Sequence record: DRR723986_3145
Length of the DNA: 53,304 bases
Direction: 5' to 3' (one strand)
The position numbers and the translations under genes are program-made. The notes under the pieces are model-generated. The model did no database searches. It was not told the origin of the DNA and saw only the letters and a list, made by a program, of their open reading frames with translations. Positions 1 to 53,304 of this stretch are shown here, in pieces. Each line of letters opens with the position of its first letter. Position 1 is the stretch's first letter.

Positions 1-60
1 ATCCACGTCGGGTTCGACAAATCGGCAGGAATGCCAGCCCCACCCTCGAGGTAAGACAGC

Positions 61-315
61 ATGGAGAAAATGGAATTTACTGCCGACGAAAAGCGGGAAC
101 TGGTCGACAGGATAAAACGCTACCTGGCGGACGAGCTGGACCTCGAGGTCGGTAGTTTCGATGCTGAATTCCTGCTGGATTTCGTCACAAACGAACTGGG
201 CGCCTACTTCTACAATCGCGGGCTATACGATGCCCAGGCACTGTTTGCCCAGAAGGTCGATGAAATCGCCGACGCCGTCTACGAACTGGAACGACCGACC
301 GGATTCAGGAACTGA
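61..315 (+). CDS. DUF2164 family protein
   Basis: 84 aa; family-typical FDAEFLLDF...GAYFYNRGLYDA motif; GAGG RBS upstream. Confidence 0.85.
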   Translation: MEKMEFTADEKRELVDRIKRYLADELDLEVGSFDAEFLLDFVTNELGAYFYNRGLYDAQALFAQKVDEIADAVYELERPTGFRN

Positions 316-348
316 CCTCGGGACGCCACGGCGACACCCCGGAACCAC

Positions 349-2478
349 TCAGGCAAGCTCCCTCCGGAACGGCGGCAGGGAGTCGAGAATCGCCCGGCCG
401 TAGCGACGGGTCACAATCCGCCGATCCAGCAGGGTCACGCGACCGCTGTCCTGCTCGGTACGCAATAAACGCCCACTGGCCTGCAACAGGCGCAGGGCGG
501 CGTCAGGTACGCTGATCTCCATGAAGGCATTGCGGCCCTCGGCCTCCACCCATTCCGCCAGCGCGGCTTCCAGCGGGCTGTCGGGCACGGCGAAGGGAAT
601 CTTGGCGATCACCACATGGCGGCAATAGTCACCGGGCAAGTCGACCCCCTCGGCGAAACTCGCCAGGCCGAAAATCACGCTGCCCAGCCCGGCATCGATC
701 GCCTCCCGGTGGCGCCGCAGAATCTCCTGCTTGCTGTGGTCGCCCTGCATCAGCGGTTCGGTGCCCAGTTCACCCTTGAGTCCCAGGAACACGTCGAGCA
801 TTTGCTTACGCGACGAAAACAGCACCAGGCTGCCTTCACCCTGGTCCAGCAGGTCGGGCAGGAGCTTGATGATGGCCTCCGTGTGCGCCATCGCATTGCC
901 CGGGTCGCAGTCCATGGCCGGCACTGAAAATGTGGCATTGCCGTAATCAAAAGGACTGGCGACAACCTTATAGTTACCGTCGCGCGGCGACCCTGCATGC
1001 AGGATGAATCGCTCGAAGCTGTTCAGCGCCGTGAGCGTAGCCGAGGTGACGATGACCCCCGCCGCGCGTGACCAGAGGGTTTCCTCGAGAATGTCGCGGG
1101 CGAGAATCGGGCTGCAGCGCAGGTCATAACCAAACTGGCCGTTACTGTTGAGCAGGGTTATCCAGCGGGCATGGGGCGGCTGTTCGTCCGCGCTCTGGCT
1201 GGCGTAGGCCTGCCACAGGGCCAGCGTGCTTTCCGCGCGACCCACCATTGCGCCGATGTTAAGGTGCCAGGTCTCGATCTCCTCGCGGCTGATGCTCTGG
1301 AAATCGTCCTCCAGGGCGTCCTCCAGCTGGCTTTCGATTCGCGCCAGGCTGCCGGCGATCGTCTGGAACACGCCGGCCAGCGCCGCTGCCACCGGTACCA
1401 GCTCATCCGGCACCCTGCCATGCTCGAAGCGCAGCACCTGGTCGTCCCGGCGGTCATCGAATTCCAGGGTCTCGAACAGGCCCGACACCACCTGCTCGGC
1501 GACCTGCAGGGCATCAGCCGCCTGCTCCATTTCAGCCGGCAGCAGTTCCAGCGGGCGCTGCAGACCGTGCATCCCACCCAGCACCGGGGCCGCCTGGGCC
1601 AGCAGCTTGCGACTGTCCTGCAACCACTGCACGGTGGTGTGAATCCGGCAGAAGCTGGCAAAGTGCGACAGGGCCTTATCCGGCAGGTGGTGACCCTCGT
1701 CAAAAATGTAGATGCTTTCCTCCGGCGGTGACAGGATCGCTCCACCACCAAGAGCCAGGTCCGACAGCACCAGGTCGTGGTTGGTTACGATAATGTCCGC
1801 CGTTTGCAGCGCGTCCCGGGCACGGTAGAAGCTGCACTGACCGATGTTCGGGCACCGGCGACCGCTGCACTGGCTGTGATCGGTGGTGACATTGAACCAG
1901 ATCGCATCGTCGACTGTGTCGGGCCAGTTGTCCCGGTCGCCGTCCCACTGGCCGCGGCCCAGGGCGTCTATCATGGCGTTATACACCGGCATGGCGTCTT
2001 CAGCCGAGGTCGCGGCCTGCAGCTCGTCCGGATACATCGGCAGCAGGCTGGTCTCGCCCTGACCCTCCGCGAGGTGGCGATCGAGCTTGGACAGGCAGAT
2101 ATAGCGCCGGCGTCCCTTTGCCAGCACGAAATCGAACTCCAGGCCGCTGTGTTCGCGGATGTCAGGCAGGTCCTTGTTAACGAACTGCTCCTGCAGTGCC
2201 ACCGTAGCCGTGGCGACCACCAGCCGTTTCCCCAGTGCCAGCGCCATGGGAATGGCTGATACCGCATAGGCGATGGTCTTGCCGGTACCGGTCCCCGCCT
2301 CGATGACACAGACGGCAGGGCCATCCGCTGCCTCGCTATCAGCGCCGGGAATGCGGGCCAGGGTGTTGGCAATCTCAGCGATCATCTGGCGCTGGCCCCA
2401 GCGCGGACTGAGGCCCTTGCGCTCCATGATGGCAGCGTAGGCGTCGCGAATCCGATCCTTGAGCGAGTCGCTCAGCAA
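349..2478 (-). CDS. dinG: ATP-dependent DNA helicase DinG (Fe-S)
   Basis: Q motif RWGQRQM, Walker A EAGTGTGKT, DEGHH, four Fe-S Cys (YIC...QCSGRRCPNIGQC), QASGRLLR. Confidence 0.95.
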   Translation of the reverse strand: MLSDSLKDRIRDAYAAIMERKGLSPRWGQRQMIAEIANTLARIPGADSEAADGPAVCVIEAGTGTGKTIAYAVSAIPMALALGKRLVVATATVALQEQFVNKDLPDIREHSGLEFDFVLAKGRRRYICLSKLDRHLAEGQGETSLLPMYPDELQAATSAEDAMPVYNAMIDALGRGQWDGDRDNWPDTVDDAIWFNVTTDHSQCSGRRCPNIGQCSFYRARDALQTADIIVTNHDLVLSDLALGGGAILSPPEESIYIFDEGHHLPDKALSHFASFCRIHTTVQWLQDSRKLLAQAAPVLGGMHGLQRPLELLPAEMEQAADALQVAEQVVSGLFETLEFDDRRDDQVLRFEHGRVPDELVPVAAALAGVFQTIAGSLARIESQLEDALEDDFQSISREEIETWHLNIGAMVGRAESTLALWQAYASQSADEQPPHARWITLLNSNGQFGYDLRCSPILARDILEETLWSRAAGVIVTSATLTALNSFERFILHAGSPRDGNYKVVASPFDYGNATFSVPAMDCDPGNAMAHTEAIIKLLPDLLDQGEGSLVLFSSRKQMLDVFLGLKGELGTEPLMQGDHSKQEILRRHREAIDAGLGSVIFGLASFAEGVDLPGDYCRHVVIAKIPFAVPDSPLEAALAEWVEAEGRNAFMEISVPDAALRLLQASGRLLRTEQDSGRVTLLDRRIVTRRYGRAILDSLPPFRRELA

Positions 2479-3638
2479 GGGCTGGCAGGCCTGTTCAGCA
2501 GCGCGAGCTTGCTGTTGACCGAGTTGGCGTAAATATCCAGGGCGTAGGGGCGATGGGCCAGCGGCAACGCATCAATGCGCGCCTCAAAGGCTTCGCGACT
2601 GGTATCGCCGGCCTCCGCGTAGAGCGTATCGGGCAAGGCCTCGGCGCGACTCTCGTTGCGCATCTCCCAGGCGTACAGATTGGTCGGATGCAGGCAAAAA
2701 CCACGGATGATCTGCCGGTCCACCTCCCTGGCGACCTCATCAGCGGTCTCAAACTCAGCGCCGAGGGGGGTGCCGAAAGAGACATGCACCCGGCCCTTGG
2801 TTCCGGCGATACCGCGGGCGATGGAGGCCACATCCTCCTGCTCACCCTTCTGGTAGCTGCCGTCAACCGCGCGCTGGTACAACTCGCGCGCCTTGAGGCC
2901 ATCACAGGGATCCAGTTCATAGGAAATGGCCACCGGCACGATACCGAGACTGGCAATGTGCGCGCCAAAACTGTCCCGTGCCTTGTCGCGACTCATGGAG
3001 AGCATCTTGATCACCGCCGGTTCGGTGCGATCAATCCCATCCTTGGCCCGCCCTTCGCGCTGGGCGATCCAGATCGGCGCCTGCTCTTCGGTCAGGGAAA
3101 AATGGATATAGTTGGCCAGATTCTTCGATGCGGCCAGCAACTCCCGCGGCCCGCTGACCGAGCGCTTGACGATAAAGCTCTTGTTCAGCCGCATCAGGTC
3201 GGACACCCAGGGCTTGGTCAGCAGATTGTCGCCAATCGCGATGCGCACGGTCTGGTGACCGCCGCAATGCAGCGCATAATTGGTGAACGCCGGGTCCATC
3301 GCAATGTCCCGGTGATTACTCATGAACAGGTAGGGGCGCCGGGCATCGAGCTGCTCGAGGCCGGAAACGGTAAAGCCGCCCGTCGTATCCTCGATCATGC
3401 GCTCGACATAGGCCTTGATGACCATCTGCATACCGTGGATGTCGGTGACGCCCCGGAGTTGGCGGGCCAGCACGCGGCGCACCACGGGGCGCCACAGGCC
3501 GGGCATAACGCCGGCCAGGGAGCCCAGCCGCAGCCGGGCAATCGCAGCCAGGAGTTCAGGGTCGCGCAGCAGTCGTGCCAGCACCTCGGAGACTTCGTCA
3601 TCACGGTAGGGGCGAATGTCTGCGAAGGGGTCGCTCAA
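2472..3638 (-). CDS. Glycerolipid acyltransferase (PlsC-like domain)
   Basis: NHRDIAMD (HxxxxD) and AQREGRAKDG motifs; TTG start after GGAG (start approximate); overlaps dinG start. Confidence 0.88.
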   Translation of the reverse strand: MSDPFADIRPYRDDEVSEVLARLLRDPELLAAIARLRLGSLAGVMPGLWRPVVRRVLARQLRGVTDIHGMQMVIKAYVERMIEDTTGGFTVSGLEQLDARRPYLFMSNHRDIAMDPAFTNYALHCGGHQTVRIAIGDNLLTKPWVSDLMRLNKSFIVKRSVSGPRELLAASKNLANYIHFSLTEEQAPIWIAQREGRAKDGIDRTEPAVIKMLSMSRDKARDSFGAHIASLGIVPVAISYELDPCDGLKARELYQRAVDGSYQKGEQEDVASIARGIAGTKGRVHVSFGTPLGAEFETADEVAREVDRQIIRGFCLHPTNLYAWEMRNESRAEALPDTLYAEAGDTSREAFEARIDALPLAHRPYALDIYANSVNSKLALLNRPASPC

Positions 3639-3790
3639 GCGGCACTCCAAGGGGTTAAAAGGCGCCTCACCTTACCCAAAATCCCCAGCCGCGTCATCAG
3701 GGATAAACGTTCACAAACGCTGACGCCGACCGCGCATTTTGCTAATCTGCAGCCGCTTTCCGAAATGAGCGTTGCCAAGGGGGAAATTAG

Positions 3791-4015
3791 ATGGACGCAA
3801 CGAGCGCGACAATGACCACCTTCGGTGCGGCAACCCTGCTGATAAGCTGGGTTCTGCTCCTGATTGTGTCCTGGAAGGAGGACTATAGCTGGGGTCTGTG
3901 CACCTTACTGTTACCGCCCTTTTCCTACCTCTATGCCCTGTTCCGGCTGGACAAGGCGGGCCAGAGCCTGCTGCTCGCCCTGGTCGGCTGGGTGCTCATC
4001 TGGCTGGGCTGGTAG
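3791..4015 (+). CDS. Small membrane protein, hypothetical
   Basis: 74 aa, three hydrophobic segments, WG...LLPP motif; purine-rich RBS. Confidence 0.7.
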   Translation: MDATSATMTTFGAATLLISWVLLLIVSWKEDYSWGLCTLLLPPFSYLYALFRLDKAGQSLLLALVGWVLIWLGW

Positions 4016-4140
4016 CCCGAACTCGAGGCCGGGGCCACGCATTACCAATTTTTAATGTTGCCCCCGGCCACCGCCTCTCGAGGATATTAATCCTTTTAAA
4101 TCATAGTCTTATATCACACCCACAAGCCTCTTCACCGGCT

Positions 4141-4178
4141 TGTTACGGTTTTACCCAAAACCTTACAAATCCGTAACA
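4141..4178. promoter_or_regulatory. Inverted repeat, probable transcription-factor site
   Basis: TGTTACGGTTTT...AAATCCGTAACA (11/12 arm match) in an AT-rich spacer; TATACT -10-like hexamer at 4202-4207. Confidence 0.5.
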
Positions 4179-4280
4179 CTCAATGGGTCGTACATCGACC
4201 GTATACTGGCGGCTGCCATTCCGGCGGCCAAAAAAAACCATAAGCCGGGTTACACCACAGCAACCATTGAGGAAGTGAAC

Positions 4281-4547
4281 ATGAACAGCACCAAATTGAT
4301 CATCGCCGGCGCCCTGCTGGTCACATCGGCCGCCAGCTTTGCCGCCAAGCCCACCAGCATCGCCCACCAGAGCAGCGGCGAAACCAGTGACGGCACCCCC
4401 TACGACACCTATGCGGTCAAGTGTTCCGATGGCAAGAAAGCGGAGCTGACTGCCTGGGACAACCGTCGCAAGTGGTGCGTCGGTGACAGCACCAGCACCG
4501 AGTGCGAGAAGAAGCAGATCAAGGCCGCGAAAGCCGCCTGCAAGTAA
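4281..4547 (+). CDS. Small secreted 4-Cys protein, hypothetical
   Basis: GAGGA RBS; signal peptide MNSTKLIIAGALLVTSAASFA; 4 Cys in mature part; followed by terminator. Confidence 0.85.
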   Translation: MNSTKLIIAGALLVTSAASFAAKPTSIAHQSSGETSDGTPYDTYAVKCSDGKKAELTAWDNRRKWCVGDSTSTECEKKQIKAAKAACK

Positions 4548-4577
4548 TCTCCACCGGGTCCTGACCCGGCATCAAAC

Positions 4578-4604
4578 AACCGCGGCCGAGCCGCGGTTTT
4601 TTTT
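4578..4604 (+). terminator. Rho-independent terminator
   Basis: AACCGCGGC-CGA-GCCGCGGTT hairpin running into a T8 tract. Confidence 0.85.
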
Positions 4605-4612
4605 GGCCGGTC

Positions 4613-5608
4613 TCAGGCGGTGGGCTGGAGGTAACGGCGCTGCAGTTCCGCCAGCTCCGCCGGGCCCACCCCGAGGGCCTGCTCAAGGTAATCCGCCACC
4701 GAGGCATGACCATCGTCGATCGAATCCAGCGCCTGCGCGAGATAGTCCTCGTGGACTTCCAGCATGGGCAACACGGCATCGGCCGGCAGGCTCTCCATAC
4801 CGTACTTCTGTTGTAGCCGGGCGATTTCGGCATCCGGCAGGTAGAACTGCCGGGTGAGCAGGTAATCCCGCATCACAACATCCCTCGGCACCCCTAGTGC
4901 GAGCAGGATAATGGCCGCTGCAAAGCCGGTGCGGTCCTTGCCTGCGGCGCAGTGCACCAGCAAACGCGCGTCCTCAAGTGCCAGGATTTCCTCGAACATC
5001 CGGGCGTAGGTCGCGTTCTGGGCCTCGGCGAAATCGCGGTTGATATGCACCATGAAATCGAACATGGCATCTCGGCTGCCAATACCGCTGTCGGCCTGCT
5101 CGAAAAAGCTCGCATTGCTGCCAGGCGTGATGGGCAGGCTGGCGACCCGGGGCGGACGGCGCTGGGGCAGGCGGCTTGGTTCATTCTGCTGTTCGTCGAC
5201 CCGCCTGAAATCACACACCAGGTCGATGTCGAGCGCGTCCAGCACCTCGAGATCGCGCTCCGACAGTCTTGCCAGCTGGCCGGAGCGGTACAGGTAGCCC
5301 CACTTCACCTGGCGTCCGTCTGCGGTCGTGTAACCGCCGAAGTCGCGGAAGTTGGGTGAGCCCTGCAAACCCAGTCGCCGCTCCGAAACCAGCGCCTCGT
5401 TGCCGTGCTGGTCGCGCAGGCGAAAATAGTGCCGGCCTACGTGCGGCAAGCCGGTCACCCGGGCTTTCCCGGGGGCGTAATCAACCTGCGCGCTGGCAGA
5501 CAAGGGCTCGACCGCTACCCGGGTTTGCGGGTGGCTGGCCTGCCATTCAATATGATGCTCACCATCTGGCTCGCGCCAGACATGAACGGAATCGGGTATC
5601 AGGGGCAT
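4613..5608 (-). CDS. Tyrosine/dual-specificity (lipid) phosphatase, PtpB/LipA-like
   Basis: NFRDFGGY, YRSG, P-loop HCAAGKDRTG, DYLLT. Confidence 0.9.
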   Translation of the reverse strand: MPLIPDSVHVWREPDGEHHIEWQASHPQTRVAVEPLSASAQVDYAPGKARVTGLPHVGRHYFRLRDQHGNEALVSERRLGLQGSPNFRDFGGYTTADGRQVKWGYLYRSGQLARLSERDLEVLDALDIDLVCDFRRVDEQQNEPSRLPQRRPPRVASLPITPGSNASFFEQADSGIGSRDAMFDFMVHINRDFAEAQNATYARMFEEILALEDARLLVHCAAGKDRTGFAAAIILLALGVPRDVVMRDYLLTRQFYLPDAEIARLQQKYGMESLPADAVLPMLEVHEDYLAQALDSIDDGHASVADYLEQALGVGPAELAELQRRYLQPTA

Positions 5609-5655
5609 AACATCACTCTACTGGATTTGCGGCACTGATGGCGCTCGCAGGGGGG

Positions 5656-6312
5656 TCAGTGGCCGCGGTAATCGAACACGGCCTGTAACAGGGTCTTGAT
5701 CAGGGTCAGCTGGTTTTCCAGGGCGTCCTCACTGAACGGATCCTGGCCCAGCAAATCACGGTACATCGGCGCCATGGTCACATAGGACATGGTCAGGTTG
5801 TTGAAGGCCATGACCGCCCAGGGCTGCAGGCCGGCATTTCCCAATACCGGGAACGATGCGCCGTCGATCTCTGCCTGGGGATTAAACATCGGCTTGAAAT
5901 AGCGGTCTATCAGCGCTCGCGTCTGGGGACCGCCCGACAGGGCGGCGTGCTGCAGCAATCGGGCGAGGTTCGGCTTGGCGTGATGCTTGCGGACAATCGC
6001 GTCCAGCCAGGCGAAAAGCCGCTCCTGGGTGATCGGGCCGCTATTCAGCTCATCGGTGGGGACGGTGAAATCATCCAGCAAGCGCTCCAGCACCGCCGTG
6101 TACAGCGCCTCCTTGTTGCGAAAGTGGTTATAGAGGCTGGGTGAGCGGATGCCTACCCGGTCTGCCACCTCACCGAGGGAGGTCGCGCTATACCCTTTCT
6201 TGGCAAACAGGTCTTCGGCGGCGTCCAGGACCCGCTCGGCGGTCGGCCGGCTGCCGGCGTCGGCATCAGCTTCGGCCCCGGTGGTGTCTGCTGTCAGGCT
6301 GGATTCGGTCAC
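5656..6312 (-). CDS. TetR/AcrR family regulator
   Basis: N-terminal HTH GYSATSLGEVADRVGIRSPSLYNHFRNKEAL. Confidence 0.92.
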   Translation of the reverse strand: MTESSLTADTTGAEADADAGSRPTAERVLDAAEDLFAKKGYSATSLGEVADRVGIRSPSLYNHFRNKEALYTAVLERLLDDFTVPTDELNSGPITQERLFAWLDAIVRKHHAKPNLARLLQHAALSGGPQTRALIDRYFKPMFNPQAEIDGASFPVLGNAGLQPWAVMAFNNLTMSYVTMAPMYRDLLGQDPFSEDALENQLTLIKTLLQAVFDYRGH

Positions 6313-6329
6313 AGGCTACATTAATAATG

Positions 6330-6345
6330 ACTAATAGGCGTTAGT
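6330..6345. promoter_or_regulatory. Probable TetR operator
   Basis: Palindrome ACTAA-N6-TTAGT in the divergent spacer, overlapping a minus-strand TATACT (6343-6348). Confidence 0.55.
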
Positions 6346-6404
6346 ATACCCCAGGGTCCAGCCTGGATTAAGCCACAACACGACATCCGCCGAAGGGGAT
6401 ACCG

Positions 6405-6836
6405 ATGAGCCACGACCGCGCAATCAGCAATCTGCTGTTCGACTATGCCCGCCGGATCGACGCCGGCGATTTCGACGGCGTGGCGGAATTGTTCCGCCAC
6501 GGGCGCATCTGCACCCCGCAGGGCGACGTGGTCGGCTACGACGCGGTACTGGCCATGTACCGCCAGTCGACCCGCCTGTACGAGGATGGCACCCCCCGGA
6601 CCCGGCATATCACCAGCAACCTGGCGATCACCATCGACGGCGCGCAGGCCCGCTGCGACAGCTACTTCACTGTGCTGCAGGCGCTGCCGGACTTTCCCCT
6701 GCAAACGATTATCAGCGGCCGCTACGAGGATGAACTGACCCTGGTCCAGGACCAGTGGCAATTCAGCTGCCGCCGCATGTATCCCGACCTGCTCGGAGAC
6801 CTGAGCCGGCATCTGTTGTTTGAGCTGACGAACTGA
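6405..6836 (+). CDS. NTF2-like/SnoaL-like protein
   Basis: YARRIDAGDFDG, TRHITSN, GRYEDEL...WQFS pattern. Confidence 0.88.
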   Translation: MSHDRAISNLLFDYARRIDAGDFDGVAELFRHGRICTPQGDVVGYDAVLAMYRQSTRLYEDGTPRTRHITSNLAITIDGAQARCDSYFTVLQALPDFPLQTIISGRYEDELTLVQDQWQFSCRRMYPDLLGDLSRHLLFELTN

Positions 6837-6930
6837 CAGCCGGCGAACCGACTTCACAGCACCGGCTTTCGACCCTAAGCTAGACGCCGAAAACCGGCGC
6901 TGCCGGGTAACGCAACAACAGGAGACCAGG

Positions 6931-7335
6931 GTGGACGAACCGCGCGAACGGCAGGGCGAGATGGCCAAACCCGGCAAAAAAGGCCTGGACCGACTCGTTG
7001 CTGCTACGGTCAACTCGATGGCGGGCCTGAAAGCTGCCTGGCGCAATGAAGAGGCCTTTCGCATGGAGGCCGGGCTGGCCCTGGCTTTTGTTCCCCTGGC
7101 CTTCGTGGTTGACCAGTCCCTGGCCCACCGAATCACCCTGCTGATCGCCTGCGCCCTGGTCATCCTGGCCGAGTTACTGAACACCGCCATCGAGACCATC
7201 GTCGACCGCATCAGCACCGAGCGCAACCCGCTGTCCGGCCAGGCCAAGGACCTGGGCTCGGCGGCGGTCTTCGTCACCCTGATGCTGTTCCTGCTGGCCT
7301 GGGTTCCCAGTATCTGGCAGTGGCTGGAAAGCTAG
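6931..7335 (+). CDS. dgkA: Diacylglycerol kinase
   Basis: EEAFRME, ELLNTAIETIVDRIS, AKDLGSAAV; start either GTG 6931 (AGGAG RBS) or ATG 6961. Confidence 0.93.
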   Translation: MDEPRERQGEMAKPGKKGLDRLVAATVNSMAGLKAAWRNEEAFRMEAGLALAFVPLAFVVDQSLAHRITLLIACALVILAELLNTAIETIVDRISTERNPLSGQAKDLGSAAVFVTLMLFLLAWVPSIWQWLES

Positions 7336-7354
7336 ACAGGCCGCAGGGCTGAAG

Positions 7355-7390
7355 TTGACAAGTTAGCGGTATATGTGAATAATCGCGCCC
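7355..7390 (+). promoter_or_regulatory. Sigma70 promoter of rpsT with GC-rich discriminator
   Basis: TTGACA-17 bp-AATAAT followed by CGCGCCC. Confidence 0.8.
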
Positions 7391-7424
7391 TCTTAAATTT
7401 TGACCCCTTCCAGAGGTAAGCAAC

Positions 7425-7691
7425 GTGGCGAATTCACCACAAGCGAAGAAGCGCGCCCGACTGGGCGAAAAGCGCCGTTCACACAACGCCAGCCTGCGTT
7501 CGCTGGTACGCACCCGCATCAAGCAGGTGGTAGCGGCTATCGGCAGCGGTGACGTGGAACAGGCCAAGGCCGCCTACGCCAGCGCCGTACCGGTTATCGA
7601 CCGGATGGCCGACAAGGGCATCATCCACAAGAACAAGGCCGCACGGCACAAGAGCCGCCTCAACGCCCAGATCAAGGCCCTCGCTGCCTGA
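7425..7691 (+). CDS. rpsT: 30S ribosomal protein S20
   Basis: [12 protein letters not shown]...[16 protein letters not shown]. Confidence 0.99.
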
Positions 7692-7707
7692 TCCCGGTAC
7701 ACCGCCC

Positions 7708-7738
7708 AAAAAAAAGCCGGCGACTGCCGGCTTTTTTT
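7708..7738. terminator. Bidirectional rho-independent terminator
   Basis: A8-GCCGGC-GACT-GCCGGC-T7 between convergent genes. Confidence 0.92.
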
Positions 7739-7789
7739 ATACCCGCCTGACCGGCATCGAAGATCCGGCAGGCGGCTGGCTGTAAACGA

Positions 7790-8995
7790 TCAGCAGCAAC
7801 CCGCCGCCGCGGGCGCAGGCTCATCGCCCGCTTCTGCAGACTCGTGGCGCTTGTGGAACTCACCGAGCATTGACTGCTCGTAGGACTGGGCTTCCGCCGT
7901 ATCCAGCGGGCGCTCGAGATTACTCCAGTCGATATCACCGTCGGTCGCGAGATTTTCGAACTCAAGAATTCCCAGCTCCTCGAACTTCGGCCGGATCCGA
8001 TCGGTCAGCAGGCCGATCCGCTTGAGGTTCGGAATAACGCGCTGGAACAACAGGTTGCGGAACGTGGCCATCACGAAACCTTCCAGCACCTGCATGCGGG
8101 CTTCCTCGACGTCCCAGCCGAAGTGACGGAACACATCGGTCGCCACCAGCCGCTCACGGCTGATCACACAGGCCTCGTAGGCAAACTGGGCACGCTCCTC
8201 CCGCTCCTCATCAGACAGGGTCTTGATGAACTCTTCCAGGTAGTTCACGCCGAAGGTGACATGCCGCGCCTCATCCCGGGTTACCAGGTAGACCACATCT
8301 TTCAGTACCGGGTCCGGCGTGGTTTCGCGGGTGGTATTGAATGCCGACAGCGCCAGGCCCTCGATGACGATCTGCATACCGATAAATTTCATGTCCCAGC
8401 GCGGGTCGGTCAGGATCTTGTCGATGATGCTCTTCAGGTGCGTATTGATCGGGTACATCACCCCGATGCGCTGCTGCAGGTATTTGTTAAACACCTCCAC
8501 GTGACGCGCCTCGTCGAAGGTCTGTGAGCCGGCGTACAGCTTCGCGTTCAGGGTCGGCGCACAGGAACACAGCTGGGACGCGACCAGCAGAGCGCCCTGC
8601 TCACCGTGCAGAAACTGGGACAGGCTCCAGGCATTCATGTGCAGCCAGAACTCGTCCTTCTGCGATTCGGTCAGGTCCAGATAGGGCTGGTAGTTGTGCA
8701 GGTTCATCATCTCCGGAGCCCGCTCTTCGTCCGGCCAGGGGCGGTCCCAGTCGATATCCATTTCCGGATCCCAGTTGAGCTGCTTGCCCAGGTCGTAGAG
8801 TTTTTTGATCCGGTCATCCTGGATCTGGTAGTCCCAGTTGTAGGACCCAGTTAGCGGCGTCTGGAAAATCTCCGCGATGTGGTCGACCTGCTCACTGGTC
8901 AGCAGGTCCTCAAGGTCCGGGTTCTCGCGCGGGTAATCCGCCCCGGCATACTGCTGGATCTTGCGTGGTGTCTGGTCAGCCCATTGTACTTTCAC
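7790..8995 (-). CDS. Ferritin-like diiron protein (AurF-like clan)
   Basis: HGEQGAL...DEARH...IEGLAL...DEARH paired ExxH ligands; GTG start after GGAG. Confidence 0.88.
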   Translation of the reverse strand: MKVQWADQTPRKIQQYAGADYPRENPDLEDLLTSEQVDHIAEIFQTPLTGSYNWDYQIQDDRIKKLYDLGKQLNWDPEMDIDWDRPWPDEERAPEMMNLHNYQPYLDLTESQKDEFWLHMNAWSLSQFLHGEQGALLVASQLCSCAPTLNAKLYAGSQTFDEARHVEVFNKYLQQRIGVMYPINTHLKSIIDKILTDPRWDMKFIGMQIVIEGLALSAFNTTRETTPDPVLKDVVYLVTRDEARHVTFGVNYLEEFIKTLSDEEREERAQFAYEACVISRERLVATDVFRHFGWDVEEARMQVLEGFVMATFRNLLFQRVIPNLKRIGLLTDRIRPKFEELGILEFENLATDGDIDWSNLERPLDTAEAQSYEQSMLGEFHKRHESAEAGDEPAPAAAGCC

Positions 8996-9103
8996 GTGTC
9001 CACTCTCCTGATTAAGGTTCACTGTCAACATCATGGAAGCAATGGCAGGACTCAACAAGGTAAAGTCTTGTCATTATATGGTCATTTGTGGCCAAATAGG
9101 TTT

Positions 9104-10102
9104 ATGCCAAAGGCCACCACTCCCGCCCAGTACATTCTCATCCTGATCGACCTGGTCGAGAGCCAGGGGCACGACCGGGCCGCGCTGCTGGCCGGGACCA
9201 CCCTGGCGGAAACCGGCATTTCCGGGATAGGCGCCCGGGTGAGTGAGGTCGATTTCGCGCGCCTGGTGAGCAATGCCTTCACCCTGACCGGCGACCCGGC
9301 CCTGGGCCTGCACCTTGGCATGCGCCTGAATATGAGCGCCCACGCCCTGCTGGGGCAGGCGATCATGACCTGCCGCGACCTGCACCAGGTGATGGAACTG
9401 TTCCTGAAGTACTACCACCTGCTGTCACCGGCGCTGTACCTGGAATACAAGACGGTGGGCGACCAGGCGATCTTTACCATTGTGTCGACACCGGAGGAAA
9501 ACCCGATCGACTTCGCCTACGAGATGATGTTCGCCGCGTTTCTCAATACGCTGCGCGGCCTGCTCGGCAGCCAGGACATCAACCTGAAGGTGGAGTTTCC
9601 CTACCCCGCGCCGGCGCACGCCACAAGGTATTACGAGGTGTTCGGCGCCGACGTGCTATTTAACAGCATGCGCGGCCGTATCAGCCTCGACCTGGCGTTG
9701 CTCGACACCCCCCTGCCCTCGTCCAACCCGGCGCTGCGCAACCTCTATGAAGAAGAGTGCGCCCGCCTGCTGGCGGATCTGGAGGAGGAAGATTCGGTGG
9801 CCGAGCAGACCCTACGCCTGCTGCGCAAGCTGGAAGGCCAGTACCCGCAGATGCCGCAGCTGGCCCGTATGCTCAACTTCAGCCCGCGCACCTATCGCCG
9901 GCGCCTGGAACAGGAGACACAGTCCTACCAGGTATTACTGGACAAGGTGCGCGCGGAGCACGCGACCCGCTATCTGCAGAATACCCGCCTGCCGCTGTCC
10001 AGCATCGCCTATATGGTGGGCTTCAACGATGCCTCCAATTTCCGCCGGGCCTATATCAAGTGGACCGGCCACTCACCTCGCGACGTGCGCCGTGGCAGCT
10101 AG
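9104..10102 (+). CDS. AraC family transcriptional regulator
   Basis: N-terminal GDPALGLHLG-type ligand domain; C-terminal SPRTYRRRL...IAYMVGFNDASNFRRAYIKWTGHSP. Confidence 0.93.
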   Translation: MPKATTPAQYILILIDLVESQGHDRAALLAGTTLAETGISGIGARVSEVDFARLVSNAFTLTGDPALGLHLGMRLNMSAHALLGQAIMTCRDLHQVMELFLKYYHLLSPALYLEYKTVGDQAIFTIVSTPEENPIDFAYEMMFAAFLNTLRGLLGSQDINLKVEFPYPAPAHATRYYEVFGADVLFNSMRGRISLDLALLDTPLPSSNPALRNLYEEECARLLADLEEEDSVAEQTLRLLRKLEGQYPQMPQLARMLNFSPRTYRRRLEQETQSYQVLLDKVRAEHATRYLQNTRLPLSSIAYMVGFNDASNFRRAYIKWTGHSPRDVRRGS

Positions 10103-11162
10103 GGCGCTGTCGATTTTTGCCGGCCGGCAGGCCGCCGACAGGCTGGCGGCGGAAGGCTGGCAAGCCGATCTTTTTTCCCTGCTCCTGGGCGCATCCGGCG
10201 GCCCCAAGTGGTTCATCCTGAGCCAACTCGACCAGTTCCTGTTTGGCGACTTCCTGCAGCGCGGCAGCCGGCCGCTGGCAACCCTAGGCTCCTCCATTGG
10301 CTCCTGGCGCCACGCCTGCCTGCCGCAGGCGGACCCGGCGGCCGCCGTGCGCCGGCTGGAAGCCGGCTACCTGCACCAGACCTACAGCTGTGAACGCCCC
10401 GGCGCAGAAGAGATCAGCGAGGTCAGTGGCCAGATCCTGGCCGGGCTGCTGGGGGATACCGGCACCAGCCAGGTGATCACCCACCCCCGCTTCCGAACCC
10501 ATATCGTGACCGCACGGGGACGCGGCGCCACCGGTAGTTCATCGGCACCGCTGCTGGCCACCGGCATGGGCGTCGCCGCGCTGGGTAACGCCCTCAGCCG
10601 CGAACTGCTGAAATGGTCGTTCCAACGAGTTGTATTTCACAGCGCGGCCGAGCCCGAGCCGGGCCTGGCCCTGCAGGACTTCGATACCGCCTATGCCCAC
10701 CTGCATATCGACAACCTGCAGCGCGCCCTCCACGCCAGTGGTGCCATACCCTTTGTGCTCACCGGGGAACGGGATATCCCGGGAGCGCCACCGGGGCAGT
10801 ACTGGGATGGGGGCATCATCGATTATCACTTCGACCTGGCTCAGTATCGCGGCGACGGCCTGATGCTCTACCCCCACTTCCGTGCCGACATCACCCCGGG
10901 CTGGTTCGACAAGTTCCTGCCCTGGCGCCGGGGGGCGCCGACCGACGTGGACCAGCTGGTACTGCTCTGCCCGAGCCCCGAGTTCGTGGCGCAACTGCCA
11001 CATGGGAAGATCCCCGACCGGGGCGATTTCAAGCGCCTGCGACCGGAGCAGCGAATTGCTTACTGGGAAACCTGCGTGGCGCGCAGCGGGGCGATGGCGG
11101 CGGAGTTTGCTGAGTTGGTCGACAGCGGGAACCCGCTGGCCGGGGTTACGGTGCTGGGGTGA
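10092..11162 (+). CDS. Patatin-like phospholipase/hydrolase
   Basis: GASGGPKW, GSSIG (GxSxG), ASGAIP, DGG; probable GTG start overlapping the AraC stop. Confidence 0.85.
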   Translation: MAARALSIFAGRQAADRLAAEGWQADLFSLLLGASGGPKWFILSQLDQFLFGDFLQRGSRPLATLGSSIGSWRHACLPQADPAAAVRRLEAGYLHQTYSCERPGAEEISEVSGQILAGLLGDTGTSQVITHPRFRTHIVTARGRGATGSSSAPLLATGMGVAALGNALSRELLKWSFQRVVFHSAAEPEPGLALQDFDTAYAHLHIDNLQRALHASGAIPFVLTGERDIPGAPPGQYWDGGIIDYHFDLAQYRGDGLMLYPHFRADITPGWFDKFLPWRRGAPTDVDQLVLLCPSPEFVAQLPHGKIPDRGDFKRLRPEQRIAYWETCVARSGAMAAEFAELVDSGNPLAGVTVLG

Positions 11163-11168
11163 AGCAGC

Positions 11169-11444
11169 TCAAGTGATGTATTCGTCGAGGTAGCGCTGGA
11201 CCTCGTCGCGCAACACGCCCTTGAAGGCGGAGGCCAGCAGGCCGAGCCTGACCGAAACATCCACCATGCCGTCGTGAAAGCTGAGTTCACCGTCTACCCC
11301 GGCACCCTTGATCCGCACCGAGTCTCCCTGCCAGCGCGCACGCACCCCATGCTGCTGCTCAAGGCTGGCCGCCAGGCCCTCGGCAGCACGGCGCACCTCG
11401 TCCTTGGACATGGTATAGGGTTTGGTGAGTCGGAATCCGGCCAT
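11169..11444 (-). CDS. Polyhydroxyalkanoic acid system (PHA_gran_rgn) family protein
   Basis: 91 aa; RWQGDSVRIKGAGVDG...VRLGLLASAFKG...YLD pattern; GGAGG RBS. Confidence 0.85.
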   Translation of the reverse strand: MAGFRLTKPYTMSKDEVRRAAEGLAASLEQQHGVRARWQGDSVRIKGAGVDGELSFHDGMVDVSVRLGLLASAFKGVLRDEVQRYLDEYIT

Positions 11445-11478
11445 AGCGTGACCTCCCTTAAGGTGGCGCCAGTATAGA

Positions 11479-12354
11479 TCAGGCCCTGCCGCGCCGCATC
11501 ACCAGCCAGTTCCCCAGCAAGACCAGGCACAGGCCGGCAAAGGCCAGCAGGGACCAGCGGTAACCCTCCACCAGGGTGGAGATCAGCAGCGCGAGCACCG
11601 GGATCAACAGGTTGATGTAGGACGCACGATCGGCGCCTAGCCGACCGATCAGGGTCAGGTAGGCCCAGAACGCCACCACCGAACCAAACAGTGCAAGATA
11701 ACCCAGCGACAGCAGATAGGCCGGCGAGAAGTCCAGGGTGATTTCCTCACCGAGCAGCAGCGCGGCCAGATAGAGGGTCAGGGATCCGTACAGCATGCCC
11801 CAGGCATTGCTGCTCAACACCGGCACGTTCCGGCGGTGGTGCCGGGAGGCAATGATATTACCGAGGGAGGCGGAGAAGGTCCCGACGAGGCACAGTAACA
11901 GCGCACGGAAGTTGGCATCGGTCAGGTCCAGCGCTTCCAGCTCCGGCAGGAAAACCCCCACCATACCCAGCATACCAACGAGCGCGCCGACCCCAACCGC
12001 CGGGCTGACCGGCAGGCCGAGGAAGATCGCGCCATTGATCATATTGAGGATCACCATGGAGGAGAACACCACGGCAACCAGGCCACTGCTGAGGGTCATC
12101 GTGGCGGTGTAGATAAAAAGGTAGTTGATGGAGAACAGGCACAGGCCCTGAAGGTACATGAAACCGTGGTCACGCCAGCCCAGGCGCAAGCTCTCGCGGC
12201 GCAACAGCAACCATATGAACAGGAAGAACGAGGCCAGGGCGAAGCGGTGGGCGATCGACACCACCGGTGCCACGGTGCCCAGCTGATAGGTGATTGCAAT
12301 CCAGGTCGAGCCCCAGATCAGGACCGCCAGCAGGTAGAGCACCGTATTGTTCAT
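11479..12354 (-). CDS. DMT/EamA family transporter
   Basis: About 10 TM segments; IWGSTW, RFALA, YLALFGSVVAF. Confidence 0.92.
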   Translation of the reverse strand: MNNTVLYLLAVLIWGSTWIAITYQLGTVAPVVSIAHRFALASFFLFIWLLLRRESLRLGWRDHGFMYLQGLCLFSINYLFIYTATMTLSSGLVAVVFSSMVILNMINGAIFLGLPVSPAVGVGALVGMLGMVGVFLPELEALDLTDANFRALLLCLVGTFSASLGNIIASRHHRRNVPVLSSNAWGMLYGSLTLYLAALLLGEEITLDFSPAYLLSLGYLALFGSVVAFWAYLTLIGRLGADRASYINLLIPVLALLISTLVEGYRWSLLAFAGLCLVLLGNWLVMRRGRA

Positions 12355-12398
12355 GACCGGAAGCCGGGTGTGACAGAACGCGCAATGTAGCACAGCGC

Positions 12399-12441
12399 GC
12401 CCGGCCAGCACCGCGGTTCAGCCGCGGCGCTGCCGCCGGGC
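12399..12441. terminator. Long GC-rich hairpin downstream of the LLM gene (terminator/stabiliser)
   Basis: GCCCGGC-CAGCACCGCGGT-TCA-GCCGCGGCGCTG-CC-GCCGGGC; no U tract. Confidence 0.4.
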
Positions 12442-12452
12442 AGCGGGGGTAC

Positions 12453-13319
12453 TCAGCTCTTGATGAATTCGCCGGCGTACCAGTTCATCATCTGCAGCTT
12501 CTGTTCGAGGTTATGATCGGGCTCCATCTCGTAAACGTTACGGAAGGCGATGATCACGTCCGTGACGCCGATGTCCTCGAGCTCGCCAATCCCTTCCTTG
12601 GTGAACGCATTCTGGCCGGTGGTAAAGATGCGGAACGGCCGGTCGGCAGTGCCGTACTCGTCGCGCAACTCGTTGATGCGGCGAATATAGGCGCCAAGCT
12701 GTTCCATGTCTGCACCGGCACACATCCAGCCGTCGCCGACCCGTGCCGCTCGCTGCAGCGCCGGCTCCGCGTGGCCGCCAATAAGAATCGGTGTGGGCGC
12801 CGTCGGCACCGGACACATCTTGTTGGCCGGCATCTGGTGCAGCTCGCCCTCGTAACCAAAGAACTCACCGGACTCCAGGCCGCGCAGGATATCGATCTGC
12901 TCGTCAAAACGCTTACCGCGCTTTTCCCAGGGCACCCCGCAGACCGCGAAGTCCTCTTCCCAGGGGCTGATGCCCACCCCGAAATCGAAGCGGTTGCCAG
13001 ACAACTGCTGGATACTCTGGACCTGCTTGGCCACCACGGGCGCCTGGCGCACGGCCAGCTTGTAGACAAAGGTGGCGAAGCGAATGTGCTCGGTCACCGC
13101 CGCCATCGCTGATACCGCAATCAGGCTCTCCAGAAACGGCACACTCTCCAGGAACTCCCGGCTACCGTCATTGTTGTACGGGTACTTGGAGCTGCACTCC
13201 TGGGGATAACAAATGCTGTCGGGAATAGTGATTCCATCAAAGCCCGCCTGCTCTGCCGCCTTGGCCAGGGGCAGGTAGTGCCCTGCCTCGCTCATACCCA
13301 CCTGGTAGCTGAATCTCAT
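12453..13319 (-). CDS. LLM-class, probably F420-dependent oxidoreductase (TIGR03619-like)
   Basis: AEQAGFDGITIPDS, LSGNRFDFGVGISPW, PILIGG, RAARVGDGW. Confidence 0.87.
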   Translation of the reverse strand: MRFSYQVGMSEAGHYLPLAKAAEQAGFDGITIPDSICYPQECSSKYPYNNDGSREFLESVPFLESLIAVSAMAAVTEHIRFATFVYKLAVRQAPVVAKQVQSIQQLSGNRFDFGVGISPWEEDFAVCGVPWEKRGKRFDEQIDILRGLESGEFFGYEGELHQMPANKMCPVPTAPTPILIGGHAEPALQRAARVGDGWMCAGADMEQLGAYIRRINELRDEYGTADRPFRIFTTGQNAFTKEGIGELEDIGVTDVIIAFRNVYEMEPDHNLEQKLQMMNWYAGEFIKS

Positions 13320-13591
13320 TCGCTCTCTCCTCGCGCCTGTTTTGGCTCATGGTGTCGTACCGCACTGTAGCGCCTGGCCCGGTGACGGTCATGGTTTTAA
13401 CAAAAATTGCCTGCCCTGGGCTCACATGCTGAACCTGCAGTAACGACAAGCTATACGCCGCTAATCGCCCCGGGGATGAGTCCCGGTGGACACACCGCAA
13501 GTACGCGAGCGCCACGGGTTCAAGCAATCGGACCAGGCCCCGGCAAGACTCCACTGCGGCACGGGGCTGCGAATCGATTACAATTCCGCCC

Positions 13592-14491
13592 ATGACTACA
13601 ACAGACACGCAGCCAGTAACCCCGATCGGGGACGTTTCCCGACGCTTCCTGTTCGACAGCGGCGATATTCGCGGCGAGACAGTCCACCTGGACCTGTCAC
13701 TGAAAGACGTCCTGGCCAATCACCAGTATGCCCCCGGGGTGCAGACCCTGCTGGGGGAATTCATCGCCGCGGCGGTGCTCCTGAGCACCACCCTGAAATT
13801 CGAGGGCAAGCTGATCCTGCAGGCCCGCAGCGAGGGACAGGTACCCCTGCTGATGGCCGAGTGCAACGACCAGCTGGATGTCCGGGCCATTGCCCGGGGG
13901 GCCCAGCAGGCCACCTCGGATCGCTTCGAGCAGTTGCTGACCAATGGCCACCTGGCCATTACCATCGAGCCCCTGAACGGGGCGCGCTACCAGGGCATCG
14001 TGCCCCTGATCCAGGACTCCCTGGCCCACAGCCTGGATGCGTATTTCGAACAATCCGAGCAGCTCAGCACCCGATTCTGGCTGGCCGCAGACGGTCAGCG
14101 GGCGGCGGGCCTGCTGCTGCAGCAACTGCCGGCCCAACTCGAGCGAGATGCAGCCAACCGGGAGCAGCAGTGGCAGCATTGCTGCACTCTGGCGGCCACG
14201 GTGCAGGCGCAGGAGCTGCTGGACCTGCCCGCTGAGCGAATGCTCTATCGGCTGTTTCATGAGGAACCGGTGCGCCTGTTTGAGGCCCGCAGCGTCCGGT
14301 TTCGCTGCAGTTGCTCCCGGGAACGCAGTCTCAACGCCCTGTCTGCGGTGGGTGCGGAGGAGATCGAGGACCTGCTGCGCGAGCAGGGCAAGGTGACCAT
14401 GGACTGTGAATTCTGCAACCAGCGCTATGAGTTTGACGCCCGGGAGCTGGACGCCCTGCTGGCGGCCAGATCGGACCCAACCCTCCACTGA
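13592..14491 (+). CDS. hslO: Hsp33 redox-regulated chaperone
   Basis: YQGIV, YFEQSEQL, AGLLLQQLP, CSCS...CEFC zinc motif. Confidence 0.97.
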   Translation: MTTTDTQPVTPIGDVSRRFLFDSGDIRGETVHLDLSLKDVLANHQYAPGVQTLLGEFIAAAVLLSTTLKFEGKLILQARSEGQVPLLMAECNDQLDVRAIARGAQQATSDRFEQLLTNGHLAITIEPLNGARYQGIVPLIQDSLAHSLDAYFEQSEQLSTRFWLAADGQRAAGLLLQQLPAQLERDAANREQQWQHCCTLAATVQAQELLDLPAERMLYRLFHEEPVRLFEARSVRFRCSCSRERSLNALSAVGAEEIEDLLREQGKVTMDCEFCNQRYEFDARELDALLAARSDPTLH

Positions 14492-14644
14492 CGCCTGATC
14501 GGCGCAGATCGACGATTTTTTGCCCTCTCAGGTTCGCTTCCCCGGCGTATTCTGACATAATGCGCACCCCGCAAGAGGGGGCAAAAGCCCGTTCCGGATC
14601 CCGTAGCCGGCCCACGGCAGACAACACAGGACAGCCATACAATA

Positions 14645-16204
<1,560 letters not shown>

Positions 16205-16333
16205 CGCCCCGCACAGCATCGAGGGGCAGCCGGCCTCCGCCTCACACTGGCGAACACCACCCATAATGCACCATAATCGGACGTGACGGCCCACATCGGG
16301 CCGTTTACAAATTCCGAACAGGTGGATGCCACA

Positions 16334-16771
16334 ATGTCCCAACTACTGAAGATTGCGGTTCTTTCCCTCGCGTTTTCGCTGCCCGCACTGGCGGCCAGTG
16401 AAGCGGGGACCATCAAAACCAGCAGGGGCAGCGCCAGCATCGTGCGCGACGGCGCCACCCTGCCAGCCGCGGTGGGCGACACACTGCTGGTGAGCGATTC
16501 GGTGGTGACCGAGGCCGATGGCGTCGTCGGCATTACCTTGCGTGACAACACCCGCCTGACTGCAGGCCCCAATACCACCCTGGAACTGAACAAGTTCGCC
16601 TTTGATACCACCACCAACAAAGGCCAGGTAGACGCCTCGGTCAAACGCGGTTCGCTGTCGGTGATCTCCGGCAAGATTGCCAAGGCCAGTCCTGATGGCG
16701 TGCAGTTCCACACGCCGACCGTAACCCTGGGGGTCCGCGGGACCAAATTCATCGTGGCCGCAGGCAACTAG
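16334..16771 (+). CDS. Secreted FecR-domain protein (ends shortly after the GT motif)
   Basis: Signal peptide; VGDTL...DSVVT...GITLRDNTRLT.GPNT...TPTVTLGVRGTKF. Confidence 0.88.
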   Translation: MSQLLKIAVLSLAFSLPALAASEAGTIKTSRGSASIVRDGATLPAAVGDTLLVSDSVVTEADGVVGITLRDNTRLTAGPNTTLELNKFAFDTTTNKGQVDASVKRGSLSVISGKIAKASPDGVQFHTPTVTLGVRGTKFIVAAGN

Positions 16772-16782
16772 GGAGTACCAAC

Positions 16783-17397
16783 ATGTTTGAGCTTTTCCTG
16801 ATCCCGGTAACCATCATCGCCGTGGCCCTCCTGCAGCCCGAACCTCCGCCGCCGGAACCCCCCAAGGAGAAAATCGTCCTGTTGCCTGATGATGACGGTA
16901 ACGTGGGTGCGGTCGTGGTCACCACCAGTGCCGGGGAACAGACCCTGGACACCGCCTACGGGGCAGTACAGGTCAGCGAAAGTGGTGAGATCGCTCCGGT
17001 GGTGGAATCCGCCGAGTCGATCCGGGCCCAGTTCGGCGACGTGCTCGACGCAGCGCCGCCGGAGCCGGTGTCATTCGTGGTGTACTTCGTCTCGGGATCC
17101 AGCACCCAGCTCACCCCCGCATCGGAGCAGACGATTACCGACTTAGAGGCAGCTCTGGCGCTGCGGCCAGCGCCCGAGATACTGGTCATCGGGCATACCG
17201 ATACCGTCGGTGACGGGGACGATAACGACCGCCTGTCCCTGGCGCGCGCCACCCGGGTGCTCGACATGATTCGCCAGACCGGCGTTTCTGCTGCAAGCCT
17301 CGAGGCCAGCGGCCGCGGCGAGCGCGAACTGCTGGTACCGACAGAAGACCGGGTCGACGAACCGCGCAATCGCCGCGTCGAAATCAACATCCGCTGA
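16783..17397 (+). CDS. OmpA-like peptidoglycan-binding domain protein
   Basis: GHTDTVG...NDRLSLARA...GRGE...NRRVEI; GGAG RBS. Confidence 0.92.
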   Translation: MFELFLIPVTIIAVALLQPEPPPPEPPKEKIVLLPDDDGNVGAVVVTTSAGEQTLDTAYGAVQVSESGEIAPVVESAESIRAQFGDVLDAAPPEPVSFVVYFVSGSSTQLTPASEQTITDLEAALALRPAPEILVIGHTDTVGDGDDNDRLSLARATRVLDMIRQTGVSAASLEASGRGERELLVPTEDRVDEPRNRRVEINIR

Positions 17398-17424
17398 TCA
17401 GCCAGCGCCCGCGACGCACCGGCG

Positions 17425-19497
17425 ATGAATTACATCCTTGGCCTGCTGCGCGGCATCTTCACCTACCGGAAAGGGCGCCCGGCAGCGGTCGTCATCCTGC
17501 TGTGGACCTGCACCCTGTCGGTGCTGTCGGAAGTCACCGTAGAGGGCGGCTTGCGGGAGTACTCCGGGGCCTTCACCCGCCCCTTTGTCAGTGCGCGCCA
17601 GCTTCTGTTCGACAGCTACCAGAAATACGACCCGCGCATTCCCCTCTCCCAGCCGGTCACCATCGTCGCCATCGACGAGGCCAGCCTGTCCGATATCGGC
17701 CAGTGGCCCTGGCCGCGCAACAAGCTCGCTGACCTGATCGCGGCCATCGGCGCTTACCAGCCGGCGGCCATCGGTCTCGATATGTACATGCCCGAACGCG
17801 ACCAGACCTCGCCGGATATCGTTGCCGAGAACCTGCCGGCCGATGCGGCGCCGGAACTGCTCGAGCGCTTGCGGTCGATGCCCAGCCATGAGGCGCTGTT
17901 CGCGGAAGCACTGTTTACCTATCCCACTGTGCTCGGCGCGGCGGGCTTCGATTTCGAGACCTACACCACCAGCGCGGGTCTGCGCACCGTGCCGCTGCAG
18001 GTCAACGGCAATGACCCGCTGCCATTCGTCCGCAAGTTCGACGCGGTGCTGGCCAGCCTGCCCGAGCTGCAGGCCGCAGCCTGGGGGCAGGCAGTGCTCA
18101 GCGTGGACCTGGACTTCGGCGTGGTACGCCGGATTCCCCTGGTGGTCGCGGTGGGTGACGAGCTGGTCTCCGGCCTGGCGATGGAAATGCTGCGGGTTGC
18201 CACTGGGTCGGAAGCGGTCATGGTGAACACCGGCAGCCGCGGGATCGAGAGTGTCGCCATCGCTGAGCTCGCCGTACCGACGCAGCCCGGTGGCGACATG
18301 TGGCTGCACTTCGCCGAAGCGCGTTCCACCGCGGGGCGCTACGTCTCCGCCGCCCGGGTCCTCTCTGGCGATGTCGACCCGGACCAGCTCAGCGGCAAAC
18401 TGGTGCTGCTCGGCCTGACCGGCTTCGGACTTAACGATATGCGAACCACCGCCCTCGGCGAACTGGTACCCGGCATCGAGATCCAGGCGCAGGTACTGGA
18501 GGCCATGTTTGACGGCAACTTCGTGGTCCGACCCTGGTGGATGAAATGGGTGGAGATCGGCGGCATCCTCGCGATCGGCCTGTTCCTGGTCTGGTTTATT
18601 CCCCGCACCGAATCACCGCTGGCCAAATTCCTGCAGACCGTACCCCGCGCCTATCTCTGGCTGACCCTGGGCGTGAACCTGGTGCTTGCCGGCATCGGCC
18701 TGCTGCTGTTCAGCAAACTCGGCTTGCTGTTTGACGCCGCCTCGGCCTTCCTCATATTTTCGGCGATCATCGGCAGCCTGGTTTCCAGTGCCCTGATTCA
18801 GATCGACCGTGTCGCCAGGGCCAGGGAAAGCCAGGAACAGGCCATGCGTGAAAACGCCAAACTGGTGGCCGGCGGCATGGCCGCGCGGTTTGCCATGGAT
18901 AACGAGGCGGCCAACGCCGGCCCGGCGGGCTACCCGGAGGACGAACTGACCCGCGCACTGGCGGAAGAGGCTGGCCGCTTACCCCAACTGCAGGCGCAAC
19001 TGGACGGCCACATGATCGAGTTGATCAGCCGCGCCGCCCTGCACCGCGATATGGGCATGGTACAGGTACCCCGAGAGTTACTGGCGAGCCCGGAGCCGCT
19101 GCCGGCAGAAGCCCGCAGCCAGTTGCGCCAGCATCCCGAGGTGGGCCGCCTGGCGCTGGCCTCGGTGCGGGAACTGCTGGAGCAGGAGCACAGTGGCATT
19201 CCCGAGCACCTGGAGCGTTACCTGGAAGTACTCCGCGACACGGTGGACAGCCACCACGAGCGCTGGGATGGCAATGGCTACCCGAAAGGGCTGGCGGGTG
19301 ACTCTATCCCCCTGGCAGGACGGATTGTTGCCATTGTGGACACCTACCAGAGCCTGGTCAGCGAGCGCCCCTACCGCCCCGCCCGCTCCCCGCAGGCGGC
19401 GCTGGAGATCATCGAGCAGGGAGCCGCCAGCCAGTTCGATCCCCAGCTGGTGCAGTGCTTCCTCCAGGTGATGGCAGCTCGCGGTCAGCCGACCTGA
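17425..19497 (+). CDS. CHASE2 membrane receptor with degenerate HD-GYP domain
   Basis: VAIDEASL..IGQWPWPR, DFGVVRRIPL, PGIEIQAQ, three further TMs, HHERWDGNGYP, RIVAIVD, RPY. Confidence 0.92.
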   Translation: MNYILGLLRGIFTYRKGRPAAVVILLWTCTLSVLSEVTVEGGLREYSGAFTRPFVSARQLLFDSYQKYDPRIPLSQPVTIVAIDEASLSDIGQWPWPRNKLADLIAAIGAYQPAAIGLDMYMPERDQTSPDIVAENLPADAAPELLERLRSMPSHEALFAEALFTYPTVLGAAGFDFETYTTSAGLRTVPLQVNGNDPLPFVRKFDAVLASLPELQAAAWGQAVLSVDLDFGVVRRIPLVVAVGDELVSGLAMEMLRVATGSEAVMVNTGSRGIESVAIAELAVPTQPGGDMWLHFAEARSTAGRYVSAARVLSGDVDPDQLSGKLVLLGLTGFGLNDMRTTALGELVPGIEIQAQVLEAMFDGNFVVRPWWMKWVEIGGILAIGLFLVWFIPRTESPLAKFLQTVPRAYLWLTLGVNLVLAGIGLLLFSKLGLLFDAASAFLIFSAIIGSLVSSALIQIDRVARARESQEQAMRENAKLVAGGMAARFAMDNEAANAGPAGYPEDELTRALAEEAGRLPQLQAQLDGHMIELISRAALHRDMGMVQVPRELLASPEPLPAEARSQLRQHPEVGRLALASVRELLEQEHSGIPEHLERYLEVLRDTVDSHHERWDGNGYPKGLAGDSIPLAGRIVAIVDTYQSLVSERPYRPARSPQAALEIIEQGAASQFDPQLVQCFLQVMAARGQPT

Positions 19498-19505
19498 TCC
19501 ATGCC

Positions 19506-19527
19506 CCGGCTGCGCTGGCGCAGCCGG
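19506..19527. terminator. Hairpin between convergent genes
   Basis: CCGGCTGCG-CTGG-CGCAGCCGG perfect 9-bp stem, no U tract. Confidence 0.5.
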
Positions 19528-19534
19528 AACTTGA

Positions 19535-22500
19535 CTAGATGCCCTCGATTGCGTCGGTGAGCTTCTGCCGCCGGTGCAGGATGTTGGCGAATATCTGTTC
19601 TCCCAACAGGTACAGGCTGGGAACCAGCACCAGGGTCACGCCGGTGGCGAACAGCACGCCAAAAGCCAGTGAGGTGACCATCGGAATCAGGAACTGGGCC
19701 TGGACGCTGGTCTCGGCCATGATTGGCAACAGGCCGATAAAGGTGGTCAGCGAGGTGAGGATGATCGGCCGGAAGCGGTCTTCTCCCGCCTGCAGCAGCG
19801 CGTCCATGACCCCGTGCCCGGCATTGCGCAACTGGTTGATGCGGTCGATCAGGACGAGGTTGTCGTTGACCACCACCCCGGCACAGGCAATCACCCCCAT
19901 CAGCGAGAACATACTGATCTGCCAGTTGAGGATCATGTGGCCGAAGATCGCGCCCATGATGCCGAACGGTACGGCGGTCAGGACCAGCAGCGGCTGCCAG
20001 TAGGACCGGAAGGGGATCGCCATAAGGGCGTAAATCACCAGCATCGACAGGCCCATGTACTTGAGCATGGCGCTCATGAAAGCCGACTCTTCCTGCAGTT
20101 CCCCGTCCAGGCCCATACTCAGGCCCGGGTACTTCTCGCGCCATTCAGGCATCCGGGAACGGATAACTTCATCAACCACGGCGCGCGGATCGGAGGTGCC
20201 GCGGGCCACTTCCGCGCTGATCTCCAGGGTGCGCTTGCGATCCAGCCGCTCGATGGTCAGGTAGCCGGGCTCGTAGCGGATTTCCGCCACGGTATCGAAC
20301 GGCACTTCATCACCCGCCGGGGTGCGCACCCGCATCTCGCTCAGGCTTTCCACCGACAGCCGTTCCTGCTCCGGGTAACGGACCATGACCCGCACATCCT
20401 CCTTGGTGCGTGGAATCCGCTGGGCCTCCGCGCCGTAGAAGGCCTGGCGCACCTGGCGGGCCACGTCTGCCAGGGTGATACCGAGGTTTTCCGCCGCCGG
20501 CTTGAGATCGAGCACGATCTCCTCCCGCGGTGAATCGAGGGTGTCATTGATGTTGTAAACCCCGGGATAGCTGGCCAGCGCCTGGCGCACTTCCGCCGAC
20601 ACGCTGCGCAGGTCCTCAAGCGACGACGACGCCAGGATCAGACGAATGGGCTTACCCATTTCGTTGATGGTGTAGTCCATCTGGAAGTCCTGTACCGGAC
20701 CGAGGTCACCGATCAACTCGCGCCAGCGATCGGAAAATTCGCGGGTATCCACCAGGTCAGAGGTCGATTCAACCACCACCCGCACCTCGTTCTCCCGACC
20801 ACGGGAGTCGATATGACCGATGACCGGGCCGAACAGGTTGTACTCGGGATCACCGTTGTACTCCCCCTTCGCCGCCACCGCGGCGGATTCCACCTGCCGC
20901 AGCACCCGGAGGGTATCGCTGTAGGCACCACCCTCGGGCAGCTCGATCTCGGCAATCACATAATCGGAATTGATCGAGGGGAAGAACCCGGTGCGCAGCC
21001 AGCCGCCGGCGTACAACGCCAGGCTGATCAGCAGCATCACCAGGAACACTGCACCAACCAGCAGGTTGGACCGCAGGCAGCGGGCCAGGAACGGCCGGTA
21101 AACGTTGTGGGCAAAGGCGGTCAGCGCATCGGCACAGCCCTGGCGCAGGCCCTCCACCCGTCGCAGGACGGCAAAGCGGCTGGGGCGTGGCGGGGCCATG
21201 TGGGCCAGGTGCGGTGGCAGGATCAACAGGCACTCGACCAGTGAGAAGGCCAACGCCAGGATGACCACCACAGGGATTGCGGCCGCCGCTTTCGCCATGT
21301 CACCGGGCATGAACATCATCGGCAGGAAGAAGATCATGGTGCTGATCACGGCGTACATGACCGGCTTGATCACCCCGCGCGCGCCATTGAGGGCGCCTTT
21401 GGCGCCGGTCTCGCCGGCCATCTGCCGCGAGTGGATCGATTCACCGACGATAATGGCGTCATCGACGACGATTCCCAGGATCAGCAGGAAGGCGAACAGG
21501 GAGATCATATTGAGGCTGACACCGGTGTACTGGAGCGCAAACAGGGTGCCCATGAAGGCGATCCCGATGCCGACGCAGACCCACATCGCCAGCTTCGGCC
21601 GCAGGAACAGCACCAGCACCAGGAACACCAGCGCCAGGCCACCGATACCGTTCTTGAGCAAGGTGTCCACCCGGCCCTTGAACGGAACCGAGGAATCGCG
21701 CCATACGGCGAGCTCCACACCCGGTGGCAGGCGCTTGCTGGCATCCTCCACCCAGGCATGGACCACTTCGCTGGTCTTGAGGGTATTGGGCCGGGAGGTC
21801 ACGAATACGTGCAGGTTGTGGGAGGGCTTATCGTTGAACCGGGTCCGGACATCGATATCCTCGAATCCGTCGACGATGGTAGCGACATCACCCAGCAGTA
21901 CCTGGGTGCCCTCGCGGGTGGTCAGCAAAGGTATCCGCTCGAAGTCGTAGCGGTCGTAGGCCTGGCCACGCGTCTGCAGCTGAATATCGCCCCCCGAGGA
22001 CTTGATGGATCCGGCCGGCAGGTTAAGGGAGGAGCGCTGGATAGCGGTCACCACGTCATCGAAGGTGAGCCCATAACGCCGCATGGTGTACTCGGAGATT
22101 TCCACCGCCACTTCGAAGGGCCGCGGGCTGGACAGCTCGACCACCGATACATGGGGCTGGGAAGCCAGGTCATCCCGCAGCTGCTCACCCAATTGCTTGA
22201 GATTTCGCTCGCCGATACTCCCGGCCAGCGAGACCACGGCCATCTGGTGCCGATAGGCCAGCTCAGTTACGACCGGCCGCTCCGCATCCGCGGGGAAGGT
22301 GTTGATCGCATCGACCCGGGTCTTTATCTCGGCGGTGAGCCGCTGCATGTCGTAATCGGCCTCCGCCTCGATCACCACCGTGCCCATACCCTGACGGGCG
22401 GTAGAGCGGATTTCCTTGATCCCATTCAGGTCGTGGATCGCTTCCTCGATGCGCACACAGATCTGCTCTTCCACTTCCCGCGGGCCGGCACCAGGGTAGG

Positions 22501-22651
22501 CCAGGGTCACACTGACCCGGTTCAGCTCCATCTCCGGGAAGAACTGCTTGTCGAGCGCCGGGATACCAAGGAAGCCACCGATGATGAGAAACACCATCAG
22601 CAGGTTGGCCGCTATCGGGTTGTCGATAAACCAGCGTACTGGACCGCCCAC
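19535..22651 (-). CDS. RND efflux permease (AcrB/AcrD/AcrF family)
   Basis: 1038 aa; YPGAGPREVEE, GIVVDDAIIVGE, RFRPIILTSLTT. Confidence 0.95.
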   Translation of the reverse strand: MGGPVRWFIDNPIAANLLMVFLIIGGFLGIPALDKQFFPEMELNRVSVTLAYPGAGPREVEEQICVRIEEAIHDLNGIKEIRSTARQGMGTVVIEAEADYDMQRLTAEIKTRVDAINTFPADAERPVVTELAYRHQMAVVSLAGSIGERNLKQLGEQLRDDLASQPHVSVVELSSPRPFEVAVEISEYTMRRYGLTFDDVVTAIQRSSLNLPAGSIKSSGGDIQLQTRGQAYDRYDFERIPLLTTREGTQVLLGDVATIVDGFEDIDVRTRFNDKPSHNLHVFVTSRPNTLKTSEVVHAWVEDASKRLPPGVELAVWRDSSVPFKGRVDTLLKNGIGGLALVFLVLVLFLRPKLAMWVCVGIGIAFMGTLFALQYTGVSLNMISLFAFLLILGIVVDDAIIVGESIHSRQMAGETGAKGALNGARGVIKPVMYAVISTMIFFLPMMFMPGDMAKAAAAIPVVVILALAFSLVECLLILPPHLAHMAPPRPSRFAVLRRVEGLRQGCADALTAFAHNVYRPFLARCLRSNLLVGAVFLVMLLISLALYAGGWLRTGFFPSINSDYVIAEIELPEGGAYSDTLRVLRQVESAAVAAKGEYNGDPEYNLFGPVIGHIDSRGRENEVRVVVESTSDLVDTREFSDRWRELIGDLGPVQDFQMDYTINEMGKPIRLILASSSLEDLRSVSAEVRQALASYPGVYNINDTLDSPREEIVLDLKPAAENLGITLADVARQVRQAFYGAEAQRIPRTKEDVRVMVRYPEQERLSVESLSEMRVRTPAGDEVPFDTVAEIRYEPGYLTIERLDRKRTLEISAEVARGTSDPRAVVDEVIRSRMPEWREKYPGLSMGLDGELQEESAFMSAMLKYMGLSMLVIYALMAIPFRSYWQPLLVLTAVPFGIMGAIFGHMILNWQISMFSLMGVIACAGVVVNDNLVLIDRINQLRNAGHGVMDALLQAGEDRFRPIILTSLTTFIGLLPIMAETSVQAQFLIPMVTSLAFGVLFATGVTLVLVPSLYLLGEQIFANILHRRQKLTDAIEGI

Positions 22652-22653
22652 GC

Positions 22654-23850
22654 TTATTCGCTCCAGCCGGCGACAGCGGCGGTGTCGTTGATGGTCACTG
22701 CCATGCCTGCCACAGTGAGTGCCGGGTCACTGACAATCACCCGCTCACCGGCATCCAGGCCGCGTACCCAGAGCTGCCGGGTCGTGCTCTGCAACACTTC
22801 CACCGACCGGGCCTGGGCCCGCTGCTGCTTGTCTACCACCATTACCGTCCCATCGGAGCGCAGCGCACTGCGCGGCAGCTCAGACACGGCCGGCATGTTG
22901 CGCCCGGTGATGGTCGCGTTAACAAACAGGCCAGGAGCCAGAGGCGGGCGCTCGCTGTCTGGATCGCGGGCGAAGGGGTTCTGGACTTCCGCAACCGCGT
23001 ACACCACCCGGCTGTCGACATCGATGCTGGCATCGGTACGGACGATCCGTCCCGTCCACTCCCAGGTCTGGCTGGCGAATTGCGCGCGCAAGGTCACGTT
23101 CGCGCCGCTGTTCTCCCCCGGCAAGGAATTGTCATAGCCCAGCGGCAGATCCAGCAGGGCGACCTGCTTGTCGGTAAGGGGAAGCCGCACCTGGGCAACG
23201 TCCGTGGCATATACCCGGGCGATCGGCGTGCCAGGTGCCACGTACTGACCGACATCGACATATTTCTCGCTGATCCGGCCATTGAACGGCACCGCGATCC
23301 GGGTGCGTTCCAGGTCGAGCTGCGCCGCACCCAGGTCCGCCTCGGCCGCGCGCAGGGCCGCCTCGGCGGCGGCGAGCTGTGGCTTGCGCAGGAACAGGTC
23401 ATTGGCCTCCACCGCGCCCAGGTCGCGCCACTCTCGCTGGGCCTGCAGCGAACGACCGCGTTCCTCGGCCACCCGCTGGCGGGCTGCCGCTACCTGCGAC
23501 TCCGCCCGCGCGATTGCAAAGCGGTAGTCCGCCTCTTCGACCCTGAGCAGGGGCTCAGCAGCAATGAAAAATCCGCCGGCGGCAAAGCCCGGTGCAGTTT
23601 CCTCCACCCGGCCGGCCACCTGGCTGATCAGGTTGATCTCCCGCAGAGGCTGCACGGTGCCCTGGGTTTCAACGGACAGCGAGCGATCCACCGGTCGGGC
23701 GGCAACCACATCGACCCGCGGCGGCGCGGACTCGGGAGGTGCCTGGGGCGCCGGTGCCGGCTTGCCCACCAGCAAGCCATAGGCGGCACCAAAACCGACG
23801 ACCAGCACGGCCAGTGTCAGCAGCCAGTTTTTTCTCCATTCGGGGGTCAT
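22654..23850 (-). CDS. RND periplasmic adaptor (MFP)
   Basis: N-terminal TM, lipoyl halves QVAGRV...IAVPFNGRI, coiled-coil hairpin, GLDAGERVI. Confidence 0.93.
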   Translation of the reverse strand: MTPEWRKNWLLTLAVLVVGFGAAYGLLVGKPAPAPQAPPESAPPRVDVVAARPVDRSLSVETQGTVQPLREINLISQVAGRVEETAPGFAAGGFFIAAEPLLRVEEADYRFAIARAESQVAAARQRVAEERGRSLQAQREWRDLGAVEANDLFLRKPQLAAAEAALRAAEADLGAAQLDLERTRIAVPFNGRISEKYVDVGQYVAPGTPIARVYATDVAQVRLPLTDKQVALLDLPLGYDNSLPGENSGANVTLRAQFASQTWEWTGRIVRTDASIDVDSRVVYAVAEVQNPFARDPDSERPPLAPGLFVNATITGRNMPAVSELPRSALRSDGTVMVVDKQQRAQARSVEVLQSTTRQLWVRGLDAGERVIVSDPALTVAGMAVTINDTAAVAGWSE

Positions 23851-24036
23851 TTAACTCACCTGTCCTTTTTTCCCACGATCACTCTGGACCTCCGGGCTGA
23901 AACCAGCCTGAATTCCCGCGCCGCGCACAAGCCTGCGCCCGCGACTGCTGACCGTGTTTCCATTACGAAAGTTCCCGAATATACGCAGTACAAGCGCCTC
24001 CGGATGGGATCAGGCAGCGCCAAAAAAAGTCGCTTT

Positions 24037-24054
24037 TTAGTATGAACATTCTAA
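24037..24054. promoter_or_regulatory. Imperfect 18-bp palindrome upstream of phasin genes, probable PhaD-type operator
   Basis: TTAGTATGAACATTCTAA (14/18 self-complementary). Confidence 0.6.
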
Positions 24055-24128
24055 TTTTTCTCCGTAATCTCGGTTTCGTTAGGGGCGGAAACGCGCCCCC
24101 GAAAACCAGACCAGACAGGAGATACCCC

Positions 24129-24614
24129 ATGGCTGAACAAACCAAGACCACCGCCAAGCGCAAGCCCGCCGCTCGCAAGACCCCGGCGAAGAAAACTGCT
24201 GCCAAGCGCAAGCCGGTTGCCAAGAAGACCACTACCCGTCGCGCTGCACCGAAGAAAGCTGCGAGCAAGACCGCACCTGAATTCACCACGCGCGCTCGCG
24301 AAGCCAGCCGCAATGCGTTCCTGGCCAGCCTGGGCTTTTACGGCAAGGCCTTTGACCAGGTACAGGAGCAGTTCGACGGTCTGCAGAAGCAGATGGAAGA
24401 GCGTCGCGCCAAGGCCGATGACATGTACCAGGAACTGGTCAAGCGCGGCAAGAAAGTCGAAAAGGACGCCAAAGTCGCCCTGGACGATATCGAACTGCCC
24501 AAGATCGAGCTGGAGAGCCTGACCGATCGCAAGAAGCTTGACGCCCAGTTGAAGAAGGCCAAGGCCCGCTTCGAAGAACTGCGCGGCACCATCGGCTTTA
24601 ACAAAGCCGCTTAA
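24129..24614 (+). CDS. Phasin-like protein with N-terminal Lys/Ala-rich histone-like tract
   Basis: AKRKPAARKTPAKK... then FLASLGFYGKA...YQELVKRGKKVE; AGGAG RBS. Confidence 0.85.
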   Translation: MAEQTKTTAKRKPAARKTPAKKTAAKRKPVAKKTTTRRAAPKKAASKTAPEFTTRAREASRNAFLASLGFYGKAFDQVQEQFDGLQKQMEERRAKADDMYQELVKRGKKVEKDAKVALDDIELPKIELESLTDRKKLDAQLKKAKARFEELRGTIGFNKAA

Positions 24615-24662
24615 ACCGTACCATCCAGGTCTCAATAACCCCGGTTTCCGGGGCCTTTTTCG

Positions 24663-24689
24663 GGGGTCACAGTGTGGCCCCTTTTTTTT
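24663..24689 (+). terminator. Rho-independent terminator
   Basis: GGGGTCAC-AGT-GTGGCCCC followed by T8. Confidence 0.85.
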
Positions 24690-24753
24690 GCCCGGCAATC
24701 TGGTTTAATGCCCCTTCACCGCAAGCGGCCCGCAGGGGGCCGGGGGTAACAAG

Positions 24754-25287
24754 ATGACTGATGATAAGAACAAGGTGACCGACAAGGCGGGTGAAATCGC
24801 CAAGAATATCTGGCTCGCGGGCGTTGGCGCCTACGGCCGGGCAGTGGACGAAGCCCAGGGCCGCCTGGAGAAAGCCGGGGTAGAGACCCCCAAGCTGTTT
24901 CGCGATCTGGTCAAGGCCGGGGCCGCACTGGAAGACGAGGCTCGCGAGGCCATACAGTCAGGCCAGGCGGCACGCAGTTCGGTGGAAGACCGGATCAGCC
25001 GGGTGCGGGAGAACTTCAACCTGCAGCGACCGGCCCGCGGGGAAGATCTGCTGGCATTGCATGAGAAAATCGATCGCCTGACCAATAAGGTCGACGAACT
25101 TACCCGGGCCATGGCGGAGCAAGGTGTGATCAAGGCACCGCGCAAGAAAACCACCACCCGCAAGAAACCCGCCGCGAGCAAAAAGGCCAGTCCGGCGCGC
25201 AAGAAGGCTGCCAGCAGCGCCGGCAAACGCCCTGCGAGCAAGACCAGCTCACCGGCGCGCAAGAGCACCCGCGCGCGCAAGACCTGA
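24754..25287 (+). CDS. PhaF-like phasin with C-terminal Lys/Ala-rich tail
   Basis: IWLAGVGAYGRA...LFRDLVKAG phasin core; KKPAASKKASPARKK tail. Confidence 0.87.
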   Translation: MTDDKNKVTDKAGEIAKNIWLAGVGAYGRAVDEAQGRLEKAGVETPKLFRDLVKAGAALEDEAREAIQSGQAARSSVEDRISRVRENFNLQRPARGEDLLALHEKIDRLTNKVDELTRAMAEQGVIKAPRKKTTTRKKPAASKKASPARKKAASSAGKRPASKTSSPARKSTRARKT

Positions 25288-25296
25288 TAAGGCGCC

Positions 25297-25956
25297 ATGA
25301 AAACCCGTGACCGTATCCTGGTCACCAGCCTCGCCCTGTTCAATGAGGAGGGCGAGGCCCACACCACCACCATCGATATTGCCAACGAGCTGGATATCAG
25401 CCCGGGCAACCTGTACTACCACTTCAAAGGCAAGGACCAGATTATTGCCGAGCTGTTCTCCCAGTACGAGATCGCCCTGGGCGACACCCTTGCGGCGCCC
25501 ATAGAAGCCCCCCTGGGAGCCGAGCGCGGCCAGGTTGAAGACAACTGGTATTTTCTTTATGTGGTGCTGGAGGAGATGTACCAGTACCGCTTCCTGTACC
25601 ACAACCTCGATGACATCCTGCAACGTTACCCCGACGTGCGACGGGCGTTCCGGCGCCTGATCCAGCTCAAGCGCGCTGCCCTGTTCGCGATTTGCAGCGC
25701 CTTGCTGGAGCAGTCGGTTATCGATGCCCGCGAGCAGCAGCTGGTGGGTCTGGTCGACAATATGACCCTGGTGCTGACTTTCTGGCTCAACTACGACCAG
25801 CTGTTGCACGAACCCCGTGAGCCGCAGGTCACTATCCACCAGGGCGTCTTGCAATTGCTCACCATGGTGGCCCCCTACCTGGGCGAAGAGCAGATCAGTT
25901 TCTACCGGGACTGCGAATCGATCTACGCGGACATGCTGGCCCGCGACCAGGACTAG
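25297..25956 (+). CDS. PhaD-like TetR family regulator
   Basis: MKTRDRIL...IANELDISPGNLYYHFKGK...WYFL...YRFLY...VAPYL closely resembles pseudomonad PhaD; next to phasins. Confidence 0.88.
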   Translation: MKTRDRILVTSLALFNEEGEAHTTTIDIANELDISPGNLYYHFKGKDQIIAELFSQYEIALGDTLAAPIEAPLGAERGQVEDNWYFLYVVLEEMYQYRFLYHNLDDILQRYPDVRRAFRRLIQLKRAALFAICSALLEQSVIDAREQQLVGLVDNMTLVLTFWLNYDQLLHEPREPQVTIHQGVLQLLTMVAPYLGEEQISFYRDCESIYADMLARDQD

Positions 25957-26603
25957 ACCGCGGGTTTCTGCACCAGTATCACGTCGGCGCCATGAAACCC
26001 GGGCTCGCACTGCTGCTGCGCCGCCCACCAATGCCAGCTCTCGCGGCTGAAAAAACAGACGTGGGTCGGATCGTTCTTGTAGTGCCAGCGGGCAAAGGCA
26101 TCGGCATCCAGCACCAGCTTGGTCATCACCGCCAGCCAGCCTCCCGGGCGCAGCAGCGACCAGAGCCGCGCCAGCTCCTGCCCCGGCTGGTGCAGGTGCT
26201 CTACCACTTCAGTGGCCGTGATGAAGTCGTAAGTGCCAGCCAGAGCACCTGGATCAGGGTGGAAGAAACTGTCGTACAGGCTGACCTCGCAGCCCGCCTC
26301 CGCCAGCATCTGCGCCAGGGCCGGCCCAGGCCCACAACCGAAGTCCAGGCCCCGGGCACCGGCCGCCACCCGCACCAGCAGCGGCTCTGCCAGACGCGAC
26401 AGGAAGCGGCGATAGCCGGGATCTGCGGGGTCGTTTTCATGGCGCTGGTACTCGGCGAGCTCCGCCGCCCGGTCCAGGTAGTAAGCCGGTGGCACAAAGA
26501 CCAGGGCGCAGCGCCCACAGCGCAGATAGGCTCTGCGCTGATCGCGGTGAAACGGCTCGCTGTCATGCCCACCGCACAAGGGGCAGTGCGCTTCACCGTT
26601 CAT
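25953..26603 (-). CDS. Class I SAM-dependent methyltransferase with N-terminal Cys motifs
   Basis: CPLC...CGRC, GLDFGCGPGP, TEVVEHL, WHYKNDPTHV. Confidence 0.9.
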   Translation of the reverse strand: MNGEAHCPLCGGHDSEPFHRDQRRAYLRCGRCALVFVPPAYYLDRAAELAEYQRHENDPADPGYRRFLSRLAEPLLVRVAAGARGLDFGCGPGPALAQMLAEAGCEVSLYDSFFHPDPGALAGTYDFITATEVVEHLHQPGQELARLWSLLRPGGWLAVMTKLVLDADAFARWHYKNDPTHVCFFSRESWHWWAAQQQCEPGFHGADVILVQKPAV

Positions 26604-26652
26604 CTGCTATTATTCCCCGCCGACACAACCAAGCGAAATCAAGGAGTTCACG

Positions 26653-27132
26653 ATGGCTATCCAGGCTGGCGACAAAATCCCCGCATGCACCATGAAAGTC
26701 ATGGGCGAGAAGGGCCCCGCTGACATCACCACTGACGATATTTTCAACGGCAAGAAAGTGCTGCTGTTCGCCGTTCCCGGCGCATTTACCCCCGGCTGCT
26801 CCATGACCCACCTCCCCGGCTACGTGGTCAATGCCGACAAGATCAAGGCCCAGGGTGTAGACAGCATCGTCTGCATGGCGGTCAACGACGCCTTTGTCAT
26901 GGACGCCTGGGGCAAGGCCCAGAATGCCGAGGAGATCCTGATGCTTGCCGATGGCAACGGCGAGTTCACCGCCGCCCTTGGCCTGGAGCTGGATGGCAGC
27001 GGCTTCGGTCTCGGTCATCGCAGCCAGCGCTTCGCGATGATCGTCGATAACGGCACCGTCACTCACCTCAACGTCGAGCCCGGCGCCGGGGTCGATGTGA
27101 GCTCTGCCGAAACCATGATGGCCCTGCTCTAA
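26653..27132 (+). CDS. Peroxiredoxin (Prx5 family)
   Basis: PGAFTPGCSMTHLPGY, VNDAFVMDAW, RSQRFAMIV. Confidence 0.96.
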   Translation: MAIQAGDKIPACTMKVMGEKGPADITTDDIFNGKKVLLFAVPGAFTPGCSMTHLPGYVVNADKIKAQGVDSIVCMAVNDAFVMDAWGKAQNAEEILMLADGNGEFTAALGLELDGSGFGLGHRSQRFAMIVDNGTVTHLNVEPGAGVDVSSAETMMALL

Positions 27133-27728
27133 GAGCCGTCCGCGCCACTGGTCACCCGCACCAGTGGCGCCAGCTTTTCCCGGTCGGCGTCCGTCGCCGG
27201 CCGCCCCGTTTCGTAAAAGAATTTCATCCCCGCCGCCACCTGCACCAGGTTGTCTTCCATCAGCGGCAGAATGAACCAGTCCCCAAGCAACTCACCGAAG
27301 CTGCCCCAGGGCATCTCGAAGGCCAGGGCGAGGGTGATCCGGGTCTGGTCGGCGGCCGCCGGTGCCAGGGCATAGCTGAAACTCACCTGCTCAAAGGGCG
27401 TCATCGGCTCAGCACCCTGGTGCAGGCGGATCACAAAGCCCTCTCCCTCGCGCCAGTCGGTGATGGTTTCCTCGAGATAATCCCCGTCCTCGTCGTAGAC
27501 CCGACGATGGGCACCTACCCCTGACTGTCGGTCGGAGACGATCTCGGTTCGGGTCAGGCCGGGCACATAGTTGTGCGCCAGGCTGAAATCCTGGAGCAGG
27601 GCCCAGGCCGCCTCGGGACTGAGCTGCGCCTCGACCTGGACCTTGGCGCGCTGCTGGTCGGCGGCGTGAACCGCCAGCGGCAGCAAGCAGGCGAGCAGAC
27701 AGCCCGTCAGTATTTTGCTAATCCTCAT
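27129..27728 (-). CDS. SRPBCC/START-like protein with signal peptide
   Basis: Signal MRISKILTGCLLACLLPLAVHA; AWALLQDF...GVGAHRRV...ETITDWREG...KFFYETG. Confidence 0.82.
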   Translation of the reverse strand: MRISKILTGCLLACLLPLAVHAADQQRAKVQVEAQLSPEAAWALLQDFSLAHNYVPGLTRTEIVSDRQSGVGAHRRVYDEDGDYLEETITDWREGEGFVIRLHQGAEPMTPFEQVSFSYALAPAAADQTRITLALAFEMPWGSFGELLGDWFILPLMEDNLVQVAAGMKFFYETGRPATDADREKLAPLVRVTSGADGS

Positions 27729-28348
27729 ACGTGGACCTCCCGGGGTTCCCGCAGCAACCCGCTGATAGCGATGGAAAACAGGCAGTAAGCCAGGAAAAAG
27801 TAAAAGCCGGACTCCAGTCGGGCATCCATGATCAGCAGGTCGCCCATCTGCCCCGATGCGCTGCCAGCCATATACGCGACCAGCAGGCCCATGACAAAAA
27901 CATCCGCCATCGACCACTTGCTCAGCGAGGCATTGAGCCACTGGCAGGCGCGGCGCAGTGCCACGGGAGGCAACAACAGGCTGACCGCCTGCAGCAGAAG
28001 CTTGAACACCGGGATCACGAGGCTGAAAAATACGATCAGGAAAGCGACCAGCAGGTTGCCGGTGCGCGCCAGTTCCTGCACCGTTCCCCAGATAGAGCGG
28101 GTGCTCTGATAGGCGCGCAGCTGGCCTTCCACCTGGTCCAGGCCCAGCAGGGTGGAAAACATGGCGAGCATCTGTCGAGTCTGGCTGTCGGCGCCCTCTC
28201 CCGCGATCAGGTCTATCCCCAGCGCCGTAATCCGGGACTTCTCTATATCACCGGTCAGGGTAAGCACCGGTTGCGTCACCCCCGGGTACAGCAGGGCGAT
28301 GGCAACCAGAATCATGAACAGGGACAGGGCTTTGCGTCGCGGACTCAT
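27725..28348 (-). CDS. PqiA-like membrane protein (single domain)
   Basis: SIWGTV, FSLVIPVFK, SKWSMADVFV, GFYFFLAYC. Confidence 0.88.
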   Translation of the reverse strand: MSPRRKALSLFMILVAIALLYPGVTQPVLTLTGDIEKSRITALGIDLIAGEGADSQTRQMLAMFSTLLGLDQVEGQLRAYQSTRSIWGTVQELARTGNLLVAFLIVFFSLVIPVFKLLLQAVSLLLPPVALRRACQWLNASLSKWSMADVFVMGLLVAYMAGSASGQMGDLLIMDARLESGFYFFLAYCLFSIAISGLLREPREVHV

Positions 28349-28411
28349 ACCACCTCCTGAATAGAGCAGGCATGATACCCAAAAGGTCCGCGCCGCACAG
28401 CGCGGCGTCTG

Positions 28412-29401
28412 TTACAGCGCGCTGGTGTCGTAGTCCGAGTAGAACTGCGCGTACCACTTGCGGAACTTGGCAATCGGTCCATCGCCGTCGCACAGCACGG
28501 GCAGCGGGCGGTAGACCTTGTGCTCCCAGATCGGCTTGTCTTCCTCGAGCTGGCCGACGATATCGGCCACCAGTGCCGCATTGACCCCGCCGGACTTCAC
28601 CTCCCCGTTGACCTTGGGCTGGGTGAAAGCGAAGCGCAGCACCACGTTCTCGTCATCGATTGGCGTGGTCAGCCCCATCAGGAAGGTATCCGCGATGCCC
28701 TCGAACTTGGTGAATCCCTGGCCGGGTCCCATCGAACCCGTGTGAATGGCACCGTCGACCTCGCCCCGGGGGGTGGGCATTTTGGCCCGCTGGATCCCGC
28801 TGGAGCGGGGGCCGTCATAGGTCGTCTCCCATTCGGGCAGGTTGGCAGTGCGGTGCACGTAGAGAAAGTGCGCCGGATCAGCGGCATTCTCGGCCATTTC
28901 CTGGGGATGCGTGGCCAGTTCCCACTCAAAGCGCTGCAGGGGCGCCCAGTCATCGGAGTTGGCCTCCTCGTGGGTAATCACGTCCCACAGGGGCGCCTCG
29001 CCCTGGGGGTGATACCAGGCCCAGATCACCTGATTGGTCTCGGTGACCGGAAAGGACGCCAGGCATTTCTGGTCGCGGACCTTGGGCGGCATATTGCGGG
29101 CATAGGGTACTTCCGTACACTCGCCGTCGCCGTTGAACTTCCAGGCATGGAAGGGGCAGACGATCGACTCGCCCTCAATCCGGCCTCCGCGACCGCTGTT
29201 TTCATGGATACCGTAACCCAGGTGGGCGCCCAGATGCGGGCAGTAGGCATCCAGCAGGCAGGCCCGCCCGGACTCGGTGCGAAACAGCACCAGTTCCTTG
29301 TTGAAGTAGTGAACCGGCTTCGAATCCCCGACGCCGAGTTCATCACTGTAGCCGACCGCGTACCAGCCGTGCGGGATAGGCATTGGATAACGCTTGCTCA
29401 T
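28412..29401 (-). CDS. Rieske non-heme iron oxygenase (KshA/Neverland-like)
   Basis: CPHLGAHL...CPFHAW Rieske motif; ENAADPAHFLYVH iron site; DKPIWEHK; CDGDGPI..FRKWY.QFY. Confidence 0.9.
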   Translation of the reverse strand: MSKRYPMPIPHGWYAVGYSDELGVGDSKPVHYFNKELVLFRTESGRACLLDAYCPHLGAHLGYGIHENSGRGGRIEGESIVCPFHAWKFNGDGECTEVPYARNMPPKVRDQKCLASFPVTETNQVIWAWYHPQGEAPLWDVITHEEANSDDWAPLQRFEWELATHPQEMAENAADPAHFLYVHRTANLPEWETTYDGPRSSGIQRAKMPTPRGEVDGAIHTGSMGPGQGFTKFEGIADTFLMGLTTPIDDENVVLRFAFTQPKVNGEVKSGGVNAALVADIVGQLEEDKPIWEHKVYRPLPVLCDGDGPIAKFRKWYAQFYSDYDTSAL

Positions 29402-29546
29402 GGTCTGGACCCCTGTCTGTCGAGCCCGTGGCATACGGACTTCACTGGCTCGCACATTACTACGCAGGGGTATCGATTCAATGACCAATAACGTCAATCA
29501 GACTTGCAAAATGCGCCATAGACCAGGTTTTGTCCGGTTTCGCCAG

Positions 29547-30923
29547 TCAGGCAAGGAGCAGGTAACAGACCGATGAGATCACCGCCACGCCCAGCAGATT
29601 GAGCAGTACGCCCTCTCGCGCCATGGTGGCAATGGAGATCAGGCCGCTGCCGAACACCACCGAATTGGGGGCGGTCGCCACCGGCAGCATAAAGGCACAG
29701 CTGGCGCTCATTGCCGCCGGCACCATGAGCAGTTCGGGTGGCAGGTCGGCAGCGATGGCGGCGGCGGCCAGCACCGGCATCAGCAAAGTGGTGCTGGCGG
29801 TATTCGAGGTTGTCTCGGTCATGAAGGTCACCGTCAGGCAGACCAGCACGATCAGCAGCCACAGCGGCATATCGGTAAGCCCCGCCAGGCCCTGGCCAAT
29901 CAGCTCGCTGAGGCCTGAACTGACAAAACCCTTGGCCAGGCAGATACCACCGGAAAACAGCAGCAGCACCCCCCAGGGAATGGCGCTGGCCCGCTCCCAG
30001 TCCAGCAGGCGGCCGCCGCGGCCGTTAGGTACCAGGCACATGACCACTACCGCCAGCAGGGCCACCGAGGCGTCATTGGCCCAGGGGATATCTAACCACT
30101 GCTTCCAGCCGCCGAAGGGCTCGCTGCGGGTTATCCAGGCCAGGGCCGTGAGCGCGAACACCACCATCACCCGGCGCTCCTCGGTGCGCCAGGCCCCAAC
30201 CTCGGGCAGGGTGATTGCCAGCGAACCCCCGACCTTCCTGGTCAGGAGAAAGGCCATCGCCGGCACCATGATCAGCACCACCGGCACGCCCCAGCTCATC
30301 CACTGGGTGAAGCTCACACTGCGCCCGGTGTACTGCTCGAAGACCTGCATGAAGATGAGGTTGGGTGGGGTCCCGATGGGGGTTCCCAGGCCGCCGACAC
30401 TGGCGGCGTAGGCCACCCCGAGTAGCAGGGGTACCGCCAGGCGGCTGCGATCCTCGGTGGCATCCAGTACCGCCAGGGCGACCGGCAGCAGCATCAGGGT
30501 GGTCGCCGTGTTGGAAATCCACATGCTCAACACCGCCGCCGCCGCCATGAACCCCAGCACCAGCCGGCGCGGGCTCTCGGCACCAAACAGGTTGACCATC
30601 CCCAGCGCAATCCGGCGATGGGCCCCCGAGTGCTCCATCGCCTTGGACAGCAGGAAGCCGCCAAGCAGGAGCAGGATCAGCGGTGAGCCGTAGGCCTCGC
30701 CGACCTCTGCCGGCGTCAGCACCCCGAGTAGCGGCAGTACCGCCAGGGGGATCAGGGAGGTTACCGGAATGGGTATGGGCTCAAAGACCCACCAGACTAC
30801 ACAGATCGTGGCGACCGCTACGACGATCGCCATGTCCCGCTCATAGCCCAGCGCGCTGACCCAGGCCGCGAGCGCCAGGGCCAGGATCGGCCCGATCCAT
30901 AGCGCGAGTGTGCGTACCGGCAT
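29547..30923 (-). CDS. SLC13/DASS anion:Na+ symporter
   Basis: SMWISNTAT, GTPIGTPPN, SNTAS, FMLPVATAPN. Confidence 0.95.
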   Translation of the reverse strand: MPVRTLALWIGPILALALAAWVSALGYERDMAIVVAVATICVVWWVFEPIPIPVTSLIPLAVLPLLGVLTPAEVGEAYGSPLILLLLGGFLLSKAMEHSGAHRRIALGMVNLFGAESPRRLVLGFMAAAAVLSMWISNTATTLMLLPVALAVLDATEDRSRLAVPLLLGVAYAASVGGLGTPIGTPPNLIFMQVFEQYTGRSVSFTQWMSWGVPVVLIMVPAMAFLLTRKVGGSLAITLPEVGAWRTEERRVMVVFALTALAWITRSEPFGGWKQWLDIPWANDASVALLAVVVMCLVPNGRGGRLLDWERASAIPWGVLLLFSGGICLAKGFVSSGLSELIGQGLAGLTDMPLWLLIVLVCLTVTFMTETTSNTASTTLLMPVLAAAAIAADLPPELLMVPAAMSASCAFMLPVATAPNSVVFGSGLISIATMAREGVLLNLLGVAVISSVCYLLLA

Positions 30924-32014
30924 CAGGGTCGGGCCAGCCCGGCCGCAGGAACCTTGATGATCCGATCGCCGATAAATGAGCCGATATACAGCCAGGGGCC
31001 GTGCTGCAGCGCCACCGTCCCTGCGCCCATCGGCGGGCCCTCCCGGGACAACACGGTGACGGCCTCCAGGCTGTCCGGGTCAATGGCAATCACCTCGAAC
31101 GCCAGTTCACTGGGCTGCTCGTGACCCTGCTCGAGGGCCTGCAGCAGGTCCAGCACGCCAACGGGGTGGGACGCCACCAGCAGCTGCCCATCCTCGGTCC
31201 AGGCACTGTTGTCCGGCTGTTGAACCGCCACCTCTCCCAGCAGCGCGCCGTCGGGCAGGCTGTGCCAGCGGACCCGGTCGCCAAAATATTCATTCAGGTA
31301 GTAACTGCCCCCGTCTGCGGCCACGGTAATGCCATTCGGCAGCCGTCCCTCGCTGCCAGGCATGACGCTGAACCCGCTGCCGGGTAGCCAGCGATAAACA
31401 TAGCCGGTGTCGATACCGACCAGGGCCTGGACAAGGCGCAGCAGGCGATAATCCGCGTCCGCCATATGGGTGACCAGGAAAGCACCGTCGTCCAGGCCAG
31501 CTACATCGTTGAACTGGGCCAGTGGCGGCGCCTCGACGCAACCGCGCCAGACCGCTTCCAGATGTTCATCGCCTGTGTAACGGAGCTCCAGGAATTCCAC
31601 GGACTCGCGCGCCTGGTGATTGACCACCAGCAGCTGCCAGCGACCATCCGGGCGCGAGCGCACGTCGATCCCGTGGGCCAGCAGCTGTTGGTCCCGGAGC
31701 GCCGGGCAGGCGGGATCACCCCAGCCTGATTCCGGCTCGATCCGCCGAAGCTCCCCGGCAAACAAAGGGCGCACACTGTCATCGGCGGGGTCCAGCAGGA
31801 ACAGCCCGCCGGGCGCTTCCATCGAGCCAAACACGAGGAAGCGGTTGTCCGGCGTGCGCTCGATATCCTCCGGTGCGACCAGGCCGCAGATCGACTGGAT
31901 GCCCTCTACCGGGGCACAGGATGTGGCGTCGGCATGCGCGGCCTGCGATAGCTGGCCGACCAGGGCAGCCAGCAGCAGGCAGCGGGCGAAAACGGCAAGG
32001 CGCTCGGTGATCAC
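30923..32014 (-). CDS. Secreted beta-propeller arylesterase/lactonase (PON/SMP-30-like)
   Basis: Signal peptide; PEDI, HGID, VVNH...ESVE, FNDV, PNGI, PDN; GTG start after AAGGAG. Confidence 0.82.
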   Translation of the reverse strand: MITERLAVFARCLLLAALVGQLSQAAHADATSCAPVEGIQSICGLVAPEDIERTPDNRFLVFGSMEAPGGLFLLDPADDSVRPLFAGELRRIEPESGWGDPACPALRDQQLLAHGIDVRSRPDGRWQLLVVNHQARESVEFLELRYTGDEHLEAVWRGCVEAPPLAQFNDVAGLDDGAFLVTHMADADYRLLRLVQALVGIDTGYVYRWLPGSGFSVMPGSEGRLPNGITVAADGGSYYLNEYFGDRVRWHSLPDGALLGEVAVQQPDNSAWTEDGQLLVASHPVGVLDLLQALEQGHEQPSELAFEVIAIDPDSLEAVTVLSREGPPMGAGTVALQHGPWLYIGSFIGDRIIKVPAAGLARP

Positions 32015-32125
32015 GTCGTACTCCTTCAACAACTGGCCACATCCTGTCGTAGCGGGCACGCCCTGTAAAGCCACTGCCGCGGGTACTGGCTCCGGCACCC
32101 GGAACCCACTAGACTCGGAGCCGAT

Positions 32126-33133
32126 ATGGAACCGATGCCCGATACATTACTGGACCAGTTCGGCCGCAAGGTGGATTACCTGCGGCTCTCGGTCACCGAT
32201 CGCTGTGACTTCCGCTGTGTCTACTGCATGGCCGAAGACATGCAGTTCGTGCCCAAGCCCCAGGTACTCACCCTGGAGGAGTTGTTCCAGGTCGCCCAGG
32301 CCTTCACCGAGCTGGGAGTGCGCAAGATCCGCCTGACCGGCGGCGAACCGCTGGTGCGCAACAACATCATGTCGCTGGTCACACAACTCGGCCAGCTGCC
32401 CGGACTCGACGAACTGGTCATGACCACCAACGGCTCGCAACTTCAGCGCCTGGCGCTGCCGCTGCGGGAAGCGGGTATGCGCAGGATAAATATCAGCCTG
32501 GACAGCCTGGAGCCGCGCAAATTCCGCCACCTCACCCGCTACGGCAATCTCGAGCAGGTGATTGCCGGCATCGACGCCGCCTGCGCGGCCGGGTTCGAGC
32601 GCATCAAACTGAACGCCGTGATCCTGCGCGGGCGCAACGAGGATGAAGTCCTCGACCTGGTGGACTTCGCCCGGGCGCGCGCCATCGACATCGCCTTCAT
32701 CGAGGAGATGCCGCTCGGACAGATCAGTGAACACGATCGCGGACTGAGCCTGTGCACCAGCGCGGAGCTGCAGGAGATGATCAGCCGCCGCTATCCACTG
32801 GAGCCGCTGGGCGAGCCGTCGGGGAACGCGGGACCGGCGCGCTACTTCCGCATGCCGGACAGCGCCTCGCGAGTCGGCTTCATTTCCCCGCACAGCAACA
32901 ATTTCTGCCACCTGTGCAACCGGGTGCGGCTTACCGTCGAGGGCCGCCTGCTACTTTGCCTGGGCAACGAACACGCGGTTGACCTGCGCGCCTTGCTGCG
33001 GCGCCCGGATGCCAGCATGGATCGGCTCAAACGCGCGATCGTCGCGGCGATGGCCAGCAAGCCGGAACGCCACCATTTCGACAATGCTGCCGAGCCCGAG
33101 ATTCTCCGCTTCATGAACATGACCGGGGGCTGA
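32126..33133 (+). CDS. moaA: GTP 3',8-cyclase MoaA
   Basis: CDFRCVYC radical SAM motif, FCHLCNRVR...LCL, C-terminal MTGG. Confidence 0.97.
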
Positions 33134-33208
33134 GCCGAGCGGCCACTGCACCCGGGAAAGCACCGCACAGCTGGCGTACAATGTCCGCCGACCACACGAG
33201 GTACCACC

Positions 33209-34180
33209 GTGAATACCAATAACTTTCCGCAGCTCGCTTCGGTCGAGGTGATCGAACAGGGTTTTGAATCATTCGGCTATATCTGTAGCCCGAAGATCGC
33301 CACAGCTGTGTATCTGGCATTCCAGCTGCGCAAACCCATCCTGGTCGAAGGCCCACCCGGGGTCGGCAAGACCGAGCTGGCCAAGACCACCGCCGAACTG
33401 CTTGACCTGCCACTGATCCGGCTGCAGTGCTACGAGGGGCTCGACGAGGCGAAGGCGCTGTACGAATGGAAGTACGGCAAGCAGCTGCTTTACACCCAGG
33501 TCCTCAAGGAAAAGCTCGGCGACCTGCTGCATGGCGCTCGCGGCCTGGCGGAGTCCGTGGAGCGGCTGCACCAGTTCGGCGACATCTTCTACTCCGAGGA
33601 TTTTCTCGAACCGCGCCCCCTGCTCAAGGCAATGCAGCAGGACAAGGGCGCTATCCTGCTGATCGACGAGGTGGACAAGTCCGACTACGAGTTCGAATCA
33701 CTGCTGCTGGAAATCCTCTCCGACTACCAGGTTTCGATTCCCGAAATCGGCACGGTGAAGGCCCGTACCTCACCCATGGTGTTCCTGACCAGCAACAACA
33801 CCCGGGACCTCTCAGACGCACTCAAGCGGCGCTGCCTGCACCTGTACATTCCCTTCCCGACCGTGGAACTGGAGGAGCGGATCGTGCGCAGCCGGGTGCC
33901 GGATGTCGATGAGCACCTGCGCCACCAGCTGGTGGAATTCGTGCATTCGCTGCGGGAACTCGACCTGAAAAAAACCCCGGCCATTTCGGAGACCATCGAC
34001 TGGGCGCGCAGCCTGCTATTGCTGCACGCGGAACAGCTCGACGAGGAACTGGTGCGCGCGACCCTCAATGTCCTGCTCAAGTTCGAGGACGACATCCAGA
34101 ACACCGAGCCCGAGCTGCGCGCCATGTTGCGCACCGCCAGCCGGGAGGAGCGTGCAGCACTCGGCAGCGGCGGCAGCTGA
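33209..34180 (+). CDS. MoxR family AAA+ ATPase (CoxD-like)
   Basis: EGPPGVGKT, RLQCYEGLDEAKALYEW, LIDEVDK, LSDALKRRC, ISETIDW. Confidence 0.93.
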   Translation: MNTNNFPQLASVEVIEQGFESFGYICSPKIATAVYLAFQLRKPILVEGPPGVGKTELAKTTAELLDLPLIRLQCYEGLDEAKALYEWKYGKQLLYTQVLKEKLGDLLHGARGLAESVERLHQFGDIFYSEDFLEPRPLLKAMQQDKGAILLIDEVDKSDYEFESLLLEILSDYQVSIPEIGTVKARTSPMVFLTSNNTRDLSDALKRRCLHLYIPFPTVELEERIVRSRVPDVDEHLRHQLVEFVHSLRELDLKKTPAISETIDWARSLLLLHAEQLDEELVRATLNVLLKFEDDIQNTEPELRAMLRTASREERAALGSGGS

Positions 34181-34189
34181 GGCGGGCCC

Positions 34190-35617
34190 ATGCCGCAGAT
34201 GCAGTCAAACCTGGTCAGTTTTATCAACGTCCTGCGCAGTCACGATGTGCGGATATCTCCGGCGGAAACCCTGGACGCCATGGACGTGGCGACCACCCTC
34301 GGTTATGCCGACCGGACCCTGCTGCGCGATGGCCTGGCAATGGCGCTGGCGAAATCGCCGCGGGAAGAGGCCGTGTTCCTGCAGTGTTTCGATCGTTTCT
34401 TTCGCCATGAACTGGCCGATTTCGCCGCCGCCAACGAGACTGCCGAGGAGCAGCAGGAGTCCGCCGGGGACAACGGCGACCCGCCCCCCCCGGGCGGTGG
34501 CGCTGCCGGCGGTGGCGGCAGCCCCCTGGCCGAGGCAACGGCGGAGTCCCCCGAACTGCAGGCCTTGATGGCATCGGACCTGATGCAGAACCTGCTGAAC
34601 AACGACCGCAATGCCCTTAGCCTCGCCATGAGCCAGGCGGCGGACAAGGTCGGCCTGAAGCAGATCGAAATGTTCACCCAGAAGGGCCAGTTCACCCGCA
34701 AGATTCTGGACGAGCTGGGTGAAGCCCATATCCGCCAGGCTGTCATCGAGCTGGAGCAGGCCGGCAGCCCCGCCCTGGACGAGCTGCGGCGCTACCGCGA
34801 CATCCTGCGGGAGCAGGTGCGGGACCTGGTGGACCGGGAATACCTGCTGCATGCCGAAGGCCGCAACAAGCAGTTTATGGATGACATCCTGAGCAAGACG
34901 CGGCTGAACAATATCGAGCGCCATTACCAGCAGCGGGTACAGGAGCTGGTCCAGCGCATGGCGCGTAAGCTCGCCGCGCGCTACGGGCGCAAACGCCGGA
35001 CCACCCGTCGCGGCCAGCTGAATATGGGCAAAACCCTGCGCTCCGGGGTGGCCAATGACGGCGTGCTGTTCAACACCTACTGGCGCCAGGTACACCGCAA
35101 CAAGCCGCAGATACTCGCGGTCTGCGATGTCAGCGGTTCCGTGGCGGCCTATGCGAAATTCCTGCTGATGTTCCTGTACAGCCTGCAGGACGTCCTGCCC
35201 AAGGTGCGCAGCTTCGCTTTCTCCAGTCATCTCGGGGAGGTCAGCGACCTGTTCCAGCAACACCCGGTGGAGCGCGCCATCGAACTGGTCAACTGGCAGT
35301 ACGGCGGTGCTACGGACTATGGCGGCAGCCTGGAGGACTTCGCGCGCCTGGCGCTGGACGACATCAACAGCAGCACCACCGTGATTATTCTCGGCGATGC
35401 CCGCAACAACCGGGGCAATCCACGCCTGGACATCATGCAAAACGTCTACCAGCGCAGCAAACAGGTGATCTGGCTGAACCCCGAATCGCGCCGTGCCTGG
35501 GGCACCGGGGACTCGGAGATGCCGCGCTACCAGAGTACCTGTCATTTTACTGCCGAGTGCAATAACCTGAAGCAACTCGAACGTATCGTCGACCAGTTAC
35601 TGAGAAGCACCCGCTAA
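34190..35617 (+). CDS. VWA domain protein (CoxE-like)
   Basis: MIDAS CDVSGS, GATDYG, ILGDARNN, WLNPE. Confidence 0.92.
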   Translation: MPQMQSNLVSFINVLRSHDVRISPAETLDAMDVATTLGYADRTLLRDGLAMALAKSPREEAVFLQCFDRFFRHELADFAAANETAEEQQESAGDNGDPPPPGGGAAGGGGSPLAEATAESPELQALMASDLMQNLLNNDRNALSLAMSQAADKVGLKQIEMFTQKGQFTRKILDELGEAHIRQAVIELEQAGSPALDELRRYRDILREQVRDLVDREYLLHAEGRNKQFMDDILSKTRLNNIERHYQQRVQELVQRMARKLAARYGRKRRTTRRGQLNMGKTLRSGVANDGVLFNTYWRQVHRNKPQILAVCDVSGSVAAYAKFLLMFLYSLQDVLPKVRSFAFSSHLGEVSDLFQQHPVERAIELVNWQYGGATDYGGSLEDFARLALDDINSSTTVIILGDARNNRGNPRLDIMQNVYQRSKQVIWLNPESRRAWGTGDSEMPRYQSTCHFTAECNNLKQLERIVDQLLRSTR

Positions 35618-35623
35618 GCCAGG

Positions 35624-35824
35624 ATGACTTATTTCTGCCAGGACTGCAGCTATCGCGGCAAGACCGCCGGGCCCTCGGGCAACTGCCCGGCCTGCGGCTC
35701 ATTCGCCCTGGTCAGGGCAGAGCGCAAGGAGGAAACGCCACCGCCGAGCAAGACGCGGCTGGTCATCCTGGTGGTGCTGTGGGCAATCTTCCTGCTGCTG
35801 GTACTGAAAAAACTGGTCGAGTGA
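35624..35824 (+). CDS. Small zinc-ribbon membrane protein, hypothetical
   Basis: CQDC...CPAC plus C-terminal TM; 6 nt after the VWA gene. Confidence 0.72.
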   Translation: MTYFCQDCSYRGKTAGPSGNCPACGSFALVRAERKEETPPPSKTRLVILVVLWAIFLLLVLKKLVE

Positions 35825-35842
35825 ACCTTCGAACCGGATGAA

Positions 35843-36982
35843 CTAGCGGAAAACGGGCTCTTCCTCGTCATCCAGGGTCTGCAGGCTGAAGCCGCCAGCG
35901 CCGCCGCTATCCTCAACCCCACCCTCACGGGCAAACTTGATTTTCAAGCGAACGTTATTCGGCGAGTCGGCATTGCGCAGCGCTTCATCCTCGCTGATCA
36001 GGCCTTCCTGGAACAGCTCGAACAGGGCACTGTCGAAGGTCTTCATACCGATGTTTTCTGATTTCTGCATAACCTCCTTGATCCCGTCGATGTCGCCCTT
36101 GAGCACCAGGTCCGCCACCATCGGCGTGCCCAGCAGCACCTCTATCGCAGCGCAGCGTTTGCCATCCACGGTGGGAATGAGGCGCTGGGAGATAATGGAC
36201 TGGATGTTCAGCGACAGATCCATCAGCAGCTGGGGACGACGCTCCTCCGGGAAGAAGTTGATGATCCGGTCCAGCGCCTGGTTGGCGTTGTTGGCGTGCA
36301 GTGTGGAGATACACAGGTGTCCGGTCTCGGCGAAGGCAATGGCGTGCTCCATGGTCTCGCGATCGCGGATCTCGCCGATCAGGATCACATCCGGTGCCTG
36401 GCGCAGGGTATTTTTCAGCGCGTTGTGCCAGCTACGGGTATCCACCCCCACTTCCCGCTGGTTGACGATCGACTTCTTGTGATTGTGCACGTACTCCACC
36501 GGGTCCTCGATGGTGACGATGTGGCCACTGCTATTGGCATTGCGATAATCGATCAGGGCGGCCAGCGAGGTGGACTTGCCCGAGCCGGTAGCACCGACGA
36601 ACAGCACCAGCCCGCGCTTGCGCATCACCACGTCGGTCAGGATCTCCGGCAGGCGCAGGTCCTGCCAGTTGGGAATCTCGGCGACGATATTACGCGCCAC
36701 GATACCGACCTCGTTGCGCTGCATGAAAATGTTGACCCGGAACCGGCCGAAACCCGGGATAGACGTCGCCAGGTTCATTTCCAGTTCCTGCTCAAACTCC
36801 GCCCGCTGGGTATCATCCATGATCTCCCAGGCGATCTCCTTGATTTCGCCGGGCTTGAGGATATCCCCGGAGATCGGTTTCAACTGGCCCTGGAACTTGG
36901 CGCAGGGTGGTGCGCCGGTGCTCAGGTAAAGATCGGATCCATTCTCGGTTGCCAGTTGCTTGAGCCACTCGGTAATTCGCAC
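35843..36982 (-). CDS. pilU: PilT/PilU family type IV pilus ATPase (PilU-like)
   Basis: GATGSGKSTS, TIEDPVEY, LKNTLRQAPDVILIGEIRD, HANNANQALDRIINFFP. Confidence 0.92.
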   Translation of the reverse strand: MRITEWLKQLATENGSDLYLSTGAPPCAKFQGQLKPISGDILKPGEIKEIAWEIMDDTQRAEFEQELEMNLATSIPGFGRFRVNIFMQRNEVGIVARNIVAEIPNWQDLRLPEILTDVVMRKRGLVLFVGATGSGKSTSLAALIDYRNANSSGHIVTIEDPVEYVHNHKKSIVNQREVGVDTRSWHNALKNTLRQAPDVILIGEIRDRETMEHAIAFAETGHLCISTLHANNANQALDRIINFFPEERRPQLLMDLSLNIQSIISQRLIPTVDGKRCAAIEVLLGTPMVADLVLKGDIDGIKEVMQKSENIGMKTFDSALFELFQEGLISEDEALRNADSPNNVRLKIKFAREGGVEDSGGAGGFSLQTLDDEEEPVFR

Positions 36983-37141
36983 GCTTCGTCTCTCCCTTTA
37001 CTCGTACGCCGCTGCCGCAACGGATGCCGGATCTGCTGATCCGGATCGCAAGCGGTGCGGGAAACCCGCCCCTCGACCTCCGTCGAAGACTGTCTAAAGA
37101 GTATCAGCTTGGCGGGCGCGAACAAGAAGCAAGTGGGACTT

Positions 37142-40100
37142 TTAACCGGATTCCGCCAGTTCCGCCTCGAGCTGGCGGGTCACGGCGCCCGGGGACCCCG
37201 TGTTGCGGGCCAACAGGGCATAGGCGGCGGGGATGAGGAACAGGGTAATCACCGTCGCCAGCCCCACCCCGCACATGACCACGATGCCGATCACGGTCCG
37301 CACCTCGTGCCCGGGGCCGGAAGAAACGACCAGCGGAACCGCACCGACCACCGTGGTAAACGCAGTCATGACGATGGGCCGCAGGCGCTTGGCGGCGCCG
37401 TCGAGCACGGCGGTCTCGAAGTCAAAGCCCGCGTCGCGTTTCTGGTTGATGAAGTCCACGATCAGGATGCCGTTCTTGGTCGCCAGGCCAACCAGCATGA
37501 TCATGCCCACCTGGCTGTAGATATTCAGGGTCTGGTCGAACAGCAGCAGGCCGCCCAGGCCGCCGACCAGGGCCAGCGGCACGGTGAACAGGATAATCGC
37601 CGGGTGGACAAAGGACTCGAACTGGGCTGCCATCACCAGGTAGACCACCAACAGGGCGAGCAGGAAGGTAAAGATGGCGCTGTCGCCCGCCGTCATATAC
37701 TCCAGGGACTCCCCCTTGTAATCGAAGGAGGCGTGGTCAGGCAGCTCCTCCCGCACCAGCCGCTCCAGGTAAGCCAGCGCCTCGCCCAGGGAATAGCCTT
37801 CCGTCAGATCAGCCGAGATCGTCAGGGCACGCACCCGGTTGTAGCGGTTCAGGCTGCCCGCGTCCGCCTGCTCCCGCAGGCTCACCAGGTTGGCCAGTGG
37901 AATCAGTTCGCCGCTGGCCGCCGAGCGCACGTAGATCGTATCCAGATCCGCCAGGGTCTGCTGGTTCTCACGCTCACCCTCGACGATAACATCGTACTCA
38001 CGCCCGCCCATGATGAACGTGGTCACCTTGCGCGAGCCAAGCAGGGTTTCCAGGGTGCGGCTGATATCCAGCAGGCTGACCCCCAGGTCGCCAGCCCGGT
38101 TGCGATCGATGGTCACCCGTAGCTGTGGCTTGGTCGGCTGCAGGTCGGTATCGATCCCCACCAGGCCCGGGTTGGCGGCCAGTTTCTCACCCAGGACTTC
38201 CTGCCAGTCGGCCAGTTCCTCGTAGCTGTCGCCGCCCACAACGAACTGTACCGGGTCACTACTGCCACCACCCAGGCCCTGGGGGCTGCGGATGAATACC
38301 CGGGCGCCCGCCAGGTCTGACACCCGGGCGCGGGCATCGGCCTGAATGTCCCAGGTCGACCGACTGCGCTCATCCCAGTCGCTGAGAACCATGATCGCAA
38401 AACCCCGGTTGAAGGCCTCGCCCCCGCTGGAATTGGGCGCGCGAATCAGCAGCCGCTTGATATCGCCGCTGTCCACCAGCGGCATCAGCCGCCGTTCGAT
38501 CTCCTCGATCTGGCGCACCGTGTATTCGTAAGAGGAGCCTTCCGGAGTCGATACGATCATAAACAGCAGGCCGCGATCCTGCAGCGGCGCATATTCCTGC
38601 GGCACCTGCTTATAGATGAACACGCTCGCCAGCACGCTGGCCGCCAGCACCGGGATCACCAGCCAACTGCGCCGTACCAGCGGTCCCAGCAGACGCTGGT
38701 AGCTCCGCTCGAGCCGCGCACTCAGCCGCTCAACAGAATCGGCCATACGATTGGACACGTTGTCGTGGCTCAGCAGCTTGCTGCAGATCACCGGGGTGAG
38801 GGTGAGGGCGACAAAGCTGGAAAACACCACGGCAATGGCCATAGTGACCGCGAACTCGCCGAACAGGCGGCCAATATCGCCCTCGAGAAATGTGATCGGC
38901 ACGAATACCGCAACCAGCACCAGGGTGGTAGCAATCACCGGGAAGCCCACCTGCCGCGCACCGCGATAGGCGGCCAGCAGCGGCGGCTCACGTTTTTCCA
39001 CCAGCCGCCGGTGAATGTTCTCCAGCACCACGATGCTGTCGTCGACCACCAGGCCGATCGCCAGCACCAGCGCCAACAGGGTCAGCAGGTTGATGCTGTA
39101 GTCCAGCAGCCACAGCGCGGTAAAAGAGGCGACCAGGGATATCGGGACCGTCAGTGCGGGAACCAGCAGGCTGCGCGGGTCACCGAGAAACAGGAAGATC
39201 GCCAGCACCACCAGCAGCGCGGCGATGAACAGGGTCCTGAATACTTCATTGATCGCGGCCTCGACAAAGATCGAGTTATCGAAACTCGCGATGATTTCCA
39301 TGCCCTCGGGCAGCTGCCGGTTGAGCCGGTCGATTTCCTCCCACACCAGGCGGCTGACCGACAGTGCATTGGCGGTACTCTGCTTGACCACCCCCAGCCC
39401 GACCATGGATTCCCCGTTGCCCCGGAACAGGCTGCGATGCTCGGCGCTGGCGAGTTCGACCCGGGCGACATCGCCCAGGCGGACGAGGTAGCCGTCATCC
39501 GCACGCCGCAGCACCAGCTGGCTGAAATCATCGGCCGTGCTGTAACCGCGCTCGATGCGCACGATAAAGTCGCGTTCCAGCGAGTTCAGGGTGCCGGCGG
39601 GGAGCTCCACGTTCTGCGACCTGATGGCCGCTTCCACATCGGTAACTGTGAGGCCCCGGGCAACCAGCGCATTACGGTCCAGCCAAATGCGCATGGAGTA
39701 CACCTGCTCCCCGGTTATACGGACCCGGGCTACGCCCTCCAGCACCGAGAACCGGTCCTCCAGGTAGCGACGCGCGTAATCCGTGAGTTCCAGTGCATCC
39801 AGCGAGGGCGCCACCAGGTGCGCCCAGAAAATCACCTGCTCCTCGCCCGAACTCTTGCGCACCTCCGGGGGTTCCGCTTCCTCCGGGAGGTTATTGAGTA
39901 TGCGCGACACCCGGTCGCGAACATCGTTGGCGGCATCGTCGATGTCCCGATTGAGCTGGAACTCGAGCTCGACGTTGGATCGACCGTCGACGCTGGTAGA
40001 GGTCATGGTCTTGATCCCCTCCAGGCCCGACAGGCGATCTTCGATCAGTTCCGTGACCTTGTTTTCCACCACGGCGGCAGAGGCTCCGGGGTACAGGGTG

Positions 40101-40243
40101 ACTATATTGAGGACTGGCGGATCGATGTCCGGGTACTCGCGCAGCGGCAGGCGATCAAAAGCCAACAGGCCGAAGGCAAACAGCAAGGCACAGGAAACCA
40201 GCGCCAGTATTGGCCGACGCACCGACACATCGGACAGCAGCAC
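37142..40243 (-). CDS. RND efflux permease (AcrB/AcrD/AcrF family)
   Basis: 1033 aa; REYPDIDPP, GLVVDDSIVVLENI, TKNGILIVDF, RLRPIVMT. Confidence 0.96.
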   Translation of the reverse strand: MLLSDVSVRRPILALVSCALLFAFGLLAFDRLPLREYPDIDPPVLNIVTLYPGASAAVVENKVTELIEDRLSGLEGIKTMTSTSVDGRSNVELEFQLNRDIDDAANDVRDRVSRILNNLPEEAEPPEVRKSSGEEQVIFWAHLVAPSLDALELTDYARRYLEDRFSVLEGVARVRITGEQVYSMRIWLDRNALVARGLTVTDVEAAIRSQNVELPAGTLNSLERDFIVRIERGYSTADDFSQLVLRRADDGYLVRLGDVARVELASAEHRSLFRGNGESMVGLGVVKQSTANALSVSRLVWEEIDRLNRQLPEGMEIIASFDNSIFVEAAINEVFRTLFIAALLVVLAIFLFLGDPRSLLVPALTVPISLVASFTALWLLDYSINLLTLLALVLAIGLVVDDSIVVLENIHRRLVEKREPPLLAAYRGARQVGFPVIATTLVLVAVFVPITFLEGDIGRLFGEFAVTMAIAVVFSSFVALTLTPVICSKLLSHDNVSNRMADSVERLSARLERSYQRLLGPLVRRSWLVIPVLAASVLASVFIYKQVPQEYAPLQDRGLLFMIVSTPEGSSYEYTVRQIEEIERRLMPLVDSGDIKRLLIRAPNSSGGEAFNRGFAIMVLSDWDERSRSTWDIQADARARVSDLAGARVFIRSPQGLGGGSSDPVQFVVGGDSYEELADWQEVLGEKLAANPGLVGIDTDLQPTKPQLRVTIDRNRAGDLGVSLLDISRTLETLLGSRKVTTFIMGGREYDVIVEGERENQQTLADLDTIYVRSAASGELIPLANLVSLREQADAGSLNRYNRVRALTISADLTEGYSLGEALAYLERLVREELPDHASFDYKGESLEYMTAGDSAIFTFLLALLVVYLVMAAQFESFVHPAIILFTVPLALVGGLGGLLLFDQTLNIYSQVGMIMLVGLATKNGILIVDFINQKRDAGFDFETAVLDGAAKRLRPIVMTAFTTVVGAVPLVVSSGPGHEVRTVIGIVVMCGVGLATVITLFLIPAAYALLARNTGSPGAVTRQLEAELAESG

Positions 40244-40246
40244 GGT

Positions 40247-41287
40247 TCAGCGTTCCACGACGGCAACGGCGGCACGCTCGCCACCGAGCTTACCGACGCC
40301 GTCACGCACTACCCGGTCGCCTGCGGCAAGCCCGTCGACAACCTCAACCCAACCCGGAATACGCCCACCGATCGTGATCTCGGTACGCACCGCCTCGGCG
40401 CCGTCGAGTTTCCATACGAAGTGCTGGGACGCACGTGACTGCAGGCTCTCTTCGGGGACCATCAGGGTGCTGCGCTCACCGCCGCGGATGGTCAACTCCA
40501 TCAGCAGCCCGGGGCGCAGGCGGCCGTCGCTATTGTCGATCACCGCGCGTGCCGTGACCGAGCGGGAAACCGGATCAATCCGCGAATCAATCGCCTGCAA
40601 GCGGCCACTGAATAAAGAGGCAAAGGCGCTGGTCCGGGCCTCGATCTCCTGGCCCTGGCTGAGGAAGCCCAGGTGCACCGCCGGCACCGTGAACTGCAGG
40701 CGCATGCGGCTGAGGTCATCGAGGGTGGTGATGCGCTGGCCCGGAGTGACCAGGGCGCCCTCACTCACTTCCCGCAGTCCCAGCAGACCGGCGAAGGGAG
40801 CGATGATCGTGCGGTCTGCGATCCGCGCCTGCACAGCCTCGATCTGGTGCTCAACGATCTCCACCTGGGTGGTGGCCCTGTCCAACTCGTTCTGTGCTAC
40901 CTGATTCTGGCGAGCAAGGTTCTCCAGACGCCGCACCTCGCGGCGCGCCTCGACCAGGGACGCCTGCAATTCACGCAAGGTGGCTTGTTCCGCATCCTGC
41001 TTGAGCAGGGCGAGGACGTCACCTTTGGCAACGGACTGGCCGTCTTCAAAGCTGAGACTGGCGACAATCTGCGAGACGCTGGCGCTGATGTCCACCGATT
41101 CCCAGGCCTGCAGGGTCCCAAGGGCTGACACCTGGTCCTGAAATACCCGCTCCTCCACCGCGACAGCGGTGACTGCTGCCGGCGGCCGCCCCTGGCCGCC
41201 CGCCTGTCGCTCAGCGCCGCCCAGCGTGTACCAGAGGCCTCCCGCCAGGACGCAGGCAAGGACAACTATGGCAAGCAGGATTCGCAT
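40247..41287 (-). CDS. RND periplasmic adaptor (MFP)
   Basis: N-terminal TM, IAPFAGLLG, IDSRIDPVSRS, LRPGL, GLAAGDRVV; GGAG RBS. Confidence 0.93.
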   Translation of the reverse strand: MRILLAIVVLACVLAGGLWYTLGGAERQAGGQGRPPAAVTAVAVEERVFQDQVSALGTLQAWESVDISASVSQIVASLSFEDGQSVAKGDVLALLKQDAEQATLRELQASLVEARREVRRLENLARQNQVAQNELDRATTQVEIVEHQIEAVQARIADRTIIAPFAGLLGLREVSEGALVTPGQRITTLDDLSRMRLQFTVPAVHLGFLSQGQEIEARTSAFASLFSGRLQAIDSRIDPVSRSVTARAVIDNSDGRLRPGLLMELTIRGGERSTLMVPEESLQSRASQHFVWKLDGAEAVRTEITIGGRIPGWVEVVDGLAAGDRVVRDGVGKLGGERAAVAVVER

Positions 41288-41473
41288 GGATACTCCGTAG
41301 ATCCGGCAACAGGCCGGTGCTTGGAAAACAGCCCAGCAGTATACTGGCTGGCGCGGTGTAACGCTGCATACCATACGCCTGTGACCCGCCAGGGGGATTA
41401 GTCCGCAAGCTGGTCCCCGCGCCTTGCCCTCCCCTATACTGACCGGATGTATAGTGAATAAGAGGCTCAGCCC

Positions 41474-42538
41474 GTGGAAAATGAACGCCCTACACCGCTG
41501 GTAGATGACATCGATGGTACCCGTCGCAAACTGGCAGGCTGGTTCAGTGAACGCATGGGAACGAGTGTCAGCGTGGACGAACTTACCATCCCCCAGGGCA
41601 GCGGCATGTCCAATGTCACCCTGCTGTTCGATATCCACTGGCAGGAAGACGGCGAGGCCCGGCAACAGGGCTGCGTCGGCCGCCTGCAGCCGGAGATCGC
41701 GCGCCCGGTATTTCCAAGCTATGACCTGAGCCTGCAGTACGAGGTCATGGACAGCATCGGCCGCCACAGCGATGTACCGGTACCGGAACTGCTGGGCCTG
41801 GAAAGCGACCCCGGCCTGCTGGGCGTCCAGTTCTATATCATGAAACACACCGCCGGACGGATCCCCACTGACATGCCGCCCTACAACATGGATGGCTGGA
41901 TGATGCACGAAACCAGCGAGCCCCAGCGCGTGGCCATGTGGAATGCGGCGCTGGATACCATGGCCCGCTACCACCGGCTCGACTACCGGGCCCTGGGTTT
42001 CGAGGGCTTGGCGGAGCCGGGGAAAACCCCGCTGCAGCAGCAGCTTGACTACTGGCAGGCCTATCACGATTGGGCCCTGGAGGGCGCCACCCACGTCATT
42101 GGCCAGGAGGCCCTGGACTGGCTACAGGCCAACCAGCCAGCCGACGAACCGACGGTACTGTGCTGGGGCGATTCGCGAATCGGCAACATAATCTTCAAGG
42201 AAAGCCTGGACGGCGTCGCCGCCGTGCTTGACTGGGAGATGGCGGTGCTGGGCAATCCGGTGCAGGACCTGGCCTGGTTCAACTACATCGATTCCACCTT
42301 TGCCGAGGGCCTGGGGATGCCGCGCCTGCCAGGGCTGCCCGGGTACCAGGAGACGGTGGCGCGCTGGGAGGAGAAGTCCGGGCACTCAGCCCGCGACTAC
42401 GACTACTACCTGGTGTTCGCCGGTATGCGCTACGGCCTGATCCTCTCCAGGATCATGCTGGCCACCGGACAGGACAGCGAGGTGCAGGGCAACTTCGCGG
42501 TGCAGATGCTGAAGAAGACCCTGGACGGAATTCGCTAG
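41474..42538 (+). CDS. APH/choline-kinase-like phosphotransferase (ACAD10/11-type)
   Basis: GSGMSNVT, LCWGDSRIGN, VLDWEMAVLG..DLAW. Confidence 0.9.
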   Translation: MENERPTPLVDDIDGTRRKLAGWFSERMGTSVSVDELTIPQGSGMSNVTLLFDIHWQEDGEARQQGCVGRLQPEIARPVFPSYDLSLQYEVMDSIGRHSDVPVPELLGLESDPGLLGVQFYIMKHTAGRIPTDMPPYNMDGWMMHETSEPQRVAMWNAALDTMARYHRLDYRALGFEGLAEPGKTPLQQQLDYWQAYHDWALEGATHVIGQEALDWLQANQPADEPTVLCWGDSRIGNIIFKESLDGVAAVLDWEMAVLGNPVQDLAWFNYIDSTFAEGLGMPRLPGLPGYQETVARWEEKSGHSARDYDYYLVFAGMRYGLILSRIMLATGQDSEVQGNFAVQMLKKTLDGIR

Positions 42539-44316
42539 AAGCGGTCCTTGACCGTAATCAGGAACTGCATACTGTCGACATCGTCTTCCTTCATAAACGG
42601 GAAGGCGAGGTCGAAATGGATCACACTGCCCTTCTCCGCCCGGCTGGAGTTCAGCCTCAGCCCCACGCCGGCGTTGGCCAGCACATCGCCGTTGGGGCCG
42701 TTATCCTCGCCCTCAAACCAGGCGCGGCCGACGTCGAAGAACGCCGCAAAGCCCACCCGGAACAGCCGAAACGGATGCCAGTCCGCGTAGTAGCGCTGCT
42801 CGAGATTGAAAACAAATGCGCGATCGCCGGTCTGGTAGTTGCGCTCGTAACCGCGCAGGCCGGTGTCGCCGCCCAGGGTCAGGAGCTTATCCAGGGTTAA
42901 GCCATCACCGTAGTCCAGCTTGAGACGGGCAAACAGCGCCCACTTATCGGCCTGGCTCCAGTGGTAGCGCGTTTCCCCACTGACCAGCAGATTCTCGAAG
43001 TCGGCATCGTCCACGTCCCAGAAGCCGTACAGCGCCGAGTCGATCACCCACAGGTGCGCCCCATCCGCTTTGAGTGTATTGCCATAACTCCCCTGCAGGG
43101 CCACCTGGTCGCTGGTGGCGCCGAGGTCTTCACCGGACCAGCCGGTGATCCAGCTGTATCGCTCACCGACATAGACGTCCTCCGTCCGTCCGAGGTAGTT
43201 GATGTTGTACATCTCAACAAACTCGTCCTCGATCGACTGGTAGCCCAGGAAGGGGTAGCTGTGCACCCGGTCTTCCGGCAGTTCGGCCGGCGGAATGACC
43301 GAATCGCTCAGGCTGAACTGGTCGTCCTTGAAATTGTAGCCGAACAGCCAGCGACCGACCCGGCGATCCGCCTGCACCTCATTGGCAATGCCGCCGAACA
43401 GCCGAACTTCATCGATCTTATGGTCGAACTCGGCGACCTCATCACCGCGAAACCAGACGTTTTCCTCCAGCTTGGTGTGGTCCAGGCGGAAGCCCGCGGA
43501 CCAGCGCTCATAGACCGAGAAGAAGGGCCGGTTGACGCTCAGGCTGCGGTCGTAACCGTCATCGTTTTCCGTCCAGGACAAGCGGGTCCGCCAGCGCGTC
43601 CCCATAACCGAGGGGTCGACGTAGGCGAAGTTGGTCCCGGACCGCTCCTCATCGCTTTCGTAGCGAATCGAGACCTGCTTGCCGGTGCCGAGGAAATTGG
43701 TGTCGCGCAGGCCCACGGTATATTCATTGGCGCCGCCGCTGCGACTGAAAGACAACAGCGGCGTGAACGTCCAGATGTCGCGGGTAATGACTTCAATATC
43801 TACCGTGTCCCCGCACCAGCGCCAGGCCCGGACCGAGGCGTCGAAGATGAAGTCGAGATTGCGCAGGATGCGCTCTGATTCGCGCAGCCGGGCAAGCGTG
43901 TACTCCTCGCCCGGCTCGATCAGCAGATGGTCCTTGATGACCCATTCCCGGGTCAGGCTGTGAAAGTCATTGGCCCAGCGATACAGCGCGTTGTTTTCCT
44001 CGGGATCCTCCATGTTGAACACGGCGAAGCGCTGGTAGCGAATGCTGCCGATGCGGGTGCCGGGGGTCACCGATTCGGCAATGGCCCGGTGCTCCGCGGA
44101 GGGAAGAAAACGGAAACTGTCGGTATCGCTCTGGGGCGCCGCCTCGACGCAGGATCCCGGGTCGGCGGCATGCAACGGCCCGCTGACAGGTGCGACCAGA
44201 AAAAGCGCTGCCCACGCCAGACCCGCCAAGGTGACCAGGCCCTGGTATCGCCCTCTTTCGCCGCCACCACGCATGCGATAAAGGTAGCTCTGGGCACCGC
44301 CAGACGCAACTGACAT
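42535..44316 (-). CDS. Omp85/BamA-TamA-like outer membrane protein
   Basis: POTRA-like LRESERILR, NFLGTGK, LGGDTGLRGY, AFFDVGRAW, GVGLR, C-terminal F; start uncertain. Confidence 0.82.
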   Translation of the reverse strand: MSVASGGAQSYLYRMRGGGERGRYQGLVTLAGLAWAALFLVAPVSGPLHAADPGSCVEAAPQSDTDSFRFLPSAEHRAIAESVTPGTRIGSIRYQRFAVFNMEDPEENNALYRWANDFHSLTREWVIKDHLLIEPGEEYTLARLRESERILRNLDFIFDASVRAWRWCGDTVDIEVITRDIWTFTPLLSFSRSGGANEYTVGLRDTNFLGTGKQVSIRYESDEERSGTNFAYVDPSVMGTRWRTRLSWTENDDGYDRSLSVNRPFFSVYERWSAGFRLDHTKLEENVWFRGDEVAEFDHKIDEVRLFGGIANEVQADRRVGRWLFGYNFKDDQFSLSDSVIPPAELPEDRVHSYPFLGYQSIEDEFVEMYNINYLGRTEDVYVGERYSWITGWSGEDLGATSDQVALQGSYGNTLKADGAHLWVIDSALYGFWDVDDADFENLLVSGETRYHWSQADKWALFARLKLDYGDGLTLDKLLTLGGDTGLRGYERNYQTGDRAFVFNLEQRYYADWHPFRLFRVGFAAFFDVGRAWFEGEDNGPNGDVLANAGVGLRLNSSRAEKGSVIHFDLAFPFMKEDDVDSMQFLITVKDRF

Positions 44317-44431
44317 GCCTGTACTCACCCGGTATTGGCATATACACTTGGCGACCGGTTCATAATGGCACCCGCTCGGGGCAGCAGGCCGGTTTAACGC
44401 CAGACCAGCCAACCTGTGGAAGGAGATCAGC

Positions 44432-46018
44432 TTGTCAGCCCACTTGCAGCGCCAGTTGCAGGCACTCGCGGATCCCGTCGACCGCCGCCTGCTGACCAGG
44501 ATCCAACGGGGCCTCGAAAAAGAGAGCCTGCGCCTGGACCTGAACGGCCGGCTGGCGCAGACGCCACACCCGGCGGCACTCGGCGCGGCCCTGACCCACA
44601 AATCGATTACCACCGATTATTCGGAAGCCCTGCTGGAGTTTATCACCCCGGTGGAGACCGACATTCCTGCCAGCCTGAACACCCTCGCCGACATCCACAG
44701 CTTCGTCTACCACAAGCTCAGCGATGAGATCCTGTGGTCGGCGAGCATGCCCTGCATCGTCACCGGCGACGAGGGCATTCCTGTCGGCCAATATGGCAGC
44801 TCCAACGTGGCGCGGATGAAAACCGTTTATCGCTACGGCCTCGGCCATCGCTATGGTCGCAAGATGCAGACCATCGCGGGGATTCATTACAATTTTTCCA
44901 TGCCGACGGAGTTCTGGCAGATGGACTGGGAGGCCGCCGGCAGCCGGGGCGAATTGCGCGACCATGTCACCGACCGCTACCTGGGGCTTATCCGCAACTT
45001 CCGTCGCTACTCCTGGCTGCTGATCTATCTCTACGGCGCCTCGCCGGCGGTGTGTTCGAGTTTTCTGCGGGGCCGGGAAGATCACGGTCTGCAGGCTTTC
45101 GACGCCGAGGGGCGCAGCCTCTACCTGCCCTACGGCACCTCGCTGCGCATGGGCGACCTGGGTTACAACAGCGATGCGCAGAAGGGCCTCAACGTCTGCT
45201 ACAACTCGCTGGACTTCTATGTTGATGCCCTGCGCGAGGCGATCATGCAGCCGCATCCGGCCTACGCCGCCTTCAACTGTGGCCAGGACGGTGACTACCA
45301 GCAGCTGAACGACAGCCTGCTGCAGATAGAGAATGAGTTCTACAGCCCGATCCGTCCCAAGCGGGTCGCCTTCTCCGGGGAAACGCCGCTGCGTGCCCTG
45401 CGCCGCGGCGGCATTGAGTACATCGAGGTGCGCTGCGTCGACGTCAATCCATTTACGCCGCTGGGTATCGACGCCGAACAAATCCGCTTCCTCGATACCT
45501 TTCTGCTCTACTGCCTGCTGGCGGAGAGTCCGGCCTGTGACGACAGCGAACAGGCTGTACAGGCCGCCAACCTGTCGGCCGTGGTCAATCGCGGACGCGA
45601 TCCCGAACTGCAGCTGCAGATCGGTGGCAAGAACCTGCCACTGGCCGCTGCCGCTCATGAACTACTCACCGAGATGGAGCCGGTTGCCGCCCTGCTGGGC
45701 AGTGCGCACGACGCCACCAGTTACCAGAGCGCCCTGGACGAGCAACGCGCCAAGGTCGATGATCCTGAACTGACCCCGTCGGCACGGGTGCTGCGGGAAA
45801 TGCGCGAGCGCGACGTCCCCTTCTTCCGCCTGGCCATGGATTACAGCGAGGAGTGGGCCAGCCACTTCCGCCGACGTGAGCTGACCGAGGAGACGATGGC
45901 CGACTTTGAAGCGGAAAGCCGTCGCTCAATCAGCGCGCGCGAAACCATAGAGCGCGAGGACGACATCAGTTTCGACGAGTACCTGAAGCGCTACTACGAC
46001 CAGTACCAGGCCCTGTAA
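44432..46018 (+). CDS. gshA: Glutamate--cysteine ligase
   Basis: RGLEKESLR, ITTDYSEALLEFITP, GIHYNFS, TSLRMGDLGY, LQIENEFYSPIRPK. Confidence 0.97.
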   Translation: MSAHLQRQLQALADPVDRRLLTRIQRGLEKESLRLDLNGRLAQTPHPAALGAALTHKSITTDYSEALLEFITPVETDIPASLNTLADIHSFVYHKLSDEILWSASMPCIVTGDEGIPVGQYGSSNVARMKTVYRYGLGHRYGRKMQTIAGIHYNFSMPTEFWQMDWEAAGSRGELRDHVTDRYLGLIRNFRRYSWLLIYLYGASPAVCSSFLRGREDHGLQAFDAEGRSLYLPYGTSLRMGDLGYNSDAQKGLNVCYNSLDFYVDALREAIMQPHPAYAAFNCGQDGDYQQLNDSLLQIENEFYSPIRPKRVAFSGETPLRALRRGGIEYIEVRCVDVNPFTPLGIDAEQIRFLDTFLLYCLLAESPACDDSEQAVQAANLSAVVNRGRDPELQLQIGGKNLPLAAAAHELLTEMEPVAALLGSAHDATSYQSALDEQRAKVDDPELTPSARVLREMRERDVPFFRLAMDYSEEWASHFRRRELTEETMADFEAESRRSISARETIEREDDISFDEYLKRYYDQYQAL

Positions 46019-46033
46019 GCCCGACGTGAGCGG

Positions 46034-46615
46034 ATGAACTTTCTCGCGCACTTCCACCTTGCATGGCCCGAGGAAGGCCTGCTGGCCGGTGCGCTGGAAG
46101 GGGACTATCACAAGGGGCCGGTGTCCAGTGAACTGCCCGGCGACCTGGCCCGCGGGGTCCGCCTGCACCGTGCCATCGATGCCTACACCGACCAACACCC
46201 GGACGTTGCGCAGCTGCGCGCAGAATTCCCGCACCCGCTGCGCCGCTATGCCGGCATCCTCATCGATCTCAGCTTCGACCACTACCTGAGCCAGCACTGG
46301 CACCGCTATACCGAGCTTCGCCTCGACGAGTTCAATCGCACCGTGCTGGGCACCCTGGAAAGCCAACGCGACGATCTCAGCCCGGGTTCGCAACGCATGC
46401 TCGCCCGGTTCCGGGATCACGACCTGCTGAATCGTTATCACCTCTGGCCAACAGTAACCGGCAGTGCGGTACACATCGGCGAGCGATTCCGTCACGGCAA
46501 CCCCTTGCGAGAGGCGGCGCGTGAGCTCGAACCCCTCCGCCACCAGATCGAGGCGGCATTTCTCAGTTTCTACCCGGATTTGCAGGGGTTCTCCCAGGGC
46601 TGGCGTGAGCGCTGA
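46034..46615 (+). CDS. acpH: ACP phosphodiesterase
   Basis: MNFLAH, GVRLHRAIDAYTD.HP, RYAGILID..FDHYL, FYPDL. Confidence 0.9.
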   Translation: MNFLAHFHLAWPEEGLLAGALEGDYHKGPVSSELPGDLARGVRLHRAIDAYTDQHPDVAQLRAEFPHPLRRYAGILIDLSFDHYLSQHWHRYTELRLDEFNRTVLGTLESQRDDLSPGSQRMLARFRDHDLLNRYHLWPTVTGSAVHIGERFRHGNPLREAARELEPLRHQIEAAFLSFYPDLQGFSQGWRER

Positions 46616-46733
46616 GCGGTCCAGCGGGCGCCGCTGCGGCAGCTCGGCACTATTTCGCACGACGCGATCTGGCCGGGCGGGGCAGCCCCCGCTTATAGTG
46701 ACCGTTTTGATTTCAGCGGATGAGTGACCGAGC

Positions 46734-47222
46734 ATGAACAAGCAACACAGCGATACCCGGGAGCAATTTGCCGCCGTCGACGAGCTGTTGACTCGCTGGC
46801 TGAGTGAGCGTCGTGCTGTGCTGACCCGCTATACCGAACTGGTAGTCACTCTGGACAACAACCCTCCCCAGTCGAGCCTGGGCCAGAAGCAGCTGGATCT
46901 CTGCCAGTTGCTGGTGGACTACGCCTCAGCAGGGCATTTCGAAGTGTTTCACGAGTTGCTCGACGAGGCGGAGCGTTTTGAAGACGGGGGCTGTGAACTG
47001 GCGGCCCGGCTGATCCCGGCGATCGGCGATACCACCGAGGTAATCCTGGCTTACGAGGAAAAGTACGGCAACGGCACCAACCACCCGGACACACTCAACC
47101 GCGACCTGTCGGCCCTGGGTGAGGTGCTGGAATCAAGATTTACGTTGGAAGACCGGCTGATTGCCGGTCTCCACAATCGGCACCGGCGCCTGGTTGAATC
47201 CGGGACGCCGGGACCGCAATAA
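46734..47222 (+). CDS. rsd: Rsd/AlgQ anti-sigma70 factor
   Basis: WLSERR, CQLLVDYASAGHFEVF, LSALGEVLESRFTLEDRLI..LH. Confidence 0.93.
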   Translation: MNKQHSDTREQFAAVDELLTRWLSERRAVLTRYTELVVTLDNNPPQSSLGQKQLDLCQLLVDYASAGHFEVFHELLDEAERFEDGGCELAARLIPAIGDTTEVILAYEEKYGNGTNHPDTLNRDLSALGEVLESRFTLEDRLIAGLHNRHRRLVESGTPGPQ

Positions 47223-47228
47223 GGGCTG

Positions 47229-47978
47229 TCAGCCTTCGGCGGCTTCACCTTCGGCAGCTGCCTGCTGGCTCGGGATAGAGACCAGCTCCACCTCAAACAC
47301 GAGGGCTGCGTTCGGGCCGATCAACTGACCCGCGCCACCGGCACCATAGGCCAGCTCGGAGGGAATGTAGAGATTCCACTTGGAGCCTGCCGGCATCAGC
47401 TGCAGGGCCTCGGTCCACCCGGCAATCACCTGGCCGACACCAAAGGTCACCGTCTCGCCGCGCTTGTAGGATGAGTCGAACTCGGTGCCGTCTACCAGGG
47501 TGCCACGGTAGTGCACCTCGACAGTATCGTCAGGACCGGGCATGGCGCCCTCACCAGCTTCCACGATTTCGTATTGCAGGCCGGTTTCCGTCACCACAAC
47601 CCCTTCCCGCGCGGCGTTCTCAGCGAGAAACGCGGCGGCGGCGGCAGCATTGGTCTCCGCCATGGCAGCCTGGTTGGCCTGTTGCTCAGCTTCCATCTGC
47701 TCCTGGAAGGCGATCATCTCGGCGTTGATTTCCTCGTCGGTGAGGCGTGACTCGCCGGAACCCATGGCGTCGCGCATACCCGCGGCGTAGGCATCCGGAT
47801 CAAGCGTCATGCCGTCCGCCTGCATACGCTGGCCCATGCGGAAGGCAAAGCCGTAACTCAGGCGCTTGTTAGGCGTATCGAGGGCAACCTCTTCACTGAC
47901 GCCGGTGGCGGTCTGTTGGTTGCATGCCTGCAGGCTGACCAGGGCGGCGATCGCGAGGGGAAGAGCTAACTTTTTCAT
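47229..47978 (-). CDS. FKBP-type peptidyl-prolyl isomerase, lipoprotein
   Basis: Lipobox LQAC; TGLQYE, VHYRGTLVDGTEFDSS, VIAGWTEALQLM, LVFEVEL. Confidence 0.95.
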   Translation of the reverse strand: MKKLALPLAIAALVSLQACNQQTATGVSEEVALDTPNKRLSYGFAFRMGQRMQADGMTLDPDAYAAGMRDAMGSGESRLTDEEINAEMIAFQEQMEAEQQANQAAMAETNAAAAAAFLAENAAREGVVVTETGLQYEIVEAGEGAMPGPDDTVEVHYRGTLVDGTEFDSSYKRGETVTFGVGQVIAGWTEALQLMPAGSKWNLYIPSELAYGAGGAGQLIGPNAALVFEVELVSIPSQQAAAEGEAAEG

Positions 47979-48007
47979 AAGATTTTCCATAAACCATGAC
48001 TGAGGGA

Positions 48008-48125
48008 ATGGCGCTATCCGGACCGGGGAGTCGGCCGGTCGCAGTGGGTAAAACAGGACAGCCGCGCAACCCTGCACGGGCCGGATGCCTTACCTGCGGA
48101 GAACTGCGAACCGGATAGTCGCTAT
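48008..48125 (-). ncRNA. Candidate structured RNA / 5' leader of the FKBP gene
   Basis: Nested stems: closing stem 48008-21/48111-25, 48039-45/48103-09, 48047-55/48086-94, apical hairpin 48062-79, side hairpin 48022-39; minus-strand TAGTAT just upstream. Confidence 0.5.
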
Positions 48126-48158
48126 GGCGCAGATACTACTATTACCGGGGTGCCACGG

Positions 48159-48641
48159 CTAGCCCCCAGCGCCCGCGCGGGCAAAGGCCGCGAGCAGCGC
48201 GCTATGGTGTGCTTGCCAGGGCTGCTCACTGCCGAGGCTCGTGGCCAGCAGGCAGCGCAGGTTGTGGTCGAGGACATCGCCAGCTGCCGGCAGCGGCTCC
48301 GCACGCTGGTGATAGTCCCAGAGCTGCTCCTGTTCCCGACGCTCGGCGGCAAGCTCAAGCTCGCCGATGCTGCTGCGCAATGCCGCCGCCTCCGCCAGGC
48401 CGCGCCAGTCCCGACGCAGCGCCCGCAGCGGCTGGATGACCCGGGTGCGCCATTCGCGAACCGCCCGGTCCGCTCCACGCAGATGGTCCGGGGTCAGGCT
48501 CAGCTGGCGCGATGCCAGCCAGCCTGCATACAGGACCAGATTGATATCCATGCCGCAATCATCCTGTGCGGCAAGACAGGCCTCGGCCACCGCCGCATCC
48601 GCGTACAGTGCCAGGGAGTAGTCCCAGATCGGGTTCGACAT
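48159..48641 (-). CDS. TIGR02444 family protein
   Basis: IWDYSLALY...ACLAAQD..GMDINLVL...PLRALRR...ELAAERREQ; typical position beside yheS. Confidence 0.88.
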   Translation of the reverse strand: MSNPIWDYSLALYADAAVAEACLAAQDDCGMDINLVLYAGWLASRQLSLTPDHLRGADRAVREWRTRVIQPLRALRRDWRGLAEAAALRSSIGELELAAERREQEQLWDYHQRAEPLPAAGDVLDHNLRCLLATSLGSEQPWQAHHSALLAAFARAGAGG

Positions 48642-48690
48642 GCGATGCCCTGTGGTTCGAGTGCGGTTACAGGCTTACAATGCGCCCGCC

Positions 48691-50574
48691 ATGATCATAC
48701 TACGGGACATCGCCCTGCGCCGAGGCAGCAAACTGCTGCTGGAAGGAGCCAACGTCACCTTGCAACCGGGCCAGCACCTCGCGCTGATCGGCGCCAACGG
48801 CTGCGGCAAATCCAGCCTGTTCGCCCTGTTGCTGGGCGAGCTGGCGGCGGATGCCGGGGATATCGAAGGCCTGCATCAGCTGCGGCTGGCGCACATGGCC
48901 CAGGAAACTTTTGCCACCGGGCTCAGCGCGGCGGACTATGTGCTCGGCGGCGATGCCCCGGTAGCGGCATTGTGCAGCCAACTTCGAGACAGCGAAGCCG
49001 CTGGCGACTTCGAGGCCGCGGCCACGCTGCACCAGGCCCTCGACGAGATCGATGGTTACGGGGCGCAGCGGCGGGTCGAGCAGTTACTGCGCGGACTGGG
49101 TTTTGACACCGATGCGGGGCAGCGCCCGGTAAGCGACTTTTCCGGCGGCTGGCGCATTCGGCTCAATCTTGCGCGGGCGCTTATGACCCCCTCGGACCTG
49201 ATGCTGCTGGACGAGCCGACCAACCACCTGGACCTGGATACCACGATCTGGCTGCAGGGCTGGCTGCAGAACTACCAGGGCACCCTGTTGATGATCTCCC
49301 ACGACCGGGATTTCATCGACCAGACCTGCGAACGGGTACTGCATATCGAGGGGCAACGGCTGTGGTCCTACAAGGGCAACTACTCGGAGTTCGAGCGACA
49401 CCGCGCCGAGCGCATCGCCAACGAGCAGGCCAGCCACGAAAAACAACAGCGGCGGGCTGCAGACATCGAGGATTTCGTCCGCCGCTTCCGCTACAAGGCC
49501 ACCAAGGCGCGCCAGGCGCAGAGCCGGCTCAAGGAACTGGAGCGGATGCAGCTGACGGCTCCAGCCCACCTCGACTCGCCCTTCGATTTCCGCTTCCTGC
49601 CGCCAGAGCGCAGCAGTGACCCCATCGTCCGCATGGATGAGGCCGACCTGGGCTATACCGGCAAGCCGGTACTGCGCGGGGTGGAATTACAGCTCCGCCC
49701 CGGCGATCGCATCGGCCTGCTGGGGCGCAACGGCGCCGGCAAGAGCACCTTGCTGAAGAGCCTGTGCGGCAAACTGCCGCTGCTGGCGGGCGAGCGCCAG
49801 GCAGGCGCTCACTGCAACATCGGCTATTTCGACCAACAGCAGCTCGAGGTTCTCGACCTGCAGGCCAGCCCGGCACTGCACATCCAACGCCTGTCCCCCG
49901 ATGCCCGGGACCAGGCGATCCTGGATTTTCTCGGCGGCTTCGATTTTCGCGGTAGCGCTGCCACCACGGCGATTGCCCCCTTCTCCGGCGGCGAAAAGGC
50001 CCGCCTGGCACTGGCCATGGTGGTCTGGCAGCGACCCAACCTGCTGGTACTGGATGAGCCCACCAACCACCTCGACCTGGAGATGCGGCACGCTCTGGAG
50101 CTGGCCTTACAGAGCTATGAGGGTGCGCTGGTGCTGGTTAGTCACGACCGCCACCTGCTGCGCAATACGGCAGAGCAGCTACTGCTGGTGCACGACGGCG
50201 AGGTGGAAGAATGGCAGGAAGACCTGACCGCCTACGAGCAGTGGATTGTTTCTCGCCAGCAGGAGCCAGCCGCCGACCGAGGCACCGCCGGAGACAGTTC
50301 GCGACGGGAAAAAAGGCAGCAGGCGGCGGCCCAGCGAGAGCGCCTGCGACCGCTGAAACGCGACATCGAGCGCATCGAACGCAGCATGGCCGAAGTCGAC
50401 GGCGCGCTCAGGGAAGTGCAGGATCAACTCGCCGACAGCGAGCTGTACAGCGCTGACAACAAGACCCGGCTGGCTGGCCTGCTGCAACAGGAAGGCGAGC
50501 TGAAAACCCGCGCCGGCGAGCTCGATGACACCTGGCTCGCGCTGCAGGAGGAGTTGGAGTCAATCGTCGACTAG
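48691..50574 (+). CDS. yheS: ABC-F ATPase (YheS-like)
   Basis: Two ABC domains (GANGCGKS, FSGGWRIR, DEPTNHLD; GRNGAGKS, FSGGEKAR), KATKARQAQSR linker, no TM. Confidence 0.9.
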   Translation: MIILRDIALRRGSKLLLEGANVTLQPGQHLALIGANGCGKSSLFALLLGELAADAGDIEGLHQLRLAHMAQETFATGLSAADYVLGGDAPVAALCSQLRDSEAAGDFEAAATLHQALDEIDGYGAQRRVEQLLRGLGFDTDAGQRPVSDFSGGWRIRLNLARALMTPSDLMLLDEPTNHLDLDTTIWLQGWLQNYQGTLLMISHDRDFIDQTCERVLHIEGQRLWSYKGNYSEFERHRAERIANEQASHEKQQRRAADIEDFVRRFRYKATKARQAQSRLKELERMQLTAPAHLDSPFDFRFLPPERSSDPIVRMDEADLGYTGKPVLRGVELQLRPGDRIGLLGRNGAGKSTLLKSLCGKLPLLAGERQAGAHCNIGYFDQQQLEVLDLQASPALHIQRLSPDARDQAILDFLGGFDFRGSAATTAIAPFSGGEKARLALAMVVWQRPNLLVLDEPTNHLDLEMRHALELALQSYEGALVLVSHDRHLLRNTAEQLLLVHDGEVEEWQEDLTAYEQWIVSRQQEPAADRGTAGDSSRREKRQQAAAQRERLRPLKRDIERIERSMAEVDGALREVQDQLADSELYSADNKTRLAGLLQQEGELKTRAGELDDTWLALQEELESIVD

Positions 50575-50814
50575 CGCCAGCTTGGCGGCGCGGGACAGGC
50601 GCTTGATGTCCAGCTCACGGCGCAGGGCAGCACTCCGGTCAGACTCATTGCAAGACCAGAGCAGGGCCACCGGGCGACGGCCGCGGGTGTATTTCGGTCC
50701 GCCGGCGAGTTCGCCGTTGTGCTGGCGCAGACGCCGCTGCAGGTCACGGGCAATCCCGGTATACAAGGTGTCGTCCGCACAGCGCAGCAGGTACACCGAC
50801 CAGGTCTCAGCCAT
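50560..50814 (-). CDS. GIY-YIG nuclease family protein (YhbQ-like)
   Basis: WSVYLLRCADDTLYTGI...RRLRQHN...KYTRGRRP...ALRRE..IKRL. Confidence 0.92.
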   Translation of the reverse strand: MAETWSVYLLRCADDTLYTGIARDLQRRLRQHNGELAGGPKYTRGRRPVALLWSCNESDRSAALRRELDIKRLSRAAKLALVDD

Positions 50815-50831
50815 CGGCCCGACCCAGCCCC

Positions 50832-52967
50832 TTAGCCCCGGTTCCAGCTATGGAACCGCTCAACCCAGCGCAGCAGCGCCTCCGGCTTGCGCGCCTTGCG
50901 CCACTCACCGGCGAGGAATTTGTTGCTTTCGCTCATGGTCGGGTAGATATGAATGGTACCGAGGATCTTGTTGAGCCCGATCCCGTGTTTCATCGCCAGC
51001 ACAAACTCGCTGATCAGGTCGCCGGCGTGGTAGCCAACAATCGTCGCGCCGAGGATGCGGTCGCGTCCGGGCTCGGTCAGTACCTTGACGAAGCCGTGGG
51101 CTTCACCATCTGCAATGGCCCGATCGAGGTCGTCGATACCGTAACGGGTCACCTCGTAGTCGATGCCAGCCGCAAGCGCATCGCTTTCATTCAGGCCAAC
51201 CCGGGCGACCTCCGGGTCGGTAAAGGTTGCCCAGGGCACTACCGAGTAGTCGACCTTGAAGCGGCGGAAGCGGCCAAACAGGGCGTTTACCGCCGCGTAC
51301 CAGGCCTGGTGACTGGCCATGTGGGTGAACTGGTAAGGCCCGGCAATATCGCCGCAGGCGTAAATAGTCGGCACGGCGGTGCAGAGGTAGTCGTCGACCG
51401 CCACCGTGCCCTGCGGGGTGACCTGGATGCCCAGCTCCTCCAGCCCGAGGCCCTCGGTATTCGGTGTCCGCCCCACCGCCAGCAGCAGTCGGTCGAAGTC
51501 GATCGCCTGTTCACCATCGGCGGTGGTGAACAGGCCCCGCTGCTGCTGGCCCTCGCGGCTGAAGGCGCGGGCTTCGTAACCGCAGCAGACGGTGATGCCC
51601 TGCGCGGCAAAGGCCGCCGCCACCGCCGCCGACGCATCAGCATCTTCCCGGGGCATGATGCGCTGTGCATGGGTCACCAGGGTGACCCGGCTGCCGAGGC
51701 GGGCGAAGGCCTGGGCCAGTTCGCAGCCGATCGGCCCGGCGCCCAGCACCAGCAGGTGCCCGGGCGCATCCCGGATATCCCACAGTGTGTCAGACGTCAG
51801 GTAATCCAACTCGGCGAGTCCGGCGATCTCGGGTACCCGGGCCCGGGCACCGCTGGCAATGATGATATTGCGCGCGCTGATTACTGACCCGTTCACCTCG
51901 ACCTCCCAGGGCGATCGAATTCTCGCTTCGCCGGCCACGCAATCCACGCCGAGACCGGTGAAACGCTCCACCGAATCGTGCGGCTCGATAGCACGGATAG
52001 TGGCCTGCACGCGCTCCATGACGGCTCGAAAATCCGCCTTGACCTCCATCTGCTGCAGACCGAACTCGGGCGCGCGACGCGCATAATCGGCAATTCGCGC
52101 CGAGCGGATGATCGCCTTGCTCGGCACGCAGCCGGTATTGAGACAATCGCCGCCCATGCGGTGACGCTCGACCAGGGTGACCCGCGCCTTGACGGTTGCG
52201 GCGATCAGCGAGGCAACCAGCCCGGCGGAGCCGGCCCCGATGACCACAACATTGGTATCGAAACTCGCCGGGCGCTGATAGCCGGCCAGCGCGCGCCGCG
52301 AGCGCAGCTTCGCCACCAGCCACTTCGCCAGCAGGGGAAACAGGGCCAGCAGTACGAACGACCCCAGCAGTGACGGCGAAATGATGCCGGACAGGCCCTC
52401 GAGCTGGCCCAGTTGGGTACCCGCGTTCACGTAGACGGCGGTCGCCGGCAGCATGCCGAGCTGGGATACCCAGTAAAAGCGGACTGCGGGAATGGGCAGC
52501 AAGCCCATCAGCAGGTTGATGATGAAAAACGGGAAAACCGGCACCAGCCGCAGGGAAAACAGGTAAAACGCACCATCCCGCTCGAAGCCGGTGTTGACCG
52601 CACGCAGCTGGCGGCCGAAGCGCGCCTGTACCCAGTCACGCAACAGGATACGCGAAACCAGGAAGGCCAGCGTGGCACCAATGCTGCTGGCAAAAGAGAC
52701 CAGTAACAGGGCATACCAGAACCCAAACAAAGCGCCGCCGGCCAGGGTCATGATGGCCGCCCCCGGCAGCGACAGCGCGGTCACCAGGATATAGACGGCA
52801 AAGAACGCAATGCCCGCGAGACCCGGGTTGGCGTCCTTCCAGCTGCGCCATTCACCGATTTTCGCCTGCGCCACATCGAGACTCAGGTAGCTGCCGAGAT
52901 CGAGGTAAAACCAGCCTGAGAGGGCGAGCGCCAGCAGCAGTAACACCACCAGTTGTTTCTTGTTCAA
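50832..52967 (-). CDS. DedA/TVP38-domain fused pyridine nucleotide-disulfide oxidoreductase
   Basis: N-terminal LSLPGA...[48 protein letters not shown] start after GAGGAG. Confidence 0.92.
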
Positions 52968-53196
52968 TGCAAGCTCCTCGATGCACGGGGCGCGCATCGC
53001 CCCAATCCTTGCGACAGCATACTACGGTCGATCGGTGATTGCGGTTTTCCCTGGCGCCGCGCCGGATAGACCGAGTCGACATAAGTGCATGACCAATTAC
53101 TCTAGCGCCCCCGTTGTCCCGGGGAACACCGGTGGTATCATTGCCTCCTTTGAAGCCCCGGTGTGCCACTGGCCCACCGACCAACTGGAGAAGACA

Positions 53197-53304
53197 ATGA
53201 ACGACAAGATCGTACACGTCAGTGACGCGACGTTTGATCAGGAAGTACTGAACTCAGACCTGCCGGTGCTGGTGGATTTCTGGGCCGAGTGGTGTGGCCC
53301 CTGC
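53197..53304 (+). CDS. trxA: Thioredoxin (partial, runs off window)
   Basis: Translates as [43 protein letters not shown]. Confidence 0.96.

What the first reader, a model, noticed from the sequence alone, without database searches (positions are those of the whole stretch)
16700..16974. FecR domain appears split across two genes and completed in trans by the OmpA protein
Seen: the FecR-like ORF stops 8 residues after its Gly-Thr motif (LGVRGT-KFIVAAGN*). The next gene is in a different frame, with its own GGAG RBS and hydrophobic N-terminus, and carries IVLLPDDDGNVGAVVVTTSAGEQTLDTAYGAVQV (16873-16974) ahead of the OmpA domain. From my recollection of the family, contiguous FecR-domain proteins continue after RGTxFxV with this kind of 'xxLLPDxxG..G.I.V.TxAG..TL' beta-strand series. 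Established: the GT motif is the autocleavage site of FecR-type proteins. Inference: a genetically split domain reassembles by beta-strand complementation, giving an association/dissociation switch anchored to the cell wall.
Basis: partly seen in the sequence, partly recalled or inferred. Interest (0 to 1): 0.78.

Follow-up and report, generated by a model that had tools for sequence, protein, structure and literature searches.

The report
FecR-type fold split between two genes
A periplasmic beta-sheet fold that is normally made as one chain is here encoded by two neighbouring genes, with its last third carried on a cell-wall-binding protein, beside a membrane sensor whose input signal is unknown.

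Summary

- **The two genes.** The 145-aa FecR-like ORF (16334-16771) ends 8 residues after an invariant Gly-Thr. It covers only positions 1-81 of the 97-position Pfam FecR profile.
- **The missing part.** The next gene (16783-17397) is in another frame with its own GGAG site. It carries a 68-aa module (residues 28-95) ahead of an OmpA-like domain.
- **Single-chain relatives.** In 8 single-chain FecR proteins this same module directly follows the Gly-Thr strand. A profile built from those 8 proteins hits only these two window ORFs, in order and without overlap.
- **Natural fusions.** 29 FecR-linker-module-OmpA protein clusters exist.
- **Structure models.** An AlphaFold model of one fusion superposes on the PupR periplasmic beta-solenoid over 138 residues (Z 14.1). 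The window FecR alone gives 85 residues (Z 5.8).
- **Co-occurrence.** In 400 genomes the truncated FecR and the module-OmpA gene occur in the same 8.
- **Neighbour.** A CHASE2 sensor lies nearby in 9 of 12 assessable loci, with varying output domains.

The heterodimer itself was not tested because the complex prediction failed. Self-cleavage and any "switch" remain speculative. The module also occurs in tandem arrays without FecR, so it can probably fold on its own.

The parts
16334..16771 (+). Gene for a short periplasmic FecR-core protein (145 aa plus stop). Residues 1-21 look like a Sec signal peptide (...LPALA|ASEAG). That is my reading of the sequence, not a tool result.
   Evidence: PF04773 scores 40.3 bits over residues 55-142, profile positions 1-81 of 97; 682 relatives at E<=1e-3 among proteins of 79-254 aa; the 120 listed are 129-249 aa long. 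AlphaFold core residues 23-126 are confident (10-residue block means 89-97).
16739..16744 (+). Codons of G136-T137, the family-invariant Gly-Thr. It is followed by the last strand, KFIVAA.
   Evidence: R135, G136 and T137 are invariant in 63 sequences; they are invariant in 29 fusions; they fall in the same alignment column as E. coli FecR G181-T182; in the monomer model residues 127-145 form no strand and have pLDDT 65-70.
16772..16775 (+). GGAG ribosome-binding site of the second gene, 7 nt before its ATG.
   Evidence: sequence read directly.
16783..17397 (+). Gene for an OmpA-like peptidoglycan-binding protein (204 aa plus stop). Order of parts: N-terminal hydrophobic anchor or signal, Pro-rich spacer, 68-aa module, OmpA-like domain.
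   Evidence: PF00691 scores 57 bits over residues 106-197; the best solved-structure sequence match is YfiB, E 1.7e-10; in the family alignment most members carry a Cys (lipobox) where the window has none.
16864..17067 (+). 68-aa module (OmpA protein residues 28-95). It is the counterpart of the segment that follows the Gly-Thr strand in single-chain FecR proteins. It has no Pfam annotation.
   Evidence: no Pfam family at E<=10; 148 representative proteins at E<=1e-3; 2-5 tandem copies in 16 proteins; found directly after the FecR core in 8 single-chain proteins; residues 31-75 match positions 151-196 of the single-chain profile, E 6.8e-5 among 217 window ORFs.
17098..17373 (+). OmpA-like domain (residues 106-197), containing GHTD...NDRLSLARATRV.
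   Evidence: Reading these residues as the peptidoglycan-binding motif is from memory, not from a call.
17425..19497 (+). Gene for a membrane CHASE2 sensor with a C-terminal HD-GYP-type domain (690 aa). It is the likely signalling partner.
   Evidence: CHASE2 scores 161.5 bits over residues 51-386; HD_5 scores 97.4 bits over residues 499-675; a CHASE2 gene is adjacent or nearby in 9 of 12 assessable loci.

Best explanation
The two genes encode complementary parts of one FecR/PupR-type periplasmic beta-solenoid, the 'CJM' fold of cell-surface-signalling sigma regulators.

**What the sequence comparison shows**
- Gene 1 makes a soluble periplasmic protein. It holds the first two thirds of the fold, up to and including the strand that follows the conserved Gly-Thr.
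- Gene 2 makes a membrane- or lipid-anchored, peptidoglycan-binding OmpA-like protein. Its N-terminal 68-aa module is the remaining third.

**What I infer**
- In the periplasm the exposed C-terminal strand of protein 1 (T137-A142) pairs with the first strand of the module (I31-P35). This completes the two sheets of the solenoid and tethers the FecR part to the cell wall.
- The assembled unit is an accessory input for the periplasmic CHASE2 domain of the neighbouring sensor. In this window the sensor has an HD-GYP-type output, so c-di-GMP turnover would be the readout.
- By logic the system would work like YfiB/YfiR/YfiN, where an OmpA-like wall-bound protein captures a periplasmic regulator of a membrane enzyme.

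The split lies 8 residues from the site at which FoxR and FecR cut themselves into two chains that stay associated. Gene fission here would therefore produce by genetics what autoproteolysis produces there. Whether this protein also cleaves at G136|T137 is unknown.
For: **Shown by computation**
1. The FecR ORF stops at Pfam profile position 81 of 97. Of 15 PF04773 matches in three genomes, 12 reach position 92 or beyond. Two of the three that stop at 78-84 are orthologues of this gene.
2. The OmpA module is homologous to the segment after the Gly-Thr strand in single-chain FecR proteins. L037 scores 31.5 bits, L020 24.8, L032 19.3, L021 16.7, L047 15.7 and L038 14.4. L029 and L034 are weak at about 7 bits. 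E-values in the larger local ORF searches were 9e-9 to 2e-3 and 5e-7 and 2e-4.
3. A profile of these 8 single-chain proteins hits only two of the 217 window ORFs: the FecR ORF (positions 8-143, E 1.5e-32) and the OmpA ORF (positions 151-196, residues 31-75, E 6.8e-5). The hits are in order and do not overlap.
4. Of 38 longer relatives, 29 (355-378 aa) are FecR-linker-module-OmpA fusions. They fall in at least two clades at 35-84% identity to the first sequence.
5. An AlphaFold model of fusion P0122 has pLDDT 78.8 and pTM 0.71. Its top structural match is PupR, chain 6ovm_R: Z 14.1, rmsd 2.8 A, 138 residues aligned, model 53-245 against chain 111-251. Only 92 model residues lie in 53-144, so at least 46 aligned residues come from the module region. 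Chain 4m0h_A gives Z 12.9 with 140 aligned.
6. The window FecR alone gives Z 5.8 with 85 aligned against 6ovm_R, and Z 5.5 with 86 aligned against 4m0h_A. Its last 19 residues, which hold the invariant motif, form no strand.
7. Of 400 genomes, 8 have the truncated FecR. The same 8 are the only ones with a full-length module-OmpA match. The two genes are adjacent in 12 of 13 loci and 4.2 kb apart in the 13th.
8. A CHASE2 gene lies nearby in 9 of 12 assessable loci. Its outputs are HD-GYP, SpoIIE, cyclase or none.

**From papers (passages read)**
- PupR CJM residues 110-238 form one twisted beta-solenoid of two seven-stranded sheets. Its separated subdomains degrade rapidly (PMC7186176).
- FoxR self-cleaves at G191|T192, and the two fragments interact and act together (PMC11637429).
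- E. coli FecR cleaves at G181|T182 (PMC8144685).
- FecR-domain proteins cluster with CHASE2 sensors in Burkholderia (PMC5192318) and in Campylobacterota (PMC9239204).
Against: - **No direct test of the heterodimer.** No complex model was obtained for the window's own two proteins.
- **The structural argument is indirect.** It rests on one AlphaFold model of a homologous fusion, about 55% identical in FecR and about 43% in the module. I could not inspect its coordinates.
- **Weak junction in that model.** The junction region (residues 121-150) has pLDDT of only 67-69, and the linker 48-61.
- **Possible training bias.** 4m0h was released in 2013, so it was probably in AlphaFold's training data (my inference). 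The packing may partly reflect memory of that fold.
- **The module can stand alone.** It occurs as 2-5 tandem copies in 16 proteins. None of the 10 scanned has a FecR domain at E<=0.01. It therefore probably folds without a FecR core.
- **No Pfam signal.** Pfam does not extend the FecR match into the module in the fusions, where it ends at profile positions 81-86. It finds nothing in the module alone.
- **Similarity is limited to a subset.** Sequence similarity of the module to classical anti-sigma FecR proteins (L007, L008, L010) is not significant, E >= 0.4.
- **CHASE2 is not always nearby.** Three of 12 loci have no CHASE2 gene within about 6 kb, so coupling to CHASE2 may not be obligatory.
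- **The output may be unusual.** The HD-GYP domain reads LHRDMG where I recall HDxGK, so its catalytic state is uncertain.
Confidence: 0.6

Rival explanations
1. The products are two self-sufficient proteins in one pathway that do not form a shared fold. The short FecR protein is a complete, smaller variant of the domain. The OmpA N-terminal module is an autonomous spacer or stacking domain. They share an operon, and are sometimes fused, because they act on the same CHASE2 sensor or envelope process, possibly binding in some other way or not at all.
For: - The module forms tandem arrays of 2-5 copies in large OmpA/TSP3 proteins without FecR.
- The FecR core (residues 23-126) is confidently modelled alone. 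It matches a free-standing solved domain, 5ix9, at Z 10.7.
- Fusions keep a long, poorly modelled linker of about 40-50 aa rather than a tight turn.
- There is no Pfam signal for FecR in the module.
Against: - The two parts map in order and without overlap onto single-chain proteins in which only 3-24 residues separate them.
- The most conserved motif of the short protein (TLGVRGTxF) lies in the tail that is unstructured in the monomer model.
- The fit to the PupR fold rises from 85 to 138 aligned residues when the module is present.
- Co-occurrence is strict: 8 of 8 genomes.
Confidence: 0.28
2. The split is an artefact or a recent pseudogenisation. A formerly fused or contiguous gene would have been broken by a frameshift or stop in this assembly.
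For: - Natural fusions exist.
- In three loci (L001, L002, G218) the two genes are in the same frame, separated by a single stop codon.
- One paralogous copy in G117 has a FecR gene broken by two frameshifts.
Against: - The split form is conserved in 13 loci across several genera, with differing frames and overlaps.
- The second gene has its own GGAG site and its own export signal, a lipobox in most relatives.
- 682 proteins of 79-254 aa match at E<=1e-3. Of the 120 listed, 119 carry FecR only.
Confidence: 0.02
3. The FecR/module-OmpA pair is a cell-wall-anchored unit with a role independent of CHASE2 signalling, for example envelope architecture or binding another partner. The CHASE2 neighbour would be only a frequent bystander.
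For: - Three of 12 assessable loci have no CHASE2 gene within about 6 kb.
- The second pair in G117 also lacks one.
- The FecR core resembles the anchoring or retention domain of a giant adhesin.
Against: - CHASE2 is nearby in 9 of 12 loci, while its output domain changes between loci. That pattern is typical of a conserved sensory module.
- FecR-CHASE2 clustering is reported independently in other lineages (PMC5192318 and PMC9239204, passages read).
Confidence: 0.1

Closest known systems
Periplasmic CJM subdomain of cell-surface-signalling sigma regulators (PupR, PDB 6OVM/6OVK; FecR; FoxR)
   Same: - Pfam FecR domain is present.
- The conserved Gly-Thr falls in the same alignment column as E. 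coli FecR G181-T182.
- FecR core plus module, in a fused homologue, superposes on PupR 111-251 (Z 14.1, 138 residues).
   Different: - There is no cytoplasmic anti-sigma domain, no transmembrane helix and no STN subdomain.
- I did not look for a sigma factor or TonB-dependent transducer beside it. The adjacent genes I identified are pckA upstream and the CHASE2 sensor downstream.
- The fold is divided between two genes.
- The second part is attached to an OmpA-like domain.
Self-cleaved FoxR / FecR (two chains from one fold by N-O acyl shift at Gly-Thr)
   Same: A FecR-type periplasmic fold exists as two polypeptides that stay together (PMC11637429, passages read). The break lies within 8 residues of the same Gly-Thr.
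   Different: Here the break is genetic, lies after the strand that follows Gly-Thr, and needs no chemistry. Whether this protein also cleaves is untested. If it did, only a 9-residue peptide would be released.
Burkholderia 'BiofilmReg' operon: LysM+FecR protein next to a CHASE2 histidine kinase (PMC5192318)
   Same: The same triad of peptidoglycan-binding module, FecR domain and CHASE2 sensor in one gene cluster. It is linked there to biofilm regulation.
   Different: - The wall-binding module there is LysM, fused N-terminally in one protein.
- The output there is a histidine kinase with a response regulator.
- No split of the FecR fold is described there (passages read, not the whole text).
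YfiBNR (TpbB) system
   Same: An OmpA-like wall-binding protein, a small periplasmic protein and an inner-membrane c-di-GMP enzyme are encoded together. YfiB is the best solved-structure sequence match of the OmpA domain (E 1.7e-10).
   Different: - The NCBIfam YfiB model scores 50 bits against a cut-off of 128, so this is not YfiB.
- The periplasmic protein is FecR-like, not YfiR.
- The enzyme is CHASE2 plus HD-GYP, not a PAS-GGDEF cyclase.
- The resemblance is one of logic only. The YfiBNR mechanism is recalled from memory, not read here.
Retention/anchoring module of RTX adhesins (MpIBP region I, PDB 5IX9; NCBIfam 'retention_LapA')
   Same: The N-terminal part of the FecR core (model residues 21-117) matches it: profile E 7.7e-5, Z 10.7 with 74 of 76 residues aligned, and NF033682 E 2.9e-4, below its cut-off.
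   Different: That domain sits at the N-terminus of a giant secreted adhesin. No such context exists here. The match does not cover the Gly-Thr strand or the module.

Membership tests
FecR domain (Pfam PF04773) | Match to the family profile above the curated cut-off | tested here: met
   40.3 bits against a cut-off of 24, E 4.5e-10.
FecR domain (Pfam PF04773) | Coverage of the whole profile, including the last strands (positions 82-97) | tested here: not met
   positions 1-81 of 97 only; 12 of 15 other matches in three genomes reach position 92 or beyond.
FecR domain (Pfam PF04773) | Conserved Gly-Thr equivalent to the FecR/FoxR self-cleavage site | tested here: met
   G136-T137 falls in the same MAFFT column as E. 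coli FecR G181-T182; it is invariant in 63 relatives. Cleavage itself cannot be tested with these tools.
Cell-surface-signalling sigma regulator (FecR/PupR/FoxR type) | N-terminal cytoplasmic anti-sigma domain plus a single transmembrane helix | tested here: not met
   the protein has 145 aa. Its N-terminus is a signal-peptide-like segment followed at once by the FecR core. No other Pfam family matches.
Cell-surface-signalling sigma regulator (FecR/PupR/FoxR type) | Complete CJM beta-solenoid in one chain | tested here: not met
   the window FecR alone aligns 85 residues to 6ovm_R (Z 5.8); a fused homologue that includes the module aligns 138 residues (Z 14.1).
Cell-surface-signalling sigma regulator (FecR/PupR/FoxR type) | C-terminal STN subdomain that binds a TonB-dependent transducer | tested here: not met
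   neither ORF has such a domain. After the module comes an OmpA-like domain.
OmpA-like peptidoglycan-binding domain (PF00691) | Profile match above the cut-off | tested here: met
   57 bits against a cut-off of 27.2, residues 106-197; the OmpA-like domain of the fused homologue matches solved OmpA-like domains at Z 13-14.
YfiB (NCBIfam NF053585) | Score above the equivalog cut-off | tested here: not met
   50 bits against a cut-off of 128.
CHASE2 sensor (PF05226) with HD-GYP output (PF13487) | Profile matches above the cut-offs in the downstream gene | tested here: met
   CHASE2 161.5 bits, HD_5 97.4 bits. The catalytic competence of the HD-GYP domain was not tested. It reads LHRDMG at 19039-19056.
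Split-fold heterodimer (two chains forming one FecR-type solenoid) | Physical association of the two window proteins through a shared beta-sheet | not testable with these tools
   No complex model was obtained. The support is indirect: in-order mapping, natural fusions, the fusion model and co-occurrence.

The most novel reading that the evidence does not exclude
CHASE2 receptors, whose inputs are unknown, may sense a protein rather than a small molecule. That protein would be a FecR-type beta-solenoid assembled in the periplasm from a free subunit and a cell-wall-anchored subunit. Its assembly state would report the geometry or integrity of the envelope. This locus would be the gene-fission counterpart of the FoxR/FecR autoproteolytic split. 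A regulated two-chain solenoid would then be a general design of FecR-type signalling.
Probability: 0.3. Interest if true: 0.8.

Novelty: new variant of a known kind. Interest (0 to 1): 0.62.

Why it matters
- **A tractable two-protein system.** FecR-type periplasmic domains are central to cell-surface signalling, and how their two self-cleaved chains cooperate is still debated. A natural version in which the two parts are separate genes allows study of how this solenoid assembles. Each part can be expressed, deleted or titrated on its own.
- **A candidate partner for CHASE2.** It names a concrete protein partner for CHASE2 sensors. [quoted passage not shown]
- **An unannotated domain.** It defines a 68-aa periplasmic module that is also used in tandem arrays in large OmpA-family proteins.

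I found no paper describing the split. The full-text searches were 'CHASE2 + FecR + OmpA' (0 papers), 'CHASE2 + FecR' (4 papers), 'FecR + HD-GYP' (7 papers; titles and abstract openings seen, except PMC9239204, read in passages) and 'FecR domain + OmpA + peptidoglycan + periplasmic' (2 papers; titles and abstract openings only). Papers outside the held library were not searched.

Tried and rejected
- **Complex prediction.** Two runs used mature FecR 22-145 with OmpA 28-100 (and 38/42). One used OmpA 28-204.
- **Foldseek cross-check.** Foldseek against the PDB with the fusion model listed only OmpA-like domains. It gave no cross-check of the PupR match, which therefore rests on VIA-align alone.
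- **Pfam on the module.** No family at E<=10.
- **Sequence searches against solved structures.** Neither the single sequence nor the profile of the short FecR reached PupR or FecR. Only 5ix9 matched.
- **Module against classical anti-sigma FecR proteins.** The module profile against L007, L008 and L010 was not significant, E >= 0.4.
- **Frameshift or readthrough.** I considered a programmed frameshift or readthrough that would make a fusion in this window. I saw no slippery heptamer before the stop (by eye). The relative frame of the two genes differs between loci. I rejected this as a conserved mechanism.
- **Search for fused genes in genomes.** The search centred on G002 returned the same 400-genome sample and no fused gene. 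It returned only matches read through a stop. Fused forms are therefore known here only from the protein-cluster database.
- **Own genome.** None is held for this window.
- **Earlier findings.** The scan's earlier notes had none for this place.
- **Supplements.** Paper supplements were closed. The family alignment in Fig. S1 of PMC7186176, which may show how conserved the C-terminal strands are, was not seen.
Full report
**1. What is in the window**

Three genes lie head to tail on the + strand after a PEP carboxykinase gene (14645-16204).
- **FecR-like ORF, 16334-16771 (145 aa).** It has a signal-peptide-like N-terminus. PF04773 scores 40.3 bits over residues 55-142 and covers profile positions 1-81 of 97. 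The ORF ends ...TLGVRGTKFIVAAGN followed by TAG.
- **OmpA-like ORF, 16783-17397 (204 aa).** It lies in a different frame, with GGAG 7 nt upstream of its ATG. Its N-terminus is hydrophobic and is followed by a Pro-rich spacer. The segment IVLLPDDDGNVGAVVVTTSAGEQTLDTAYGAVQV occupies residues 31-64. The OmpA domain occupies residues 106-197. The best solved-structure sequence match is YfiB (E 1.7e-10), but the NCBIfam YfiB model scores well below its cut-off.
- **CHASE2 plus HD-GYP-type membrane protein, 17425-19497 (690 aa).**

**2. The short FecR protein is a conserved family, not an accident**

- Among proteins of 79-254 aa, 682 match at E<=1e-3. Of the 120 listed (129-249 aa), 119 carry FecR only. 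Source names point to Halieaceae and relatives.
- R135, G136 and T137 are invariant in a 63-sequence alignment.
- Of 15 PF04773 matches in three genomes, 12 reach profile position 92 or beyond. Two of the three that stop at 78-84 are orthologues of this gene.

The family is therefore truly truncated relative to the usual domain.

**3. What the OmpA N-terminus is**

I searched residues 28-95 (68 aa) against 1.84 billion representative proteins. This gave 148 hits at E<=1e-3. The hits show four contexts.
- A single copy ahead of an OmpA domain in proteins of about 200 aa. Most of these are lipoproteins.
- A copy inside FecR-OmpA fusions.
- 2-5 tandem copies in 16 proteins. Ten of these were scanned against Pfam. 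Seven have an OmpA domain, nine have TSP3 repeats and none has FecR at E<=0.01.
- A copy directly behind a FecR core in single chains (section 4).

Pfam has no family for the module at E<=10. It is therefore an unannotated unit that can stand without a FecR core. This qualifies the idea that it is just a few "missing strands".

**4. The two window genes map onto single chains**

In eight single-chain proteins (L020, L021, L029, L032, L034, L037, L038, L047) the FecR core is followed by the module.
- The core ends at positions 140-147 of the 150-position short-FecR profile. The module follows after 3-24 residues.
- Module scores range from 31.5 bits (L037) down to about 7 bits (L029, L034). The last two are weak on their own, but they read the same by eye.
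- An example is ...IGIRGTHVVGEVSANSATIILMEPEEPGAKTGIDVSNEFGSVSIDEPGYGTEI.

I then ran the reverse test. A 209-position profile of these eight proteins was searched against all 217 window ORFs of 100 aa or more. It hit only two ORFs.
- The FecR ORF matched positions 8-143 (E 1.5e-32).
- The OmpA ORF matched positions 151-196, which are residues 31-75 (E 6.8e-5).

That criterion is therefore not met.

A MAFFT alignment places the window's G136-T137 in the same column as E. coli FecR G181-T182. It places the module's first strand under the FecR strand TQLDVQ.

E-values from my local searches refer to small databases. They should be read together with the bit scores.

**5. Natural fusions**

Among 38 longer relatives, 29 clusters (355-378 aa) carry both FecR and OmpA.
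- Their order is signal peptide, FecR core...RGTxFxxE, a partly conserved linker of about 40-50 aa, VLLPxPDGKVG..., then OmpA.
- Pfam's FecR match still ends at profile positions 81-86 in them.
- In three split loci (L001, L002, G218) the two genes are in the same frame and separated by one stop codon. Loss of a stop could therefore create such fusions, with the former export signal becoming the linker. This is my inference.

**6. Structure**

- **Fusion model.** An AlphaFold model of fusion P0122, built from a 29-sequence alignment, has pLDDT 78.8 and pTM 0.71. The junction is weaker (67-69) and so is the linker (48-61).
- **Its matches among 48,161 solved chains.** The top match is the PupR periplasmic domain, 6ovm_R: Z 14.1, rmsd 2.8 A, 138 aligned, model 53-245 against chain 111-251. 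Next among FecR-type folds is 4m0h_A: Z 12.9 with 140 aligned, model 21-241. Residues 53-144 number only 92, so at least 46 aligned residues come from the module.
- **What PupR 110-238 is.** It is described as one twisted beta-solenoid of two seven-stranded sheets (PMC7186176, passages read).
- **Window FecR alone.** The model has pLDDT 87.7 and a confident core at residues 23-126. Residues 127-145 include the invariant motif. They form no strand and have pLDDT 65-70. The model aligns only 85 residues to 6ovm_R (Z 5.8) and 86 to 4m0h_A (Z 5.5). Its best match is the 5ix9 anchoring domain (Z 10.7).

So the module supplies the part of the PupR fold that the short protein lacks. There are three caveats.
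- This is one model of a homologue.
- I could not inspect its coordinates.
- The Foldseek cross-check list was filled by OmpA domains.

**7. Genomic association**

In a sample of 400 genomes of the same class, 50 have a match to the short-FecR profile at E<=1e-15. In the 30 loci returned, eight genomes have the truncated type. The profile of the module-OmpA protein finds full-length matches in exactly those eight genomes, at 9 places. All other matches cover the OmpA domain only.

Taken with the loci and the window itself, the picture is as follows.
- The two genes are adjacent in 12 of 13 loci.
- In the 13th (G152) they are 4.2 kb apart, with a CHASE2 cyclase gene and more sequence between them.
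- A second pair in G117 has an intact module-OmpA gene next to a FecR gene broken by two frameshifts.
- A CHASE2 gene is adjacent or nearby in 9 of 12 assessable loci. It is absent within about 6 kb in three (G218, G265, G307). L003 is too short to judge.
- The CHASE2 outputs differ: HD-GYP in the window, SpoIIE in three loci, a cyclase in one and no recognised output in three.

**8. How it most likely works**

*Shown:* the two genes encode successive parts of a fold that is one chain elsewhere. The two genes co-occur strictly. They are found fused in other organisms.

*Inferred:* the soluble FecR part docks on the module by strand pairing. This completes the solenoid and ties it to the cell wall through the OmpA-like domain. 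The complex then acts on the CHASE2 domain. In this organism that would modulate an HD-GYP-type output and hence c-di-GMP.

There is precedent for a two-chain FecR-type fold.
- FoxR self-cleaves at G191|T192, and its two fragments interact and act together (PMC11637429, passages read).
- E. coli FecR cleaves at G181|T182 (PMC8144685, passages read).

Here the break is 8 residues further on and is genetic. If this protein also cleaved at G136|T137, only a 9-residue strand would be freed. Nothing here tests that. The "switch" is a hypothesis. I put the split-fold heterodimer at about 0.6.

**9. Rivals**

- Two autonomous proteins that share no fold (0.28). This is favoured by the tandem arrays and the long linker. 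It is disfavoured by the in-order mapping, the unstructured conserved tail and the gain in fit to PupR.
- A role independent of CHASE2 (0.10).
- An artefact or pseudogene (0.02).

**10. Comparison with known systems and novelty**

The protein is a member of the Pfam FecR family by score. It is not a FecR/PupR-type sigma regulator, because it has no anti-sigma domain, no transmembrane helix and no STN subdomain.

Two papers (passages read) describe related contexts.
- The triad of wall-binding module, FecR domain and CHASE2 sensor has a described relative in the Burkholderia LysM+FecR / CHASE2-kinase operon (PMC5192318).
- A FecR-CHASE2 cluster is noted in Campylobacterota (PMC9239204).

YfiBNR is an analogy of logic only.

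I found no description of a FecR fold divided between two genes or completed by an OmpA-family protein. I rate it a new variant of a known kind, with interest 0.62.

Noticed in passing
window 16397-16684 (FecR residues about 22-117): The N-terminal part of the FecR core resembles the cell-surface anchoring (retention) domain of the Marinomonas ice-binding adhesin, PDB 5ix9. The profile gives E 7.7e-5 and the structure Z 10.7 with 74 of 76 residues aligned. NCBIfam 'retention_LapA' gives E 2.9e-4, below its cut-off.
   Followed up: partly
window 19039-19056 (CHASE2 protein residues 539-544): The HD-GYP-type domain reads LHRDMG where I recall the usual HDxGK motif. The HHERWDGNGYP motif at 19252-19284 is intact. 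The phosphodiesterase may be atypical or inactive. The motif comparison is from memory.
   Followed up: no
P0159, P0161-P0166, P0168, P0171, P0173 and others (protein ids): The 68-aa module forms arrays of 2-5 copies in large proteins, interleaved with thrombospondin type 3 repeats. These proteins often have an outer-membrane barrel-like N-terminus and an OmpA C-terminus. The module has no Pfam family and looks like a candidate new periplasmic repeat domain.
   Followed up: partly
P0089 (249 aa, one metagenome contig of 1335 bases): In this odd fusion the FecR strand ...RGTHFIIEA is joined directly to the second half of the module (AGEQTLD...). The export signal and the first hairpin are missing. 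It may be a deletion or an assembly chimera.
   Followed up: no
L090:3881-4997 (G117, second copy): An intact module-OmpA lipoprotein gene lies next to a FecR gene whose profile match is spread over two frames (positions 24-71, 76-129 and 130-146). That implies two frameshifts. No CHASE2 gene was found in the 10 kb fetched.
   Followed up: partly
L001:3977-5065, L002:3917-4969, L025:901-2013: In these three loci the FecR and OmpA genes share one reading frame and are separated by a single stop codon. In the window and the other loci the frames differ.
   Followed up: partly
A1 columns about 160-215 (fusion linker): The linker of about 40-50 aa in the natural fusions has a partly conserved pattern (W.D..G....SG.G; in one clade a Cys pair). 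It is modelled with low confidence. It may be a small element of its own.
   Followed up: no
L001, L002, L004, L005, L052, L053, L057: The CHASE2 partner changes its cytoplasmic output between loci. SpoIIE phosphatase is seen in three (L002, L052, L053), an adenylate/guanylate cyclase in one (L057), and no recognised domain in three (L001, L004, L005). The FecR and module-OmpA genes stay the same.
   Followed up: yes
window 14645-16204 and L001:2173-3801: A PEP carboxykinase gene lies directly upstream of the FecR gene, both in the window and in Parahalioglobus pacificus. This is ordinary conserved synteny.
   Followed up: no
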